IMG/VR virus record: IMGVR_UViG_2740892027_000001 | DNA length: 39,684 nucleotides | Source: a virus | Lineage: Duplodnaviria > Heunggongvirae > Uroviricota > Caudoviricetes | Reading direction: 5' to 3' (one strand) | Shown: piece by piece, positions 1-39,684 of the stretch | Layout of the letters: every line of letters begins with the position of its first letter | How positions within the stretch are numbered: the stretch's first letter is position 1 | Translations under genes and position numbers: made by a program | Notes under the pieces: generated by a model | The model's database searches: none | Told to the model about the DNA's origin: nothing | Seen by the model: only the letters and a program-made list of their open reading frames with translations

Positions 1-17
1 AATCATTCCCACTCAAT
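1..17. repeat. Left attachment-site core (attL); 17-bp direct repeat AATCATTCCCACTCAAT
   Basis: Identical 17-mer at 39668-39684; integrase gene lies next to the right copy; phage genes fill the interval. The repeat may extend beyond the window edge. Confidence 0.75.
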
Positions 18-127
18 TATTTACGGATACCATAACCAATTGAGTGATAACACTTTTCCAAATCTCAATTTTCCTCGTACCGTTTTATATACCGTCACAG
101 GAAATCAGTACCATGAAAAATGCTATG

Positions 128-610
128 CTATCTGGTCAGGGTGTCATACTGTTTTTCGCAGACTCTTCCGGCTGCGGCTGCCCGGTCAGCATACTCTGCC
201 AGTTGTCTGTTTCTCTCGAGAGATTTGCTGAGCACGTCGGCAAGCAAAACTCCGGTGTCTGCGGCTGACGTCCCAGCGCCGACAATGGCGTTATACTGCC
301 TGAGCTGCTCACGGATGGCAAAGAGTTGTTGCTGCAACCTGCCAGCGCGAGCGGCAGCATCAAGAGCATCATTGCGCGCCTGGTCGATCCTCTGCTGAGC
401 TTCACGTTCATTGGTCGCTTTCTCCTGTTCGTAGTGCTGACGAACTCTCTCATCTTCAGCTTTGCGGTCTTCCTTCGCCTGCGCATACCCGGCATCGTAC
501 TGGCGACTGCCGTGTATATTCCAGGCAACCACTCCGACGATGAACAGAGCAGCAAGCATCAACACAATAAGCATCTGTTTCCAATATGCTTTTACGAATG
601 CCCAGATCAT
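128..610 (-). CDS. Rz-like i-spanin (lysis)
   Basis: 160 aa; N-terminal transmembrane segment then charged coiled-coil region; start codon overlaps endolysin stop (ATGA); last gene of lysis cassette. Confidence 0.6.
   Translation of the reverse strand: MIWAFVKAYWKQMLIVLMLAALFIVGVVAWNIHGSRQYDAGYAQAKEDRKAEDERVRQHYEQEKATNEREAQQRIDQARNDALDAAARAGRLQQQLFAIREQLRQYNAIVGAGTSAADTGVLLADVLSKSLERNRQLAEYADRAAAAGRVCEKQYDTLTR
136..411 (-). CDS. Rz1-like o-spanin lipoprotein, embedded in Rz in another frame
   Basis: Signal peptide with lipobox: MNVKLSRGSTRRAMMLLMLPLALAG|C, then Pro/Ser-rich mature part; GGAGA Shine-Dalgarno 9 nt upstream of ATG at 411. Alternative starts at 372 or 369. Confidence 0.5.
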   Translation of the reverse strand: MNVKLSRGSTRRAMMLLMLPLALAGCSNNSLPSVSSSGSITPLSALGRQPQTPEFCLPTCSANLSRETDNWQSMLTGQPQPEESAKNSMTP

Positions 611-1236
611 ATAGCCAGCACCTTACTGGCAGTGACGTACCGCGCGCGCCGGTCGTCGATGCCGTTCCGGCCACCATTGATAATCAGAGTTACACGTGCA
701 ATATCGCCGGTATACTTCATGCATCCTTTGCTGGCAAAGAACCACGCCGCGCTACGAGCCGCGTATTCGTCCTGCGCCAGCAGTTCAGGACTCTCCAGCA
801 GGTCAACCTTAAGACCGTTTCCACAGTCACGATAGTTATTCAAACCGGTAATCTGGATAAGTCCGCGACCACGGTAATTCCAGCCATCACCAGAGGCATT
901 GTTACCCATGCGTTTGCTGTACACCAGATTTGCGATCGCGCGCTGGCGCTCAAGTGGCAATGGTGGCTCACCAGCACGGCGGCCCAGTGCGTTAGCCTGT
1001 CCCTGGGTGAGACGCCCAGCCCGAACGAAGTTAGCCAGTCCGGTGACGCTGTAGTTGAAATTTTCCTGCAACCGGTTGAAGCCACCAGACTCATGCCCGA
1101 CCTGAGCAATAAACATTGCCTGATCTTCGGGTTTGCTGATACCAAACTCTTTCATCGCAGAAGTTATATGCGAGAACCAGCGAGCGGCCAGCGCCTCGCT
1201 AATACCAGCAGCTCGCTGGAATTGTTTAATCTCCAT
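607..1236 (-). CDS. Endolysin, glycoside hydrolase family 19 (chitinase-like lysozyme)
   Basis: Motifs VGHESGGF and YRGRGLIQITGLNNY typical of GH19 phage endolysins; start taken at MEIKQFQ (ATG 1236, GAGG Shine-Dalgarno) rather than the longer track ORF 607..1467. Confidence 0.8.
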   Translation of the reverse strand: MEIKQFQRAAGISEALAARWFSHITSAMKEFGISKPEDQAMFIAQVGHESGGFNRLQENFNYSVTGLANFVRAGRLTQGQANALGRRAGEPPLPLERQRAIANLVYSKRMGNNASGDGWNYRGRGLIQITGLNNYRDCGNGLKVDLLESPELLAQDEYAARSAAWFFASKGCMKYTGDIARVTLIINGGRNGIDDRRARYVTASKVLAI

Positions 1237-1534
1237 GTTTAGACCTCGATATTTTGAAAATATGAACAACGTTACCGCGTGTTTTAATAACCGCGGCAAG
1301 CATGACAGCGTTGATAATGACCTCAGATAAATCCACAGCCATTGGCGTGCGTAACCAGATTGCATAGACGACACGAACAGGAATACTTGCCGCAGCAACA
1401 ATAAGGAAATAAGCAAGCCACCCTCCCCATCTTCGATGTTGAGAGCCGTTACGCCGGAATGTGACAACGCGAATTGCTATGCCAGTACAAATAACTGCAT
1501 TGGTGATAAGCAAAAAAAACTCATGCGTTACCAT
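1226..1534 (-). CDS. Small membrane protein of lysis cassette (holin/antiholin-type candidate)
   Basis: 102 aa with hydrophobic segments; sits between holin-like gene and endolysin and overlaps both. Confidence 0.4.
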   Translation of the reverse strand: MVTHEFFLLITNAVICTGIAIRVVTFRRNGSQHRRWGGWLAYFLIVAAASIPVRVVYAIWLRTPMAVDLSEVIINAVMLAAVIKTRGNVVHIFKISRSKHGD

Positions 1535-1925
1535 CGTCTTTTCTCCCCGGAATTAACTCGCGTGGATTATCGGAACGGTGATAGAGCCAGATGCCAATAC
1601 GCACGGCGACAATTGCTGACACGAATGCGCCTGCAGAAAAAACAATCCCTTTTTCAAAAGAGTCCTGCGTGATGGTAGGGATCAGGCTGGCTATGCCGAT
1701 AAGAATTGATGCTGCTGGTTTGTAAAAGAGAAGGCCGCAAAGAAAGCTGATCATCGACAGGAGCACCCGGCGACGGATGGGGTACTCTACTGCAGAGGTA
1801 ACAAAAATTACCGCCCCAGCCAAAGCCCCTAAAGCAACCTCCGGAGGGACACCTGCAATAACCGCAGCAAGAGAACTAACACTAAGCCACTGATTTGAAG
1901 TTTCATTGGTTAGTTGGAATGACAT
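1521..1925 (-). CDS. Holin-like membrane protein
   Basis: 134 aa, several predicted transmembrane helices, immediately upstream of endolysin in same operon. Confidence 0.45.
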   Translation of the reverse strand: MSFQLTNETSNQWLSVSSLAAVIAGVPPEVALGALAGAVIFVTSAVEYPIRRRVLLSMISFLCGLLFYKPAASILIGIASLIPTITQDSFEKGIVFSAGAFVSAIVAVRIGIWLYHRSDNPRELIPGRKDDGNA

Positions 1926-1997
1926 AACGAAACCCGTTTATTTGCAAACACCCTGCTTCAGGAAAAGTATACCGCGCAACAACACACCATTTACGGT

Positions 1998-4460
1998 TCA
2001 ATTCCCTGTTAATTGCAAAACTTGCTCTTCCAGCTTTTTAACCCTGCGTCTCATCATCGCAGATTCCAGAATCAGAGCCTCTTCATAACGGATACCGTAA
2101 CATTCACCAGCCTCGACGGCTTCGCGTACCAGAACCTTTGTCTGTATAAGTGGGTAAACTCCTGCAGAATGCTCTTCTTCCGTCACATCCCTGTATTCTG
2201 CCGGGGTCTCATTCCACTTGTCATAACAGATAAATGCCAGTCGTGACACATCTATGCCTTCATTCTGAAATACACTGATAACATGCTGCGCAACTGCACC
2301 AAAGTGCCATCTTGCTCCGTCTTTACCTTTCACTTCGATCCTGTCAAGGTACTGGTATGAAACCCATTCCACTCTTTCCCATGCGTCCAGTATTTTCTCA
2401 TCAATAACCTCTGGAGCAGTCTTGAAACGCGCATCGGACAGCACCGTAAACGCTGACTGGGTAAATCCCCCCGACCATGCACGACCAGCCAACCCAAGAG
2501 AATAAGTATTCGTTGTCGATGGTGTCATGGCTGAATCAGAAAACTGTATATATTCTGAATTTCCAGTAGATATTCGAATATTTCCATTTATTAGCGACAT
2601 AGTGCCTTTAGTATTATCACTATTGAATAATTTCAATTGCGAACTTATACCGCCTCCCACAGCCAGAGATACATCGCCTTCAGCAAGCATTCTGAATTTA
2701 TCTGCAGAAACAAGCGTCTGGTTAGCAAGGTTAAAATATTTAACCCACCATTCAAAACGCCCTGACATAGTCCCAACGTACTGACCAAGCGCAGGGACGT
2801 GAACAACATTGCTATTTGTAGTGCCGTCTATACTGGAAATACCAGTCACCGCTGATGCAGAACTCAGAATATTATTTCTGTCACCCGGATGTTTAATTTC
2901 AACAAAGTTCCTGATACACCCTTCCTCGAAGGTAACCACGCCGGAAGAACTATACATGGGGAATATTGACGCATAATTACTGCGTGCAGCATCTAAGAAA
3001 CGAATGGTTGTAGATGTCTGCAGATCTCCTGATTCATTTTTCCCATCACACCCAGTCATTAGAATATTACTGGCAATATTATTATTTCCCTGAACGGTGA
3101 CGCCGTGCGCCTGCTTTGCGTCCGATTCAGAGTAATCAACCAGCACATCCGAAATCAGGTTACCAGTCCCCTTGCCAACAACTACTGCGGCGTATTTTGG
3201 GTTGTTAGCCATTACACTGCTAATGATATTATTCGTTGGGGCAGTTTCCGTCTCAGTTCCATTGTAAACAACGTGCTGACACTCTTCACCAATAACATTG
3301 CTGACAATGTTATATTTTGCTGCTGTTTTAAGTTCCACTGCACCAAACTGAGGATAATTTCTGGCTATCACACCATCAATTAGCGTATTTTGCGATGAAT
3401 CAAAAAGCACACAACCTGCTTTTTTATTATTTGCGAACCCTAAATACTCTCCTCTTATATCTCTAACAATGTAACCTGACGGAATACCATTATTCGGATA
3501 AGCGATCAAGCTAAATCCTGTTCCTCGCGTATTTGTAAATCTGATATTTTTAACCGATACATCATGGCCACCTGAAAATGACACCTGGTGTCCCTGCACA
3601 CTATCATCTGATTTATTTCCCATAATTGTTAGCGTACTAAGCATGCCACCATCGGGCATGTTAAAAACCAGATGATTACCATCTCTGTCATACTGTTTTA
3701 TCGTTCCCCCACCTGTTCCGTACAAGCCACAACGTGAAAGAGAAACTAAAGATGTATTGAATACCCCTTCCGGAACAAAAACACTGCTAAACGAATGTAA
3801 TGATTTTGTAAAAGCATCCTTGTTATCATTTAAGATTCCATTTTGAGCTCCAAAATCCTTAATGCTGACACCATCACGCATCTTATCCTGGAACGTTCTG
3901 TATACCGCTCCAGAACCATACTGAATAAACCAACCAAAACCACCAATAACTCCGGCGATTGCAGCATCGACATAATTACGCATTGAGCGATTATTTACAG
4001 CGTCCTGCTCAAGTGATGGATCGGCAAGGTTAGATATTCTGTTTTGCTTTGCATCGTAATATTTTGCAAGCAAAGATGGTTTCATCAATGCACGTCTGAA
4101 CCACCCAAAACATCGCTGGATCAGCATCGTCAGGTAGTCAAATGCATCCTCATGAACTTCGGGGAAAAATTTTCCCTGATTGCGAAGATCAGTCTCCTGC
4201 ACCACATCAAGCACACGCTCTATCGTGATTCGCCAGCCAGCAGCAAGCGGCGACGGAAGAACCACTGCACCGCCACTATAAGTTCCCGCCCCTGTTACCG
4301 TATAACCAGCATCCAGCACTAGTTTTGTAACGTTACCGTTAAGGTCAGACACCTGAACAACCAGGTCGGATTTTTTGAAAATACGGAAGGTATACGGAAA
4401 TGATGTCGTAACGCCGTTACCTGTGTATTCGTTGTGGTCAACTTCGGTTGAGACCGTCAT
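1998..4460 (-). CDS. Tailspike / tail fiber with beta-helix region and C-terminal intramolecular chaperone (peptidase S74-like) domain
   Basis: 820 aa; central Gly/Asn/Thr-rich repeats typical of right-handed beta-helix depolymerases; C-terminus has the LSDARFK autocleavage-type motif and chaperone-like tail; last structural gene before lysis genes. Confidence 0.8.
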   Translation of the reverse strand: MTVSTEVDHNEYTGNGVTTSFPYTFRIFKKSDLVVQVSDLNGNVTKLVLDAGYTVTGAGTYSGGAVVLPSPLAAGWRITIERVLDVVQETDLRNQGKFFPEVHEDAFDYLTMLIQRCFGWFRRALMKPSLLAKYYDAKQNRISNLADPSLEQDAVNNRSMRNYVDAAIAGVIGGFGWFIQYGSGAVYRTFQDKMRDGVSIKDFGAQNGILNDNKDAFTKSLHSFSSVFVPEGVFNTSLVSLSRCGLYGTGGGTIKQYDRDGNHLVFNMPDGGMLSTLTIMGNKSDDSVQGHQVSFSGGHDVSVKNIRFTNTRGTGFSLIAYPNNGIPSGYIVRDIRGEYLGFANNKKAGCVLFDSSQNTLIDGVIARNYPQFGAVELKTAAKYNIVSNVIGEECQHVVYNGTETETAPTNNIISSVMANNPKYAAVVVGKGTGNLISDVLVDYSESDAKQAHGVTVQGNNNIASNILMTGCDGKNESGDLQTSTTIRFLDAARSNYASIFPMYSSSGVVTFEEGCIRNFVEIKHPGDRNNILSSASAVTGISSIDGTTNSNVVHVPALGQYVGTMSGRFEWWVKYFNLANQTLVSADKFRMLAEGDVSLAVGGGISSQLKLFNSDNTKGTMSLINGNIRISTGNSEYIQFSDSAMTPSTTNTYSLGLAGRAWSGGFTQSAFTVLSDARFKTAPEVIDEKILDAWERVEWVSYQYLDRIEVKGKDGARWHFGAVAQHVISVFQNEGIDVSRLAFICYDKWNETPAEYRDVTEEEHSAGVYPLIQTKVLVREAVEAGECYGIRYEEALILESAMMRRRVKKLEEQVLQLTGN

Positions 4461-4564
4461 GTTAAATCTCCAGATAGTCGCAGCACCCGTTGCGCCGCAT
4501 ATCTGGTTATTCTATTACCCAAAAAACCATATATGGATAGAAAGACTGTGAATATGAATAGATA

Positions 4565-4579
4565 TTACCTTTCAGGTAA
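4565..4579. promoter_or_regulatory. Operator-like palindrome TTACC-tttca-GGTAA (full ATTACC-N5-GGTAAT)
   Basis: Perfect inverted repeat; member of a motif family found at least 14 times in the window, almost always intergenic. Confidence 0.55.
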
Positions 4580-4616
4580 TTTTCAAAACGTGCTGGATAG
4601 CAAACAAATTATTTGC

Positions 4617-4636
4617 TACTGTATAAATATACAGTT
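4617..4636 (+). promoter_or_regulatory. LexA (SOS) box TACTGTATAAATATACAGTT
   Basis: CTGT-N8-ACAG with AT-rich spacer, 15/16 match to CTGTATATATATACAG; ends 6 nt before ATG 4642; an AGCAAA-N7-TTTGCT inverted repeat (4599-4617) abuts it. Confidence 0.65.
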
Positions 4637-4641
4637 ATTGC

Positions 4642-4914
4642 ATGGAGAAGATTAAGATGCAGCAGTATCACTATCCACTGGAAGAGGGATTTACCGAAAG
4701 GATTCACACGCCGGGAGGCGTCAGGTCACTGGTGGAGGGATCGCACTTGATGAAATTACTCCGGGATCTCGATAAGGATGGATTTAATGTCGATGGCCCA
4801 CTTGCCGAACTGACTGCACTGATTAACTACGTCACCAGCTCACAGATGTCTATGCGGGATCTGCAAACACATCTCGACTATTGTGCCGAACAATTACGAA
4901 AACAAACCAGATAA
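4642..4914 (+). CDS. Small antirepressor-like protein (paralog of the C-terminal domain of the Bro-N antirepressor at 5230-5925)
   Basis: 90 aa; LMKLLRDLDKDGFNVDGPLAELTALINYV...LQTHLDYCAEQL aligns with LMNLLNQLQEDGHDVSGAAAELTTMFCYI...IQTHAEYINDK of the downstream antirepressor; LexA box at promoter. Alternative start ATG 4657 with GGAG Shine-Dalgarno. Confidence 0.55.
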   Translation: MEKIKMQQYHYPLEEGFTERIHTPGGVRSLVEGSHLMKLLRDLDKDGFNVDGPLAELTALINYVTSSQMSMRDLQTHLDYCAEQLRKQTR

Positions 4915-4945
4915 GGTTTGTAATTACCAAGTGGAGTGCTTATAT

Positions 4946-4960
4946 TTACCTTTGCGGTAA
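4946..4960. promoter_or_regulatory. Operator-like palindrome TTACC-tttgc-GGTAA (full ATTTACC-N5-GGTAAAT)
   Basis: Perfect inverted repeat between the two antirepressor-type genes. Confidence 0.5.
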
Positions 4961-5051
4961 ATTTACATCGCACTCCTCTTGTGCCATAGTAATCGGGCAC
5001 TGGCAAAATCCAGTGCCGGGATTGGCGTCCCGGATTACTAAAAGGCGCATT

Positions 5052-5071
5052 CACCGCGCAAGCGGTTTTTT
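5052..5071 (+). terminator. Putative intrinsic terminator (ACCGC-gcaa-GCGGT + T7)
   Basis: Short GC stem followed by TTTTTTT; preceded by two further hairpins at 4996-5033. Confidence 0.4.
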
Positions 5072-5229
5072 TATGCGTATAGCACGGCCACATTCGTATT
5101 ATGGTGGGCTGTGTGGGGGCACCGAAAGGTGCGCCGGGTCCTTTTAGCCGGTTACGCCAACCCTGCACAGTTCACCACCAACCGATTGGCGTCGGTAGTG
5201 GTGATTAACCAGACTAAAAGGTAACCACT

Positions 5230-5925
5230 ATGACAGCTACAAAAAGCACGTCCATTTTTTCTTTCGAATCTCAAGCCGATATACGGGTAATCGTCATTAA
5301 TGGTGAGCCATGGTTTATCGCTTCAGATGTTTGTCGGGCTATAGGCATAGCAAACCATCGAGATGCTGTTCGAAAACTTGATGATGATGAGAAGGGCGTC
5401 GCTTCAACCGACACCCCTGGCGGTGAGCAAGAATCGATCATTATCTCCGAGTCAGGCCTCTACACACTGATCCTCCGCTGCCGCGATGCGGTGACACCAG
5501 GCACTATCCCCTACCGCTTTCGCAAATGGGTTACAGGTGAGGTTCTTCCTCAGATCCGCCGCACCGGAAGTTACATTAAAAACTCGCTCCCGCAGGAAGA
5601 ACGCATAAAGATGGTTGCCGACCAGGTAGCCAACGCCACGGCGTCAGCAGTAATGCAGGCGATGAAGATAGAGAACAAAACCTACAGCGCCCCGCTGAAG
5701 CCCGGCTACCGCAGCCTGATTCACTCGCCGTCTGGTGTTCTCGGCCTGACGGAAAACTCACTGCTGATGAATCTGCTGAACCAGTTACAGGAAGACGGGC
5801 ACGACGTATCGGGCGCGGCGGCGGAGCTGACCACCATGTTTTGCTACATCGTTGGTGTGAGCAAGTGCCTGCGTGATATCCAGACGCACGCGGAGTACAT
5901 CAACGACAAGGCTGGGTTCTTCTGA
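5230..5925 (+). CDS. Antirepressor with N-terminal Bro-N domain
   Basis: 231 aa; N-terminus SIFSFESQADIRVIVINGEPWFIASDVCRAIGI matches the Bro-N signature; C-terminal domain shared with ORF 4642-4914. Confidence 0.75.
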   Translation: MTATKSTSIFSFESQADIRVIVINGEPWFIASDVCRAIGIANHRDAVRKLDDDEKGVASTDTPGGEQESIIISESGLYTLILRCRDAVTPGTIPYRFRKWVTGEVLPQIRRTGSYIKNSLPQEERIKMVADQVANATASAVMQAMKIENKTYSAPLKPGYRSLIHSPSGVLGLTENSLLMNLLNQLQEDGHDVSGAAAELTTMFCYIVGVSKCLRDIQTHAEYINDKAGFF

Positions 5926-5991
5926 CGGGCGGCGGCACAGGGACGTGCCTTTAAAATAATCATTGGCGATGTGATGTAGATTCGCGTAATA

Positions 5992-6006
5992 TTACCTTAC
6001 GGGTAA
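5992..6006. promoter_or_regulatory. Operator-like palindrome TTACC-ttacg-GGTAA
   Basis: Perfect inverted repeat 39 bp upstream of ATG 6045; the 17-mer ATTACCTTACGGGTAA also occurs at 33330-33345. Confidence 0.55.
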
Positions 6007-6044
6007 ACCCCGTTTAATGGCGTTTCTATATTATGAGGTGATGT

Positions 6045-6680
6045 ATGCCACAACAACTGCTGAATCCGGCAAAGGTTACTGAAGTTTTCGCTCATCTGAA
6101 CGAAACTCCAGACAACCGCGCCCTGTATTCAGAGTTAGTGAACGGCAACGATGTCACATCTGATGTCAAAGGCGTTTCTCTGGCTCCTGGATACCGCGTT
6201 GTCCGTGTAGACGATCGTAAGAAAGGCGAGATTCCACAGGCGCACTTCGAACTGGCATTGATAAATGACCTCACCGAAGAGGTAGTGTATTACAATCGTG
6301 TCATTATCCAACCTGACAGCTATCTTAACTGCCGACCTGTCACGCAGATATTGGTATGGAGAACCCAGAAGCCTAAGCATCGTGCTGTGCTTCATGATTT
6401 CGCCGGCATCATCTTCATGAACTACCTCTTGGAACGGTACGATATCATCGTGTCAGATCGCAACCAGACTCATGAAGGCATGTCGTTCTGGCAGGCTCGC
6501 ATGTATGACGCACTGGAACTTGGCCTCCACCTCTATGGTTACGACATGATGACATGCGAGCTGATAGAGATGAATAACGAGGAAGAGCTTGAGAAAGGTG
6601 AAACCTGGTTGTGGGGTGATGCGGAAAACTTCCAAAACAGATTGGCCATAATTTCAAAGCATAAGCTGCCAATAAAATAG
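6045..6680 (+). CDS. Hypothetical protein, stand-alone accessory (moron) gene
   Basis: 211 aa, GAGGTG Shine-Dalgarno; own operator-like site upstream and strong terminator downstream; no family recognised by eye. Confidence 0.6.
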   Translation: MPQQLLNPAKVTEVFAHLNETPDNRALYSELVNGNDVTSDVKGVSLAPGYRVVRVDDRKKGEIPQAHFELALINDLTEEVVYYNRVIIQPDSYLNCRPVTQILVWRTQKPKHRAVLHDFAGIIFMNYLLERYDIIVSDRNQTHEGMSFWQARMYDALELGLHLYGYDMMTCELIEMNNEEELEKGETWLWGDAENFQNRLAIISKHKLPIK

Positions 6681-6688
6681 TTCTTTAA

Positions 6689-6709
6689 GCCCGCGGCGCG
6701 GGCTTTTTT
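6689..6709 (+). terminator. Intrinsic terminator (GCCCGCG-g-CGCGGGC + T6)
   Basis: GC-rich hairpin then TTTTTT, 9 nt after the stop of ORF 6045-6680. Confidence 0.7.
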
Positions 6710-6745
6710 GTGTCTGCGGATTCCCGCCCTGGCGGCGGTGGCATT

Positions 6746-6774
6746 CGTTAAAAACAAGGCCGCGAAAGCGGCCT
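6746..6774 (-). terminator. Intrinsic terminator on minus strand (AGGCCGC-tttc-GCGGCCT + TGTTTTTAA)
   Basis: Hairpin directly abuts the GTGACATGTCAC palindrome and follows the stop of ORF 6783-7079. Confidence 0.55.
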
Positions 6775-6786
6775 GTGACATGTCAC
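6775..6786. repeat. 12-bp perfect palindrome GTGACATGTCAC (copy 1 of 3)
   Basis: Identical 12-mer at 24324-24335 and 26589-26600; overlaps the TGA stop of ORF 6783-7079. Confidence 0.7.
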
Positions 6787-7079
6787 GTTCCTTTTCTGAA
6801 TGATAGCCATTCGAAAAATGATGACATTCCACCGCAGACAATAGCAAAGATGATCCCACCAAAGAAGAGAAGGCCAGCCTGCCACCACTCCCACCGCCAT
6901 ACATCCACAGCGCCAACCATACCAACAATCGCTCCAACAAATGGAATATAGCTCACGATGAAAGCAATGGGGGCTGCAATTATCCAGTGCAATCCCCACC
7001 ATGATTCAAGCCCAGCCATAATTGCTGCCAACTGAAAAAGACCAACGACGATATAAACAATGAATCCTATAGCTTGCAT
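6783..7079 (-). CDS. Small integral membrane protein
   Basis: 98 aa, about three hydrophobic helices; between internal virion protein genes and the antirepressor island. Confidence 0.5.
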   Translation of the reverse strand: MQAIGFIVYIVVGLFQLAAIMAGLESWWGLHWIIAAPIAFIVSYIPFVGAIVGMVGAVDVWRWEWWQAGLLFFGGIIFAIVCGGMSSFFEWLSFRKGT

Positions 7080-7274
7080 GTAGTCACCTATTTACCCAGT
7101 AAAAATCAGAGGCCTCCCCTCAATAAGGCTTGCAACAAGAACTACTCCCTGCACAACAAAGATGAACCAGCAAATAGCTTGAGTCTGAGGGTTAAGAAAA
7201 TATTTGTAGCGGTCAATAAATAACAGCCCACCAGAAATTATCACACTCAAAATAATTAAAAACACAACACTTCC

Positions 7275-9749
7275 TTATTGCGGAGTGACATCCTGAGGTC
7301 GCCACCAGTATGTCTGGTTAAACTCTTTCTTCGAACGTTGCTCCATTTTACGCAAATAGCCTGGTGAAAAATACTCCTGCATCTGGTTAAAGATCATGTG
7401 ATCAAGAGCTGCCTTCAAGTACCAGAGATTCGCACCTGGCATCAGCCCTTTCCCAAGTTTCACCAGATCACCACCAGTCTGCTCGTTCTTCCCTTCCACA
7501 GCATTTAATGGTATGCCCTGAGCTATCTTCACTACGTCATCAATCAGGCCAGCTACCGGGCCAAGCATCGACGCCAGCGCGCCGCTTCCGTACCTAGTGT
7601 GATCTGACAATAAAAAGTCACCGTAAAGGCCAAGACCACCACCTTTCAGTAGAGCACCAAGCCAAAATTTAGCAGCATCTTCTCCTGTCATCTCGCGAGG
7701 ATTACGACCAGACGCAAGGTCGTTAAGTTGCTGCGACAAAGCGCCAAGAATGGTCGTACTGGCAATAAACGTCGCAATATATGCCGCACGCCCACCAGCA
7801 GACGGCATACCCATAGCGCGTGACCAGTGACGCATAACCACCGAGATAGGGAACGATTTAAACAGGAAAACACTTCTCGTTAATTCACCTTTCCATGTTC
7901 CACGCTGAATACCAGAACCGGTTATCAGTTGCTCACGTGCTCCCGGTGTAATAACAGCCATATCAACTTCTTCAGTTACGGCACCGAGCAGTTTACGCAT
8001 TGCCTCAAATTTCACGCGTTCAGGCTCACCAAGATGTTTAACTGCTGAATCAGGGATACGCATAATGCTTTCCGGTGTCAGCATCGTATTATTACCGTTC
8101 CCCCAGTCCTCCTGTTGCGCCAGCTTCCATACGCTCCAGTCTGTGTCAGTAATCCCTTTGCTTTTCAGGATACGAAAATCAGAGTCATCGAGGCTACGAA
8201 GGTCTGGTGTCCGTGACACTACTTCTCCCAGGCTTCCCATCATGGTTACGCCATAGGCGCGCTTGTGCGCATCTGACCATGCTGTAAGCCCACTGGCACG
8301 CATTACCGCCGTTGCTGCCCAACGAGACACTGACGGCCCCATATTATCCATCGCCCAGCGGTTAACGCTGCCAAGTAGAGATTCCATTGCCAGACCAGCG
8401 CGGCGCGCCCGCGCAAGTTCTGTACGGTTCGTTGGGTCCATAGCTTCAAGCTGGTTGCGGAATAACTGGTTCATTGGAAGGTTGGTCACCTTCGCAGACA
8501 GATACATGGTTCCAAGATCAGAGAACGATGATAGCAACGCGGATCCGAGTCTGCTGGCAACCAGCCAGTTGCGGATATTGTCAGACCATCGCGCGATGTG
8601 CGGATTCGCTACAGGCTGTGTCTTTCCGGAAATAAAGTTGTACAGATTCTCTGTGTTGTTCGCCAGCCGCTCGACTTTACCGGTTTTACTCGGGTTAGCT
8701 GTTGCCGTTTCTGCCTTAACCTGATCAAGAAGGGAGCGGAAAACATGATCGGGGTTTGGACCATATGTTTCCACCAGAGCAATATCTTTACTGATACCTT
8801 CCAGGTGACCGACCATGATTTCCCATAGAGAGCGATCGCCATAAAGTTGTTGATATTGGAGATAGGAATCAGCATCTTTGAAATGTATCTGTCGTGATGC
8901 ATTACCACGGTTAGCACGTGCGCCGGAAATTCGCATTCCGGTATCAGTAAGCTTATTCAGCCCACCAGTAGCGATCGTGTTATAAGCCTCTCCAAGAAAT
9001 GCAGACAACTCGGCACCGTTCATCAGTTGTCCATCGGCTCGGGTATAATATTTGCGATCCAGCTTACCTATAACATCGTTAACCCACTTATCCTTTGATA
9101 CCGCCCCAACCTTTTCCATAGAATGATGTTGAGGGATCCCCCAGTTTTCGAGATAGCCAATGTCCCCACCAGCATCATTAAACCGGCGGCGCAGCAGCTC
9201 TGTAACTTCTCTCCACGCCTTAGCACCTTTTCTTGCTTTAGCATTGCCAGTATTTTGCCCCCGCATTTCATATACCAGGTCACGTACGCCCGCTTCATCT
9301 TCAAACAGACCAAAAAAGCGAGGATCAACTGCTTCGAATGCCTCCTGCAATTGACTCAATGCATAATCACGGGTGGCTTTTGTTCTGGATTCAACAGAGA
9401 GGAAATTAGATTTACCGTCTGCATTAAAAGCTATAGTACGGTTAAGAGCGCCAAGTTTCCCATCAGCCCCTTGATAGCTATTGATAAATTTATCCAATCT
9501 CTGACGCGCGGCTATAGTGAGAGCCACACGACGTTTCTTTAATGCCGCTTCTCGCTGTAATTCTTCAGATGCCAATTGTGCTGCTCGATATAGCCGCTCT
9601 GATTCGGAAAGTTGTCGCCACGACATCGGGTCATCACGAGCAATGGAGCGCATATTTCGATAAATGCGGTCTTCAATGTTCTGTATTTCTCGCGCCGTTA
9701 ACATGCGCTGCGCCGCCTGCTGAACCGCCTGTATACATTCCTGTCTCAT
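7275..9749 (-). CDS. Internal virion (ejection/core) protein, large
   Basis: 824 aa; position in a T7-like gp14-gp16 block after the tail tube genes; no enzymatic motif confirmed. Confidence 0.55.
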   Translation of the reverse strand: MRQECIQAVQQAAQRMLTAREIQNIEDRIYRNMRSIARDDPMSWRQLSESERLYRAAQLASEELQREAALKKRRVALTIAARQRLDKFINSYQGADGKLGALNRTIAFNADGKSNFLSVESRTKATRDYALSQLQEAFEAVDPRFFGLFEDEAGVRDLVYEMRGQNTGNAKARKGAKAWREVTELLRRRFNDAGGDIGYLENWGIPQHHSMEKVGAVSKDKWVNDVIGKLDRKYYTRADGQLMNGAELSAFLGEAYNTIATGGLNKLTDTGMRISGARANRGNASRQIHFKDADSYLQYQQLYGDRSLWEIMVGHLEGISKDIALVETYGPNPDHVFRSLLDQVKAETATANPSKTGKVERLANNTENLYNFISGKTQPVANPHIARWSDNIRNWLVASRLGSALLSSFSDLGTMYLSAKVTNLPMNQLFRNQLEAMDPTNRTELARARRAGLAMESLLGSVNRWAMDNMGPSVSRWAATAVMRASGLTAWSDAHKRAYGVTMMGSLGEVVSRTPDLRSLDDSDFRILKSKGITDTDWSVWKLAQQEDWGNGNNTMLTPESIMRIPDSAVKHLGEPERVKFEAMRKLLGAVTEEVDMAVITPGAREQLITGSGIQRGTWKGELTRSVFLFKSFPISVVMRHWSRAMGMPSAGGRAAYIATFIASTTILGALSQQLNDLASGRNPREMTGEDAAKFWLGALLKGGGLGLYGDFLLSDHTRYGSGALASMLGPVAGLIDDVVKIAQGIPLNAVEGKNEQTGGDLVKLGKGLMPGANLWYLKAALDHMIFNQMQEYFSPGYLRKMEQRSKKEFNQTYWWRPQDVTPQ

Positions 9750-9754
9750 TTAAT

Positions 9755-11557
9755 TTAACCTCTCAAGAAACACGCCACAGCGACATCAAACAGGCTGGAA
9801 TCCTGTATTGCCTGCTCACTTTCCCTGTTCGCTTCATCCAGTACTTCACGCGCACTGCGCGATTGTGGATTACCATCATCATCCAGCACGGTGATTATCA
9901 TGTCAGGTGATTCAAGCAGCGAGTCTTCAGCTATACGCAGATCAATATCTCCTGCCGGATCTGCCATCATTTTTTGTTCTGTCTGTTGCAATATCTTACC
10001 GGGCTCAAAAGGAGCTACTTCGTCTGGCGTCCTGACCTCTGCTGTTTTATAGAATGAAACAGCCTGAGCATTAAGTTCACTTTCTGCCTGCTGTCGTCGT
10101 GCCAGTTCTGCTCGAGCTTCAAAAAACTGACCGCCAGGCTCATGCGGTGCCAACGCGTTACGGGAAAATTCCAGGCGCTCTTGTGCCTGCCGGATTCGTT
10201 GGTCAATATCGCGAAGTCTGACCTGTTTATCTGATCGAGCACGAGACAAAGCTTTACCGCTACCGGTTGGCTCTTCTGCAAGAATTTGTGCGCGCTGTTC
10301 AGTGAGATTTTCAATAATTCGTTGGCTATTAGCGATTTCAGACTGGTAAACCTGTCTATCGCCACGCGGCAAAAGCTGCGCGGCCTGTTCTTCAAGCAAC
10401 CGATTTTCTATAGCGCGCGCCGTTACTCCATCATCTACAGATGACAGAGCCTCATTAACTGCCTGAGACAGCAGACTCTTGCGCCCAGGAATTTCACTGA
10501 AAGATGCAGACTCAACAATGCTGGCAACGTCTACAGGTCTCCCCTGGCTAACATCAGACATAGCTTTTCGCAGAGCCTGAATGTGAGAATTGCGCGAAAG
10601 CACGTTGATCGGCACGCCGGGCGCAATATCAATTTCAGCATGATGAGCGGCATTCGCCGCCAGTGCAGCATCAACATCAACTGGTGAAAAATTTGGTGCG
10701 CTTGTAGACTCGCCGCGAGAGTTCATAAATCTGCCGACACCACCAAACGCCACCCCAAGAACAGCATCAATAGCAATTGCCTGTCGATCCAACACATCAT
10801 ACTGGTTAGCCATTTCGCTATAGCCACCATCACGAAGCGTTTTTGCAGTAAGCCCACGCTGTGCCATACCGAACGCAATATTTGTACCTGCGGCATAGGC
10901 AATATCTGGCGTTGCACGCACTGCTGTTGCTGCGGCGCGTCGCACTGAACTTTCACCCGTCCGCGCAAGCTGGGCCGCCACACCTTCCGCCAGCGCACCA
11001 CCAGCACGTAACCCGAGGCTCATAGGGATCAGTGTTCCGGCACCAGCAGTAATACCCTGCACTAATCCCGCTTCCTGCGCCGTCCTGAAATCAACACCCT
11101 GTGCTGTCAGCCGTTCAAACTCAGAAAAACCCTGTAGAGAAGTTACCGCCGCAGCACCTCCGACCGGACCACCGAGCGTTGTACCGACAACAGCCTGCCC
11201 TCCCATATCGAACAACCCATAAAGGACCTGCCCGGCGGTTCCGGTTGTCGCGGCATCAGGCGTCAGCCGCTTAACCTGCTGCTCTGCTAGTTTTCTCTGC
11301 TCAGCAATGTATGAAACTGAAGTGTCATTAAGCGAGGTGTTTTCGTTAACAAACTGAGCAATCGGGGATACGATTTTATCCATCCCTGCCCATAGCAACT
11401 GATCTGGCTTTGCCACCAGCCCGGAGTACAAACCAGACAATGCCGCTCCTACAGCATTGTCGAAAAAACCAACATTGCTGTTAAAGCCAGCTGGATTTGA
11501 TGCTGCTTCGTCAAGCTGCTGATTCTGGCTTACTGGATTAAGGCCAAAGTAACTCAT
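9755..11557 (-). CDS. Internal virion (ejection/core) protein
   Basis: 600 aa, Ala/Gly-rich with coiled-coil C-terminus; co-oriented in internal-protein block. Confidence 0.5.
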   Translation of the reverse strand: MSYFGLNPVSQNQQLDEAASNPAGFNSNVGFFDNAVGAALSGLYSGLVAKPDQLLWAGMDKIVSPIAQFVNENTSLNDTSVSYIAEQRKLAEQQVKRLTPDAATTGTAGQVLYGLFDMGGQAVVGTTLGGPVGGAAAVTSLQGFSEFERLTAQGVDFRTAQEAGLVQGITAGAGTLIPMSLGLRAGGALAEGVAAQLARTGESSVRRAAATAVRATPDIAYAAGTNIAFGMAQRGLTAKTLRDGGYSEMANQYDVLDRQAIAIDAVLGVAFGGVGRFMNSRGESTSAPNFSPVDVDAALAANAAHHAEIDIAPGVPINVLSRNSHIQALRKAMSDVSQGRPVDVASIVESASFSEIPGRKSLLSQAVNEALSSVDDGVTARAIENRLLEEQAAQLLPRGDRQVYQSEIANSQRIIENLTEQRAQILAEEPTGSGKALSRARSDKQVRLRDIDQRIRQAQERLEFSRNALAPHEPGGQFFEARAELARRQQAESELNAQAVSFYKTAEVRTPDEVAPFEPGKILQQTEQKMMADPAGDIDLRIAEDSLLESPDMIITVLDDDGNPQSRSAREVLDEANRESEQAIQDSSLFDVAVACFLRG

Positions 11558-14067
11558 TGCGGAATATCTCCGGAGAATCTCTGACGTTTCTGTGTCAGAT
11601 TAAGAACAACGGGAGAACCATCATCTTTCAGCAGATAACCAGTACCAAGTTTCACCAGGTACTGACTATCGCCGTAACTTTGCAAACCATACTGACCAGG
11701 CGGTGTTTTTATCCCGGAGCCGACAACTTGTTCATTCCAAGCCTGATTAACCTGCTTATCGAATTGCTCTGCAGACATTCCCCACGGCAAAAGGACATTC
11801 CCCATTCCGTTATAGTCATGCACGCCACCTGTAGCTACGTTAACAGCCTGTTTCCAGACATCATTGTCAATTTCGCCTGATACCACGCCTTTTTTCGCCA
11901 TCACACCAGCGTAATAGTCCTTTGCGATCTCGTATGCCATTGATGCCCCCTGAGCATCACCAGCAAATGCATCCTTCACCATGTCAGAAAACTCAAGGCG
12001 AAGATCAGCATCTTTAGGCATCGGAATACCTTTCGCATCATCAGTACCTTTACGAGCCGCCGCGCCAGCAAGAATTGTCTGCGCAGCGGTTTCAGGAGAC
12101 ACGGAAACATCCGGATTAAACCAGTTTTTTTCTGCCAAAATACCACCAGGCTTGTCCATCAGTATCCCGGCAACGGCAGCAGATGGAGCGTTGGCACTGA
12201 TCTGCTGTAGTGCTGACATATACACCTGCCCACCACCAGTGCTCTGCCTGATGGTATCGAGATATGCTGCCTGTTGGGAAACTGGAGCATCACGAAAGAA
12301 AACACCGATCTGATTGGCCTCGTCTTTGGAAAAGAACGTCAGTGGAGTGCCATATGACTTAGCAAGGTCACTGACCTGAGCAGCACGCAAGGCAACGCTC
12401 TGTCCAAAGTTATCCTTATTGCTCATGTCGATAGGCTTTGCCTGTCCGGCGGCAAGAGAGAACTGTACAGGATCAGCCTGTCTCTGCTTTATCACCTGAC
12501 TTGCAGCAGACACAACGTTGTCATAAAGAGCGGCTCGTGCCGCATAACCCTCCCCTGTCTCACCAGTATCCGGGCGTAATTGCTCAACATATGCTGTAAT
12601 GCTGCTTGTCGGCATGTTGCGGAAAGAGCCTATATACTGTCCGGCGATTTGCGTATTTCTGAACTCGGTATATCGCAGGTTTCCTTCTCTGACTCCATAA
12701 GCTGCAATAAAATCAGCCTCACCAGGTGGGTTAGGAAATTCAACGCCACGCATATACGCAGCTGTCGCATCGCGAACTTGGCTGTCAATCATCGTTTTAT
12801 ATTCAGCCTGCTGCTGCCGACGCAGTTGATCCGCCTGTCGCATAAAACTTGCCTGCGCCTCAGGAGATGCCGCATCGAATGCTGCATTACCGGTATAGCG
12901 TTTGGTGTTGGTTGGAATTGTTGATAAACCAAGTGCTGCACTGACACCAGCAGTTAACTGCTGATCACTGTATGGCTGGCTACCGTTCTCATGATGGATA
13001 ATGGCTGCACAAAGCGCCTTCAGGGTATCAGGATTAGATGCATCGAGAGGCTCATCAGCAGAAACGCCAAGTTGTTCGCACACTGCTTTGATATACGACA
13101 TAGTGTCATTTTTATCAGTAGGCGGTGCCCAGCGATTAATTATCTCGCTGACGGTATCAATACCCTGTCTCTGATACGACATCAGGTTCCGCCCTAATGC
13201 ACGAATCCCGTGTTCAGGTGTTTCGAATTTAGCAAATCGACCATCATCACCGGTCTGGCCTACCCACGGATTGGTTTTGCTGTATTCGAGATTTCCTGGG
13301 TTATTGTTGCGTATGCCACGGGCACGCTCGGAAGAATCACTATCTGCTACAGCACGGCGAGCTCCAGCAGCAGTATCACTTAACTCGCCATTACTTTGGA
13401 TGAATGCGGTCGCATTGTTTGCCGACCACTGGGACAATGCTGCATCAGCAACCTTCTCTTTAAACTCGATTTTCTTGGCCTGGATTTGCTCGTCGCTCCA
13501 GCCATGCGCAATGCCGTAATCCTCAATTTGCTGGAAAGTTTGCTTATTAGCCAATACGTATGCGGCGTTGTCGCCATACAATGCTGCGGCATTTTTACCA
13601 TTGTTCAGCAGCGTAGCCTGAAACTGGCCTTCTTCGTAGGCATTTATTTGCCCTATCTCGTGCCGCCCGGCCTGCGTAGTGAACTGAATGCGCTGCTGCT
13701 GCGCCTGCTGCATGAAAGCATTACGAGCCTGTTCATCCGGCAGCGACATAGCCAGTTGCTCGACCTTGGCATCAAACTGCTGCGTATACTCCTGACCTTT
13801 TCCAATAGCATTTTTCCCTTTCAGGTTAAGCAAACCTGTTTCAGGGTTATTCAGCAGATCGCTGCTTATCTGGCTTAAGCTAAGAGAAGCATCCTGAGCC
13901 ATAGCAACATTCGCACGCTGTTTTGCCTGCGCAATAATACCTGCATATTGCTCTGCAACATCGCCAAGTACATCACCGACATTTGGTGTCTGAAACGATG
14001 AGAATCCCTGCGTCGAAATCCCTCTGCTCTGAACCTGACGGCCCGATGTTGTTGGTACAACTGGCAT
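11554..14067 (-). CDS. Internal virion (ejection/core) protein with conserved central domain
   Basis: 837 aa; central block RGIRNNNPGNLEYSK...FETPEHGIRALGRNLMSYQ looks like a conserved globular domain; overlaps neighbours by 4 nt. Confidence 0.55.
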   Translation of the reverse strand: MPVVPTTSGRQVQSRGISTQGFSSFQTPNVGDVLGDVAEQYAGIIAQAKQRANVAMAQDASLSLSQISSDLLNNPETGLLNLKGKNAIGKGQEYTQQFDAKVEQLAMSLPDEQARNAFMQQAQQQRIQFTTQAGRHEIGQINAYEEGQFQATLLNNGKNAAALYGDNAAYVLANKQTFQQIEDYGIAHGWSDEQIQAKKIEFKEKVADAALSQWSANNATAFIQSNGELSDTAAGARRAVADSDSSERARGIRNNNPGNLEYSKTNPWVGQTGDDGRFAKFETPEHGIRALGRNLMSYQRQGIDTVSEIINRWAPPTDKNDTMSYIKAVCEQLGVSADEPLDASNPDTLKALCAAIIHHENGSQPYSDQQLTAGVSAALGLSTIPTNTKRYTGNAAFDAASPEAQASFMRQADQLRRQQQAEYKTMIDSQVRDATAAYMRGVEFPNPPGEADFIAAYGVREGNLRYTEFRNTQIAGQYIGSFRNMPTSSITAYVEQLRPDTGETGEGYAARAALYDNVVSAASQVIKQRQADPVQFSLAAGQAKPIDMSNKDNFGQSVALRAAQVSDLAKSYGTPLTFFSKDEANQIGVFFRDAPVSQQAAYLDTIRQSTGGGQVYMSALQQISANAPSAAVAGILMDKPGGILAEKNWFNPDVSVSPETAAQTILAGAAARKGTDDAKGIPMPKDADLRLEFSDMVKDAFAGDAQGASMAYEIAKDYYAGVMAKKGVVSGEIDNDVWKQAVNVATGGVHDYNGMGNVLLPWGMSAEQFDKQVNQAWNEQVVGSGIKTPPGQYGLQSYGDSQYLVKLGTGYLLKDDGSPVVLNLTQKRQRFSGDIPQ

Positions 14068-14079
14068 CTTATTATCCCC

Positions 14080-14619
14080 TTATCGACCGGTTGGAGTGCC
14101 AACAGCAGCAGAAATCGGCGCAGCCTTCTGAGAGAATGGGCTCCACGTTCCTCCGCCCATCTGGTATGCACCGTATGCTTTTAGTGGTGCCGTTAACAAA
14201 GTGCTGGTCATCGATGATTTAGCAGCCGACTGAGCAGCAGCCCCCTGTGCCTGAGCATTCATTCCCTGAACCTGATACCCATATGCCTCACGCTGAGCAT
14301 TATTCACTGTCGTTAACGCATCAAGAGTGCCGAACTGAGCATTATCCGCAAAAACGTCAAGAGCTGTTCCGCTACTTAATTCCGCACCGGTAGCCCCCAT
14401 AGTGGCCGCCGCAGTGCCTGAGCGTTGACGCATTTCACGACGACGCTGATCCGCTTCAATATTCCCACGATTGATTGAATCCTGTGCCTGAGCTTCAGCA
14501 ATTTCAGCATTCCGATCAGCTATGGCTGACTGGTATTTTGCCTGCTTGCTCTGGCTGTACATTGACGCGGCTGTGGATGCCACTGTGACGGCAACCAAAG
14601 CGATGGCTGGGTTACACAT
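14080..14619 (-). CDS. Internal virion protein (gp14-like position), N-terminal hydrophobic segment
   Basis: 179 aa, Ala/Gln-rich, N-terminal hydrophobic helix; position. Confidence 0.45.
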   Translation of the reverse strand: MCNPAIALVAVTVASTAASMYSQSKQAKYQSAIADRNAEIAEAQAQDSINRGNIEADQRRREMRQRSGTAAATMGATGAELSSGTALDVFADNAQFGTLDALTTVNNAQREAYGYQVQGMNAQAQGAAAQSAAKSSMTSTLLTAPLKAYGAYQMGGGTWSPFSQKAAPISAAVGTPTGR

Positions 14620-15083
14620 TATTTTCTCTCCATGTGAAATCTGTGGAAATAAAGACCAAGAGCTCCATAAGGCGCGGCTTCTTCAAGCCTGAATCCAAGC
14701 CAGTGCAGCCATGCTTTGGCAACATGGTTTCGCTCGTCGACGTAGTTTTCCAGGCGCGGATAAACTGCCAGCATCTGCTGCAATACAGGGCGGCAGTGGC
14801 GCAGAAATGTCTTCTGATATTTTTCAATACGGCTGGTTCCTACCAGCCAGGGCGTACCATTGCCACCGATCATTGACGCCGGAGATACACCAAACATGGT
14901 TACCAGTTCTCCGTTCGCGAACCCTGACCAGGCCATAGTCGCAGTGCGAAGACCAACAAGCAGCGCATCTTCGGTAGTCATCAGCGATACCGCATACAGT
15001 TCGTCAATATCAGCCTGACGAACATCCGGCAAAATCATCTGAAGATGCTCTTCGGTGGCGGGAATAATTCGAACATCGATCAT
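14619..15083 (-). CDS. Virion-associated protein (gp13-like position)
   Basis: 154 aa; between tail tube B gene and internal protein genes. Confidence 0.45.
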   Translation of the reverse strand: MIDVRIIPATEEHLQMILPDVRQADIDELYAVSLMTTEDALLVGLRTATMAWSGFANGELVTMFGVSPASMIGGNGTPWLVGTSRIEKYQKTFLRHCRPVLQQMLAVYPRLENYVDERNHVAKAWLHWLGFRLEEAAPYGALGLYFHRFHMERK

Positions 15084-17554
15084 CAGAACCCCCCAACAGT
15101 AAGGCGAGGAATAACGGCAAGAACAGACAGCGGCAACGGGTCAAGCTGACGGATTCTTACACGTCCGTTTTTGCCCCAGTTACTGTCCAGTTTCACTTCT
15201 ACTTTTCCGGTAGCGTCATCAACAGGATCATCGTAGAACTCGAATTCACGCTGTGGATATTCGTACCATTTACCGCCGGGCGTAGTCGCCCAGATGCCGC
15301 GACTGGCATTCACAACCAGAGTAACTGACGGGATCGCCTGTTTTTTGTCCAGCAGCGTTTCCTGTCCGTTAATGTTGATATCCAGTGTTTCGAATTCAGC
15401 AGTTATTGGCAGGCCGATGTGCACAACAGCCCCCGGTGATTCCAGCGTGACGGCACCTCCGGAAACCACTTTTTGTGGTTCCACGTTCGCATCAGAGAGG
15501 ATGTTTACGGTCTGGCCTTCAAGATGAGACAAGCCGCCAAATGTCCGGCGCGCCATCTGCCAGTTCGTGGTGGCCGCATTCCTGAGGGATGGCGGGACGT
15601 TCCTGTTGGCACGAACAACTACAGCGGTATTGCTTGTTACAGAAATAATGTCGCAACGTAATTCTTTTGACACTTCATCGCCAGTACCAGGATCAGTTAC
15701 GGTATAAGGGAACTGTAGTTGCGCACCGACATCACTACTGGTGAAGTACGCACCACCAGAAACACTGATTGTATATTCCGCGCTGTAATCCCATTCACCA
15801 GAACCACCAGTGATGGTCATCGTTCTGTCAGACGTATTTCTTCCATCATAGCTAAGGCCAGAATCAACAAAGAAAGCATCTTCATCGCTGGTAAATAAAC
15901 GGCTGGACAGTCTCTCGATGTATCTCACTGTTTGCCCGTTAACGATTCGGTTAACGACGAAATACACCGCATCTTCATTTCCTTCGCTGATACTGCATGT
16001 GCTTTCATATTTTCCGGTACTGGACTGTGGTGCCCATGCAAAAACCTGTTGATCACGCAAATAGGTCATCACCAGTAATTTACCGTCATCACGAATGCAG
16101 AAGGCGCTGGAGTAAGGGACAATAGAGAAGCACCAGTCAACAATGCTGTGCTTCTGAAAAAGATGATTAGCAAGGATGGTCAGGTCGTTCCCCTGATAGC
16201 CGTCAACATCGAATGAGTAGGCCAGATCACGGACAACGCTGCCTTTCTCCTGGACGAACAGAGCAATATTCGCCACAGCAATTGGTGGGACGTTGCTTGA
16301 GCCATTTGATCCCTGAGAGCTGAATGCAAATGATGATGGGGTTAACACTTTGTTCTGGTCGCCGGTGATGACGTACTCACCTCCGGAAGTCAGTGCCACC
16401 AGCGAACCGACATCAATCAGGTGGCGGATCTCATTAACCTGACGCCCGGCATAGGTGTAGATAATTCTGTCGTCATCCTGCGTAGGATTGCTTTTGCCAA
16501 AATCCTTATAATCCCCGGTACGGCTGGCCCAGATAGTCTGAGGGAACGCAGTCGATGCGGCGAAGTAAAGACGTTGTTGATAATAAACAACAGTGCCAGG
16601 ATAACCATTAACACTGTTCCAGGCATATTTAGCCCATTTATAGCTGGCATTATCCTCGCCAACGACCTGCGAAGGGATATAGGAAATCACCTCGGCAGTT
16701 GCAGTAGTGCCATTTACAGCAGTTATACGGGCAATGCCAAAACCACTGTGCAGATACTCCCACTCAATGCCAGTATCATCATCACCGGAGCCGCCCCAGC
16801 CATCCCATGATGTGCCTTCTGTATGCGAAGGGCGCAAAGTGCCTGTTTTGCCTGCTGTAACGGCGCGATAGTAGTTACTGTCTGCACGGCGAATATCGCC
16901 AATCGACGTACTCTTACTGGTTTCCCATACCGGTACTGAATCCACTGCTGGCTGTTCCAGATAGAACAATTTGCCTACCTGCTCCGCGCCAAAAATAGAG
17001 GCGCTTGCCGTTAACGTAATTGTCCCGGTGCTGGCGCTGGCATAAACCGTCACTGACTCGTCAATATTGATATCTTCAAATGGCCCGTTCTTCGTTACCA
17101 CATCAACCAGTTGCCAGTTGTCATGCGCATAGCGGCGCAACTCTTTCGGCGGGTATGCCGGATGAACCAGCGTAAGCACGTCTGCGCTTTGCGTGAATTT
17201 AATTCTGAACAGATCGGCTTCAGTATATGGCGTGGCAATTTCATAAATAACATTGCTGCTGTTCAGCACCAACGCACCATCTTTGATAACGCGCATGTAC
17301 TGGTGTCCGAACTCCAGAGCATAGGTCTGAACCGTCGAGAACTGGAACGGGATCAGGCGGCATTTCCGATTTGGGTATTTGGCGGCACCAACAAAACGCG
17401 TACCAGGTCGATTCTCAACGCCGCCATACTGCCGCACGATAAAGTTATCGCACTTGCGCAATGCCACCTGGTACTTCGCCATGTCGATACGACCATACAA
17501 CGATGGTCCAATCTCACCACCGGCAAAGCTGGGCTGGATCCAACTGATAGCCAT
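15083..17554 (-). CDS. Tail tubular protein B (T7 gp12-like nozzle)
   Basis: 823 aa; segment YQQRLYFAAS...SRTGDYKDF...QDDDRIIY recalls the T7 gp12 core (FRNRLGF...SRTAKYFNF...SDDDPIDV) from memory; position after gp11-like gene. Confidence 0.6.
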   Translation of the reverse strand: MAISWIQPSFAGGEIGPSLYGRIDMAKYQVALRKCDNFIVRQYGGVENRPGTRFVGAAKYPNRKCRLIPFQFSTVQTYALEFGHQYMRVIKDGALVLNSSNVIYEIATPYTEADLFRIKFTQSADVLTLVHPAYPPKELRRYAHDNWQLVDVVTKNGPFEDINIDESVTVYASASTGTITLTASASIFGAEQVGKLFYLEQPAVDSVPVWETSKSTSIGDIRRADSNYYRAVTAGKTGTLRPSHTEGTSWDGWGGSGDDDTGIEWEYLHSGFGIARITAVNGTTATAEVISYIPSQVVGEDNASYKWAKYAWNSVNGYPGTVVYYQQRLYFAASTAFPQTIWASRTGDYKDFGKSNPTQDDDRIIYTYAGRQVNEIRHLIDVGSLVALTSGGEYVITGDQNKVLTPSSFAFSSQGSNGSSNVPPIAVANIALFVQEKGSVVRDLAYSFDVDGYQGNDLTILANHLFQKHSIVDWCFSIVPYSSAFCIRDDGKLLVMTYLRDQQVFAWAPQSSTGKYESTCSISEGNEDAVYFVVNRIVNGQTVRYIERLSSRLFTSDEDAFFVDSGLSYDGRNTSDRTMTITGGSGEWDYSAEYTISVSGGAYFTSSDVGAQLQFPYTVTDPGTGDEVSKELRCDIISVTSNTAVVVRANRNVPPSLRNAATTNWQMARRTFGGLSHLEGQTVNILSDANVEPQKVVSGGAVTLESPGAVVHIGLPITAEFETLDININGQETLLDKKQAIPSVTLVVNASRGIWATTPGGKWYEYPQREFEFYDDPVDDATGKVEVKLDSNWGKNGRVRIRQLDPLPLSVLAVIPRLTVGGF

Positions 17555-18159
17555 CAGGACAACCTCGCAATGGTAAACTCGTCAACCGGTGGCTGTGGTT
17601 CCTGTGATTCATTCTGGCTATGCGAACCAGCACTAAGAATCACGCGATTGTACATATTGAGAGCAAATGTACCGAGATCCGCATTCCCAGTCAGCGCCAT
17701 GTTAATAGCTGCCGCAAGACGCCAGGCCAACGCCTCCATAAAAATGGCATCAAACATGTTCACATCTGAAACGCGAGAGACATACTTGAGCCATGCCTGA
17801 GGCTGGTCTGTGTAGATCAACTTTCCTGTTCCGTTGGTGTCTGCACCAACTTCGTACTGAACGCGCATTGCTGCTGTTGGATTGCGTACACCAGGAAGCA
17901 TAATTTCACTAATGCGCAGACAATCGGACGGGTACTGATACGCATATTCCCAGTCAGGCGGTGGATTGCTCGTATCTGCAAGCGCCACGCGTTTGGTAGC
18001 AAAGTTCCAGTCAAAATCAGAAAGCACAGCATCACGGCAGGCCTCAAAGTGCAGCGAACATTCCCCCGCTTCCTTGCTGGCTTCCGTCAGGCTGTTAATG
18101 CTGCGGCTATTGCCAATATTGGACAGCGCACGATTGCAGATCTCTACTACAGAGGCCAT
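17554..18159 (-). CDS. Tail tubular protein A (T7 gp11-like adaptor)
   Basis: 201 aa (T7 gp11 is 196 aa); immediately upstream of the gp12-like gene with overlapping stop/start. Confidence 0.5.
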   Translation of the reverse strand: MASVVEICNRALSNIGNSRSINSLTEASKEAGECSLHFEACRDAVLSDFDWNFATKRVALADTSNPPPDWEYAYQYPSDCLRISEIMLPGVRNPTAAMRVQYEVGADTNGTGKLIYTDQPQAWLKYVSRVSDVNMFDAIFMEALAWRLAAAINMALTGNADLGTFALNMYNRVILSAGSHSQNESQEPQPPVDEFTIARLS

Positions 18160-18488
18160 TACTCACCCCCATTGCCGTACAGGGTTTCAGCCGCTGATTT
18201 TTCTACATCCCCGGAAACAGGAGCGATCGCCATATCAGTGATCTGCAGATCGGCGCTGCGATTAACACCATCGTCAGTTTCTCTGGCAGACAGGCCTCGA
18301 ATAACAGCCTTTGCAGTTATCATCACTTCTGTTCCGACGCCCTGAGGTTGCGCCTTCAGCTTATTCAATGTGTCGTTATTAAGAGTGATGCACAGCCCCC
18401 ACGGGTATTCATCGCGAGTTCTGGTTTCTCCGCTCTCATCCTGGTAGCTGTCAGTGCCGGTTTTGAGGTTTACGAGTTCCATATACAC
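18159..18488 (-). CDS. Hypothetical virion/assembly protein
   Basis: 109 aa; in structural operon, overlapping start/stop with the gp11-like gene. Confidence 0.45.
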   Translation of the reverse strand: MYMELVNLKTGTDSYQDESGETRTRDEYPWGLCITLNNDTLNKLKAQPQGVGTEVMITAKAVIRGLSARETDDGVNRSADLQITDMAIAPVSGDVEKSAAETLYGNGGE

Positions 18489-18497
18489 TCCTGCAAT

Positions 18498-18520
18498 AAA
18501 GGGGCCGAAGCCCCTTGTCT
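18498..18520 (-). terminator. Putative partial intrinsic terminator within structural operon
   Basis: Minus-strand hairpin AAGGGGC-ttcg-GCCCCTT followed by TATTG, between ORF 18533-18877 and ORF 18159-18488. Confidence 0.35.
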
Positions 18521-18532
18521 GATCCGCGAGGC

Positions 18533-18877
18533 TTACACGCCCAGTTCTTTACGCTTATCTGCGATCTTCTCGCGGAGCGTTTCGGCTTTGGCGTTATGGT
18601 GTGGCTTCTCGTTAAAGAGCAATTCGTACTCTTCACGGAGCTTATCCAGTTCACCATCATCTGACACATCGTTGATGATTTTGGTGCTGGTTGCTGCCAT
18701 TGACACCTTTCCTGCAACTTTTGCTTTTGCCTGTCTGGCTGCATCGTTCACAGGTTCCAGTGCGCTACCAGGCTCACCTTCGTATTCGATTTCTGCCCCC
18801 TCCGGCCACAGAGTGTTATGGATATGAGAGAGGCGCAGAACGCGGTATCTTGGTTTCTCACCTGACATCGATATCAC
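18533..18877 (-). CDS. Hypothetical structural-module protein
   Basis: 114 aa, charged and helical; in capsid gene block. Confidence 0.45.
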   Translation of the reverse strand: MISMSGEKPRYRVLRLSHIHNTLWPEGAEIEYEGEPGSALEPVNDAARQAKAKVAGKVSMAATSTKIINDVSDDGELDKLREEYELLFNEKPHHNAKAETLREKIADKRKELGV

Positions 18878-18878
18878 C

Positions 18879-19316
18879 TTAACCAGTTACTTTTGAGCGG
18901 ATCGGGTACGGCGTATTGGCATCAACATCCAGACTGATACCCGCAGTGAATTTGCCGGCCGTTAGTGGGCCAGTTGCGACGGAGTAGTTAACACGCAGAT
19001 ATCGCTGAACACCGGCAGGCACCTTTGCAGAAACAACTCGTTTACCTGCTGCCAGGGAGGTCTTTGCCAGTGCGCCACTATCATAAATAGTGGTCCATGA
19101 GCTGTTATTCTCACTCGTCTGCAACTGGATGTTTACAGTTGCCTCACCACTTGCCGTGGCGGCTTCGTTAACCAGCACCCAAAACTCAAGCGGGTAACCC
19201 ACACCGATATCGCGACGGTTTCCATCAATTGGACCGAGATCGATTACGTCAGTAGAAGCCGCGGTATTCGTAACCGCCTGAGCTTCGGAGAACATCAACA
19301 GTTTGTCGGTGATCAT
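18879..19316 (-). CDS. Virion protein (possible capsid decoration/accessory)
   Basis: 145 aa, directly downstream of major capsid gene; beta-rich composition. Confidence 0.4.
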   Translation of the reverse strand: MITDKLLMFSEAQAVTNTAASTDVIDLGPIDGNRRDIGVGYPLEFWVLVNEAATASGEATVNIQLQTSENNSSWTTIYDSGALAKTSLAAGKRVVSAKVPAGVQRYLRVNYSVATGPLTAGKFTAGISLDVDANTPYPIRSKVTG

Positions 19317-19367
19317 CTTCTTTCTCCATTAGTGGGTCTGTTACGACCCACAGGTTAATAACAGGCG

Positions 19368-20360
19368 TTACACCACGCGGGCTTCTGTTTCCAGAAGCGC
19401 ATCAGTTTCACGGATTGGTACACCACGGAATGAAGTCCACCACTCGCCTTCTGTCTCTTTTACGCTGATCGCCAGAGATGTTTTCTCCAGAGATTGCAGA
19501 TCAAGAGCCTGGCCTACAGTGCGGTTCATGTAGAACACCGGGCGACCCATGCCACGATTTGGAATGCGATGCAGTGCTTTAACCATCAACTTCGCAATAT
19601 TTGCGGCAGAGGAAGGTTCTGAAAGATTGCTGACATCGATGTTTGCAATGCGAACAACATAACGCCAGTCACGCAGAGCAAGTCCGTTGTCCCATTTGTA
19701 ATGGGTACGGTAGCCTTCGTACTTGCCGCCATTCGCATCTTCCAGTGTCACCTGGCCTTTATCTTCCATCTGGATGCCAGCCTTCTGCCCTTTCGGGAAG
19801 ATGCCATGCACGGTGTTTTCGCCCCACACCACTAACCAGATTGAGGTGTTATCTGTACCCGTGCCACCAGCATCAATGATGTTCTGAGCATTACCCGCAG
19901 ACAGGCTGGAATAGCGGGAGGACAGTCCCATAAACTGCTGAGGGTTAACGCTGGAATCACCATAAAACAGTGTCTGCGCCATCTGCTGATTCATCGCTTC
20001 AATAAATGCGCGGTCTTCAGACAGGCGGAATTCGGCGGTATTACCGTTCAGATCAGCCAGTGACTTATCGACTTCAGCATAGGTTTCCAGCATGCCAACG
20101 TAATCGGTTACCTGCACTGTGGTTGATTTGCTTGGCTGTACGCCATAGTTCAGCAAACGCCAGGTAGCTGAAGGTAAACCAGAACGAATGGTGGTTCGGT
20201 GTCCGGTAGGAAGGTTCCCTTCGACAAAAGGCATATCCTGAAGGATCGGGTTAGTTTGACCGAGAAGCTCGATAATCTTATCGACTTTCCCGTTTGGATC
20301 GACGCGCTTACCCCAGTCAGCCAGCGTTAGCGCAGTTAAGCCTTTAACAGCCATTGTCAT
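19368..20360 (-). CDS. Major capsid protein
   Basis: 330 aa; between scaffold-like gene and tail tube genes; size typical of T7/epsilon15-type coat proteins. Confidence 0.7.
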   Translation of the reverse strand: MTMAVKGLTALTLADWGKRVDPNGKVDKIIELLGQTNPILQDMPFVEGNLPTGHRTTIRSGLPSATWRLLNYGVQPSKSTTVQVTDYVGMLETYAEVDKSLADLNGNTAEFRLSEDRAFIEAMNQQMAQTLFYGDSSVNPQQFMGLSSRYSSLSAGNAQNIIDAGGTGTDNTSIWLVVWGENTVHGIFPKGQKAGIQMEDKGQVTLEDANGGKYEGYRTHYKWDNGLALRDWRYVVRIANIDVSNLSEPSSAANIAKLMVKALHRIPNRGMGRPVFYMNRTVGQALDLQSLEKTSLAISVKETEGEWWTSFRGVPIRETDALLETEARVV

Positions 20361-20368
20361 TTCCTCTC

Positions 20369-21070
20369 TTATTTGCCATAGAGCACTTCGGCCGCACTAC
20401 GCTGGCCTTCATTACCACCGGTGACCATGCCATCTTCAGACATCGCCTTTCCGATTTTCACGAACGTTTTGACCAGATCAGGGTGATTACCCAGCCCGGT
20501 GGTGTTCAGATATTCTTTGAGTTCAGGTGTCCCGAACTGGTCAAGCGCACGCTGTGCGGCGCTAAGGTTAGAAATCAACTTGTCGCCACCGATTTCTTTG
20601 TCAGCTTTTACATCCGCAGTCCACTGCTCGGTTGTTTTCTGCCAGGCTTCTGCCTGGCGCTGCTGAACACCTGCCAGAATCTTCGGATAAGCATCAACCA
20701 GCTTTTGCGCTTGCTCGTTGGTCAGGTTAAGTTCTCGCGCCACCGGCTCGAATTCCTTCAACGCTTCTGTATCCAGTTCTACGCCTTCGGCAGCCTGAAA
20801 CTCGTACTTCTCAGGCGCACCCTCTGGTTTATCGCCGTCCTTTTTTTCATCCTGCTTATCGTTTTCAGGCTTTTTGTCATCAGCAGGTTTATCGCCATCA
20901 GCAACAGGTTGTGGCTTATCACCTTCCTGTTGTGATGGATCACCAACTGGAGCAGGGTTATCACCTGCAGGCGCTGACGGTTCTGACGCAGCCGGAGCTG
21001 CTCCACCATCGACTGGTTGCTCATTGCAAAGACGGCGATACAGCAAACGCTCAAATAAACTCATGATCAC
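20369..21070 (-). CDS. Scaffolding protein (putative)
   Basis: 233 aa, acidic Pro/Asp/Lys-rich N-region and helical C-region; immediately upstream of capsid gene. Confidence 0.5.
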   Translation of the reverse strand: MIMSLFERLLYRRLCNEQPVDGGAAPAASEPSAPAGDNPAPVGDPSQQEGDKPQPVADGDKPADDKKPENDKQDEKKDGDKPEGAPEKYEFQAAEGVELDTEALKEFEPVARELNLTNEQAQKLVDAYPKILAGVQQRQAEAWQKTTEQWTADVKADKEIGGDKLISNLSAAQRALDQFGTPELKEYLNTTGLGNHPDLVKTFVKIGKAMSEDGMVTGGNEGQRSAAEVLYGK

Positions 21071-21363
21071 TCCTGTTCACTGGCCTCTTTGGCCATCTTC
21101 AAATACTGTTCAGGGCAATGCGCCATAACGCGCTGAAACAGTTCCAGCGCCAGATTGCGTTGCCCCTCATTAAATGCCATTGCCATAGCGTCCATCGGTG
21201 AGATAGCGGAAAACACACGGCCTTTCTCCAGCACCGACCAGACAACGCGACGCCCCTGTTCGCTGCTCATGACAAAGCGAATGTCATCAATTTCACGCTG
21301 CGCCATGTCACGTTGCTTACGGGCGTTTTCTTCTTTCAGTTGATCGTCTTCGTAATCTGTCAT
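21067..21363 (-). CDS. Hypothetical protein between portal and scaffold
   Basis: 98 aa, 4-nt overlaps with both neighbours. Confidence 0.5.
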   Translation of the reverse strand: MTDYEDDQLKEENARKQRDMAQREIDDIRFVMSSEQGRRVVWSVLEKGRVFSAISPMDAMAMAFNEGQRNLALELFQRVMAHCPEQYLKMAKEASEQE

Positions 21364-23039
21364 TGTGATTGCCCACCCTGACCACTAACTGCATTCGCCA
21401 TAGCTGACAAAACACTCGGATCCGAAGTTTTAGCTTCGCTTAGCGTCTTGGCACCCTGTGCCGCCGCCATCCCCATCGCCATCATTTGTTGCTGCTGTTG
21501 CTGCTGTGCCCGTTGCTGGCGAGCATGCTCAACCTGTTCCTGCGGAACAATGACGGTTGGAGACACTCCGGACATATCAGCGAATGCATCGATCGCCTGA
21601 TCAACGTTGAGTTTGTCGAGAGCTTCTGGTTTCGCTTGCGCAAGTTGACCAATGAAGTTAACCGTGGACGCCAGACTGGACAGGCCGATAGACTTCTGCG
21701 CCTGAGCCATGACGGAAATGTATTCGACCTTCAGGGGCATGCCTTCCATCGCGTCAGGCGGTGGCGGCAGCATGTTTTTACGCACCATCATAGAGAAAGC
21801 GCGGTCAATGAGAGGATTAAGACATTCGTCGTTCAGACGCTCCAGAACCGGCCCCAACATCAGAAGTTTTTCTTCTTTCATTTCGATCACCGCTTCAACA
21901 GGCATCGAGCGGGTATTGATGTTCTGCAACATCATGAACAGATCGACAAAGTAGGCGCTGTTAATGATTTGGCGAGTGTCCTGAATGTCTGCCACCAGAT
22001 CTGCTGTACTGGGGTTAACCAGATAAGCAGGCCTGAAACCATCCTGACCAGTAATCTGATCGATATACGTGATGTCGCCAGGAAGAAGGGAGGCGCGCTG
22101 ATTCTTGAGGGAAGTCGGAGCAACCATCGGCGGATTGGTGGCTTTATCAATCAACTGCGACTTGCGCTTCTGGAGAAGCTGCAATGCCTTAACAGGTCCA
22201 AGCGCCAGCATACCCGGGCATGATGATCCATAAACATCTTCGCCGTTAACTTCCCAGCGCGGAGCCATAATTGGAAACTCATCGAATCCGGACTCACGCA
22301 ACAACTTGTCGTTATCGCCGCCAACCTCGTAATAAACCGATTTGAATGGCTTGTTCTTGCTATCCAGCTTCGATGTATCGCGGTCAATGTTCGGGTAAAC
22401 CGAATGCATCACTTCGATCCACTTCTCGTAGGTGCCGCTTTCCCACATGCTTTTTACGGATTCGCTGACGTTATTTAGCCCGAACTCCTGAACAAGCTGA
22501 CGAACAGTCATAGAGAACTTGCGAAAACAGGTGTCAACACTGCCACGAGGTGAGTTAGCCAGGTAGTAACTGCCTATCGGGAATGGCATTGTGCGAATGA
22601 TGTCCTCGTCATCCTCCAGCACTGCCATTGCACCAGTGCTGTATGTGCCGAGGCTTCCGTATAACTGCGGAAGAGACTGGTAGAGATTCGACTTATTGAA
22701 CATATCGTTCATGCGGTTCTGCACCGCCTCAAGCCACAACTTAACAGGGCCATAATCCATCATTTCAGGATCTGGCGTAGCCAGGCGAAACCACGGACGC
22801 GCGGGGCTTGTGATGCCTGACATCATGCCGCTGGCGAGAGTGCGCGCCGCCATAGTCCCGGTCGAATCAATAATGCGTGTATTGCGTCGATCGTTACGGT
22901 TGACCTCTGAAGTCAGAAAGCGGGAACCACGCGGGTTGATGTAATCACTCAACTCGCGCCAGTGCGGCTCGAACGACTGACGCTCGCTTTCAAGTTGTGC
23001 GAACTGTTTGTTCAATCGCTCTTTAGTTGTTTCCGCCAT
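21360..23039 (-). CDS. Portal (head-to-tail connector) protein
   Basis: 559 aa; first large gene after terminase in morphogenesis operon. Confidence 0.7.
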   Translation of the reverse strand: MAETTKERLNKQFAQLESERQSFEPHWRELSDYINPRGSRFLTSEVNRNDRRNTRIIDSTGTMAARTLASGMMSGITSPARPWFRLATPDPEMMDYGPVKLWLEAVQNRMNDMFNKSNLYQSLPQLYGSLGTYSTGAMAVLEDDEDIIRTMPFPIGSYYLANSPRGSVDTCFRKFSMTVRQLVQEFGLNNVSESVKSMWESGTYEKWIEVMHSVYPNIDRDTSKLDSKNKPFKSVYYEVGGDNDKLLRESGFDEFPIMAPRWEVNGEDVYGSSCPGMLALGPVKALQLLQKRKSQLIDKATNPPMVAPTSLKNQRASLLPGDITYIDQITGQDGFRPAYLVNPSTADLVADIQDTRQIINSAYFVDLFMMLQNINTRSMPVEAVIEMKEEKLLMLGPVLERLNDECLNPLIDRAFSMMVRKNMLPPPPDAMEGMPLKVEYISVMAQAQKSIGLSSLASTVNFIGQLAQAKPEALDKLNVDQAIDAFADMSGVSPTVIVPQEQVEHARQQRAQQQQQQQMMAMGMAAAQGAKTLSEAKTSDPSVLSAMANAVSGQGGQSQ

Positions 23040-23053
23040 TTCAATGACTCCGG

Positions 23054-23260
23054 TTACTGACCAAGCAGCGTTTTACCGCTGGTATTAGCGGTTGATGTGT
23101 CGCCCTGAGAACCAGTAAGCAGCGTAGAACTACGACCAGCAGCAGCGCGACGGCGACGTGTTTCTTCGTCGCGGGCATCAACAACGGCGGCATCCTGCTC
23201 CTGTGGTGCTGCCTGAACTTCTGGTGTTGCAGGCACTGATGGTGAGCTACCCATGCACAT
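23054..23260 (-). CDS. Small hypothetical protein upstream of portal
   Basis: 68 aa, GGAG about 10 nt upstream of ATG; a competing overlapping frame (23041-23280) looks less protein-like. Confidence 0.3.
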   Translation of the reverse strand: MCMGSSPSVPATPEVQAAPQEQDAAVVDARDEETRRRRAAAGRSSTLLTGSQGDTSTANTSGKTLLGQ

Positions 23261-23350
23261 ATCAATGACTCCGTACGCAATTAAATTATTACCAATTTAA
23301 CCACATATGATTTATTTATCGTAGGTAGTTGACATTTAACGCACGAATTA

Positions 23351-23365
23351 TTACCTTTAAGGTAA
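23351..23365. promoter_or_regulatory. Operator-like palindrome TTACC-tttaa-GGTAA
   Basis: Perfect inverted repeat in 400-bp non-coding region between portal gene and tRNA; TTGACA at 23330-23335 nearby. Confidence 0.5.
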
Positions 23366-23687
23366 CCAAAGAGCTCATTCCGGTTACTAACCTGACTGGC
23401 TTGTCGTTAAATTGAACAGGTGGAGTGAGCTTTTATTTTGAGCAGTACGGCGTATGGCACATGCGACGATAGCGGTCTGGATACGTTTAAGGGGCACCCT
23501 CCCTTGCTCGGGCAAACGAACCAGGTAGCCGGAATGTGCAAGTCGAGCGGTTTTATTCCGCGCACGGGGATACACCATCCCGGCGATTCGGTGTGACGCC
23601 TCGGAAGAGACGAGGGTACAACGATGAGAGCATTTATGGAGCCGCGACAAAGTGTGGCGCCTTAACAGGCTAAGTGCTCTCAGCGTT

Positions 23688-23764
23688 GTGGCATTAGCTC
23701 AGTCGGACAGAGCAACCGCCTTCTAAGCGGTTGGTCGCAGGTTCGAATCCTGCATGCCACGCCA
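23688..23764 (+). tRNA. tRNA-Arg (anticodon UCU), phage-encoded
   Basis: 77 nt cloverleaf folded by hand: 7-bp acceptor stem GTGGCAT/ATGCCAC, D-arm GCTC/GAGC, anticodon stem ACCGC/GCGGT with loop CUUCUAA, T-arm GCAGG-TTCGAAT-CCTGC, 3' GCCA. Confidence 0.85.
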
Positions 23765-23807
23765 GAATCACGCCTAAGGACCGTGATGCCAGAAGTTCCA
23801 GGTGCTT

Positions 23808-23850
23808 GGCGGTGATGGTTTCCCTTGAAGGACTATCACCGCCCTTTTTA
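23808..23850 (+). terminator. Intrinsic terminator downstream of tRNA
   Basis: GGCGGTGAT...ATCACCGCC stem followed by CTTTTTA. Confidence 0.5.
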
Positions 23851-23927
23851 CAGCAGGACGCCATTGCGATGACTTCATGCTGTAAACCCGTACAGCCACG
23901 GAAGGCATAACTCATTGCTTCCAGTTC

Positions 23928-23951
23928 GCCCGGTTCGCCGGGCATTTTTTT
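23928..23951 (+). terminator. Terminator-like hairpin (GCCCGG-ttcg-CCGGGC + ATTTTTTT) just upstream of ORF 23963
   Basis: Perfect 6-bp GC stem plus T-run; ends 12 nt before ATG and overlaps the AAGGTGAG Shine-Dalgarno. Confidence 0.45.
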
Positions 23952-23962
23952 AAGGTGAGATT

Positions 23963-24319
23963 ATGAACGACCAGCAAATCGAAAAAGAAATCGTTGAGAA
24001 AGGCAAAACCGCTCCGCGAGTTACGCCTCAATATATCGAAAGCATCATTCTTGAAGAGCATTTCTTTACTGCTTATGACGGCATTCGTGCTGCCAATATG
24101 GGCGTTGGCGATTCATGGACAGCGCATAAATCTACAGACCTCCTGACTTTCTGCGTACTGGTGCTGAAGAATGGCTTCACCGTCACCGGAGAAAGCGCCT
24201 GTGCAAGCACGGAAAACTTTGATGCAGAAATTGGTCGGAAGATTGCCCGGCAGAATGCTGTAAACAAAATCTGGATGCTCGAAGGTTACTTGCTGAAGCA
24301 GAAGCTAAGCGAGCAATAA
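23963..24319 (+). CDS. Hypothetical protein (accessory gene in tRNA island)
   Basis: 118 aa, strong Shine-Dalgarno; plus-strand gene inside minus-strand late operon; family not recognised with certainty. Confidence 0.6.
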   Translation: MNDQQIEKEIVEKGKTAPRVTPQYIESIILEEHFFTAYDGIRAANMGVGDSWTAHKSTDLLTFCVLVLKNGFTVTGESACASTENFDAEIGRKIARQNAVNKIWMLEGYLLKQKLSEQ

Positions 24320-24323
24320 CACC

Positions 24324-24335
24324 GTGACATGTCAC
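24324..24335. repeat. 12-bp perfect palindrome GTGACATGTCAC (copy 2 of 3)
   Basis: Five nt after the stop of ORF 23963-24319 and immediately before terminator 24340-24366. Confidence 0.7.
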
Positions 24336-24339
24336 AAAC

Positions 24340-24366
24340 AGCCAGCCTATGAGCTGGCTTTGTTTT
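24340..24366 (+). terminator. Intrinsic terminator (AGCCAGC-ctatga-GCTGGCT + TTGTTTT)
   Basis: Hairpin plus T-run after the accessory ORF. Confidence 0.6.
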
Positions 24367-24409
24367 ATCCTCACCAGAGGATATCAACGACATTATCCCC
24401 ACCAGCGGA

Positions 24410-25885
24410 TTAAGCATAAGGGTCATAATCCGTTATGGCCCTTCCCTGCTGGCTTTGCTGTCCTGGTATATTTATGCGTTTCGAGACCGGGAAAGCAAAC
24501 GTCAGCAATAGCGCATCGCCTTTCCCCGGCGAACGCCCAAGTCGCTCCTTGATATCTTCCTTCGGTTCGATAACGATTTTACCGTCCACGCGAACTTTGT
24601 ACTCTGCCGTCGACAGGTCGTCCGCTGTTTCCTGGTCATCCAGCATGCCGCCGAGCCTCAGCCATGTCTTGCATGAGTTGAACATCTCCCCACGCTTGTT
24701 GAGCATCTGCGGGTCAGTAGACGCGCCACCGAACGGAACAAGTTGCCATGTACGACCCCAGCCGTCACCGATTGACTTCAGACCAGTTCCGTAACCGAAG
24801 TCGATGAACACTGCGTCAGCCTGGTACTGGTCTTCAAAGTCAGCGATACGCTTCGCCATAATCAGATCGTCAGTGGTCTTGTTGCCGGTCCACAGCACCT
24901 TACTATGCAGCCCCTGCCGCAGGTATATCACAGCATCATCAACACCGGAGTATGCCGGGTCAACGCCGATTATCACCGGAGCATGTGCCACCTGCGCAGC
25001 GGTTATCACCCGTTTCATTGCCTCGTCAGTAAGTCCGGTAGGGATAAACTGCAATTCAGATGCATCAGGGAATATGCCGCGCACACGGATTTTAACGAAG
25101 TCACTGTCTTCCCCGTAGTCATCAACCCATTTCTGCAACTGCTGTTTGTTGGTGCCTTCCACCGTCCGGCTGTCAATCTGCGCAGTTTTCCAGCGGTGTT
25201 TATACTTGCGGAAACATTCACGGAATCGCCCGGTATTACGCGTCGGGTTTCCGAACGCCACCCAAATAATCTCAGTGTCTTCGTCCGTAAGCGCACCCTC
25301 GGCAACTTCCCACACCAGATCCGCAATGTTCGACGCTTCATCGAATACCACGATAATGCGTTTGCGCTCGTTGTGTAGTCCTGCGAATGCCTCAGTGTTG
25401 TGCTCAGACCAGGGGATTGCGTCAGCTCGCCACCGCTTGTCGTGTCCAGGATCATTGCTGTACATCGCGGTAGCGGTGCAGGTGAACCAGTCTTTCGTGA
25501 TAGCAAGGTTCGACCACTTGATAATTTCAGGCCAGGTCTTCGTTCGTAGTTGGTTGTCGGTGTTGGCGGTCACCACGACCTTACAATCCTCGCAAGTGGA
25601 CATGCCCCAGTTGATCAGCATTGAGATGAATGCGGATTTACCAATACCGTGACCAGAAGCACGTGCCAGCATAAGCGGCTGATATCGCGTCTCTGGATTC
25701 TGCAGGTGATCACGTATCTCTCGGAACGCATCGGCCTGCCACTGACGTGGACCGGTGGCATGTGCCAGTTCAGTACCCTCTTCCCCCCACGGGAACGCAT
25801 AGAGGGCATAGCCAAGCGGATCGTGAGTGAACCCTGCAATATCCTCGATTAACTGCTCTTCAGGAGATAACGCTGTATCTGTCAC
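24410..25885 (-). CDS. Terminase large subunit
   Basis: 491 aa; P-loop-like SGHGIGKS near the N-terminus, acidic nuclease-domain residues C-terminal; 4-nt overlap with small-subunit gene. Confidence 0.85.
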   Translation of the reverse strand: MTDTALSPEEQLIEDIAGFTHDPLGYALYAFPWGEEGTELAHATGPRQWQADAFREIRDHLQNPETRYQPLMLARASGHGIGKSAFISMLINWGMSTCEDCKVVVTANTDNQLRTKTWPEIIKWSNLAITKDWFTCTATAMYSNDPGHDKRWRADAIPWSEHNTEAFAGLHNERKRIIVVFDEASNIADLVWEVAEGALTDEDTEIIWVAFGNPTRNTGRFRECFRKYKHRWKTAQIDSRTVEGTNKQQLQKWVDDYGEDSDFVKIRVRGIFPDASELQFIPTGLTDEAMKRVITAAQVAHAPVIIGVDPAYSGVDDAVIYLRQGLHSKVLWTGNKTTDDLIMAKRIADFEDQYQADAVFIDFGYGTGLKSIGDGWGRTWQLVPFGGASTDPQMLNKRGEMFNSCKTWLRLGGMLDDQETADDLSTAEYKVRVDGKIVIEPKEDIKERLGRSPGKGDALLLTFAFPVSKRINIPGQQSQQGRAITDYDPYA

Positions 25886-26478
25886 TGATTGCCATCCTGA
25901 CGTTCTTTCAGTCTCTTCCTGGCTGCCGCTATGCGATCAGCAATTGTCACATTCACATTAACATCCAGGCGTTCTTTGAATGCGTTGACGTCGACGTGCT
26001 TACCAATCAGTTCGAGGTTCTTCACCTTGTCAGGCCATTTAATTTTTTTGAGGATTGTCTCTATCGAATCCTCGTTCATGTTCATGATGGTCGATGACAG
26101 ATCAAAGCCGCTAAGCGTAGTGCGCCAGATTTTCGGCCACTCTCGGATTGGCTTAAGGCTCCCATCGTCGTTGAGGATGTCGATCACGTCCATCTGGTCG
26201 ATCTCCACCAGACGCATGAGAACGTAATCAGCACTGACGCGCATTCGTTTGTTGCGCTCCTCCATCAGCTCGGCAATCCGTTTTTGAATGCGTTCATCGC
26301 GCATCATGACACTGGCTTTAACTGCTGCTGTATTTGGGGAGAATCCTGCGTTAATCGCTGCCTGAGTCTGGTTTTCAGGCGTTTTGATGTATGACTGGCA
26401 ATAAGCCTCCTGCATTGCTGTTAGTGGCTTAAATTGCGTTGATTTGCGTTTATAGGTTTTAGGTTCAGCAGGCATCAT
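25882..26478 (-). CDS. Terminase small subunit
   Basis: About 198 aa from ATG 26478 (GGTGG Shine-Dalgarno); the track ORF extends to a TTG at 26556, but that extension contains an intrinsic terminator, so the shorter start is preferred. Confidence 0.65.
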   Translation of the reverse strand: MMPAEPKTYKRKSTQFKPLTAMQEAYCQSYIKTPENQTQAAINAGFSPNTAAVKASVMMRDERIQKRIAELMEERNKRMRVSADYVLMRLVEIDQMDVIDILNDDGSLKPIREWPKIWRTTLSGFDLSSTIMNMNEDSIETILKKIKWPDKVKNLELIGKHVDVNAFKERLDVNVNVTIADRIAAARKRLKERQDGNQ

Positions 26479-26520
26479 AACCACCGTGGTAATAGTTACC
26501 GTTGTGGTAATAGTACCATG

Positions 26521-26547
26521 CAAAATAAAGCCGCCATAGTTGGCGGC
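26521..26547 (-). terminator. Intrinsic terminator upstream of terminase genes (GCCGCCA-acta-TGGCGGC + TTTATTTTG)
   Basis: Strong minus-strand hairpin plus T-run between the early-right genes and terminase small subunit start. Confidence 0.55.
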
Positions 26548-26579
26548 AGTATTCAAAACACATCAAATTCATCATGCAT

Positions 26580-26608
26580 AATCTACTCGTGACATGTCAC
26601 ACTATTAA
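26580..26608 (-). promoter_or_regulatory. Candidate late promoter (TTAATA-N17-TAGATT) with palindrome in spacer
   Basis: Weak sigma70-like hexamers at 17-bp spacing, read on the minus strand; the GTGACATGTCAC palindrome fills the spacer; terminator lies 30-60 nt downstream. Confidence 0.3.
26589..26600. repeat. 12-bp perfect palindrome GTGACATGTCAC (copy 3 of 3)
   Basis: Overlaps the TGA stop of ORF 26597-26938, about 40 nt upstream (minus-strand sense) of terminator 26521-26547. Confidence 0.7.
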
Positions 26609-26938
26609 TTTCGTTTCATGCCAGCCTTTAGTCACCCAGCATTGCGAGTCACCATTACACGGGCATGAATTCACAGGAACTCTCTCGCCGCACTTACCGC
26701 AACGTTTTCTGCTGATCGATTTTATACGCCCGCGCACGCGTGCATCATCCTGGCGGATCAGTAACGCTATATACTCACCAAATTCGTAAGGCGCACGCCC
26801 GGGGCGACGCGTGGCACAGTTACGCTCCAGCATTTCAATTTCCTGAGCATCAAGCACAATCTCCAGCTTACGTACACCGGATTCAGCTTGTCTGGCTCTC
26901 TGAGCGGCTTTGCGCTCTGCTGCTGATTTAGCCATCAA
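26597..26938 (-). CDS. Small basic zinc-finger protein in Q-like position (candidate late-gene regulator)
   Basis: 113 aa; Arg/Lys-rich N-terminus, C-terminal CGKCG...CPC cysteine cluster; last early gene before the late operon. Confidence 0.5.
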   Translation of the reverse strand: MMAKSAAERKAAQRARQAESGVRKLEIVLDAQEIEMLERNCATRRPGRAPYEFGEYIALLIRQDDARVRGRIKSISRKRCGKCGERVPVNSCPCNGDSQCWVTKGWHETKLIV

Positions 26939-26962
26939 TATTCACCTTTATTGCGAACATAC

Positions 26963-27184
26963 TTAGCTGTGTGTTGCCGATGTGCGGAGATTCTCTTCTA
27001 TCAATTCCACGCATTCTGACCGACGAACAAATAATTCGTCTCCGTTATGAATTACGACATAGCCGTAAGCGGTTTTACACATCACATCGAACTCATCCCA
27101 TACGGAAATACCGCACTCTGCTAACGAGCAATCCAAATAATCTTCCGGATGCTTGTCGGTGTTATTAATGATGCGAATCCTCAA
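26963..27184 (-). CDS. Hypothetical protein
   Basis: 73 aa ORF in nin-like region, co-oriented. Confidence 0.4.
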   Translation of the reverse strand: MRIRIINNTDKHPEDYLDCSLAECGISVWDEFDVMCKTAYGYVVIHNGDELFVRRSECVELIEENLRTSATHS

Positions 27185-27214
27185 ATCTTTTCACCTTTAA
27201 GGATAAGTTGCAGG

Positions 27215-28402
27215 TTAGCCACGGTTAACCTCCTTCGGCGGTTCTGGTAGAGGCATCCAGTACAAGGCGTTCCCTAACCACGATAAAGTGCCGTCGCTCA
27301 ACTCCACGTATTCCCCTTGTACCTGTCCTGCCATATACTCGCCGTGCTTTGAATAAATTAAAATCCAATCATCTTGAGCGGGCATTCGCTCACTACAGCT
27401 TATCCAACTATCCGGAGTTACCGGATAGTTGCCAGCCAGTCTACGCAAAACAGCCTTAACAGCCTCAATACGGTCATCATCGCAATTTTCCAGCGTATCT
27501 ATGCGGTCGAGCATGATGATGGCGTTATCAATATCAGGATTGCCAGTCCACTCATTATCGCGATTGGATTCGGCAGCCTGGTTGCCAGATGCTGGCTGAT
27601 TGTCGGCTTGGCTATAGCTAACAGCACGGCAGGCATCCTCTACGCCTTTAACTGCATCTGCACAGTAGTTATAGCGATTGCATTCCACTAACTTCTGCTT
27701 GAGATTTTCAATTGCTTGCGCGACATCAGCCTGTATTTCTGGAACTGGCGGAACGGCTGTCTGCTGCTCTCGAACGTCATTAGGCGCTATAGGTTCTGCT
27801 GCCAACTGACTGGCATATTTGTTAATGGTAACGATAAGCTCTTGCTCAGCCTCATCCAGACAATCACCGATACCTCGCCTGTCACCGTCAAAATCATCGA
27901 AATCGGCACGAATCTTGGCAACCTTCTGGATTGCGGACAACACCTCACTAGGAATTACCGGATAGTTGGTTGACGTTTCCGCGATTTCCCGAAAATTATT
28001 GGTTGACGAATTCTTGTTTTCCCGAAAGTTTCCGGACTGAAGCATGGCGGCGCGGCAGGCGTTCCAGCCATCTGCGTAACAATCTCTGTGTGTCTTGAAA
28101 TATGTCACCGCCCTTGGCACATCGTTTACGTCTATTTCATCCGGCACAACCGGCGCAGGTGAGTCAGCATAAACAGGAATAACGTCCGGTTGCTCTTTAT
28201 TGCTTTCATCCGTTAAAGCCCAGAATAATTTCCCGGCCGGATGTTTGAAAATATAAGCAACTGGTTCTGCTTCCAGTGATGCCAGCGCAATTTTGTATAC
28301 TTCCAGATCCATTTGTGCAGTTACTAAATCAGGATAACGATCCATAACCGTTATATTGCGCTTAATCATCTCTATTAATTGTTCTTTAGTAAAAGTGGTC
28401 AT
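27215..28402 (-). CDS. Hypothetical protein with C-terminal DUF551-like domain
   Basis: 395 aa; C-terminal WISCSERMP...WMPLPEP region resembles the DUF551 domain common in lambdoid nin/ea regions (recalled). Confidence 0.5.
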   Translation of the reverse strand: MTTFTKEQLIEMIKRNITVMDRYPDLVTAQMDLEVYKIALASLEAEPVAYIFKHPAGKLFWALTDESNKEQPDVIPVYADSPAPVVPDEIDVNDVPRAVTYFKTHRDCYADGWNACRAAMLQSGNFRENKNSSTNNFREIAETSTNYPVIPSEVLSAIQKVAKIRADFDDFDGDRRGIGDCLDEAEQELIVTINKYASQLAAEPIAPNDVREQQTAVPPVPEIQADVAQAIENLKQKLVECNRYNYCADAVKGVEDACRAVSYSQADNQPASGNQAAESNRDNEWTGNPDIDNAIIMLDRIDTLENCDDDRIEAVKAVLRRLAGNYPVTPDSWISCSERMPAQDDWILIYSKHGEYMAGQVQGEYVELSDGTLSWLGNALYWMPLPEPPKEVNRG

Positions 28403-28412
28403 TCGTTATGCC

Positions 28413-28610
28413 TCAATACACAAAATCTGTTTTAAATTCATGGTTACATTCTGGACAGCATGTTTCGTAACCTTTTATTTCTTCACATGCCTGTTTTGCT
28501 CCAGAAAATTCCCAGAAATCTGGATCGCAAAGCAGATCGAAATTGTGACCGCATTTTGGGCATTCGGTATCAAGTGACAGATTCCAGTAAGCAGTGGTGT
28601 TTTTATCCAT
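28413..28610 (-). CDS. Small zinc-ribbon protein
   Basis: 65 aa with CPKCGH and CCPECNH motifs. Confidence 0.45.
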   Translation of the reverse strand: MDKNTTAYWNLSLDTECPKCGHNFDLLCDPDFWEFSGAKQACEEIKGYETCCPECNHEFKTDFVY

Positions 28611-28611
28611 A

Positions 28612-29361
28612 TCACTCTCCTTTGATGCGAATGCCAGCGGCGCGGATTGCAGCGATGACTTCAGAAACTTTGTATGCCATTACCGTTTGGTAATCATCGT
28701 GAAAATCTGTTCGATGAAGCATGCTGCTACGTTCCGGGAGCGATATTTCCCGAGCATCCAGTTCCTTAACGCGTTCCTCCAGTTCGTAGACCCTGCATTG
28801 TTCTCTATCATCAATCAGATATAACCCAAGACATTCGCTTTCTACCCAACCGCCAAAATCATGATCGTAACGCTCACATGAAAACTCACCGTCACCGTCC
28901 TTTGTTGGAATGGTGTAACTATCTAATGGGCCACCATATGTCGGCACATTCCCCAATGTTGGATGCTCAATCCACATGAAAAATGCACGTCCGGTTATTG
29001 GGCAAATATCTGGCCGCCATTGGTTACGAACAGCCTTGGTTTCGGATAATTCTTCAGCGTGTTGTTTTACTTCCTCAAGCTCAACTCTCAGCTTCCCAAC
29101 CGTAAGAGCAATATCCTCGTTCTCCTGATCGCGGCGTTTTATGTATTGCTGGTTTCTTTCCCGTTCATCCAGCAGCGCCAGCACGGTTTCTGGTCCGGTC
29201 AGAAATTTGAAGGCGTTGAGCGCATCAATATCCACGCCGTAATCTTTAAGTTCCTGTTCGCTTATCAGATCATCATCAGCTGGCAACATTAACAGGCGTT
29301 CCATTGCCGGAATTGCACGCTCTGCCGCCTCACGCAGTGCCTGATAATCAATCTTGCTCAC
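28612..29361 (-). CDS. Ead/Ea22-like family protein
   Basis: 249 aa; N-terminus MSKIDYQALREAAERA is characteristic of Ea22-like proteins of enterobacterial lambdoid prophages. Confidence 0.6.
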   Translation of the reverse strand: MSKIDYQALREAAERAIPAMERLLMLPADDDLISEQELKDYGVDIDALNAFKFLTGPETVLALLDERERNQQYIKRRDQENEDIALTVGKLRVELEEVKQHAEELSETKAVRNQWRPDICPITGRAFFMWIEHPTLGNVPTYGGPLDSYTIPTKDGDGEFSCERYDHDFGGWVESECLGLYLIDDREQCRVYELEERVKELDAREISLPERSSMLHRTDFHDDYQTVMAYKVSEVIAAIRAAGIRIKGE

Positions 29362-29798
29362 TGGTTGCCTCCTTTGCGAAGCTGTTCAGCAATACTTACG
29401 CATATCTCTGCGCCTCTAATCAGCCCCGGAACGTTCTTGTTTGGCCCAACTTCACCATCGACAAAATCAATCATCGCGTTACGAGCCATATCCACACCCT
29501 GCGCCCGCACTTCAGCAAGGGAGGCGTCGGTGGCTGGGGTTTCTGGCATACAGTCAGCAGCGTCGAAATACTCTTCACTTTTGTCATCCCAAATCCAGCA
29601 ATCATCTTTGATGAACTTGTTCAGCCCCGCATTCTCCGCTGCCAGCGCATTAGCACGCACCAGTTGCACTTCCAGTTGCGTTGCCAAATCGCTGATCAGC
29701 TTTGCCACACTGCGCATATCAACGGCACCACATTCTGCTTTCAGTTCCGAAGCCATCTCATGCCCGGCGGCAACTAACCCTTTGATATTACTTTCCAT
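29358..29798 (-). CDS. Hypothetical protein
   Basis: 146 aa, 4-nt overlap with downstream gene. Confidence 0.5.
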   Translation of the reverse strand: MESNIKGLVAAGHEMASELKAECGAVDMRSVAKLISDLATQLEVQLVRANALAAENAGLNKFIKDDCWIWDDKSEEYFDAADCMPETPATDASLAEVRAQGVDMARNAMIDFVDGEVGPNKNVPGLIRGAEICVSIAEQLRKGGNQ

Positions 29799-29859
29799 CT
29801 TTACCCTCGCTTATCCACATAACTTATTGATTACACTGATAACTAAAAAGATCGTCGAT

Positions 29860-30204
29860 TCAGAACTCTTCGATGTTCCAGCCACCACCTGCTTTCTTTG
29901 GTTTAACCGTTACCCCGATGATTCGGAACGGATACTGATCTGCGGCGACTTTGGTTTTCACCCTGGCGTCGTCGGTCCAGAAACCTTTCACTTCGTGCAG
30001 TTCCATCTCGCCGGTGGCGAGCATCACAGCAAAATCGGGCGTATAGAACGTGTTGTCAGCTAACCGTAGCTTGATACCCTCGAATCGATACCAGGCGATT
30101 TCCCCTGCACGTTTACGAAGCTCAAGGTGCTGGCAATACGCAGATTCTGTTTTGTTCATCTGGCCTGTTTTGAGTCGACCAAGAGCCTGTATCTGTTTTC
30201 TCAT
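29860..30204 (-). CDS. Small PD-(D/E)XK-type protein (DUF1064-like putative nuclease)
   Basis: 114 aa; TPDFAV...EMELHEVKG fits the D...E-x-K restriction-endonuclease-fold motif. Confidence 0.5.
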   Translation of the reverse strand: MRKQIQALGRLKTGQMNKTESAYCQHLELRKRAGEIAWYRFEGIKLRLADNTFYTPDFAVMLATGEMELHEVKGFWTDDARVKTKVAADQYPFRIIGVTVKPKKAGGGWNIEEF

Positions 30205-30207
30205 GAT

Positions 30208-30222
30208 TTACCCCTGAGGTAA
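30208..30222. promoter_or_regulatory. Operator-like palindrome TTACC-cctga-GGTAA
   Basis: Perfect inverted repeat 4 nt upstream of the start codon of ORF 29860-30204. Confidence 0.5.
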
Positions 30223-30269
30223 TTAAAAACCACATAAGACACGAAATCAATAGATCTTAGAACATTTTA

Positions 30270-30284
30270 TTACCTAGCAGGTAA
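30270..30284. promoter_or_regulatory. Operator-like palindrome TTACC-tagca-GGTAA (full ATTACC-N5-GGTAAT)
   Basis: Perfect 6-bp arms; in the intergenic region downstream of the P-like gene. Confidence 0.5.
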
Positions 30285-30321
30285 TTATCAAGACGTAAAA
30301 AAATGCGCTATCGCGCTGGTA

Positions 30322-31122
30322 TTACTTGATAAATCCTGCCGCCTTTCCCCGCCTGTATTCCTCCATCAGCCACTGCGCCGGTGTTATTCCCCCCAGGGTA
30401 GCGGCGTTAGGCATACACCCGAAACTTCGCCCTGGTGGATGGTAAACGTCTCTCCCTGTGTCCGGAGGCGTACTCATGGGTTCTGGCTTTGCCTGTATGC
30501 TGATCACCGGATCGGGTATCTGCTGTCCGGAAGCCACCTTTTTCGCCCAATCATCGAGCAGCCTGCGCGCGTGTTTCTCAACCTCAATCTCGCTAAGCTG
30601 GCGCTGATACATTGCACGGCGGGTATCACATACGACCCAGTACATAACCGGATGTCGCCACGGGAATCTTTCGGGACCACCAGGATATAAACTTTTTTCC
30701 TTGCTGTACCGGTGAAACTCCGCCATCACATCGTCAATGGTGACGCCAAGAACCATCTTGCTGTCTTTACACCACTTGATGAATTGCCCTGGCGACGGCC
30801 AGAACGGAGACTCACTGGCGCGGGCGTGGCGCATACCAGCAGAAACCTGTTCACGGGTTCGGATCCCCCCTTCGGCAAACGCAGCAATCCACTGCTGTTT
30901 TGCAGCGACTTCCTGCTCTGGCGTCTTCAGGTTGGTTACCACTGCCGCCGGAAACAGTTGTTTCAGCTGTTTGAAAAGGGCATCAACAAGCCTCTCTGCT
31001 GACATGTTCACCACATTGTCATTGTTGACGTACTGATGCTCATAACCTGACATGCGAGAAAGGGCTTCTCCGTCACGGTTTTGTATCGCGGTAAAAACGT
31101 TGTTCACAAGAAATCCTCCCAT
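30322..31122 (-). CDS. Replication protein P-like (DnaB helicase loader)
   Basis: 266 aa; GMRHARASESPFWPSPGQFIKWC and SLYPGGPERFPWRHPVMYWVV match lambda P motifs GMRVARRQNRPFLPSPGQFVAWC and GLYPDAESYPWKSNAHYWLV (recalled). Start codon uncertain because of 19-nt overlap with the O-like gene. Confidence 0.75.
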   Translation of the reverse strand: MGGFLVNNVFTAIQNRDGEALSRMSGYEHQYVNNDNVVNMSAERLVDALFKQLKQLFPAAVVTNLKTPEQEVAAKQQWIAAFAEGGIRTREQVSAGMRHARASESPFWPSPGQFIKWCKDSKMVLGVTIDDVMAEFHRYSKEKSLYPGGPERFPWRHPVMYWVVCDTRRAMYQRQLSEIEVEKHARRLLDDWAKKVASGQQIPDPVISIQAKPEPMSTPPDTGRDVYHPPGRSFGCMPNAATLGGITPAQWLMEEYRRGKAAGFIK

Positions 31123-31937
31123 GCTTCAGGGCTGTTCCAGTGCGGAACGTTGTTATCAGGTAATGTTGATTGCTTCTGTCTGCTAATCTGCAGCCGCCTT
31201 GCCAGCTTCTGCTCCCACTGTGCCTGATGGTATGCCTTACCCTCAGCCATCCAGTAAATTCTGAACTCTGCAAGTTCCTGTGCCGTTGGCAGACTGTCCA
31301 GGTAGATCCCCTGCAATGAGCTTTTCCGAAGAAAGTCATCTGATGGCTGCCATTGTTCATGCATGACAAATTTGCCTAATTGCCCTGGCCCACCAGGAGG
31401 AACAAAGTTATTCATCACGGCGTTGTTTGCGTCGGGGTCATGAGGCACAGAATCCCCGTTTTTTGTCCTGCTCTCCCTCTCTTGGTTAAATGACTGGTTA
31501 TATGACTGGTTCTGGATCCCGTTTTTGGGATCATTCAACATCCCGTTTTTGGGATCATTCAACATCCCGTTTTTGGGTATATTCCCGTTTTCGGTAACAT
31601 TACCGTTTTCGGTAACATTACCGTTTTCGGGTTCATTGCCCCCCTCCCGGTTGCCTTTAATGTTCCCGTTTTTGGTTATATTAAGAGAGAAAACCCGCAC
31701 TCTTTTTGTCGCTCCCTTTCTCTCTCCGGTATCTGAAATAAGCCCCATTTTCATGAGCGATATAAGCCCGGCCTGCACGGTTTTTTTATTCAGACAAGTG
31801 TCTTTAACGAGGCGTTCTATGCTGGGGTAGCAGAGGTTATATTCATCGGCTCTGTCAGCCATCGAGAGCAGTATGAGCTTTAATGACGAGCTACCTGGAT
31901 CTGTCTCCCAGGCCCAATCTGTTGCATGTCTGCTCAT
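31104..31937 (-). CDS. Replication initiator, lambda O-like, with origin iterons inside the gene
   Basis: 277 aa; N-terminal winged-helix-like region; central repetitive peptide NGNVTENGNVTENG...PKNGMLNDPKNGMLNDPKNG encoded by DNA iterons; immediately upstream of the P-like gene. Confidence 0.65.
   Translation of the reverse strand: MSRHATDWAWETDPGSSSLKLILLSMADRADEYNLCYPSIERLVKDTCLNKKTVQAGLISLMKMGLISDTGERKGATKRVRVFSLNITKNGNIKGNREGGNEPENGNVTENGNVTENGNIPKNGMLNDPKNGMLNDPKNGIQNQSYNQSFNQERESRTKNGDSVPHDPDANNAVMNNFVPPGGPGQLGKFVMHEQWQPSDDFLRKSSLQGIYLDSLPTAQELAEFRIYWMAEGKAYHQAQWEQKLARRLQISRQKQSTLPDNNVPHWNSPEAWEDFL
31515..31638. repeat. Replication-origin iterons (six tandem repeats with core CCGTTTT(T/C)GG)
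   Basis: Three copies of a 24-bp unit CATCCCGTTTTTGGGATCATTCAA then three of an 18-bp unit CCGTTTTCGGTAACATTA; a second short repeat ATGACTGGTT x2 at 31481-31510. Confidence 0.65.
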
Positions 31938-31952
31938 GATTAATCTCCGCTA

Positions 31953-32216
31953 TCAGCTTGAATGTTGTGGGGAGGAATTAATCATGATCTGCTTAATCTC
32001 TGCCCTGATACGACGGTTTGATTCCATGGTGCACTCAACACAGTGTCCGTTGTAAACCCAGCGTTCACTGTCATGTCCGTGCTTACATGTTTTTCCGGTG
32101 TAGTAGCGTTTAAGTCCGCGCTTTGCGGCATCAATACGTGTAATGATTTCCATGGTAAGCCCTGTTATTAGTATTGGGATTACGGTCATTTTGTGCTGAC
32201 ACAAAAAAAAGATCAA
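31953..32216 (-). CDS. Small zinc-finger protein (cII-like position)
   Basis: Up to 87 aa (true start probably internal); CKHGH...CVEC motif; between Cro-like and O-like genes. Confidence 0.4.
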   Translation of the reverse strand: MIFFLCQHKMTVIPILITGLTMEIITRIDAAKRGLKRYYTGKTCKHGHDSERWVYNGHCVECTMESNRRIRAEIKQIMINSSPQHSS

Positions 32217-32233
32217 CCAGATTTGGTTTTTTA

Positions 32234-32276
32234 TTACCTTTGAGGTGCGAATAGATATGAAAAGACCGCCGGGTGG
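32234..32276 (-). promoter_or_regulatory. Terminator-like hairpin after cro-like gene plus degenerate operator-like site
   Basis: Minus-strand hairpin GACCGCC-acc-CGGCGGTC + TTTTC at 32259-32276; imperfect TTACC-tttga-GGTGC at 32234-32248. Confidence 0.35.
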
Positions 32277-32303
32277 CGGTCTACAGAGGGTTGTGGCTGG
32301 ATA

Positions 32304-32534
32304 TCATGAGTAGAAGAAGTATGCCAGTTCTGCTTTTGAGCGCAGCCATTGTCTTGTTTTACAGGCTTTAAAAAGCCCATTCATCAATACTTTACCTGGC
32401 ATTTTGCGCTTACCTGTTAAGTGAGTCTGGATATAGTGACTCGTCGTTCCGGCTTCCTGTGCGAAGGCTTCACGCTCATCCGGAGTAAGTGCAAGCCAGT
32501 GCTTTTTGAAATCGAAATGTCCGTTATCGCTCAT
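32304..32534 (-). CDS. Cro-like HTH regulator
   Basis: 76 aa; helix-turn-helix-like EAFAQEAGTTSHYIQTHLTGKRK; first gene of the rightward early operon, divergent from the repressor gene across the operator cluster. Confidence 0.55.
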   Translation of the reverse strand: MSDNGHFDFKKHWLALTPDEREAFAQEAGTTSHYIQTHLTGKRKMPGKVLMNGLFKACKTRQWLRSKAELAYFFYS

Positions 32535-32570
32535 AGCTATTGCCTGATATTTATTTCAGATAATAAATAT

Positions 32571-32633
32571 TCACCCATAAGGTAACAAAAATCAAGGATA
32601 GTTACCTATGGGGTGCATTTACCTGTTGGGTAA
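32571..32633. promoter_or_regulatory. Immunity-region operator cluster: three sites between divergent cro-like and repressor genes
   Basis: TCACC-cataa-GGTAA (32571-85), TTACC-tatgg-GGTGC (32602-16) and perfect TTACC-tgttg-GGTAA (32619-33); a -35/-10-like TTGATT-N17-GAATAT for the cro-like gene overlaps the first site. Confidence 0.6.
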
Positions 32634-32688
32634 TATTGCTTTAAATTGAATCATCTACTGATTCATATACGAGGCGATTTTCCAGAAA

Positions 32689-33273
32689 ATGAAAAGTATC
32701 CAGGACGTCCGCAGGCAAAATCTCAACGACTTGATCGACCGTGAATTCAATGGTGTTCAGACGCGGATGGCAGAAAAACTTGGAACTCAGGCAAATCTGG
32801 TAAACCGCTGGGCTCTTGGTAAGAAGGTTATCGGCGATCAGGTTGCGCGAAAAATTGAAGCTGCCGCCAATAAACCCCGTAACTGGCTTGATATCGATCG
32901 CTCGCTTTCTCAGGAAGGTTTTCAGCCTGTCGGCCCAAGCGACATTGGCCAGCTGGCGGCTCACAACCTGGAACGCTGGATGAGCGAAAGCCGCGACCTT
33001 TCAACACAGGGAAAACTTCACCGCGCATCCGGCGTAGCCCAGGTGACAATCAGCCGCCTGTTAAACAATGAGGTCAGCGTTTCCATTTCCACCCTGGAGA
33101 ATGTTGCATCTGCATTCGGGCGTCACGGATATGAACTACTGATTCACCCGCACGACCCTGCAACTATCAACTATGACCGCTCGCGCTACGCATTGTTACC
33201 TGAAACAGAGAAAGCAAAGATCGAAAGTTACATTGAATTTGTCATCAACCAGAACGAAAAAAGCAAACAATAA
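32689..33273 (+). CDS. Prophage repressor candidate (two HTH domains, no S24 peptidase domain)
   Basis: 194 aa; HTH at QTRMAEKLGTQANLVNRWALGKK and a second at KLHRASGVAQVTISRLLNNEV; divergent from the cro-like gene; followed by a strong terminator. Confidence 0.6.
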   Translation: MKSIQDVRRQNLNDLIDREFNGVQTRMAEKLGTQANLVNRWALGKKVIGDQVARKIEAAANKPRNWLDIDRSLSQEGFQPVGPSDIGQLAAHNLERWMSESRDLSTQGKLHRASGVAQVTISRLLNNEVSVSISTLENVASAFGRHGYELLIHPHDPATINYDRSRYALLPETEKAKIESYIEFVINQNEKSKQ

Positions 33274-33294
33274 AACTATAGTTTTCAGCAAGTA

Positions 33295-33317
33295 AGCCGC
33301 CTCATGGCGGCTTTTTT
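33295..33317 (+). terminator. Intrinsic terminator (AGCCGCC-tcat-GGCGGCT + T6)
   Basis: Strong hairpin plus TTTTTT 22 nt after the repressor stop codon. Confidence 0.7.
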
Positions 33318-33330
33318 ATTGCCAGATAGA

Positions 33331-33345
33331 TTACCTTACGGGTAA
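33331..33345. promoter_or_regulatory. Operator-like palindrome TTACC-ttacg-GGTAA
   Basis: Perfect site immediately after the repressor terminator; same 17-mer as at 5991-6006. Confidence 0.55.
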
Positions 33346-33364
33346 TTTTTTTAACTCATATCTA

Positions 33365-33407
33365 TTGACACCAAACCAAATAAGCATAATTATTACCTCA
33401 ACGGTAA
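33365..33407 (+). promoter_or_regulatory. Candidate early-left promoter (consensus -35 TTGACA at 33365-33370) overlapped by operator TTACC-tcaac-GGTAA (33393-33407)
   Basis: Perfect TTGACA; AT-rich CATAATTATT in the -10 region with ambiguous spacing; operator overlaps the -10/+1 region; plus-strand operon starts downstream. Confidence 0.4.
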
Positions 33408-33426
33408 CAGACCGAGGTAACAAGTT

Positions 33427-33576
33427 ATGCAGTGGAAAATCATCAACGGTTGGTACTGCGTTACTGCATGCGGATTCATGAGCTGGAAGTTCCGCACCTT
33501 ACAGGAAGGCATCAAGTGGGCTTTCATCAGCAAAGAAGCTCGCGATGTGGCAAACGATAACGAGATATGGGAGTAG
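33427..33576 (+). CDS. Small hypothetical protein (first ORF of early-left operon)
   Basis: 49 aa (below the track's 60-aa cutoff); GAGG 8 nt upstream of ATG; co-oriented with the downstream operon. Confidence 0.3.
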   Translation: MQWKIINGWYCVTACGFMSWKFRTLQEGIKWAFISKEARDVANDNEIWE

Positions 33577-33584
33577 GTTAGCAA

Positions 33585-34619
33585 ATGAGTGAATTATCAA
33601 TCATCGAAATCACACCAGACATGGCACCAAGAATTTACGTTGAAAAAGGGCTGGAAAAGTTTCTCGAGCAGATCCGTGAAGGTGTTAATGAAGTGCCTGA
33701 CATTAGCACAGACAAAGGCAGAAAGCGCATTGCATCTCTGGCTGCGAAGGTTTCAAGAAGTAAAACAGCGGTAGAAAAACCAGGACGTGATTATCTGAAA
33801 CGCCTGAAAGAACAGCCGAAAGTAGTTGAAGCAGAGTTACGACGCTTCGTAACCGAATGCGATCGGCTTCGTGATGAAGTACGCCGCCCACTCACCGAGT
33901 GGGAAAATGCTGAGAAATTACGCACTGAAGCACTGCAACAACGCCTGACAAATTTGCGAGCACTAGCTGACGTGATCGATCTCTCCGGAAACTACTTGCC
34001 ATCATCTGATATTCAGGAACGAATTCAAGAGGCTAAATCAGTAGCACTTGATGAAAGTTGGCAGGAGTACGCAGCAGAAGCTGGAGTAGCCAAGGATTCA
34101 ACCATCCAGAAACTGGAAGAATCACTCGCAGTAGCTCAAAAACGCGAGCATGAAGCCGCTGAGCTGGAGCGACTTCGCAAAGAAGCGGAGGAAAAAGCGC
34201 GCATTGAGCGAGAAGAGAATATGCGACGGGAAGCTGCTGAACAGGCCAGGCTCGAAGCTGAACAAAAAGCGAAAGCTGAAATTGAGGCTGCGGCACGCCT
34301 GGCGGCGGAAGAAAAAGCACGTGCTGAAGTAGCAGAACGTCAGCGAATTGAAGCAGAGCAGCGTGCACGACGCGAAAAAGAAGAAGCCGTTGCCGAGGAA
34401 CGCCGACGCCAAGAGGCGGCAGAAAAAGCCCGCCTTGACGAACAGAAGCGTATCGCCGACGAAGAAGCGCGCCGAGCTGCAGATAAAGAGCATCGCCGTA
34501 CCGTTAACCGCAGAGTAATCGCAGATCTGATAGCCCAAGGCATTCACGAAGAATTCGCGCAGAAAGCAATGTTGGCTATCGCTGGCGGCAAAGTGCAGGA
34601 CGCGTATATCAAATATTGA
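33585..34619 (+). CDS. Coiled-coil protein with Glu/Ala/Lys/Arg-rich repeat region
   Basis: 344 aa; globular N-terminal about 160 aa then long AEEKARxEAEQ-type helical repeats; upstream of recombination genes. Confidence 0.55.
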   Translation: MSELSIIEITPDMAPRIYVEKGLEKFLEQIREGVNEVPDISTDKGRKRIASLAAKVSRSKTAVEKPGRDYLKRLKEQPKVVEAELRRFVTECDRLRDEVRRPLTEWENAEKLRTEALQQRLTNLRALADVIDLSGNYLPSSDIQERIQEAKSVALDESWQEYAAEAGVAKDSTIQKLEESLAVAQKREHEAAELERLRKEAEEKARIEREENMRREAAEQARLEAEQKAKAEIEAAARLAAEEKARAEVAERQRIEAEQRARREKEEAVAEERRRQEAAEKARLDEQKRIADEEARRAADKEHRRTVNRRVIADLIAQGIHEEFAQKAMLAIAGGKVQDAYIKY

Positions 34620-34626
34620 GGTGGGT

Positions 34627-34926
34627 ATGAACGTTAATCAGCAGAAAAATCTTCAAAAAATCATGCTGGCATTCGACAAGGACTACCGCCTGTCAGAACA
34701 GCTATATGACCGACAAGTTGAACTGATCGATAGCATCCGGCTTCATCAACTGGCCTCAACTTTTGACGCTGTAACAGGCAAAGGAGTTCGCCAGGAAGTA
34801 CTGGAGGCTGCTAAAGACAGCCCTGAGTTCGAAGAACTGATGGATGCCTACCGGCGAGAGGCAATGGCAATTATCGCCCGCTGGGATCTGGCGGATCGGA
34901 TTGATGGGCAGAGGGAAGCGGCATGA
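34627..34926 (+). CDS. Hypothetical protein
   Basis: About 99 aa from ATG 34627 (GAGGTG Shine-Dalgarno); 4-nt overlap with the exonuclease gene. Confidence 0.5.
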   Translation: MNVNQQKNLQKIMLAFDKDYRLSEQLYDRQVELIDSIRLHQLASTFDAVTGKGVRQEVLEAAKDSPEFEELMDAYRREAMAIIARWDLADRIDGQREAA

Positions 34927-35744
34927 AACCGGGAATTTATTTCGACATCAGCAATGAGGACTACCACGCCGGTGACGGCGTGAGTAAGTCGCAACTGGAC
35001 ATGGTTGCCAAGAATCCGGCGCTTCTTAAATGGGTTCAGGCAGCACCAGAAGACGAAGAGAAAAAGTCTGCACTGGATATGGGAACCGCATTGCACTGTC
35101 TGCTTCTGGAGCCTGGAGAGTTCGACAAACGCTTCATTGTTTCACCGAAATTCGATCGTCGGACGAAACAAGGTAAAGCTGACGAAGAGGCATTTCTTCG
35201 TGATGTGGCGGATATGGGGATTACGGTACTTGATGCCGAGCAGTGGCGGAAACTGGAGCTGATGCGTGATAGCGCAATGGCTCACCCGGCGGCACGCTGG
35301 ATGCTGGAAGCCCCTGGTTACTGCGAAGCATCAATGTACTGGAACGATGAAGAGACGGGGGAGTTGTGCCGAATTCGTCCAGACAAATGGCTGAACGAGC
35401 ACAACGTGATCGTCGACGTGAAAAAGGTTGCAGATATGGACCGTTTTGCACGCCACATCGAGGAATTCCGCTACCACGTGCAGGACGCAATGTACCGCGA
35501 AGGCGCAATGAGGGTTACTGGTCAGCCGCATGGTTTTTTCTTTCTTGCCGTGAGCGAAAGCATTGATTGTGGTCGGTATCCGGTACGCGTGTTCGAGCTG
35601 GATGCGCAGGATGTCGATGCCGGGCACGCTCTGTTCCGCCGGGATCTGAATACCTATCACGAATGCCGCATCAATGATGAATGGGGCGGTGTGGAAATCA
35701 TTAAACGCCCTGAGTGGGCACGCAAACAGGATATGTACATATGA
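34923..35744 (+). CDS. RecE-like exodeoxyribonuclease VIII family protein (PD-(D/E)XK exonuclease)
   Basis: 273 aa; IRPDKW...IVDVKKV resembles the D...D/E-x-K nuclease motif; stop overlaps the recT start (ATGA). Confidence 0.6.
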   Translation: MKPGIYFDISNEDYHAGDGVSKSQLDMVAKNPALLKWVQAAPEDEEKKSALDMGTALHCLLLEPGEFDKRFIVSPKFDRRTKQGKADEEAFLRDVADMGITVLDAEQWRKLELMRDSAMAHPAARWMLEAPGYCEASMYWNDEETGELCRIRPDKWLNEHNVIVDVKKVADMDRFARHIEEFRYHVQDAMYREGAMRVTGQPHGFFFLAVSESIDCGRYPVRVFELDAQDVDAGHALFRRDLNTYHECRINDEWGGVEIIKRPEWARKQDMYI

Positions 35745-36682
35745 GCAACGACATCGCAAACATCAACGCACCAGTAGACACAGCAATCGCTGGAACTGCT
35801 GCAACTATTTTCAGCCCAGACGGCTTGAACCAACTGATGAAATTCGCCGAGGTAATGGCGCAAAGCCGCGTAACGGTACCGGCGCACCTCGCCGGGAAAC
35901 CAGCTGATTGCATGGCCGTGGCAATGCAGGCTGCGCAGTGGGGAATGAACCCGTTTGCCGTGGCTCAGAAAACCCATGTTGTGAACGGCACGCTAGGTTA
36001 TGAAGCCCAATTAGTAAACGCAGTTATCTCAACGATGTCGCCAACAAAAGATCGCATCAACTACGAGTGGTTCGGGCCGTGGGAACGCGTGATCGGTAAG
36101 TTTGTTGAGAAAACATCCAAAAACGGCAATCCATATATCGCACCAGGCTGGACTCTAAAAGACGAAGAAGGCTGCGGTGTTCGCGTATGGGCAACCATGA
36201 AGGGCGAGGATCAACCTCGAGTGCTTGAGTTAATGCTGTCTCAAGCACAGGTAAGAAACTCCACACTTTGGGCCAGTGATCCGAAACAACAACTCGCATA
36301 CCTTGCGACAAAACGCTGGTCTCGCCTGCACTGTCCTGACGTAATCATGGGCGTCTACACCCCAGACGAATTACAGGAAACGGCACCGCGCGTTGAGCGA
36401 GACATTACTCCGCAAACGACCACTGCTGCGGGAATGAACAGTCTGATCAACGCTAAACCAGCGAAAAAGCCTGATGAGCAAACGCGTAAAGCGGATAGCC
36501 GTGATCCAGAAGAAATGCTGATGGCCTTTACCAGCGCAGCGATGAATTACAGCACTGTCTCCGAACTGGATAAGGCTTACAAATACATTGCACAAAAACT
36601 TTCAGATGATGACGAACTGCTGGCAAAAGCCACCGACGTTTACAGCGTTCGTCGGGAAGAATTAAACGAAACATCTATGTAA
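35741..36682 (+). CDS. recT: RecT-like single-strand annealing recombinase
   Basis: About 313 aa from ATG 35741, translationally coupled to the exonuclease gene; size and context fit RecT. Not motif-verified. Confidence 0.6.
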   Translation: MSNDIANINAPVDTAIAGTAATIFSPDGLNQLMKFAEVMAQSRVTVPAHLAGKPADCMAVAMQAAQWGMNPFAVAQKTHVVNGTLGYEAQLVNAVISTMSPTKDRINYEWFGPWERVIGKFVEKTSKNGNPYIAPGWTLKDEEGCGVRVWATMKGEDQPRVLELMLSQAQVRNSTLWASDPKQQLAYLATKRWSRLHCPDVIMGVYTPDELQETAPRVERDITPQTTTAAGMNSLINAKPAKKPDEQTRKADSRDPEEMLMAFTSAAMNYSTVSELDKAYKYIAQKLSDDDELLAKATDVYSVRREELNETSM

Positions 36683-36731
36683 CCACCACCGCGGCGCCAC
36701 GCGCGCCGCACTGCAACCAAGAGAGGTATTT

Positions 36732-36980
36732 ATGAAAGGTGCATTAGGTAAGAAGGAACTCCTGGCGGTGGTGCCACTGTCATGGAGCACTATCGACCGT
36801 ATGGAGCGCGCAGGGGAATTTCCTAAACGCTGGTATATCACCGATAAACGCTGCGCATGGAACCGTGATGAAGTTGAGCGTTGGCTTGATGAACGTCAGG
36901 CAGCAAGCCCGGCAGAGTTCCAGGGTAAAAAACCTCCTGTTCAGCAACGTGTATATCGTCCCGTGAGCAACGCGGCATGA
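36732..36980 (+). CDS. AlpA-family HTH protein (excisionase / regulator candidate)
   Basis: 82 aa; LSWSTIDRMERAGEFPKRWYI...WNRDEVERWL matches the AlpA-type pattern S-T-I-Y-R-L-x-x-G-x-F-P ... W-x-x-x-E-V-x-x-W. Confidence 0.6.
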   Translation: MKGALGKKELLAVVPLSWSTIDRMERAGEFPKRWYITDKRCAWNRDEVERWLDERQAASPAEFQGKKPPVQQRVYRPVSNAA

Positions 36981-37089
36981 GTGTGCTGCTAAGGCACTGG
37001 ATCAAATGGTCAGGATGGTACTTATTCCTGGCCTCTGTTTCAGCATGGCTTTATCTGCTGGCATTAATTTTCAGAGAGGGTTGGATTAA

Positions 37090-37389
37090 GTGAGAAAGTT
37101 AAGCCGACTTGAAAAATATCACATGAATAAGGTTTCAATGCGCAGTCCGTCAAAGATTGTCGCCGTTACTCCTGCGGCGATAGAGATCGAAAAACGCGCG
37201 ATTGAAAGAGAGAAAAAAGGGCAGTTCCGCATTGCCGCTCACCTTTGGCTTCAGTGTATGGATGTTGCTTCTGGTGATGTTGAGCGTGCAAGGATCGCGG
37301 TTCGCAGGGACCAATGTATCACAAAAGGTAACGGCCTTCGCCGTGGAGACTATAGCGGTATAGGATGTTGCGGGGTGGTTTGTGACTAA
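37090..37389 (+). CDS. Small regulator-like protein (PerC/ANR-like?)
   Basis: 99 aa; EREKKGQFRIAAHLWLQCMDVA resembles the helical core of small PerC/ANR-type regulators (weak, from memory). Confidence 0.3.
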   Translation: MRKLSRLEKYHMNKVSMRSPSKIVAVTPAAIEIEKRAIEREKKGQFRIAAHLWLQCMDVASGDVERARIAVRRDQCITKGNGLRRGDYSGIGCCGVVCD

Positions 37390-38032
37390 GAAATACACAC
37401 TAATCTATGCAGATCCACCCTGGGTATACCGGGACAAAGCCGCAGATGGTAATCGCGGTGCCAGTTTTAAATATCCGGTTATGAGTGTGATGGATATCTG
37501 CCGCCTTCCTGTGTGGGATTTGGCCGATGAAAACTGTCTGTTGGCCATGTGGTGGGTGCCAACACAACCACTCGAAGCGCTAAAAGTTGTTGAAGCCTGG
37601 GGATTCCGTCTGATGACCATGAAGGGCTTCACGTGGATAAAATGTGGTAGTCGACAACCAGATAAACTGGTTATGGGTATGGGGCACATGACTCGCGCCA
37701 ATAGTGAAGATTGCCTGTTTGCGGTAAAGGGAAAACTACCTACGCGCATTAATGCAGGGATCGTTCAGTCATTTACCGCACCGCGGCTTGAGCATTCAAG
37801 AAAACCAGATATCGTTCGTGAAAAACTTGTGCAATTGTTAGGCGATGTTTCTCGCATTGAACTGTTCGCCAGACAGACGTCTCATGGCTTCGATGTTTGG
37901 GGTAATCAGTGCGAAGACCCGGCAGTGCAACTACACCCTGGATACGCGTTGGATATTGCCGGATTAACAAATGCATTCAGCAATGCTCCGCTGTCACCAA
38001 CAGACAACCAGGGGCGGGAGCGTGCAGCATGA
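37382..38032 (+). CDS. MT-A70 family DNA N6-adenine methyltransferase
   Basis: 216 aa; catalytic DPPW motif (LIYADPPWVY) near the N-terminus; GTG start overlapping the upstream gene. Confidence 0.8.
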   Translation: MTKKYTLIYADPPWVYRDKAADGNRGASFKYPVMSVMDICRLPVWDLADENCLLAMWWVPTQPLEALKVVEAWGFRLMTMKGFTWIKCGSRQPDKLVMGMGHMTRANSEDCLFAVKGKLPTRINAGIVQSFTAPRLEHSRKPDIVREKLVQLLGDVSRIELFARQTSHGFDVWGNQCEDPAVQLHPGYALDIAGLTNAFSNAPLSPTDNQGRERAA

Positions 38033-38223
38033 ACAGGGCATCACCAGCAGATTTAAGGAAATGCCTTGAAACTGCAAACATGCTTGCACACAGCGGGATC
38101 AGGTTTGTTCCAATTCCCGCTGTCACTGATGCTGAATTTGCAACGCTGTCAGCAATATTCGCAGACAAAATTGAATCACTGGCAGCAGAAGCCGAGATGG
38201 AAGAAAATCAGCAGAACTATTAA
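38029..38223 (+). CDS. Small hypothetical protein
   Basis: 64 aa from ATG 38029, which overlaps the methyltransferase stop (ATGA); last gene of the plus-strand operon. Confidence 0.45.
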   Translation: MNRASPADLRKCLETANMLAHSGIRFVPIPAVTDAEFATLSAIFADKIESLAAEAEMEENQQNY

Positions 38224-38226
38224 ACG

Positions 38227-39477
38227 TTATTCTCCCGCCATCCACTTCTCAAACTTCGACGGGGAGAACGGAATCAGATCCGTATGCTCCCCGTCAATCC
38301 AGGAATCAATCATATCTGCCCACTGCTGCAACATGTAGGCGCGCTGTCTGGCGTATTCCGCTTTGTTATATACGGCGCGCACACCTTTCTGCTCATGTGC
38401 CAGAGCCTTTTCAATCCAGTCTGAAGGATAACCAGCCTCATGCAACAACGTACTGGCTGTACGGCGCATATCGTGTACGGTGAAGTCCTGAATATGCTCA
38501 CCATCTTCATTTATTATTTTCACCGTTCTGTCGATCAGTGAGTTCAACGCGGCATTAGATAATGGCTTCCGGAAATTGTAACGACCAGGAACCAGGTATT
38601 CACTTCCACCAGCGCACATCTGCAACCCAACCAATATATCCTGTGCTTGTTTAGGCAGGTAAATAACGTGCGCCCGGCTTCCCTTCATGCGGTCTGAAGG
38701 AATTGTCCATGTCCATTTTTTAAAATCTATTTCATCCCACGTTGCATTGGTGAATTCGCCTTTACGAACCATAGTGATAAGCACCAGCTTTAAAGCCATT
38801 TTCATAGTGCCCATAGCACCAATGGCATCCAGCGTGCGGAAGAACAGACCAATTTCTTCTGGTGTCAGTGTTCGCTCTCGTGGTTTAAATATGGCGATAG
38901 ACGAAGGTTTAATGTCAGCCGCAGGATTAAACAAACCATGACCACGGTCATTGGCATGACGGTATACGCTGCTGATGATCTCCCTGGCCTGCACTGCTGT
39001 TGCCAGGCCGCCGCGTTCGACAATCCGGTCACACAAATCACGAACCATCGATGTGGTAATTTCAGTCATCATTTTGTTGCCAAGAACCGGAAGTATGTCA
39101 CGGTCGATCACCGCCTGCTTCATTGCGCGGGTACTGTCAGCCAGGATGACATGTTTCATATAACTGTCGGTATGTACCGCAAACGTCTCGGCACCACGAA
39201 TCTTTTTGATACCGTCACGTTTAGCCGCAGCCGGTGACTGGCCTGCTTTAAGCAGCTTCTTTGCAGCAATCAGTTCTTCTCGCGCTTCTGCCAGGCTGAT
39301 ACCGTCACGCCCATACTGCCCGATTACCAGTGTTTCGCGGCGACCGTTGATACGGTAGTCATAGCGAAACGAGACCGTGCCTGACGTAAGCACAGCTACA
39401 TACAGCCCGTCACGATCGGAGACCTTGTACAGTTTGTCCTGCGGCTTGAGGTTTTTTAATTTTGTATCGGTAAGCAC
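38227..39477 (-). CDS. int: Tyrosine integrase, P4-type (N-terminal arm-binding domain)
   Basis: 416 aa; N-terminal LTDTKLKNLKPQDKLYKVSDRDGLYVAV...FRYDYRINGRR arm-binding domain; C-terminal catalytic region with HDMRRT and terminal Tyr; next to the right att repeat. Confidence 0.9.
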   Translation of the reverse strand: MLTDTKLKNLKPQDKLYKVSDRDGLYVAVLTSGTVSFRYDYRINGRRETLVIGQYGRDGISLAEAREELIAAKKLLKAGQSPAAAKRDGIKKIRGAETFAVHTDSYMKHVILADSTRAMKQAVIDRDILPVLGNKMMTEITTSMVRDLCDRIVERGGLATAVQAREIISSVYRHANDRGHGLFNPAADIKPSSIAIFKPRERTLTPEEIGLFFRTLDAIGAMGTMKMALKLVLITMVRKGEFTNATWDEIDFKKWTWTIPSDRMKGSRAHVIYLPKQAQDILVGLQMCAGGSEYLVPGRYNFRKPLSNAALNSLIDRTVKIINEDGEHIQDFTVHDMRRTASTLLHEAGYPSDWIEKALAHEQKGVRAVYNKAEYARQRAYMLQQWADMIDSWIDGEHTDLIPFSPSKFEKWMAGE

Positions 39478-39519
39478 AATTCACCCGTATAGAAACCATT
39501 TTCATGACGGTATGAGAGT

Positions 39520-39534
39520 ATACCTTTAAGGTAA
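39520..39534. promoter_or_regulatory. Operator-like site ATACC-tttaa-GGTAA upstream of int
   Basis: One mismatch to the TTACC-N5-GGTAA consensus; 43 bp upstream of the integrase start codon. Confidence 0.45.
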
Positions 39535-39588
39535 TACCGTCACCTGTACCGCCGAAAAATATGGTGTAGAGTGAATAGAAATGAATAC

Positions 39589-39622
39589 ATAAAAACAAAA
39601 ACCCTCTGTAAAAACAGAGGGT
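39589..39622 (-). terminator. Strong intrinsic terminator on minus strand next to the right att repeat
   Basis: ACCCTCTG-tttta-CAGAGGGT hairpin followed by TTTTTGTTTTT on the minus strand. Confidence 0.6.
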
Positions 39623-39667
39623 TGAGTTAGTATCTGAATAGGAATGACTTGCTATGAGTTAGCTGTT

Positions 39668-39684
39668 AATCATTCCCACTCAAT
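39668..39684. repeat. Right attachment-site core (attR); 17-bp direct repeat AATCATTCCCACTCAAT
   Basis: Identical to 1-17. Confidence 0.75.

Follow-up and report, generated by a model that had tools for sequence, protein, structure and literature searches.

The interval between the last ejection-type gene and the antirepressor island is where phage P22 carries sieA, a gene for an inner-membrane exclusion protein. The window analysed here, the whole 39,684-nucleotide stretch of a tailed-phage record (Caudoviricetes; IMG/VR record IMGVR_UViG_2740892027_000001), holds two small open reading frames at the corresponding place, ORF-A and ORF-B, both with the features of membrane proteins. This locus raises the question whether the two are real genes, and whether they could exclude superinfecting phages as SieA does or would serve the phage, the lysogen or the host cell in another way.

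Phage type and gene neighbourhood

By sequence similarity, the phage is assigned to Uetakevirus (epsilon15/phiV10-like phages), and not to the P22-like phages from which the preliminary description had argued. The region was 97-99% identical to the Uetakevirus genomes HEMP4 and phiv142-3, and its flanks matched phiV10, epsilon15-type Salmonella phages, Tyrion and BUCT711. Upstream of ORF-A, the gene order was tail protein, two "internal virion proteins", then a gp15-like, a gp16-like and a gp17-like protein, the last annotated as "virion structural protein". The gp15-like protein bears a lysozyme/transglycosylase-type domain, and it was only through this domain that it was matched in PDB sequence searches, while gp16 and gp17 gave no matches there. 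From the T7-like layout, the gp15/16/17-like genes can reasonably be regarded as putative ejection-protein genes. The other flank of ORF-A and ORF-B was formed by a convergent Bro-N/antirepressor island, an accessory island which holds Ant/Bro-N genes and, in a Cronobacter relative, a HicAB module as well.

The gene order bears out the relative position that had been likened to that of P22 sieA: after the last ejection-type gene and before the antirepressor region and the tailspike gene. In P22 itself, gene 16 immediately precedes sieA, which is followed by the mnt/arc/ant region and gene 9; sieA is read from the opposite strand, and its promoter has been mapped. The coordinates of the features of the locus are collected in Table 1.

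Table 1. Features of the ORF-A/ORF-B locus (positions are those of the window)
Feature	Coordinates	Strand	Remarks
gp17-like virion structural protein	7275..9749	minus	824 aa, phrog_684; hydrophobic C-terminal region at about residues 650-745; upstream anchor of the slot
Shine-Dalgarno site of ORF-A, AAGGAAG	7270..7276	minus	4 nt before GTG; overlaps gp17 stop codon TAA (7277..7275)
ORF-A	7265..7092	minus	57 aa, GTG start; two-helix membrane hairpin (hydropathy)
Shine-Dalgarno site of ORF-B, AGGTGA	7084..7089	minus	4 nt before ATG; read from the sequence
ORF-B	7079..6783	minus	98 aa, ATG start; phrog_3075; three-helix inner-membrane-type protein
Rho-independent terminator	6747..6774	minus	AGGCCGCTTTCGCGGCCT + TGTTTTT; hairpin scan
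Downstream anchor of the slot, about 55 nt	6733..6787		conserved; contains terminator and palindrome

ORF-B, a predicted three-helix membrane protein

A protein of 98 aa with about three transmembrane helices had been described from the sequence, and the topology prediction agreed with this. Kyte-Doolittle hydropathy (19-residue window) gave peaks at residues 3-21, 33-51 and 70-88. The AlphaFold2 model, computed with 29 homologues as input, reached a mean pLDDT of 90.9 and placed helices at residues 2-28, 32-42/46-59 (with a kink at the invariant P46) and 65-97. Since the hydropathy peaks and the modelled helices concur, ORF-B was taken to have three transmembrane helices. Lysine and arginine residues were clustered in the C-terminal tail only (mean 2.9 K+R), so an N-out/C-in topology is predicted by the positive-inside rule; with this topology the Trp-rich loop (DVWRWEWWQ) would face the periplasm. 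The second transmembrane helix carries a GxxxGxxGA helix-packing motif followed by WxW, and the residues conserved family-wide were Q16, A19, P46, G49, G53, G56, A57, W61, W63 and F72.

In the PHROG scan of ORF-B, phrog_3075 was the sole match, and it covered the full length of the protein (E 1.6e-54, residues 1-98 on profile positions 1-98). Scans of ORF-A and ORF-B against Pfam, NCBIfam and PADLOC gave no significant match; in PADLOC, nothing was matched even at E<=1 by either protein or by the neighbouring 211-aa protein. Fold searches with the confident ORF-B model returned nothing specific. Homologues of ORF-B formed 52 clusters with 48-99% identity, distributed over Escherichia, Klebsiella, Cronobacter, Dickeya, Yersinia, Kosakonia and Salmonella. 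Against diverged copies, dN/dS was 0.014-0.057 (about 0.02), with dS of 1.5-2.8, which is near saturation, and just 6-26 non-synonymous changes.

Corrected limits of ORF-A

The preliminary description had also suspected a hydrophobic ORF of 51 aa with a non-ATG start on the minus strand, at about 7095-7250. Such a gene is real, its start codon is indeed not ATG, and it is often left unannotated (in records such as RefSeq E. coli 4/1-1, phiv142-3 and BUCT711), whereas its limits had to be corrected to those of the 57-aa ORF-A, in which the TTG at 7250, formerly proposed as start, is codon 6. At the homologous start position, GTG was present in 44 of 65 IMG/VR loci and TTG in the other 21, and a Klebsiella oxytoca prophage has ATG there. 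Because this position is fixed across the relatives, the length of 57 aa was adopted. The database family of ORF-A consists of 13 clusters of 56-58 aa, and dN/dS of ORF-A was 0.18-0.26 (about 0.2). The GC content was about 0.39-0.42 in ORF-A versus about 0.50 in gp17, from which ORF-B (about 0.48-0.51) did not depart.

Taken together, the homologue clusters, the low dN/dS, the Shine-Dalgarno sites, the tight spacing and the terminator set ORF-A and ORF-B beyond chance open reading frames. Both look like expressed genes which, judged by their substitution patterns, are under purifying selection. They are already in the databases as hypothetical proteins, ORF-B in phrog_3075; what is new here is the description of the slot in which they lie, the corrected ORF-A, and the topology, motifs and non-phage relatives of the ORF-B family.

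Transcription signals

The genes are closely packed, with gaps of 9 and 12 nt, the ATG of ORF-B lying 12 nt past the stop codon of ORF-A. Directly 3' of ORF-B, a G+C-rich stem-loop at 6774..6757 (AGGCCGC-TTTC-GCGGCCT) runs into TGTTTTT and forms the strong Rho-independent terminator of Table 1, which closes the virion/ejection-protein operon. It was also conserved in phiV10, ZX5 and E. coli 4/1-1, where it stands behind different cassettes. A second terminator at 6687-6705 faces the opposite way and ends the convergent plus-strand gene. In addition, a perfect 12-bp palindrome, GTGACATGTCAC, at 6775-6786 overlaps the stop codon of ORF-B. A LexA box in the palindrome region was considered and rejected; the site matches CTGT-N8-ACAG imperfectly, and convergent genes end on either side of it.

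Within about 800 nt upstream of ORF-A and ORF-B, promoter scans, which are low in power, found no sigma-70 site of at least 9/12; the sole promoter-like element there was a weak extended -10, TGTGATAAT, at 7245..7237 inside ORF-A. When other cassette types were scanned upstream of ORF-B, no consistent promoter was found either. Both genes are co-oriented with gp17 and coupled to it by their Shine-Dalgarno sites. The default reading of these sequence features is that ORF-A and ORF-B are co-transcribed with the late virion operon, since they share its strand, show this coupling and have no convincing promoter of their own.

A variable two-position slot

Homology to phiV10 and ZX5 breaks at the gp17 stop codon and Shine-Dalgarno site (7271-7275) and resumes at 6787-6791, immediately beyond the stop codon of ORF-B, and homology breakpoints in relatives put the boundary of the ORF-B module at about 7091-7094. 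The interval from the gp17 stop codon to the terminator is a variable slot with two cassette positions, and it behaves as a hot spot for accessory genes. It is occupied by a 46-aa protein with two transmembrane (TM) helices in phiV10 and SPN1S, by the 64-aa 2-TM gp18 in epsilon15, by a 103-aa 2-TM protein in Tyrion, by a 126-aa lipoprotein with an LVGC lipobox in ZX5, and by ORF-A and ORF-B in BUCT711.

The slot was surveyed in 80 IMG/VR loci, which were picked for the presence of ORF-B. The pair of ORF-A and ORF-B was found in 65 of them, and the remaining 15 had a different first gene, coding for a 103-aa membrane protein, for signal-peptide proteins of 102, 123 or 175 aa, or for a 54-aa 2-TM protein. 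ORF-A is itself an independent cassette, also paired with other second genes: where it occurs without ORF-B, its partner was a ZX5-type lipoprotein or a 92-aa 2-TM protein. At least eleven unrelated occupants of the slot were counted, each with TM helices, a lipobox or a signal peptide, and such an all-envelope make-up is very unlikely to have arisen by chance. Nine of the alternative slot proteins, scanned with PHROG and Pfam, matched unknown-function families only. That the slot is filled exclusively with envelope proteins is in keeping with an exclusion- or conversion-type role.

ORF-B was absent from phiV10, epsilon15, SPN1S, Tyrion and ZX5. Because phiV10, epsilon15, SPN1S and ZX5 do without it, ORF-B is dispensable for this type of phage. 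Between its conserved neighbours, the cassette is found in part of the relatives only, and others lack it or have a substitute, which is the distribution of a moron. Classical morons have a promoter of their own, and no convincing one was found for ORF-A and ORF-B. Accessory envelope genes are reportedly carried in late operons also as the HK97 gp15 moron and as lambda bor and lom. Like these, ORF-A and ORF-B are small envelope genes that interrupt a series of conserved late genes, are missing from part of the relatives and have a terminator behind them; unlike these, with which they share no homology, they belong to a two-position slot with many occupants instead of a single insertion. A literature search on the protein, its PHROG, phiV10p21/epsilon15 gp18 and Uetakevirus exclusion yielded nothing on the locus, and the paper on ZX5 does not discuss it.

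Evolution of ORF-B relative to its neighbours

ORF-B remained 94-100% identical in seven loci where gp17 was just 23-26% identical to that of the window. Its identity was also 89-100% among phages that differ widely in the receptor domain of the tailspike and in their hosts, and in most loci the tailspike matched over the N-terminal 160-250 aa only. These comparisons show that ORF-B moves independently of both gp17 and the tailspike. For the same pairs of loci, in which gp17 was 86-88% identical, dN was 0.036-0.065 in ORF-B, about 0.10 in gp17 and about 0.20 in gp16. The dN of ORF-B was 2-5 fold below that of the neighbouring virion genes.

More distant relatives were found in several settings. 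Those with 52-61% identity, in Cronobacter and Salmonella prophages, come directly after the last large internal-virion gene (849-aa and 833-aa proteins). Those with 48-59% identity lie elsewhere: beside integrase and Bro-N genes as a transcription unit of their own, after an opposite-strand gene in another podophage, or among IS elements.

Exclusion at the inner membrane as a possible function

Exclusion of superinfecting phages, with ORF-B as an accessory protein of the inner membrane, is the preferred reading of the locus; it is proposed tentatively, as something possible and short of probable. The proposal is based on the dispensability of the genes, their predicted location in the envelope, their place in a hot spot of envelope proteins beside an accessory island and the independence of ORF-B from receptor specificity. 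The integrase/Bro-N-adjacent relatives in separate transcription units, which is the usual place for prophage conversion and exclusion genes, were counted in its favour too. It is further based on the P22 precedent, in which an inner-membrane exclusion gene occupies the same relative position and its product acts on ejection proteins.

According to this proposal, ORF-A and ORF-B would both insert into the inner membrane, most likely after expression from the late operon transcript. The Trp-rich loop of ORF-B would lie on the periplasmic side and the basic tail would reach into the cytoplasm, and ORF-B would probably self-associate through the glycine-zipper-like second TM helix. Its partner could be either a conserved inner-membrane component of the host or a membrane-inserting part of the incoming ejection complex, and binding would keep the superinfecting genome from crossing the inner membrane. 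The outcome would be as for P22 SieA, T4 Imm or HK97 gp15, brought about by an unrelated protein. With T4 Imm, ORF-B would share the size class, the membrane location and the proposed effect on genome entry; the two differ in that no homology exists (ORF-B matches phrog_3075 only) and that Imm is an early gene product of a virulent phage.

SieA of P22 is an inner-membrane protein of 162-164 aa with three TM segments; its target is the ejection conduit of gp16 and gp20, and its family is marked by a length of about 160-200 aa and the conserved cytoplasmic motif FxRYPxEAxxFNK (PMC10883804). What ORF-B has in common with SieA is limited to the comparable place on the map and the three helices. 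In contrast to SieA, ORF-B has 98 aa and ORF-A 57 aa, the motif is in neither, and BLASTP of ORF-B against P22 SieA gave E=20, that is, no similarity. Moreover, sieA is convergent and has its own promoter, whereas ORF-B lies on the strand of the ejection genes with no convincing promoter. As a statement on the protein family, the comparison with sieA that had been suggested from the map position was abandoned in view of the missing similarity, the absent motif, the different phage type and the different strand; as an analogy it holds loosely.

Several observations speak against exclusion. None of the known exclusion proteins resembles ORF-B in sequence, as judged by the PHROG and PADLOC scans and by BLASTP against SieA. 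A convincing promoter for expression in the lysogen was lacking, and the genes lie on the late-gene strand with Shine-Dalgarno coupling to late genes. A dN/dS of about 0.02 is unusual for a protein in an arms race. Distant family members are placed beside housekeeping genes, in non-phage contexts.

Alternative explanations

The last point leads to the wider family. A profile search gave 749 representatives at E<=1e-3 and 320 at E<=1e-10, with members in Microvirga, Buttiauxella, Desulfovibrio and Thermoflexus and beside genes for aconitase, MutS and UmuC. Some relatives were fused to DUF805 or RDD membrane domains, which gave no clue to function, and in one protein the domain was repeated 3-4 times in tandem. 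When 54 diverse members were scanned against Pfam, no family common to them emerged, and no meaningful name for the family was found in the sources checked. The housekeeping neighbours suggest a cellular function that does not necessarily concern phages. ORF-B could thus be a captured cellular membrane protein, for example an oligomeric channel, a transport-like protein or one for envelope homeostasis, carried as cargo to the advantage of the lysogen or the infected cell and without anti-phage action. The size of the family, its non-phage members, the domain fusions and tandem copies, the conserved GxxxGxxGA and Trp motifs, and the very strong constraint seen in dN all favour such an origin. 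However, every close relative examined in Enterobacterales belonged to a podophage or prophage accessory region, and the slot is otherwise filled by envelope proteins that are exchanged rapidly, as is typical of genes in conflict, so capture of a cellular protein is considered rather unlikely.

A bolder form of the exclusion proposal is an unlikely one as a whole. The slot would be a dedicated, recombination-anchored array of interchangeable envelope proteins at two positions, a hot spot for exclusion or an "entry gate", in which an inner-membrane oligomer of ORF-B would jam the ejection channel of incoming podophages; jointly with this, ORF-B, as the most conserved occupant, would found a large unnamed family marked by three TM helices, a glycine zipper and a Trp loop. 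It would be a SieA analogue in mechanism that arose independently and is expressed from the late operon and not from a prophage promoter.

The position of the genes in the late operon could also mean that ORF-A and ORF-B are late-lytic membrane proteins, acting in lysis timing (antiholin-like), in depolarisation, or in blocking the re-injection of progeny into infected cells or debris. The gp17 strand, the spacing of 9-12 nt with Shine-Dalgarno coupling, the absence of an autonomous sigma-70 promoter within about 800 nt and of a consistent one upstream of ORF-B in other cassette types would suit this function. ORF-B also resembles class I holins of the lambda S type in its length of about 100 aa, its three TM helices, its predicted N-out/C-in topology and its basic C-terminus, and it gave a weak match to Phage_holin_5_2 of Pfam (E 0.027), which at 15.2 bits is far below the cut-off of 29.2 bits and which was found in one of the 54 family members. 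Unlike class I holins, ORF-B lies outside the lysis cassette, has no dual-start motif, and has homologues in ordinary chromosomal contexts. A complete lysis cassette is present elsewhere in the window (about 128-1925, minus strand), with two holin-family genes (phrog_198 and phrog_217), an endolysin and Rz/Rz1. The non-phage chromosomal and integrase-adjacent copies speak against a toxic lysis protein, and many viable relatives are without ORF-B. A late-lytic function is thus distinctly unlikely.

That ORF-A and ORF-B help the phage in delivery of its own genome or in assembly, as a membrane chaperone or partner of gp17 or as a small virion or ejected component, is very doubtful. Wherever the region was present, ORF-B at 79% identity or more was indeed located downstream of a gp17-like gene, either directly or one small gene later, and this adjacency extends to the 52-61% identical relatives of Cronobacter and Salmonella behind the 849-aa and 833-aa proteins. 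But phiV10, epsilon15, SPN1S, Tyrion and ZX5 have the same gp17 and no ORF-B, ORF-B is unchanged beside a gp17 version of about 24% identity, and more distant relatives are found away from any gp17; in addition, a three-TM protein is unlikely as a virion component.

Conversion of the O-antigen, the other option named in the preliminary description, is highly improbable. ORF-A or ORF-B would then be a serotype-conversion factor, such as a small inhibitor of the Wzy polymerase. The genus does have small two-TM inhibitors, namely the 66-aa "alpha polymerase inhibitor" of epsilon15 (epsilon15_p02), and no oac, wzy or gtr gene follows the tailspike gene in the window. However, the conversion genes of the genus, epsilon15_p02 and phiV10 Oac, are serotype-linked and sit downstream of the tailspike gene instead of after gp17, and family scans revealed no similarity of ORF-A or ORF-B to any conversion protein. 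Wzy and O-antigens are serotype-specific, whereas ORF-B hardly varies with the tailspike domain or between E. coli and Klebsiella as hosts; in Cronobacter prophages it co-occurs with GtrB/GtrC-type genes.

Finally, membership of ORF-B in the P22 SieA family as a divergent protein, which is favoured by nothing beyond the comparable place on the map and the prediction of three TM helices, is effectively refuted at the sequence level by the BLASTP result, the length of 98 aa against about 162-164 aa, the absent motif and phrog_3075 as the only match, to which the different phage type, the opposite relative strand and the lack of a detected promoter may be added.

Biological meaning of the slot

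The exact cassette was present in 205 of 5,426 complete E. coli genomes (about 4%), and Klebsiella, Salmonella and Cronobacter commonly carry related prophages. Should the proteins of the slot gate phage entry, they would shape the competition among prophages and the host range of therapeutic phages. Exclusion by ORF-B, if true, would provide a second, SieA-independent handle on how the ejection proteins of podophages cross the inner membrane. Apart from phages, ORF-B marks a widespread and highly constrained family of small membrane proteins for which Pfam holds no model.

The variable slot and its conserved border

The stop codon of ORF-B, which encoded a 98-aa three-helix membrane protein, was overlapped by a perfect palindrome, GTGACATGTCAC, with the terminator directly after it. 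The conserved block around this palindrome was about 55 nt long and invariant in phiV10, ZX5 and E. coli 4/1-1, each of which carried a different cassette ahead of it, and the palindrome was found again in a K. oxytoca prophage. Candidate roles are those of an anchor for recombination or of a site where a protein binds. In phage ZX5 and a Salmonella Muenchen prophage the slot, the variable interval between the gp17-like gene and the terminator, was occupied by a predicted lipoprotein (lipobox LVGC, phrog_3716), which was similar in form to the phage lipoproteins of the Cor, Llp and Bor type.

Features of the window and of related phage and prophage loci
Feature	Location	Strand	Remark
Lipoprotein, predicted, 126/127 aa	ZX5 (L084) 133-513; Muenchen prophage (L105) 4421-4804		same slot
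211-aa protein gene, phrog_1349	window 6045-6680	+	convergent with ORF-B
3' remnant of 53-aa ORF	window 6713-6751	+	5' part replaced
Palindrome, 12 bp	window 6775-6786		inside conserved block 6733-6787
gp15-like protein, 837 aa	window 11554-14067	-	annotated 'head protein'
HicA toxin/DUF1902 (HicB-like) pair	L089-L091 6362-6820		Cronobacter prophages
phiv142-3 Orf12	L001 6071-6427		ORF-B homologue; annotated 118 aa

Other genes of the window

The 211-aa protein gave no match in Pfam, NCBIfam or PADLOC scans. Of the 80 related loci, only 2 had identical copies and several others had versions of about 30% identity, so its gene is one more mobile accessory element in the Ant island, the accessory region with antirepressor genes. 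This gene, together with its own terminator, had taken the place of the 5' part of a signal-peptide ORF (WP_000708858), which was complete in other genomes; the TL-2011b and BUCT711 annotations name it 'transmembrane anchored protein'.

Residues 249-398 of the gp15-like protein formed a lysozyme/transglycosylase-type domain, which matched a solved endolysin and a 1295-aa phage Gp29 chain. A role as an ejected, peptidoglycan-cutting internal virion protein would fit this.

ORF-B homologues

In the Cronobacter prophages the HicA/DUF1902 pair lay directly 3' of the ORF-B homologue, within the same accessory island. The start of phiv142-3 Orf12 looks mis-called, being annotated about 60 nt too far 5', and ORF-A, the gene of a 57-aa two-helix membrane protein, was absent from that annotation. 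The metagenomic protein P0059 (427 aa) contained three to four tandem ORF-B domains in one chain; with three transmembrane helices per copy, neighbouring copies would alternate in orientation. This tandem arrangement hints that the single-domain members of the family act as oligomers.

Follow-up and report, generated by a model that had tools for sequence, protein, structure and literature searches.

A structured leader RNA of approximately 245 nt is the constant and defining part of the island described here, and belongs to a widespread RNA family that is without existing database annotation. It occupies positions 23447 to 23690 on the plus strand of the 39,684-nt stretch of DNA that was analyzed (the window), which derives from a Uetakevirus resembling phages phiV10 and epsilon15. 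An earlier sequence-based description of this island, here called the original prediction, had listed an operator-like site, a tRNA gene, terminators, a gene specifying a 118-aa protein and a palindrome followed by a terminator. Every one of these items was found to be present, while the interpretation that had been placed on them was supported in part, as detailed below.

The leader RNA is genuine and is selected for its structure. The covariance model of the family scores 225 bits at this position, and the fold comprises 49 base pairs in seven helices, one of them a pseudoknot, all on the plus strand: P1 (23448-23456/23460-23468), P2 (23476-23480/23521-23525), P3 (23542-23544/23582-23584), P3a (23567-23570/23578-23581), the pseudoknot (23573-23576/23590-23593), P4 (23599-23603/23611-23615, with the loop GAAGAGA) and P5 (23617-23636/23671-23690). 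A 19-nt invariant stretch, GGTAGCCGGAATGTGCAAG, is located at 23524-23542, and different phage families have kept it. The P5 helix has 18 bp and is interrupted; its outermost three nucleotides on the 3' side are the first three nucleotides of the neighboring tRNA-Arg. Pairing is observed in 95.7% of the cells of the family alignment as compared to 31-46% in a control in which partners were slid, and compensatory change was found in 32 of the 49 pairs versus 11-14 in controls, with none of 500 shuffles reaching the observed values. Furthermore, P2 and the pseudoknot covary even though they are absent from the search model. A pairing of GCGGTCYGG with CCGGAATGTGC, suggested by RNAalifold, was rejected as it breaks in GGTCCAC variants, the covarying pairing TCYGG/CCRGG being preferred.

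The numerous conserved G-U pairs indicate that the fold is specific to the transcribed strand, since the opposite strand would have A-C mismatches in their place. That the conservation instead reflects a protein gene on the minus strand (i.e., mEp460 gp37 and similar) or an element acting as DNA, e.g., in recombination or replication, is hardly credible. Some records do annotate hypothetical ORFs across the RNA, and the window contains an 87-aa minus-strand ORF (23387-23650), but no conserved reading frame was found within the leader RNA, the best frame being uninterrupted in 14 of 56 homologues and no frame at all being open in 25 of 57, while indels fall in helix tips and the orientation is constant relative to the downstream operon. 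The ORFs phiV10p04, mEp460 gp37 and mEp390 gp36 are flagged as mis-annotated. The original prediction had described a GC-rich non-coding stretch of about 300 bp, which is indeed GC-rich (57.7% as compared to 49.3% for the whole window) and lacks a conserved frame, but it is a structured RNA family and not the spacer it was read as.

The scan of this stretch against Rfam covariance models, which had been put forward as a check, returned no match besides the tRNA. A cmscan search against Rfam 15 yielded no match over the leader RNA, either in the window region (E<=1) or at four other loci (E<=0.1), where matches to tRNA, C4, isrK and, below threshold, STnc100 all lie outside it. Pas sRNAs and STnc100 were considered and dismissed as different elements that belong to the late region. 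No published description of the leader RNA was found in the literature on put/HK639, epsilon15, AgvB and Pas sRNAs, or by means of sequence strings.

The leader RNA was found in 1839 of 5426 complete E. coli genomes, i.e., approximately one third, its carriers including Stx-converting prophages and P1-type plasmid prophages. Non-enterobacterial matches returned by the genome scan (Burkholderia, Bacteroidia and others) were discarded, being chance 19-mer matches according to the covariance model. The RNA is sited directly downstream of cI in lambdoid phages of at least eight immunity types, in the ban operon of P1 and in the Uetakevirus under study, and without exception it forms part of the leader of an early operon under repressor control and is oriented as that operon is. 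The same-strand ORF upstream of the RNA encodes a CI/LexA-like repressor in 32 of 47 cases; these repressors represent at least eight sequence clusters, and their genes end 106-260 nt upstream of the RNA, with operators and PL-like promoters located in between, while in Uetakeviruses the phage's own operator lies upstream. In two lambdoid loci (L048 and L040) the OL/PL operators and the cI-cro region are approximately 90% identical to those of HK022, and the leader RNA is found at the putL position. In the mEp460 record it heads an 11-gene, 5-kb leftward operon, and this record contains a Q-like gene and none annotated as N. The P1 copy, which is without P5, lies in the C1-controlled ban operon at 2.3 kb from Pban, and in P1-like elements the RNA follows tRNA-Ile2 by 8 nt. 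Only one copy is present in each phage, and the PR operon has no counterpart of it. Isolated P4-P5 modules occur downstream of complete copies, and the tRNAs of the P1 ban operon are flanked by such modules. No conserved protein partner was found downstream, the 68 first downstream ORFs falling into 41 clusters; this, together with loops and junctions that are invariant across unrelated phages, points to a conserved host target.

Upstream of the leader RNA in the window, a putative early promoter was recognized on the plus strand at 23329-23357, with a -35 hexamer TTGACA (23329-23334), a 17-nt spacer and a -10 hexamer TACCTT (23352-23357). It scores below the consensus threshold of the promoter finder, its -10 matching at three of six positions; in epsilon15 both hexamers and the 17-nt spacing are kept and the spacer sequence differs. 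The -10 overlaps the operator palindrome TTACCTTTAAGGTAA (23351-23365, strandless). Its motif, TTACC-N5-GGTAA, is present in 14 copies in the window when up to one mismatch is allowed, as compared to 0.52 expected, a number reached by none of 100 shuffles, and the homologous operator site in the epsilon15 record is annotated as repressor-binding, with an adjoining IHF site, thus bearing out the operator-like site that had been noted here.

Three plus-strand hairpins downstream of the RNA are each directly followed by a U-tract and are GC-rich, as is required of intrinsic terminators, and are predicted to act as such. T1 (23808-23851) consists of a 14-bp stem at 23808-23843 of approximately -22 kcal/mol followed by CTTTTTAC; T2 (23928-23951) consists of the hairpin GCCCGG-TTCG-CCGGGC (23928-23943) followed by ATTTTTTT, which includes a run of seven Ts; and T3 (24340-24368) consists of a hairpin at 24340-24359 followed by TTGTTTTAT. 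The terminators said to lie after the tRNA and before the gene, T1 and T2, were thus recovered by the terminator finder. The region contains four terminator-like matches versus 2.5 +/- 1.5 in shuffles, which is not significant on its own. Enrichment by count was likewise rejected as an argument: a strict finder returned 0.61 versus 0.18 per 600 nt with the antisense strand equally rich, and a lenient finder 1.22 versus 0.79 per 600 nt (approximately 1.5-fold) with 0.83 on the antisense strand. Since these counts are weak, the argument relies on where individual terminators lie and how strong they are. The close relatives L012, L036, L027 and L009 have T1 at an identical offset, and more generally a strong intrinsic terminator is located 115-190 nt downstream of the leader RNA, ahead of the first ORF (-22 kcal/mol in the Uetakevirus type and -20.7 kcal/mol in the lambdoid type), with no gene or recognizable promoter seen between the two.

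T2 is conserved in 18 related islands, its stem exhibiting the compensatory changes GG/CC, AC/GT and GC/GC, and so is the junction between T2 and the Shine-Dalgarno sequence (AAGGTGA, 23952-23958 in the window) that follows. As this junction precedes differing cargo genes, expression of the cargo is expected to depend on read-through. The geometry that had been reported is accurate as to distance, there being 12 nt from the last T of the run (23951) to the ATG (23963), yet the run abuts the Shine-Dalgarno sequence and does not overlap it. Similarly, the proposal of attenuation-type or conditional expression holds to the extent that a conserved terminator ahead of the ribosome-binding site implies conditional read-through, whereas a local attenuator is unlikely because no alternative structure is formed beside T2; the anatomy agrees better with long-range control by the upstream RNA.

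The cargo in the window is a 118-aa coding sequence (23963-24319, plus strand; 23952-24319 with its Shine-Dalgarno sequence). The ORF of the original prediction was therefore correctly placed, while its membership of a known family had been missed. The deduced protein matches Pfam PF13876 (Phage_gp49_66) over profile positions 1-82 of 82 (E 5.8e-34; 116.9 bits against a cut-off of 27), and PDB 9e4w, the Acb4 protein of SPO1, across the ENF..EIGR core (E 0.0033). Acb4 is a tetrameric anti-CBASS sponge for 3'3'-cGAMP or related cyclic dinucleotides. The paper defining it equates that family with PF13876, and on the basis of these profile matches the 118-aa gene belongs to it. Two of the four alignable ligand contacts of SPO1 Acb4 are kept (F62 and I66), while equivalents of Y57 and T70 are not. 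The slot between the terminators carries Acb4-like, Tad2-like or other small genes depending on the relative, a Tad2-like gene being present in the same slot in a Klebsiella relative; these genes are without a promoter of their own and share a common upstream platform consisting of promoter, RNA, T1, T2 and Shine-Dalgarno sequence. The slot is followed by the strandless palindrome GTGACATGTCAC (24324-24335), of which the window contains three exact copies (at 6775, 24324 and 26589) versus 0.11 expected, and by T3, which separates the convergent Acb4-like gene and TerL and which the phiV10 record assigns, as a rho-independent terminator, to the strand of TerL. The palindrome-terminator module proposed for this position is accordingly real.

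We tentatively propose that the leader RNA is a put-like, cis-acting antiterminator that drives a terminator-insulated slot for anti-defense cargo, a reading to which we assign somewhat less than an even chance. The island would then be a terminator-insulated early expression platform, in which the operator-controlled promoter transcribes the leader RNA, and the nascent RNA would act in cis on the RNA polymerase that is synthesizing it, alone or together with host factors of the Nus type, rendering this polymerase termination-resistant as in the case of the HK022 put RNAs. Only transcripts begun at the repressor-controlled promoter would extend past T1 and T2 to reach the cargo, here an Acb4-family cyclic-nucleotide sponge and in relatives a Tad2-like or other small gene. 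The antitermination activity is something we infer from this anatomy, and several observations count against it. The RNA resembles put in neither sequence nor architecture, as set out below. A termination-resistant polymerase would also run past the short T3 into TerL in antisense; the RNA is present in single copy, with no PR equivalent; and the P1 copy is remote from Pban and lacks P5. In addition, a deletion in epsilon15 has removed most of the leader RNA and left T2 and an intact Acb4-like gene, implying that the RNA is dispensable or that T2 is leaky.

The tRNA-Arg(UCU), with encoded CCA, is located at 23688-23764 on the plus strand and is genuine, as had been supposed: it was called by ARAGORN as tRNA-Arg(TCT), scores 73.3 bits against the Rfam tRNA model (RF00005; gathering score 29) and exhibits a standard anticodon loop, CUUCUAA. 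The associated expectation that AGA and AGG usage would exceed that of the host was also upheld, with 6.8 AGA and 4.1 AGG per 1000 codons in the phage as compared to 1.09 and 0.47 per 1000 in 35 core genes sampled from the host, whose AGA use is put at about 1 to 2 per 1000. This codon use fits supplementation of AGA-rich phage genes by the tRNA, from which a benefit may be presumed. A tRNA-Arg adjoins the leader RNA in only eight of 57 representative loci, and epsilon15 is without it; the tRNA is optional cargo beside the leader RNA. Under the antiterminator model it would be a passenger that RNase P releases from the same transcript and that would then supplement decoding of the AGA-rich genes. 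The idea that a tRNA or tRNA-like structure always follows the leader RNA was rejected, as a test for an acceptor-like closing helix performed no better than on shuffles, and as the folds of tRNA-less copies are not cloverleaves, with tRNA-like remnants occurring only in some copies.

These tRNAs do bear on a rather unlikely alternative, in which the leader is a stand-alone, trans-acting non-coding RNA that is co-transcribed with the tRNA, ends at T1, is freed by tRNA-processing enzymes (here by RNase P, acting at its 3' side; in P1 by the processing of tRNA 3' ends, acting at its 5' side) and binds or sequesters a conserved host factor early in infection, such as a defense, RNA-decay or translation component. 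Besides the adjoining tRNA-Arg and the tRNA-Ile2 of P1-like elements, the tRNA-like remnants that follow the RNA in register in some lambdoid copies are consistent with such release, as are the strong terminator within 190 nt downstream, the compact pseudoknotted fold with invariant loops and the adjoining anti-defense cargo. However, the lambdoid RNA follows PL and precedes a 5-kb operon for which PL is the sole early promoter, so that transcripts must run on; moreover, flanking tRNAs are absent at most copies and no candidate target has been identified.

The overlap of P5 with the 5' end of the tRNA could also be explained if the element were an RNA processing or stability module, P5 being an RNase III site which, together with RNase P, cuts the early transcript into stable products, the tRNA and an mRNA protected by a hairpin at its 5' or 3' end. 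The length of P5 and the recurrence of P4-P5 alone, including beside the tRNAs of the P1 ban operon, are in line with this, and the epsilon15 record marks an RNase III site in the homologous intergenic region. Most of the annotated site, though, is upstream of the part that is homologous, and such a module would leave the conserved single-copy 5' domain (P1-P3, the pseudoknot and the 19-nt invariant stretch) unexplained, and we consider it quite improbable.

More broadly, and with greater reserve than the antiterminator reading itself, it may be suggested that the leader RNA represents a new class of phage RNA that acts directly on a host machine, most simply RNA polymerase, with no phage protein involved. 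Temperate phages of Enterobacterales resembling lambda, P1 and epsilon15 would have it in common, as a portable 'licence to transcribe' that serves immediate-early as well as anti-defense genes. It may require tRNA-type processing, which would account for the tRNAs and remnants fused to it. To our knowledge, there are very few examples of RNA-only control of transcription elongation, such as put, which is confined to a handful of HK022-like phages; EAR in Bacillus is another. The leader RNA is much larger than put and structurally unrelated to it, yet occupies the same genetic position. Should it prove to be an antiterminator, antitermination by RNA would be a widespread mechanism and not a rarity, and expression of the leftward early operon in lambdoid phages without N would be accounted for. 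A conserved platform for anti-defense genes (Acb4-like and Tad2-like sponges) is furthermore useful for finding new ones, and a concrete family, with alignment, covariance model and structure, is available for Rfam and for experiments.

Among known systems, lambda nutL and the rrn leader (boxB-boxA-boxC) resemble the leader RNA in that it lies in the PL leader just after cI and has, in its 3' module, a short hairpin followed by UGCUCUY and a GU-rich tail. On this basis its 3' part might be nut-like, with P4 corresponding to boxB and the 3' strand of P5 to boxA, followed by GUUGUGG, and recruiting NusB/NusE and possibly an unrecognized N-like protein. Most copies have UGCUCUY on the 3' strand of P5; of 75 copies, ten match the rrn boxA core UGCUCUUU exactly and 17 have UGCUCUCA. 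The order of elements parallels that in rrn, and the P4 loop GAAGAGA begins in what we take to be the same way as the lambda nutL boxB loop. In lambda-type nut sites, however, a single-stranded boxA (YGCUCUUUA) lies beside a boxB bound by N, whereas the boxA-like stretch here is paired and covaries (with UGCGCUU and CGCCGUU variants), i.e., it is not a fixed single-stranded site. A large extra 5' domain is also present. As, in addition, an N gene is neither annotated nor conserved in the vicinity, we regard this reading as very unlikely. The RNase III sites of T7 and of the lambda N leader are comparable to the long interrupted P5, which recurs between units of the early transcript, but they have no counterpart of the conserved pseudoknotted 5' domain, and cleavage of P5 is putative.

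The putative antiterminator has a close parallel in putL and putR of HK022, which are likewise cis-encoded RNAs at the start of repressor-controlled early operons with no dedicated protein partner; as with putL, the leader RNA lies just downstream of an early promoter, with near-identical PL operators and with terminators downstream. The put RNA is about 70 nt long with two stems, in contrast to the approximately 245 nt, seven helices and pseudoknot of the leader RNA, which is moreover single, lacking a putR-like partner, and which is also present in P1 and Uetakevirus, i.e., in non-lambdoid phages. Homology to put was considered and rejected, as nhmmer with the family profile returned from HK022 only a chance 16-nt match inside nun.

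Phages carry tRNAs for rare codons, e.g., argN, argO and ileZ of Stx phages, and the tRNA-Arg(UCU) conforms to this pattern in a phage whose AGA use is several-fold that of its host, but it is fused to the 3' end of the leader RNA in an early, operator-controlled unit and not located in the late region. The 118-aa protein resembles the Acb4 family in matching the full PF13876 domain and the SPO1 Acb4 core, and differs from SPO1 Acb4 in the two contact positions mentioned above. Finally, the island is similar to phage 'moron' or anti-defense islands in possessing a variable cargo slot bounded by terminators, and differs from 'moron' islands in that its cargo depends on a conserved upstream platform in place of a promoter of its own.

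By sequence comparison, the phage is a member of the epsilon15-like genus Uetakevirus, with Escherichia phage phiV10 showing 97% identity to the region. The plus-strand island sits as an insert among minus-strand genes, with TerL (24410-25885) and TerS (25882-26556) on one side and the 68-aa (23054-23260) and portal (21360-23039) genes on the other. All elements listed for the island in the original prediction are present in the window. The tRNA, the terminators and the Acb4-family gene among them are commonplace or of known kinds. What had been described as a non-coding stretch is instead a structured leader RNA (23447-23690) and the key feature of the island.

The fold of this RNA is well supported by covariation. 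From eleven diverse copies, RNAalifold derived a fold with 48 pairs, compensatory changes being seen in 14; the covariance model made from the eleven then identified full-length copies in 57 representative loci (99-237 bits). One helix was corrected from the alignment, TCYGG pairing with CCRGG through U-A to C-G, G-C to A-U and GG/CC to AC/GU variants, while a pseudoknot joins the P3a loop (CACC) to a downstream GGUG, with CACC/GGUG replaced by AACC/GGUU in nine sequences. The refined structure comprises 49 pairs in seven helices: P1 (23448-23468), P2 (23476-23480/23521-23525), P3/P3a (23542-23584), the pseudoknot (23573-23576/23590-23593), P4 (23599-23615, loop GAAGAGA) and P5, a long helix with a variable tip (23617-23636/23671-23690), in addition to an invariant 19-nt stretch at 23524-23542. 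Paired cells amount to 95.7%, compared to 31-46% when partners are slid, and changes on both sides occur in 32 pairs versus 11-14 in the slid controls; none of 500 shuffles attained the observed pairing or covariation values. As P2 and the pseudoknot were absent from the search model, they provide unbiased support for the fold. A coding or DNA-level element is scarcely credible as an explanation of this conservation. No reading frame is conserved over the RNA; even the best one is open in just 14 of 56 copies, and 25 of 57 copies lack one altogether. In addition, most sequences have G-U at several paired positions, rendering the fold specific to the plus, i.e., transcribed, strand. An 83-aa minus-strand ORF (23694-23945), which the phiV10 (p04) and ZX5 records list as a hypothetical protein, is almost certainly a mis-annotation, since it lies antisense to the tRNA and both adjacent terminators; the ORFs annotated across the RNA in mEp460 (gp37) and mEp390 (gp36) seem no less spurious.

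This RNA family seems not to have been described before: the Rfam covariance scan suggested for the non-coding stretch returned no match to Rfam 15 over the RNA, either in the window or in four other contexts, RefSeq carries no annotation at the RNA site in E. coli genomes, and literature searches by sequence string and by topic retrieved no description. It is nevertheless abundant. A sensitive BLAST search with 23380-23690 matched 86 phage records, those in unrelated phages outside the Uetakeviruses at about 70-83% identity. Carriers include the lambdoid phages cdtI, mEp460, mEp390, Ayreon, 2H10, twelve Stx2c-converting phages and Stx2a phages; P1, P7 and further P1-like phages; phages of Klebsiella, Enterobacter and Salmonella; and one phage reported on Stenotrophomonas. 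The RNA is present in 1839 of 5426 complete E. coli genomes, and its exact core 19-mer, GGTAGCCGGAATGTGCAAG, matched at least 120 IMG/VR contigs. Searched against one genome per species, the 19-mer yielded 23 true matches, of which 22 belong to Enterobacterales (Klebsiella, Citrobacter, Kosakonia, Enterobacter, Kluyvera, Buttiauxella, Erwinia dacicola and others) while the remaining one lies on a 1.7-kb contig assigned to Bacillota by binning; other 19-mer matches from outside the Enterobacterales failed the covariance model and were rejected. One IMG/VR contig (L028) carries two full-length copies, at 3938-4160 and 4734-4965, both on the minus strand and ~800 nt apart.

The position of the RNA is one of long-standing interest. 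In lambdoid phages it lies 106-260 nt downstream of a same-strand CI/LexA-like repressor gene, with the OL/PL operators in between, which is the nutL/putL position. The S24 GxSM motif is present in 32 of 47 upstream ORFs, which form at least eight sequence clusters and thus represent many immunity types. In mEp460, whose record includes a Q-like gene and none annotated as N, the RNA stands at the start of a leftward operon of 11 genes and 5 kb; elsewhere in this phage (206-394, minus strand), an Rfam C4 antisense RNA (83.6 bits) adjoins isrK (67 bits) in the antirepressor region. In P1, the RNA lies between tRNA-Ile2 and ban, within the C1-controlled ban operon. The first downstream ORFs fall into 41 clusters among 68, indicating that there is no conserved protein partner.

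In the Uetakeviruses, the RNA is preceded by the phage's own operator. The operator-like site in the window, TTACCTTTAAGGTAA (23351-23365), is real, being one of 14 TTACC-N5-GGTAA sites versus 0.52 expected, and its epsilon15 homologue is labelled repressor-binding with an adjoining IHF site. The 13 further copies, at 4333-6006, 26478-26510, 30208-30284, 32571-32633, 33331-33407 and 39520-39534, are often paired 50-60 bp apart; together they resemble a regulon under a single phage regulator, probably the two-HTH repressor. A plausible plus-strand promoter (TTGACA, 17 nt, TACCTT; 23329-23357) overlaps the operator, and epsilon15 retains both hexamers and their spacing with a diverged spacer sequence; we only infer this promoter, as its -10 is too weak for the consensus scan, which missed it. 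A second palindrome, the 12-bp GTGACATGTCAC, occurs in three exact copies (0.11 expected): between the Acb4-like gene and T3 (24324-24335), at 6775-6786 and at 26589-26600, one of them ~33 nt upstream of the TerS start.

Three intrinsic-terminator-like hairpins, T1 (23808-23851; 14-bp stem, about -22 kcal/mol), T2 (23928-23951; GCCCGG-TTCG-CCGGGC plus T7) and T3 (24340-24368), are present on the plus strand of the island. Plain hairpin counts are only modestly enriched, with the antisense strand being similar, and the case was therefore built on specific conserved terminators. In both major contexts, a strong terminator lies 115-190 nt 3' of the RNA and ahead of the first ORF, i.e., T1 in the window and, in mEp460, GGCGGTACCAG...CTGGTACCGC followed by TCTTTTT (-20.7 kcal/mol). 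The T-run of T2 was correctly placed as ending 12 nt before the ATG at 23963, but it abuts the Shine-Dalgarno AAGGTGA (23952-23958) rather than overlapping it. This junction is conserved in 18 Uetakevirus-type islands, with compensatory stem variants (GCCCGG/CCGGGC, GCCCAC/GTGGGC and GCCCGC/GCGGGC), ahead of differing cargo genes. No promoter of their own is visible ahead of these genes, so that their expression depends on read-through. The 118-aa protein matches PF13876 (E 5.8e-34) and PDB 9e4w, anti-CBASS 4 (E 0.0033). The paper describing Acb4 treats PF13876 as that family, some 1,300 cyclic-dinucleotide sponges, and observed 3'3'-cGAMP binding by all eight of the homologues it assayed. Of the SPO1 Acb4 contact residues, F62 and I66 are retained in the 118-aa protein while the equivalents of Y57 and T70 are not, and no ligand is thus predicted for it. 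Klebsiella phage ST512-KPC3phi13.3 carries a Tad2-like gene in this slot (3011-3532; PF11195, E 4e-26), and other relatives carry unrelated small genes. The island is thus a cargo slot for anti-defence genes, and it appears to gather those that encode nucleotide sponges.

The tRNA-Arg(UCU) (23688-23764) was accepted by ARAGORN and the Rfam tRNA model (73.3 bits). The proposal that it supplements AGA-rich translation survives, since the frequencies of AGA and AGG per 1000 codons are 6.8 and 4.1 across 50 crudely called ORFs of the window versus 1.09 and 0.47 in 35 core genes of an O157:H7 chromosome. Both codons are found mostly in the tail spike (13 AGA) and large virion proteins, and the genes for capsid, portal and TerL contain no AGA. 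Nucleotides 1-3 of the tRNA are the outermost 3' bases of P5 (23617-23690), making P5 and the acceptor stem mutually exclusive until RNase P cuts, and this cleavage would define the 3' end of the RNA. A processed RNA acting in trans could arise in this manner, which we consider somewhat unlikely; the tRNA abuts the RNA in only 8 of 57 representative loci, most copies having none, and is thus optional. Some lambdoid copies without a tRNA have tRNA-like remnants behind them that keep the register of the window's tRNA (locus L017, 3' of 3974-4221, minus strand; mEp460, 2746-2872), with an acceptor-like GUGGUGA, a D-arm and an anticodon arm (CUUUUAA) and no T arm, which suggests that the RNA may ancestrally have been fused to a tRNA.

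The 3' module, a short hairpin plus P5 (consensus CACAACAGGUAAGAGCA ... UGCUCUUUCCGUUGUG flanking a variable insert), also occurs alone downstream of full RNA copies. Three extra P5-type modules flank tRNA-Asn and tRNA-Thr in the P1 ban operon (AF234173; 541-622, 980-1067 and 1464-1561), and the insert of one contains a T-arm-like sequence, GAGGGTTCGAATCCCTAC. With its 18-bp interrupted stem, the module resembles an RNase III substrate, and the element could be a processing or stability module, although this is distinctly unlikely for an RNA with a conserved 5' domain of P1-P3 plus the pseudoknot. The 3' strand of the module is boxA-like, the exact rrn core UGCUCUUU being present in 10 of 75 copies and UGCUCUCA in 17 of 75; the stretch is, however, paired and covarying, and a Nus/boxA-dependent, nut-like site is improbable.

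We tentatively favor, at somewhat less than even likelihood, a put-like mechanism, in which transcription from a repressor-controlled promoter would produce the leader RNA and render polymerase resistant to T1 and T2 or, in lambdoid phages, to the PL-proximal terminator. Only legitimately initiated transcripts would then give expression of cargo and early genes, which would otherwise stay insulated. Such a mechanism would account for where the RNA lies, why terminators occur with no promoter in between, why there is no protein partner, how putL could be replaced and how lambdoid operons do without N. Its weaknesses are the single RNA copy per phage, the distant P1 copy without P5, the risk of read-through at T3, and the type phage epsilon15 (1800-1916), in which a deletion from mid-P2 through the tRNA into the 5' half of T1 leaves T2 and an intact Acb4-like gene behind it. 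Should the RNA turn out to regulate a host machine independently of protein, the finding would gain weight. Two HK022-type IMG/VR phages (L040 and L048), which have their OL/PL operators (about 90% identity across 55 nt) and cI-cro region in common with HK022, carry this RNA at the exact spot where HK022 has putL.

Follow-up and report, generated by a model that had tools for sequence, protein, structure and literature searches.

In a 39,684-nt viral window (the whole stretch of DNA that we analysed), positions 31455-31694 very probably constitute the origin of theta replication of a temperate phage or prophage of phiV10-like (Uetakevirus) type, located in the linker-coding part of its own initiator gene. 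Judged from the sequence, the arrangement is of the lambda/phi80 origin-in-initiator kind, here with a different initiator family. Since placing the origin inside the initiator gene is classical, the basic call will be no surprise to a specialist. The finding assigns a putative origin to the phiV10-like phages, and prophages with this initiator gene occur in 424 out of 5426 complete E. coli genomes. None of the records inspected annotates an origin, and the initiator is named there 'primosomal protein' or 'DnaT-like'. We found no description of the present origin in the literature on phiV10, epsilon15 and DnaT-linked origins or iterons, while literature searches with the core sequences returned mostly papillomavirus E2 sites and primers.

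The initiator gene and its iterons

The initiator gene is set in a repressor/cro-like/initiator/P module, and the parts that concern us are as follows.

31104-31937, minus strand: replication initiator gene, 277 aa (ORF with Pfam and PHROG matches)
31677-31937, minus strand: N-terminal winged-helix domain, aa 1-87 (Pfam HTH_36 at aa 18-67, E 1.9e-10)
31380-31676, minus strand: repeat-encoded linker between the two domains, aa 88-186
31107-31379, minus strand: DnaT-like C-terminal domain, aa 187-277 (Pfam DnaT at aa 190-258, E 1.2e-15)
30322-31122, minus strand: lambda-P family helicase-loader gene (Pfam Phage_lambda_P, PF06992, E 1.5e-56; phrog_109 'P-like helicase loader')

The loader gene lies immediately downstream, its start overlapping the end of the initiator gene, and its product is 35% identical to phi80 gp14 (E 6e-46). 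Over aa 1-275 the initiator matches phrog_1032, a 'replication initiation protein' family (E 2.3e-110), and thus belongs to the HTH_36/DnaD_N-like winged-helix phage initiators. An earlier note on this DNA had called it O-like, which is right as to function and layout but not as to homology: with its HTH_36 and DnaT-like domains the protein is no lambda-O homologue, Phage_rep_O (PF04492) gave no match at E <= 0.01 in the Pfam search, and BLASTP against phi80 gp15 found no similarity (E = 11). By its domain composition, the initiator represents a family different from lambda O, in which origins are unannotated. In databases the protein is misleadingly called 'primosomal protein I' or 'DnaT'. 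The C-terminal ~70 residues do match the DNA-binding domain of E. coli DnaT, but the N-terminal winged helix is unrelated to that protein, and the NCBIfam DnaT equivalog NF002770 scored 85.2 bits against a cutoff of 201, with only aa 187-270 aligning. The protein-database matches listed for the initiator are near-identical E. coli alleles. A profile of the N-domain retrieved nothing significant from PDB sequences (best E 0.069), and a single-sequence AlphaFold2 model of the initiator was unusable (mean pLDDT 36.5, pTM 0.24).

Exact matches to CCGTTTTYGG number eight in the window, against 0.15 ± 0.44 expected, and at least eight were reached in none of 100 shuffles. Seven of them form direct repeats within 157 bp (31519-31675), inside the initiator coding sequence and between the two domains (aa 88-140 of 277). 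The eighth is a lone site at 36117, outside this cluster, and the exact-core scan revealed no other iteron cluster in the 39.7-kb window. On the plus strand the clustered cores start at 31519, 31543, 31567, 31585, 31603, 31621 and 31666, which in gene sense order gives spacings of 45, 18, 18, 18, 24 and 24 bp.

31663-31678, minus strand: iteron 1, isolated (core 31666-31675; plus strand TTCCCGTTTTTGGTTA), the next core being 45 bp downstream in gene sense
31516-31633, minus strand: six-iteron array, three at 18-bp pitch and three at 24-bp pitch
31618-31633, 31600-31615 and 31582-31597, minus strand: 16-bp dyads at 18-bp pitch, read from the sequence
31564-31579, 31540-31555 and 31516-31531, minus strand: 16-bp dyads at 24-bp pitch, read from the sequence

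Tandem Repeats Finder recovered both unit lengths that the earlier note had described, the 24-bp unit (2.6 copies, 31516-31577, 100% matches, score 124) and the 18-bp unit (2.8 copies, 31581-31630, 96% matches, score 93). The translation of ORF 31104-31937 agrees with its placement of the repeats inside coding sequence as a repetitive peptide, ...NGNVTENGNVTENGNIPKNGMLNDPKNGMLNDPKNGIQNQSYNQSFNQ..., in the linker. The tandem cores that it had counted as six are real, but seven are exact, the seventh (31666) falling outside 31470-31640. Besides this copy, it had overlooked that every unit is a dyad and that the repeat peptide is the inter-domain linker. In gene sense the units read GTTACCGAAAACGGGAAT and GATCCCAAAAACGGGATG. 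Each iteron is a 16-bp dyad with a central A-tract, either ATCCCG-TTTT-TGGGAT (5+5) or TTACCG-TTTT-CGGTAA (perfect 6+6), and in the site matrix of the family 60 of 127 sites have complementary bases at the flank pair 6/21, where 33.7 would be expected. One consensus fits both the 24- and the 18-bp units, whose arms differ; the two iteron subfamilies proposed before are two unit lengths, with no sign of two binding proteins.

Iteron 1 keeps its 45-bp spacing in all 78 near-identical loci, and several alleles carry there the core variant CCAAAAAAGG (peptide ITKKG). A one-mismatch core at 31456 was not counted among the iterons, since near-identical alleles differ freely there (peptides TKNG, TKSG and TKTG). 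Terminator-like plus-strand hairpins within the array are by-products of adjacent dyad arms and terminate no real transcript, and a 5-bp CGGGG/CCCCG inverted repeat (31433-31458) is too weak to claim.

Constraint on the DNA across the initiator family

We compared 80 diverse genomic loci with N-domains that share 41-87% identity with that of the window. In these loci, 124 of 133 exact cores were on the sense strand, at +200 to +600 nt relative to the gene start. Likewise, the core stands just past the N-domain coding part in 81 distinct genes that have a homologous N-domain and come from several proteobacterial classes. These genes are related and not independent samples, so that the following counts overstate independent events: 105 cores are in frame 1 (peptides PKNG/PENG), 29 in frame 2 (QKR) and 9 in frame 0 (PKTE/PKTG). 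Spacings that are not multiples of three occur inside single genes, as in Vibrio salinus locus L091 (17, 17, 23 and 24). Codon usage in the linker [KE]NG is close to invariant (K AAA:AAG 67:0; E GAA:GAG 39:0; N AAC:AAT 102:4), whereas outside the linker the same genes use AAA:AAG at ~65:35, GAA:GAG at ~61:39 and AAC:AAT at ~53:47. Three frames together with frozen synonymous codons mean that the DNA, not the peptide, is constrained, and in these alignments selection is on the DNA sequence. The family thus offers a clean natural example of dual coding, a DNA site carried in three reading frames with its synonymous codons frozen.

Units are gained and lost whole between alleles. The 78 near-identical loci contain 4-9 exact cores, and database allele P0001 has eight MLNDPKNG units and ~11 cores, so that iteron copy number among E. 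coli prophages extends from 4 to at least, or about, 11; the reading frame is kept in every unit-number allele.

Such polymorphism is what a tolerant linker would display, and the repeats might matter only as protein, as a slippage-prone, low-complexity flexible linker (PKNG/TENG) with no DNA function. All eight copies in the window do share one frame, with spacings of 18, 24, 45 and 63 nt, and the tandem units are clearly duplication products. However, the 10-nt core is kept in three frames that yield unrelated peptides, often within one gene, and its synonymous sites are frozen. Moreover, a peptide repeat needs no dyad, yet every unit is one, and the core is that of the annotated initiator-binding sites of phi80, where it is read in another frame (PKTG). 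We consider a purely protein-level role extremely improbable.

Of 49 loci with an N-domain of the standard length class, 37 have the exact core, against none of 31 loci in a longer, mainly Acinetobacter, class, which has CCAACRWTGG-type repeats at the equivalent place (three loci sampled). SPN1S, with another N-domain and the same DnaT C-domain, is without the core and has GTCCGC repeats of its own. By these comparisons, the iteron motif goes with a single N-domain family and shifts with its subfamilies. The core variants seen were CCRAAAACGG, CCAACRWTGG, CCAAAAGTGG and CCGGAAACGG.

Candidate unwinding DNA and proposed mechanism

A conserved second repeat, AACCAGTCAT, comes after the iteron array, and two further stretches of the region are of interest for DNA opening.

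31483-31511, minus strand: second repeat, 12-bp unit, 2.4 copies, AACCAGTCATWT in gene sense (Tandem Repeats Finder, 94%, score 51)
31455-31490, minus strand: tract with a purine-rich sense strand (plus strand 78% pyrimidine), containing the degenerate core 31456-31465
31669-31693, no strand assigned: 25-bp duplex with the lowest stability in the gene, TTTTTGGTTATATTAAGAGAGAAAA, adjoining iteron 1 (nearest-neighbour stability scan)

The second repeat adjoins the last iteron on its downstream side in gene sense, has 34% G+C (66% A+T) and includes the twofold direct repeat of the earlier note, ATGACTGGTT, which we confirmed at 31490-31499 and 31502-31511. Related GAAYC-type repeats of 11-13 nt follow the last iteron family-wide. 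Among close relatives the copy number of the second repeat is 1-3; several relatives show a clear A-rich tract after it, and in several family members C/G-run palindromes come after GAAYCAGTCA repeats. These regularities provide a simple rule for locating origins in many proteobacterial phages: CCRAAAAYGG and then GAAYC repeats, just past the part coding for an HTH_36 N-domain.

The duplex at 31669-31693 has a dG of -26.0 (mean for the window -33.9, sd 2.9), among the least stable 0.3% of the 25-mers in the window, and lies on the side of the array opposite to the 12-bp repeats. Composition and stability scans of the window revealed no strongly AT-rich tract of the 38-bp lambda style. We regard 31483-31511 as a weak candidate unwinding element and 31669-31693 as an alternative, likewise weak candidate. 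The fragment 31450-31660 put forward in the earlier note excludes both iteron 1 (31663-31678) and this least stable DNA. The cumulative GC skew has its minimum at 31-33.5 kb, compatible with an origin, but we gave it no weight as evidence, since the strand switch between the divergent early operons falls there and divergent transcription confounds the skew.

We propose that the N-terminal winged helix binds the seven 16-bp dyad iterons, probably as dimers, through the consensus nnnCCR-AAAA-YGGnnn with its A-tract centre. The bound array would distort the DNA and open neighbouring DNA of low stability: on one side the 12-bp AACCAGTCATWT repeats together with the purine-rich tract or, on the other, the AT-rich 25-mer next to iteron 1. 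The DnaT-like C-terminal domain would then recruit the P-like loader carrying the host DnaB helicase.

The same binding sites could instead serve control, by autoregulating the early operon, by titration or handcuffing, or by excluding related phages, with initiation taking place elsewhere. The window is without a strong AT-rich tract, polymorphic copy number would suit titration, lambda iterons cloned without the AT-rich part suffice to silence replication of a homologous phage (PMC3349717), and the six iterons of Stx phages are unequally filled (PMC7466680). Against this, the only other exact core in 39.7 kb is the single site at 36117, the last iteron is directly flanked by the conserved second repeat, joined in many relatives by an A-rich tract, as in complete origins, and annotation puts initiator-binding sites (phi80) or the rep_origin (P22) at the homologous position. 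Sites for control alone are in our opinion unlikely.

Relation to known origins

The lambda ori-in-O arrangement proposed in the earlier note is supported by the mid-gene linker position, the P gene next to it, the selection at DNA level and the identity of the core with that of phi80. Gene 15 of phi80 carries four sites annotated 'protein_bind gp15' (36663-36739) of the TTCCCGAAAACGGGAA type, which corresponds to the window core; the core is common to this sequence and to TTACCGAAAACGGGAA and ATCCCAAAAACGGGAT of the window, whose units carry the phi80-type core CCGAAAACGG with C/G arms. In both phages the iterons lie mid-initiator gene and a P-family loader (gp14 in phi80) comes next. The four phi80 iterons have a regular 21-bp pitch, absent from the window, and the PKTG frame, whereas the window has seven iterons at 18-, 24- and 45-bp pitches in the PKNG frame. 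The proteins also differ, gp15 combining a Phage_rep_O N-domain with a lambda-O-type C-domain and the window initiator HTH_36 with a DnaT-like domain. A comparison of the N-domain profile with the gp15 N-domain by hhalign aligned 28 helix-turn-helix columns only (probability 15%). As the phi80 core occurs with a Phage_rep_O N-domain, the motif is not exclusive to the HTH_36-type domain. All 80 viral loci retrieved with the phi80 N-domain were 94-100% identical to phi80 itself and contributed no further diversity. In Edwardsiella phage GF-2, the initiator has an HTH_36 N-domain joined to a phi80-like linker and C-domain; this mosaic protein and the core shared with phi80 bear on the recombination of lambdoid replication modules.

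That phi80 and the HTH_36 family share the core, with N-domains of no detectable sequence similarity, and that the GF-2 protein mixes the two types, could mean that the core is recognised by a host protein or by another phage protein and not by the N-domain of this initiator. This is very unlikely in our judgement. The core varies with N-domain subfamily inside the HTH_36 family and is gone where the N-domain is replaced (SPN1S), and the hosts, from Desulfovibrionaceae to Enterobacteriaceae, are too diverse for a single host factor to be likely. Furthermore, both N-domains are winged-helix and give weak mutual signals (Phage_rep_O weakly matches one of five family N-domains, E 0.035, and DnaD_N is matched by all five tested), so that distant homology could explain the common site.

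A bolder idea, which we hold as tentative and rather doubtful, is that the CCRAAAAYGG iteron and the GAAYC-type 11-13-nt repeat form an ancient portable origin cassette, common to sequence-unrelated N-domains (HTH_36-type and phi80 Phage_rep_O-type) and to several proteobacterial classes. If so, two very divergent winged helices would have retained a single DNA specificity although evolution has carried them very far apart or, alternatively, mosaic recombination at the iterons would swap N-domains onto a common origin. The 4 to ~11 iterons of E. coli prophages would moreover act as a dial by which replication strength, or the incompatibility of co-resident prophages, could be tuned.

The lambda iteron, TCCCTCAAAACGAGGGA, is dyad-symmetric with a central A-tract. 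As in the window, the lambda origin of dyad iterons with an A-tract occupies the linker-coding middle of an initiator gene whose product has a DNA-binding domain at the N-terminus and a partner-binding domain at the C-terminus, with a P homologue encoded downstream. In contrast to the window, both lambda initiator domains belong to other Pfam families and the iteron arms differ. Lambda ori, inside gene O, comprises four 18-bp iterons and an AT-rich tract of 38 bp, and P is the loader (PMC3349717, PMC7466680); the window has more iterons, variable in number, and no comparably AT-rich tract. The origins of Stx phages 933W and P27 have six iterons, the extra ones contributing to replication, and like the window exceed four through unit duplication (PMC7466680). 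In Stx phages the initiators are true lambda-O proteins and the iterons are of lambda type, whereas the window family varies from 4 to ~11 copies within the prophages of one species.

P22 resembles the window in having its annotated rep_origin inside the initiator gene (gene 18). Its iterons are followed by GAATCAGTCA, an AT-rich stretch and a CCCCCTAAAGGGGGA palindrome; GAATCAGTCA and the palindrome recall the GAAYCAGTCA repeats and C/G-run palindromes of the window family, although GAATCAGTCA may be simply a degenerate fourth iteron. Unlike the window initiator, gp18 is a Phage_rep_O protein (E 6.9e-38), the P22 iterons read ATCGGTAAAAC, and the partner is a DnaB-type helicase (gene 12) where the window has P.

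Repeat anatomy and gene context

The repeats lie within a minus-strand ORF of 277 aa (31104-31937), whose product carries an HTH_36 winged-helix domain (aa 18-67) and a DnaT-type domain (aa 190-258) and aligns along its whole length with phrog_1032, 'replication initiation protein' (E 2.3e-110). Gene layout and protein family mark it as a putative phage replication initiator. Public records name the gene 'primosomal protein I', 'DnaT' or 'DnaT-like ssDNA-binding domain-containing protein'; identity with DnaT was rejected, the score against the NCBIfam DnaT equivalog being 85 bits for a cutoff of 201. The downstream neighbour (30322-31122, minus strand) encodes P, a lambda-P family loader (E 1.5e-56), while upstream lie a small gene at the cro position and then a divergent repressor with two HTH motifs. 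The region is 95-97% identical to phiV10 and other Uetakevirus phages, and the four records inspected carry no origin annotation. At the position of lambda cII, a minus-strand ORF of 87 aa (31953-32216) contains CxH...CxxC-like residues (CKHGH...CVEC), its sole match being phrog_1081, of unknown function.

Tandem Repeats Finder detected a 24-bp unit (2.6 copies, 31516-31577, 100% matches), an 18-bp unit (2.8 copies, 31581-31630, 96% matches) and a 12-bp unit (2.4 copies, 31483-31511). The sequence CCGTTTTYGG occurs exactly at 31519, 31543, 31567, 31585, 31603, 31621 and 31666. These arrays and the cores at 31519-31621 agree with the repeat positions reported in the earlier note, which had counted six copies; all six are exact, and the seventh, at 31666, falls beyond its interval. 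The units are as follows.

Iterons of the window (start position, strand of reading, sequence)
31663, read on the + strand, iteron 1: TTCCCGTTTTTGGTTA
31618, read on the + strand: TTACCGTTTTCGGGTT
31600, read on the + strand: TTACCGTTTTCGGTAA
31582, read on the + strand: TTCCCGTTTTCGGTAA
31564, read on the + strand: ATCCCGTTTTTGGGTA
31540, read on the + strand: ATCCCGTTTTTGGGAT
31516, read on the + strand: ATCCCGTTTTTGGGAT

All seven are 16-bp dyads centred on a T4-5/A4-5 tract, a symmetry that the earlier note does not mention, and all lie inside the initiator ORF, where the repeats code for aa 88-140, the linker joining the HTH_36 and DnaT-type domains. The 39.7 kb hold eight exact cores against 0.15 expected, and none of 100 shuffles reached eight. 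The eighth (36117-36126, minus strand), inside the plus-strand ORF 35714-36682, is single and without neighbours and is probably due to chance. A one-mismatch core at 31456 was not counted as an iteron, as it varies freely among near-identical relatives.

Selection on the DNA and its tie to the N-terminal domain

Repeats within a coding sequence might be nothing but a linker selected as peptide. We examined 80 diverse genomic loci with N-domains 41-87% identical to that of the window, drawn from Vibrio, Pseudoalteromonas, Marinomonas, Acinetobacter, Providencia, Edwardsiella, Polaromonas, Sulfuricella, Sphingomonadales, Desulfovibrionaceae and others, plus five phages. The counted genes are kin, so the core, frame and codon counts do not represent independent events: in the 80 loci, 124 of 133 exact cores fell on the sense strand between +200 and +600 nt relative to the start of the gene, directly past the N-domain coding part; across 81 distinct genes the core was read 105 times in frame 1 (PKNG, PENG, TENG), 29 times in frame 2 (QKR) and nine times in frame 0 (PKTE, PKTG); and linker [KE]NG peptides, picked by peptide alone, used AAA for K (67:0), GAA for E (39:0) and AAC for N (102:4), compared with ~65:35, 61:39 and 53:47 for the same codon pairs outside the linker of the same genes. 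Frames were often mixed inside single genes, with spacings such as 17, 17, 23 and 24. When 127 distinct sites were combined in a position matrix, the element widened to AA-N4-CCCRAAAACGG-nA-N3-TT, with complementarity in excess in its flanks. Position, frames, synonymous codons and extended dyad point to a constraint on the DNA. A purely peptide-level role is scarcely tenable: frames, codons and dyads effectively exclude it, and a peptide repeat does not need 16-bp dyads. Concerted evolution within an array does not account for conservation over hosts this distant and over different frames.

The iteron type followed the N-domain. Among loci of the standard N-domain length class, 37 of 49 had the exact core; in a class, mainly Acinetobacter, whose N-domain is ~7 aa longer, it was absent from all 31 loci. 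Three sampled Acinetobacter prophages of this class (L110, L114 and L131, about 1790-1980 in local coordinates) have AACAGTMCCAACRWTGGAAC repeats in the corresponding position, with 17- and 22-nt pitches; among other lineages, CCAAAAGTGG occurs in Halodesulfovibrio and CCGGAAACGG in Desulfovibrionaceae. Salmonella phage SPN1S (initiator at 1030-1845 of its locus) keeps the DnaT-type C-domain with a different N-domain; it lacks the core, and inside the gene it has its own clustered GTCCGC/GCGGAC repeats (1083-1134 and 1362-1402), probably a different iteron set. SPN1S has no P gene downstream of the initiator and perhaps replicates through the host primosome without needing a loader. Across the HTH_36 family, C-domain and downstream partner vary freely: a DnaT-type C-domain with P, a lambda-O-type C-domain with P (phage GF-2), or a DnaB-like helicase downstream (phage AP22). 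Lambdoid O proteins follow the same pattern, the N-domain being tied to the iterons and the C-domain exchangeable.

Second repeat element, flanks and copy number

Right after the last iteron the window reads AACCAGTCATAT AACCAGTCATTT AACCAAG, and the direct repeat ATGACTGGTT x2 that had been described there is present. The family shows at this place C[AG]GAAYC and, after it, GAAYC-type repeats of 11-13 nt in two or three copies; within 45 nt past the last core, at least one GAAYC was found in 27 of 30 distinct loci and at least two in 19 of 30, for a background of 0.08 per 45 nt. Copies in Vibrio phage H20 are spaced 13 and then 12 nt apart and so fall into different frames (NQS, EPV), which points to a DNA element. 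In L110 a 13-nt AGAATCTATCAAT repeat occurs twice after the iterons, so that the second element persists there although the iteron has changed. Many relatives continue with an A-rich tract (in many cases AAAGATCT); a C-run/G-run palindrome also occurs in some. The window flank at 31483-31511 is moderately AT-rich (34% G+C) and is followed by a sense-strand purine-rich tract; the least stable DNA of the initiator gene (31669-31693) adjoins iteron 1, on the opposite side of the array.

Close relatives vary by whole repeat units. Of 5426 complete E. coli genomes, 424 contain the gene. Among 78 near-identical viral loci, genes carry four to nine exact cores and one to three copies of the 12-bp unit; the most frequent core spacing is 45, 18, 18, 24, 24 (six cores), and the window layout (45, 18, 18, 18, 24, 24) is a minority allele. 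Database alleles of the initiator range from 271 to 311 aa, one having eight MLNDPKNG units.

Known origins and a candidate mechanism

Inside lambda O lie four 18-bp iterons and an AT-rich tract of 38 bp (PMC3349717); in Stx phages the iterons number six (PMC7466680). The lambda ori-in-O reading of the earlier note holds in substance, in the arrangement and the P gene downstream; the protein, with no PF04492 match, stands outside the lambda O family. The closest match is phi80, whose core is the same and whose gene 15 contains four annotated gp15-binding sites at a 21-bp pitch (AACCGGAAACGGGAAG, TTCCCGAAAACGGGAA, TTCCCGAAATCAGGAA and TTCCCGAAAACGGTAG); the window's P and phi80 gp14 share 35% identity. 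Unlike the window initiator, gp15 is a Phage_rep_O protein: BLASTP between the two gave no similarity (E = 11), and the N-domain profile matched gp15 weakly over the helix-turn-helix (probability 15%). Phage_rep_O was marginal (E 0.035) in one of five family N-domains, and DnaD_N was matched by all five. Two N-domain families thus use one iteron type; the simplest reading would be distant homology with specificity retained. This coincidence of cores could also suggest recognition by a different protein, which we consider very unlikely given that the core changes with the N-domain subfamily and that the host range is wide. The initiator of Edwardsiella phage GF-2 (1501-2343 of its locus) is a mosaic of an HTH_36 N-domain and a phi80-like remainder, its linker and C-domain being 43% identical to gp15 (E 1e-35); with the joint at the iterons, the shared repeats may be places where replication modules recombine with one another. 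The annotated P22 origin contains GAATCAGTCA, an AT-rich stretch and a palindrome similar to the C-run/G-run one of some relatives.

The sequence comparisons show the anatomy, selection at the level of the DNA, the link to the N-domain, identity to the gp15-binding sites annotated in phi80 and a P gene alongside, and on these grounds we consider it likely that the repeat region is a replication origin embedded in the initiator gene. Lambda iterons alone can silence replication (PMC3349717), so the repeats might be control sites with initiation elsewhere; this is unlikely, since an exact-core search of the 39.7 kb found no second iteron cluster in the window and the flanking elements resemble a complete origin. 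For an embedded origin, by analogy with lambda, N-terminal winged-helix dimers would occupy the seven dyads, A-tracts and protein array would bend or wrap the DNA, an adjacent low-stability segment, on one side of the array or the other, would open, and P with host DnaB would be recruited by the DnaT-like C-domain; early transcription across the gene may assist, as in lambda. The origin-in-initiator arrangement is classical, and the proposed origin is an unannotated new member rather than a new kind. Of more interest are the family-wide conservation of sites in three frames, the conserved second repeat, the core shared with phi80 despite different N-domain families, and the strong polymorphism in copy number.

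The cumulative GC skew of the whole window has its minimum at 31000-33500, where the proposed origin and the divergence point of the early operons both lie, and so does not discriminate between the two. Three terminator-like hairpins with T-runs (31526-31605, + strand, antisense to the initiator gene) arise from the arms of adjacent iterons. In principle they could stop antisense transcription, but most probably they are a by-product. The 18-bp unit core ACCGAAAACGGT (31582-31633) matches exactly the ACCG-N4-CGGT consensus of papillomavirus E2 binding sites, which serves at the origin of that virus and surfaced in a literature search with the sequence; this is probably coincidence or convergence, a dimer binding a dyad with a bendable A-tract spacer. 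Three Dam sites (GATC) lie within 42 bp (31515-31556), compared with ~4 per kb in the window, two of them in GGGATC arms of 24-bp units, which makes the number of sites rise and fall with that of the iterons. In many relatives, and likewise in phi80, there is a GATC in the iteron flank or a AAAGATCT downstream, and a role of Dam or SeqA is possible.

Follow-up and report, generated by a model that had tools for sequence, protein, structure and literature searches.

A solitary MT-A70 family adenine methyltransferase, with a probable GATC target, in the early-left operon of a phiV10-like Escherichia coli prophage

What does an adenine methyltransferase do in a temperate phage that carries no restriction endonuclease beside it, and what does it methylate? 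The question is raised by a locus near the end of the window, by which we mean the whole stretch of viral DNA that was analysed, 39,684 nucleotides long (IMG/VR record IMGVR_UViG_2740892027_000001). The window is a phiV10-like (Uetakevirus) E. coli prophage; positions 36600–39684 share 98% DNA identity with Escherichia phage phiV10, typing phages 9 and 10, TL-2011b and other Uetakevirus genomes. The 842 bases of the locus (37382–38223) recur at at least 95% identity in 539 of 5426 complete E. coli genomes (about 10%). In almost every case the copy is chromosomal; in E. coli LS45 the prophage adjoins guaA. The probable answer, argued below, is that the gene encodes a solitary class beta (MT-A70) SAM-dependent N6-adenine DNA methyltransferase, expressed from the early-left operon, that mimics Dam in its GATC target.

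Two overlapping genes near the end of an early operon

Where does the gene begin and end? The original prediction placed one gene at 37382–38223. A predicted MT-A70 family (class beta) N6-adenine methyltransferase gene is indeed there on the + strand, but the extent was wrong, for it spans two genes in different frames. The methyltransferase gene, with a GTG start and 216 amino acids, occupies 37382–38032; the last 195 bases (38029–38223) belong to a second gene, of 64 aa, that is read in another frame. The annotations of phiV10 and RefSeq give exactly these boundaries, the RefSeq CDS being 651 nt long. The 216-residue protein begins MTKKYTLIYADPPW. Its start codon is GTG in the window copy, whereas every relative examined has ATG at the same position. 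This fixes the start of the methyltransferase, and marks GTG as a change specific to the window copy, one that may lower its expression.

Small open reading frames overlap the gene on both sides, as had been predicted. The upstream overlap of 8 nt (GTGACTAA, 37382–37389, + strand) holds the start codon of the methyltransferase gene and the stop codon of a PerC-like gene. The downstream overlap of 4 nt (ATGA, 38029–38032, + strand) joins the methyltransferase stop to the start of an Orf63-like gene, whose Shine–Dalgarno sequence, GGGAG, lies 8 nt 5' of the ATG. The two overlaps support the suggested translational coupling to the neighbours: translation of the methyltransferase would be coupled to that of the PerC-like gene upstream and of the Orf63-like gene downstream. 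The upstream gene encodes a PerC-like small regulator (Pfam PerC, E = 6e-7; PHROG 868 'transcriptional activator', E = 5e-61). As its longest open reading frame it occupies 37090–37389 on the + strand; phiV10 and RefSeq annotate shorter starts, giving 267 and 252 nt.

What role might be played by the downstream gene? Its 64-aa product (38029–38223, + strand) is a homologue of the exo-xis-region protein lambda Orf63, or DUF1382 (PF07131, E = 1.3e-30), and matches the solved structure PDB 8dsb at E = 6e-13. In lambda, orf63 (31005–31196) is annotated as DUF1382 and lies between exo and xis; the window gene likewise lies between recombination genes and int. Identity to the lambda protein is about 50%, and the lambda gene has no methyltransferase gene next to it. 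Overlap with the methyltransferase gene in both the window phage and Stx phage PA8, in which the product of the downstream gene is 49% identical to the 64-aa protein, had given rise to the idea that DUF1382 is a dedicated partner of the methyltransferase. We rejected this idea. DUF1382 stands beside the methyltransferase gene in none of 40 species-level loci and is found in lambda and many phages without a methyltransferase; its homologues occur in 372 phage records, mostly lambdoid, many of which lack any methyltransferase. The gene at 38029–38223 belongs to the exo-xis region; its genomic slot is the one in which the methyltransferase gene also lies, and it does not encode a subunit of the enzyme.

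From where are these genes transcribed? The probable head of the operon, at 33294–33393 on the + strand, combines a terminator-like hairpin (33294–33313), 3' of the repressor gene, with a sigma-70-like promoter site (33365–33393; 10 of 12 matches); phiV10 carries an annotated terminator at the place equivalent to the hairpin. A scan of the + strand from 33393 to 38223 for promoters and terminators made no further call, and the operon ends at 38223. The methyltransferase gene had been placed at the end of the early-left operon; it does lie near that end, but as the penultimate gene and not the last. Transcribed from this position, the protein would be made after infection or induction and not in the repressed lysogen.

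A conserved catalytic domain without a restriction partner

Is the product a methyltransferase? It matches the Pfam MT-A70 profile (PF05063) at E = 1.1e-22 and 81.2 bits, against a cut-off of 23.9, with residues 5–176 covering profile positions 1–172 of 172. It also matches PHROG 359 'DNA methyltransferase' (E = 4.8e-120) and the PADLOC type II MTase model (E = 4.6e-78). Catalytic motif IV, DPPW, seen in the translation and in a motif scan, lies at residues 11–14 (37412–37423, + strand). The original description of a DPPW-motif methyltransferase thus holds, the motif being accompanied by a match to the full-length profile. Its place near the N-terminus gives the permuted motif order that is required for class beta amino-methyltransferases of the MT-A70 family. 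An alignment of 36 homologues has 47 invariant columns, among them W14 and the C-terminal WGN; D11 and P12 are nearly invariant. A C-terminal block, ELFAR...WGNQ, is present and aligns with solved MT-A70 enzymes, and within the 36-homologue alignment E160, F162, W173, G174 and N175 do not vary.

The solved relative closest in sequence is the Tetrahymena DNA methyltransferase MTA1 (E = 2e-13), with which a residue-by-residue alignment reaches residue 171; METTL3 follows at E = 4e-6. The AF2 model has a pTM of 0.73 and a core pLDDT of 80–93. Confidence is low for residues 17–24, 97–105 and 200–216, with pLDDT below 50 in the last of these. Foldseek matches the model best to human METTL3 (E about 1e-13) and Tetrahymena MTA1 (rmsd 3.1–3.7 Å), with TM-scores of about 0.6–0.66. 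Measured against homologues 83–89% identical in protein, pN is 0.08–0.10 and pS 0.72–0.76 (saturated), for a dN/dS of about 0.05. The open reading frame is a real gene under purifying selection and not a chance one.

The C-terminal tail (residues 188–216; 37943–38032, + strand) behaves differently. It begins where the alignment to PA8 gp5 ends, at residue 187, and such tails vary in length and sequence almost locus by locus among the 40 species-level homologues. Tail type does not covary with the type of upstream gene, long and short tails both being found beside an adjacent PerC gene. A DNA alignment of the 3' junction of the methyltransferase gene was uninformative as to the origin of the tail.

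Does the gene have a restriction partner? It was predicted to have no adjacent endonuclease gene, and it has none. Its neighbours are the PerC-like gene, the Orf63-like gene and a P4-type tyrosine integrase gene (38227–39477, − strand; Pfam Arm-DNA-bind_3, Phage_int_M and Phage_integrase), which is convergent to it. Further upstream of the PerC-like gene come genes for a 38-aa membrane protein, an AlpA-like protein and RecT. The annotation of the whole phiV10 genome likewise contains no nuclease partner. A motif scan of the window found no amino-methyltransferase motif in plausible open reading frames besides the DPPW at 37412–37423; a DPPF at nt 30862 falls in a 103-aa open reading frame that we judged to be antisense noise. 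Only one of the larger open reading frames of the operon is without annotation: that of 344 aa at 33585–34619, which matches PHROG 1376 (unknown function) and has no Pfam or PADLOC match. We considered it as a hidden restriction enzyme; phiV10 and the LS45 prophage lack it yet have the methyltransferase gene, and it is therefore no cognate partner.

The same holds across the family. No cognate endonuclease of the kind that a type II restriction-modification system would have is present at the locus, and none recurs in the 40 species-level loci. The PDDEXK_5 and HNH/NUMOD4 genes found upstream in three of the relatives (loci L006, L011 and L009) resemble homing-endonuclease insertions and are absent from the window. 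Prophages from many genera of Enterobacterales carry homologues at 56–86% identity, in differing slots: the early-left end in Uetakevirus, the nin region of P22-like phages (between NinB and NinD), a place after the lysis genes, and one near int in Stx phages. At 60–86% identity they stand alone in the last three of these slots. The neighbours are correspondingly diverse, among them RusA, NinB, DUF1317 (lambda orf60a), a C5 methylase and homing-endonuclease-like PDDEXK_5 or HNH genes.

What does the enzyme methylate?

If there is no restriction enzyme to protect against, what is the target? The roles first suggested, protection against restriction and altered host gene expression, were generic; relatives suggest either GATC methylation of DNA or partner-dependent methylation of 16S rRNA. 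Three members of the family methylate GATC in DNA. M.EcoGV of E. coli O104:H4 does so in vivo when over-produced (PMC10810198) and is listed as GATC by PacBio in REBASE-based tables (PMC6602927). PhiBZS1_p32, an MT-A70 protein of Serratia phage BZS1, renders plasmid DNA in dam- E. coli resistant to MboI and sensitive to DpnI, and M.EfaBMDam, the MT-A70 enzyme of Tn1549, is GATC-specific (PMC7556043). The probable link of the window protein to this group runs through gp5 of PA8 (M.EcoPA8orf6770P), with which it is 83% identical over residues 1–187 (156/187, E = 8e-125). The two have the same variant of the variable loops at residues about 86–100 and 124–131, namely the short loops KCGSRQ-DKLVMG and NAGI-QSF, and PA8 gp5 is itself described as highly similar to M.EcoGV (PMC10810198). 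Judged from this literature on homologues, the target is most likely GATC, in which case the specificity of the host Dam would have been copied by an enzyme unrelated to Dam. Specificity for GATC is proven for BZS1 p32 and M.EfaBMDam; for the subgroup of the window it comes through M.EcoGV, which two secondary sources (PMC10810198, PMC6602927) assign to this family. The window neither avoids GATC nor is enriched in it (159 sites against 161 expected), so its composition lends the specificity no support either way.

What might a second GATC methylase be for? Its probable role would be to maintain full GATC methylation of fast-replicating phage DNA, and incidentally of the host's DNA, when host Dam runs short. 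Full methylation would give protection against methylation-sensitive restriction that cuts GATC, and would blunt host processes that depend on hemimethylation (MutH, SeqA). PA8 gp5 raises spontaneous prophage induction in a DPPW-dependent manner (Gong, Chakraborty and Koudelka, PMC10810198); Dam-like over-methylation could explain this phenotype equally well, an interpretation of ours that goes beyond that paper. It counts against the GATC reading that in a dam+ host there is nothing obvious to be gained from mimicking Dam, and those who described such phage Dam-like enzymes call their role not understood (PMC7556043).

This bears on how activity should be sought. A new m6A motif in lysogens had been proposed as the criterion. 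It is an unsuitable one, since host Dam already methylates GATC if that is the target; in dam+ hosts such a search would be blind, and even a fully active enzyme would yield a false negative. The lysogen is also the wrong state for a methylation test, because there the early operon to which the gene belongs is repressed.

Could the enzyme act on RNA instead? With an N-terminal His tag, PA8 gp5 has almost no activity alone on dam- DNA in vitro; with PNB-2, the product of its upstream gene, it forms a 1:1 complex that prefers 16S rRNA, and its C-terminal tail (~27 residues) is suspected of binding PNB-2 or of being needed for the holoenzyme (PMC10810198). By this model the window protein would be the catalytic subunit of a PA8-like RNA methyltransferase, inactive or non-specific by itself, that a small co-translated partner, PerC-like and not PNB-2, directs to 16S rRNA so as to modulate translation and prophage induction. 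The identity to gp5, the 8-nt overlap of the upstream gene with the methyltransferase start, and a fold closest to METTL3 agree with it. So does the recurrence of PerC-like open reading frames, the only neighbour to recur: 14 of 46 methyltransferase loci have one, in every case upstream on the strand of the methyltransferase gene. In six of the 14, drawn from Uetakevirus-type and from unrelated backbones, it abuts the methyltransferase start. We nevertheless consider an RNA target unlikely. Many homologues stand alone, without an upstream regulator; of the eight Uetakevirus-type loci, the window alone has PerC directly next to the methyltransferase gene, the other seven having further genes between the two; three family members methylate GATC in DNA; and the rRNA claim comes from a SAM-consumption assay, in which the modified base was not identified (PMC10810198). 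The window holds no homologue of PNB-2 or of PNB-1 (best E = 1.7 and 1.2, by tblastn for PNB-2), BLASTP gives no alignment of PNB-2 to the PerC-like protein, and the tail suspected of binding PNB-2 is a different one. Three features that can be read from sequence would mark a PA8-type 16S rRNA holoenzyme; a homologue of the catalytic subunit is present, while the PNB-2 gene and the C-terminal ~27 residues are absent, so that the rRNA reading fails on two of the three.

The PerC-like protein might have a related but separate part, as a dedicated, co-translated partner that gives a latent Dam-like enzyme a new target, either RNA or particular promoters. The grounds are the 8-nt overlap and the fact that two unrelated phage backbones have the pair in the same arrangement, and we hold the suggestion to be very doubtful. 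The PerC-like proteins are 25–37% identical to each other, their methyltransferases 66–69% identical to the window enzyme. PerC-methyltransferase fusions (P0002 and P0005, with 2–3 sequences each, 96–98% identical to the window protein) were set aside as Rosetta-stone evidence, since they are most simply explained by indels at the 8-nt overlap. Were the partnership real, the PerC-like protein would be the analogue of what PNB-2 is in Stx phages and of what METTL3 and MTA1 have as accessory subunits, and 'PerC + MT-A70' would be a two-gene epigenetic or epitranscriptomic switch in about 10% of E. coli genomes.

Might the enzyme methylate DNA at sites other than GATC, or with relaxed specificity, and so give the broad protection against restriction that the original prediction implied? 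Its putative recognition loop (residues about 86–100) differs from that of the HK639/BZS1 type by a 23-residue indel and has at least two variants among close homologues. Non-specific phage adenine methyltransferases belong to a different Pfam family, which counts against the proposal. Relaxed-specificity phage adenine methyltransferases such as M.EcoGII are known (PMC7544214), but the window protein has its short-loop variant in common with PA8 gp5, an enzyme reported as highly similar to M.EcoGV and hence to a GATC enzyme, and the methylomes of strains with M.EcoGV homologues contain no extra motif (PMC6602927). A target other than GATC, or a relaxed specificity, thus seems to us quite unlikely. 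Least probable of all, in our judgement, is a silent passenger, an intact gene that is not meaningfully expressed or active and is carried in a recombination-prone accessory slot. The GTG start where all relatives have ATG, the description of M.EcoGV as weakly expressed (PMC10810198), the existence of IS629-disrupted and truncated copies (PMC10810198; P0008, P0026, L040) and a highly mosaic slot with homing-endonuclease-like inserts in relatives would fit it. Strong purifying selection does not, nor do the catalytic residues, kept in all 36 aligned homologues, or the abundance of nearly identical copies in complete E. coli genomes, and a DPPW-to-APPA mutant of PA8 gp5 loses its measurable phenotype (PMC10810198).

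Relation to known systems

How new is the gene? Public annotation already covers the gene, the family to which it belongs and its orphan status; in this respect it is ordinary. PhiV10p33 of phiV10, the 'putative adenine methylase' of TL-2011b and RefSeq WP_016245502.1 ('MT-A70 family methyltransferase') are the same gene, at 96.8–98.6% protein identity, and in E. coli LS45 the DNA of the methyltransferase gene is 100% identical except for the first base. The order PerC-like gene, methyltransferase gene, DUF1382 gene, integrase gene is common to the window, phiV10 and RefSeq. The phiV10, TL-2011b and RefSeq entries differ in their ATG start and are annotation-only records. The discovery value is therefore small, the more so as relatives at 83% and 45% identity have been published.

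In PA8 too the methyltransferase gene lies near int and is followed by an overlapping Orf63/DUF1382 gene. The two loci differ in backbone (Sepvirinae in PA8, Uetakevirus in the window), in the upstream gene (PNB-2, a 143-aa winged-helix protein, in place of the PerC-like one) and in the C-terminal 20–30 residues, which are unrelated, divergence being complete after residue 187. What value the gene retains lies in a disagreement in the literature about this enzyme family: by one account it methylates GATC in DNA, by another it methylates 16S rRNA in dependence on a partner and raises the induction of Stx prophages. The window copy, without PNB-2 and very common in E. coli, offers a clean test case for the catalytic subunit alone.

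With METTL3 and MTA1 the phage protein shares the fold and the DPPW catalytic motif. Those enzymes are obligate heterodimers with an inactive paralogue and have accessory proteins; the phage protein is a bare catalytic domain, and no paralogue is encoded. PhiBZS1_p32, HK639_35 and M.EfaBMDam belong to the same Pfam family and, like the window enzyme, are solitary. HK639_35 (YP_004934065), to which PhiBZS1_p32 is reported to be 75% identical (PMC7556043), has 45% identity to the window protein and occupies the same recombination-to-integrase slot; in both HK639 and BZS1 (the latter from PMC7556043) the methyltransferase gene is an early-region gene close to the one for the integrase. In the HK639 type, an insertion of 23 residues lengthens the loop that follows residue 86. 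The window copy would also be a test case for the question of why a second GATC methylase is so common among the temperate phages of enterobacteria.

Possible origin of the methyltransferase tail

What might be the source of the long C-terminal tail of the methyltransferase? In the window the tail, with its NAPLSPTDNQG motif, is encoded at 37943-38032. A near-copy of this motif, NAPLAPTDNQG, is found in a Kluyvera prophage, towards the end of a 54-aa ORF (locus L008, 4591-4755) that is distinct from the methyltransferase gene and lies 3′ of it; the methyltransferase there is shorter, at 197 aa. The comparison suggests a deletion fusing the two genes as the source of the long tail. Evidence for recombination within the methyltransferase gene itself comes from P0057, a methyltransferase of Enterobacter hormaechei. 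This protein is chimeric, with an N-terminal half of the HK639 long-loop type joined to a C-terminal half and tail of the type seen in the window, so that the exchange would lie between these two subtypes.

The start codon of the window gene is GTG (37382-37384, + strand). At the homologous position phiV10, E. coli LS45, the Stx phage PA8, HK639 and nine further homologues have ATG. Because ATG is present in every homologue compared, the GTG start is a change specific to the window copy, one that may reduce translation of the methyltransferase.

Genes flanking the methyltransferase

In 14 of 46 loci the methyltransferase gene is preceded, in the same orientation, by a PerC-like ORF (window 37090-37389; loci L003-L041), which in six of the 14 lies directly against the methyltransferase start. 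The loci with this upstream ORF belong to two unrelated phage backbones, and a C-terminal YSGI motif is conserved in the PerC-like ORFs. In related prophages (loci L006, L011, L009, L004, L007 and L008, at about 3400-4000, upstream of the methyltransferase) the gap between the two genes is filled by homing-endonuclease-like genes of the PD-(D/E)XK (PDDEXK_5) or HNH/NUMOD4 type, or by a DUF1317, lambda orf60a-like gene. The slot between PerC-like gene and methyltransferase appears to be a hot spot for insertion.

Other genes are annotated under matches to window 36600-39684. In the epsilon15-like Salmonella phages SPN1S, SPC32H and SPN9TCW (H20-H24) there is a DGQHR-domain (DndB-like) gene, together with the methylase and the integrase, as read from annotation lists. 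The lists for PAS61 and BP9 show a Ser/Thr phosphatase gene under this match.

On the downstream side, only 3 nt separate the end of the Orf63-like gene from that of the convergent integrase gene (window 38223-38227), and a scan for terminators between the two called none. Given this spacing and the lack of a terminator call, early-left transcripts would be predicted to read through into int in the antisense direction. Elsewhere, the phage genome contains a tRNA-Arg gene with anticodon TCT (23688-23764, + strand).

The early-left operon compared with phiV10 and LS45

The early-left operon includes, on the + strand, a 344-aa ORF (33585-34619) of PHROG 1376 (unknown function), for which Pfam and PADLOC searches returned no match. 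Two small ORFs stand in its place in phiV10 as well as in the LS45 prophage. In the window a RecE-like exonuclease (DUF3799/PDDEXK; 34923-35744, +) and RecT (35714-36682, +) are distinct, overlapping ORFs, whereas in phiV10 RecE-RecT is annotated as a single 586-aa fusion. LS45 differs again, with a YqaJ and RecT pair whose sizes are unlike those of the window's pair. These differences reflect either a mosaic recombination module or a frameshift in one of the records.

Follow-up and report, generated by a model that had tools for sequence, protein, structure and literature searches.

Gene content and boundaries of the prophage

By its sequence, the window, i.e., the whole stretch of 39,684 nt analysed here, is a phiV10/epsilon15-like (Uetakevirus) prophage. 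Identity to Escherichia phage phiV10 amounts to 97.9% at the right end (positions 38000–39684) and 90.9% at the left end; identity of the window ends to Salmonella phage epsilon15 is about 82%. In phiV10, epsilon15 and the window alike, holins, endolysin, Rz/Rz1, attP and int follow one another in this order on one strand. The lysis-cassette assignments are taken from the RefSeq annotation of a prophage that is 100% identical over window positions 1–400. The genes next to the two ends are:

128–610, minus strand: Rz-like spanin (DUF2514), final gene of the lysis cassette
about 136–411, minus strand: Rz1 embedded in Rz, assigned by homology to phiV10
607–1925, minus strand: remaining lysis cassette, composed of GH19 endolysin (607–1236), holin (1226–1534) and holin-like gene (1521–1925)
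38227–39477, minus strand: tyrosine integrase (P4-type) gene int, co-directional with guaA and the lysis cassette

Both ends of the window carry the 17-bp direct repeat AATCATTCCCACTCAAT (1–17 and 39668–39684). Read on the minus strand, this core spells the final four codons (IEWE) of the host gene guaA together with its stop codon; in lysogens, the RefSeq guaA coding sequence ends at window position 39670. In E. coli lysogens, guaA abuts the right prophage end, and guaBA transcription, which shares its direction with int, enters at attR. The attR junction is present in 548 E. coli genomes, and at attR of E. coli and K. pneumoniae lysogens guaA is annotated in full length (1578 nt). For the close relative ZX5, PCR and sequencing have demonstrated integration at the core attgagtgggaatgatt in the 3' end of guaA; phiV10 and epsilon15 are reported to integrate there as well (PMC9782041).

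The native gene end is not the same in all hosts. In K. pneumoniae (loci L245, 3090–3150, and L248, 3790–3810) and Salmonella (loci L249–L252, about 2093–2110), native guaA ends with GAG TAA or GAA TAA, attP and attB are identical over just 11–13 nt, and in lysogens of both the last guaA codon and the TGA stop at attR are supplied by the phage. The 3'-terminal 15-mer of guaA, ATTGAGTGGGAATGA, was found as an exact match in very distant phyla, namely cyanobacteria, Firmicutes and archaea (loci L005–L124); among the matches listed in this contig scan, most come from unrelated phyla, few have enterobacterial flanks, and Salmonella is absent. Such extreme conservation of the guaA end may explain its use as attachment site by several unrelated elements.

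The features of the attachment region, from the left to the right end of the window, are:

1–17, minus strand: left att core copy (attL); the native guaA terminator lies 27 nt further, outside the window
89–96, minus strand: putative arm-type repeat GACGGTAT in the left (Rz-side) attP arm, corresponding to an epsilon15 'integrase' site
39478–39589, minus strand: region from the terminator to int, with two inverted GACGGTAT copies (39506–39513 and 39534–39541)
39590–39599, minus strand: U-tract UUUGUUUUUA, or UUUUUGUUUUU if the last two U's of the stem are counted, from sequence and scan
39600–39623, minus strand: predicted terminator stem-loop AACCCUCUGU-UUUU-ACAGAGGGUU, from scan, folding, epsilon15/phiV10 annotation and preserved pairing
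39634–39649, minus strand: inverted-repeat partner of the att core, AGUCAUUCCUAUUCAG, forming a predicted 16-bp stem with the guaA stop codon inside it
39668–39684, minus strand: right att core copy, ATT GAG TGG GAA TGA TT, with the IEWE codons and the guaA stop (39672–39670)

In the right arm, the core and a partner 18 nt downstream of it (39668–39683 and 39634–39649) form a 16-bp inverted repeat with a GCUA..UAGC mini-hairpin at its tip. The stem is conserved in 12 distinct phage variants, which differ by changes between GU and GC and by one compensatory pair, and the epsilon15 record annotates the stretch beside it as 'RNaseIII', a predicted feature. In the lysogen, this stem would fall at the extreme 3' end of the guaA coding region. 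A second inverted repeat (cactcaatt / aattgagtg, window positions 10–18 and 38–46, with a 19-nt gap) is located on the opposite side of the core. Since each arm holds an inverted partner of the core at a similar distance, RNA from attP would form only one of the two pairings at a time.

A terminator-like hairpin between Rz and int

An earlier note on this DNA had described a strong minus-strand terminator-like hairpin with a T-run inside the right att repeat and before int, and both scan and folding confirm it. The consensus scan of 39478–39684 yielded one terminator-like site on the minus strand, with a stem running from 39623 to 39600. On this strand the stem-loop reads AACCCTCTGT-TTTT-ACAGAGGGTT, with 10 pairs (5 of them G-C) and a 4-nt loop, and is followed by the DNA tail TTTGTTTTTA; in the transcript, the U-rich run directly 3' of the stem is UU(stem)UUUGUUUUU. 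The T-run is conserved across all phage variants. Folded in isolation, the hairpin reaches −16.0 kcal/mol compared to −3.95 ± 1.78 kcal/mol in 200 shuffles (z −6.77), none of which (0/200) matches its energy, and it belongs to the terminator-like sites with the longest stems when the whole window is scanned. On the plus strand, GAGTTAGT comes after the stem, without a U-run, and the predicted terminator is therefore one-directional. It is located 44 nt inside the right 17-bp repeat and upstream of int, with 112 nt between the end of the U-tract and the int start. Thus a stable, G+C-containing stem, a U-tract, a sense-oriented position at the end of a transcription unit and preserved pairing, as expected of intrinsic terminators, are found together at this site.

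The same position is occupied by annotated rho-independent terminators in both reference genomes, each between Rz and int: regulatory feature 26781–26813 in phiV10 (DQ126339) and stem_loop 26795–26824 in epsilon15 (AY150271). The window hairpin is identical to that of phiV10 and differs from that of epsilon15 by one G-U change. On the other side of the core, the scan found no terminator-like site in 18–127, the segment that separates the left core from the Rz stop (128), and this segment folds no better than shuffles (z −1.74, 12/200), in agreement with the earlier statement that it holds no strong terminator.

The transcript that the hairpin would close was assigned too broadly in the earlier note, which had the hairpin ending the 'late operon' of the circular phage. 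Its location between Rz and int and the annotation as terminator in phiV10 and epsilon15 speak for a closing role, but the 'late operon' is not a single unit because other predicted terminators and opposite-strand genes (antirepressor and oac) separate the structural genes and the tail fibre of phiV10 from the lysis cassette. The hairpin would close the lysis cassette. In the free, circular phage it would end transcription of holins, endolysin and Rz/Rz1 and would keep int, downstream on the same strand, clear.

Proposed exchange of terminators upon integration

The phage integrates into the last 15 nt of guaA, and the 17-bp core rebuilds the guaA reading frame. The distance from the guaA stop codon to the phage hairpin is 46 nt. 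As the core represents the guaA 3' end and guaA reads in at attR, the phage hairpin is the first terminator after guaA in the lysogen. There it would take over as terminator of the guaBA transcript, insulating int and the prophage. Its chief role in the lysogen is probably to end guaBA transcription and thereby to keep it out of int. We infer actual termination and the insulation of int from the established properties of intrinsic terminators.

The counterpart lies outside the window. Past the left core, host DNA of E. coli reads ...ATTGAGTGGGAATGATT-TGACCCTGCACTATGAATGAAC-AAAACCCTCTGT-TACT-ACAGAGGGTTTTTT on the Rz strand and then enters the convergent gene yfgI. The part from AAAACCCTCTGT to ACAGAGGGTTTTTT is the native guaA terminator (−17.8 kcal/mol), located 27 nt past the left core and directly downstream of Rz. 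Host and phage stems are alike letter for letter, and the sole difference between the two stem-loops is the loop, TACT in the host versus TTTT in the phage. When the unoccupied site is reconstructed, the order guaA, core, 27 nt, hairpin and yfgI is found uninterrupted in 4570 of the 5426 complete E. coli genomes, and about 70 independent attL junctions from IMG/VR show the native hairpin beyond the core. From the Rz stop to the next terminator it is about 155 nt in the prophage versus about 188 nt in the circular phage. The displaced native guaA hairpin, 27 nt beyond attL, would terminate whatever leaves Rz and probably still serves yfgI.

We consider it highly probable that two statements hold together: the hairpin and its U-tract form an intrinsic (rho-independent) terminator in the int-proximal arm of attP, and integration is a reciprocal exchange of two homologous terminators. 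Since equivalent terminators would be swapped, no difference in 3'-end formation between prophage and phage is expected. In lysogens with a different hairpin beyond attL, as in C. freundii, the exchange is not one between like sequences.

This modifies the earlier proposal that integration splits the operon from its terminator. Hairpin and Rz do become physically separated, but the lysis genes do not lack a terminator: integration puts the equivalent native guaA hairpin in its place, 27 nt past attL. The shielding of int from host read-through, which had also been proposed, is supported by the geometry of attR, and the host transcription concerned is specifically that of guaBA. The boundary of the prophage is thus not interpretable from the window alone; it is the flanks that turn a 'split operon' into a neutral swap of homologous terminators.

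Relatives of the hairpin and their origin

Junctions at attL with named hosts were derived from Rz homologues and from one K. pneumoniae prophage record. Homologous hairpins follow guaA in Salmonella, K. pneumoniae, K. aerogenes, Enterobacter, Kluyvera and C. koseri. The native hairpins constitute one family, AACCCTCTG[T/C]-loop-[A/G]CAG[A/G]GGGTT, and the spacer in front of them varies by host. The spacing from the guaA stop to the hairpin is:

E. coli: 26–28 nt
K. pneumoniae: 26 nt
K. aerogenes: 21 nt
Kluyvera: 24 nt
C. koseri: 37 nt
Salmonella: 46 nt

In the phages, this spacing is exactly 46 nt in 25 of 25 distinct right arms, which were collected from phages and prophages of Escherichia, Salmonella, Klebsiella, Enterobacter and Citrobacter, and it equals the native Salmonella spacing. 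Regardless of the present host, the nearest host hairpin for every phage variant is that of Salmonella (34–39 of 44 positions), and epsilon15 and Salmonella have the UUUU loop and the tail TTTTTATTTAT in common. The 46-nt spacer itself, compared by eye and without gaps, is identical to the Salmonella spacer at about one third of the positions, which is not above the expectation for A+T-rich sequence.

The phage hairpin looks like a guaA 3'UTR/terminator captured from a Salmonella-like host, where we infer the direction of capture. Such a capture fits the general habit of integrative elements to carry the 3' end of their target gene. On balance, we lean towards a common history of the whole phiV10/epsilon15 group, in which a Salmonella-like guaA terminator would have been captured, its 46-nt spacing, UUUU loop and U-tail would have been kept as the phages spread to Escherichia, Klebsiella, Enterobacter and Citrobacter, and the reciprocal swap would have been selected as it protects guaBA, a highly expressed housekeeping operon, and silences int. 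In one phiV10-like phage from IMG/VR (L241), the stem is unchanged and the loop reads AAAA in place of TTTT, as if the palindromic top of the hairpin had been flipped.

Conservation of the stem and alternative functions

Across 22 aligned phage and host variants, 95.5% of the cells remain paired; the unpaired cells belong to two variants with a 5-nt loop, which are out of register in this ungapped alignment. One stem pair shows a compensatory change (UA to CG), and 12 cells have changed to a G-U wobble that pairs only in the guaA-sense RNA. The 5' stem arm ACCCTCTG is invariant in six host genera and 13 phage variants, and the flanks diverge. In these variants, the sequence invariance of the 5' arm exceeds what pairing alone requires.

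This surplus of conservation raises the question of further functions. It would be accounted for if the stem were part of a functional RNA from the guaA 3'UTR, e.g., a small RNA or a processing signal, and termination a partial role. An invariant arm amid diverging flanks would fit such an RNA, as would the conserved 16-bp stem, including the stop codon, just upstream in the phage arm. However, an Rfam scan of 39300–39684 with a permissive threshold gave best E values of 0.45–6, far below gathering scores, the spacer upstream of the hairpin, the usual place of a seed, is conserved neither between hosts nor between host and phage, and no support was found in the literature searched. We regard a functional RNA of this kind as quite unlikely.

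Invariance of the stem beyond pairing could likewise be read at the level of DNA, the more so as the epsilon15 record marks a putative IHF site that overlaps the hairpin. The hairpin would then mainly be a part of attP, i.e., an IHF/Int binding or bending site or a cruciform, and its resemblance to a terminator would be incidental. Against this stands the presence of the same hairpin after guaA in non-lysogens, where recombination does not need it, as well as the fact that phages have integrated despite a different hairpin beyond attL (C. freundii and IMG/VR lysogens). Moreover, the substitutions are all G-U-compatible in one strand only, and the U-tract is conserved. A mainly DNA-level role appears slightly less likely still than a functional RNA.

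Relation to known systems

In phage lambda, sib is located downstream of int, its RNase III site is formed only in read-through transcripts, and int expression differs between prophage and phage. Lambda sib / tI and the window share a hairpin near attP that is separated from a gene by integration, and the earlier note had drawn this analogy. It does not hold: the window hairpin, a plain terminator, lies upstream of int, and a host hairpin with the same stem takes its place at the other junction. A sib-like split, by which integration would remove the sole late/lysis terminator and late 3' ends or mRNA fate would differ between prophage and circular phage, could draw on the location of hairpin and Rz on opposite sides of the core, on the lack of a terminator-like site in 18–127 and on putative RNase III sites annotated around attP in epsilon15; it is nevertheless the least probable of the explanations considered and hardly credible, since the prophage Rz transcript would meet an equivalent terminator in the host hairpin (identical stem, with U-run) at nearly the same distance, since an element upstream rather than downstream of int would have no sib-like action on the int mRNA, and since late transcription in temperate phages normally follows excision.

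Closer parallels to the exchange of guaA terminators are found among elements that restore a gene end. In tRNA-targeting phages such as P4, and in phage 21 and e14 at icd, the target gene regains its 3' end from a copy carried in attP; the principle that attP carries this end has reportedly been reviewed by A. Campbell. Likewise, attP of the window phage holds the last codons and the stop of its target, and the gene is rebuilt. In contrast to P4, phage 21 and e14, homology of the window phage to its target falls into two blocks, a core of 11–17 bp and a terminator of roughly 35 nt, with the diverged 46-nt spacer in between. The restored part therefore includes the terminator of guaA.

The guaA 3' end is also occupied by other elements. 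GIsul2 and related genomic islands insert there; their target, GAGTGGGA, is part of the guaA end, and a P4-like integrase adjoins their att (PMC9376610); GIsul2-type islands are unrelated to the window phage. A second guaA-inserted element (loci L148, L096 and L261) exhibits the same order of core, spacer, terminator and int, again with a P4-like integrase, and has the unrelated hairpin AAGCCCGCG-TAAC-TGCGGGCTT. This second P4-like integrase comes after the AAGCCCGCG hairpin in several loci; in C. freundii and Raoultella the hairpin follows guaA without it. This second island with the same layout hints at a design rule common to elements whose targets are the 3' ends of strongly transcribed genes. 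If capture and swap were general, this would explain how the ends of highly expressed essential genes can be occupied without cost, and core, gene-like terminator and int together would be a simple marker of such att sites. In locus L148 (9604–11115), the second guaA element is arranged in tandem with an epsilon15-like prophage. We had also considered the AAGCCCGCG...TGCGGGCTT hairpin as native guaA terminator of Salmonella and Citrobacter; for Salmonella it was ruled out, as the named junctions show the AACCCTCTGT type.

The hairpin was already annotated as a terminator in both reference genomes, and integration at guaA has been published before. The phiV10 and epsilon15 records are silent on the hairpin as a copy of the guaA terminator and as terminator of guaA in the lysogen. 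In the accessible full text, no statement was found that describes the hairpin as such a copy or that mentions a terminator swap. Homology to the guaA terminator and its swap are a small refinement of a known principle and not a new kind of system; the terminator as found is ordinary and by itself matters little.

Putative integrase sites and further signals in the att arms

The window contains 7 copies of the octamer GACGGTAT, as compared to 0.58 expected. Five copies are located in the att arms and in the 5' part of int (89–96, 39209–39216, 39299–39306, 39506–39513 and 39534–39541), the other two at 38958–38965 and 13150–13157. In epsilon15, protein_bind features named 'integrase' are found at places homologous to GACGGTAT copies, and the octamers are likely arm-type Int sites. 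Due to this correspondence, Int is predicted to bind upstream of int, which suggests that it covers its own upstream region. Between the hairpin and int (39478–39589), no match to the sigma-70 consensus was detected.

A sigma-70-like sequence with a 9/12 match, ATGACA-16-TAGCAT, is located on the minus strand at window positions 120–147, at the end of Rz, and points out through attL. It is probably a chance match, because the region has as many such matches in total as its shuffles.

Finally, a 32-kb contig of C. koseri (GCA_050197335.1; L258) contains the attP junction in the order Rz, core, phage arm and hairpin, and the same assembly holds a chromosomal attL (L257). This pair suggests that excised or replicating phage DNA was present in the sequenced culture.
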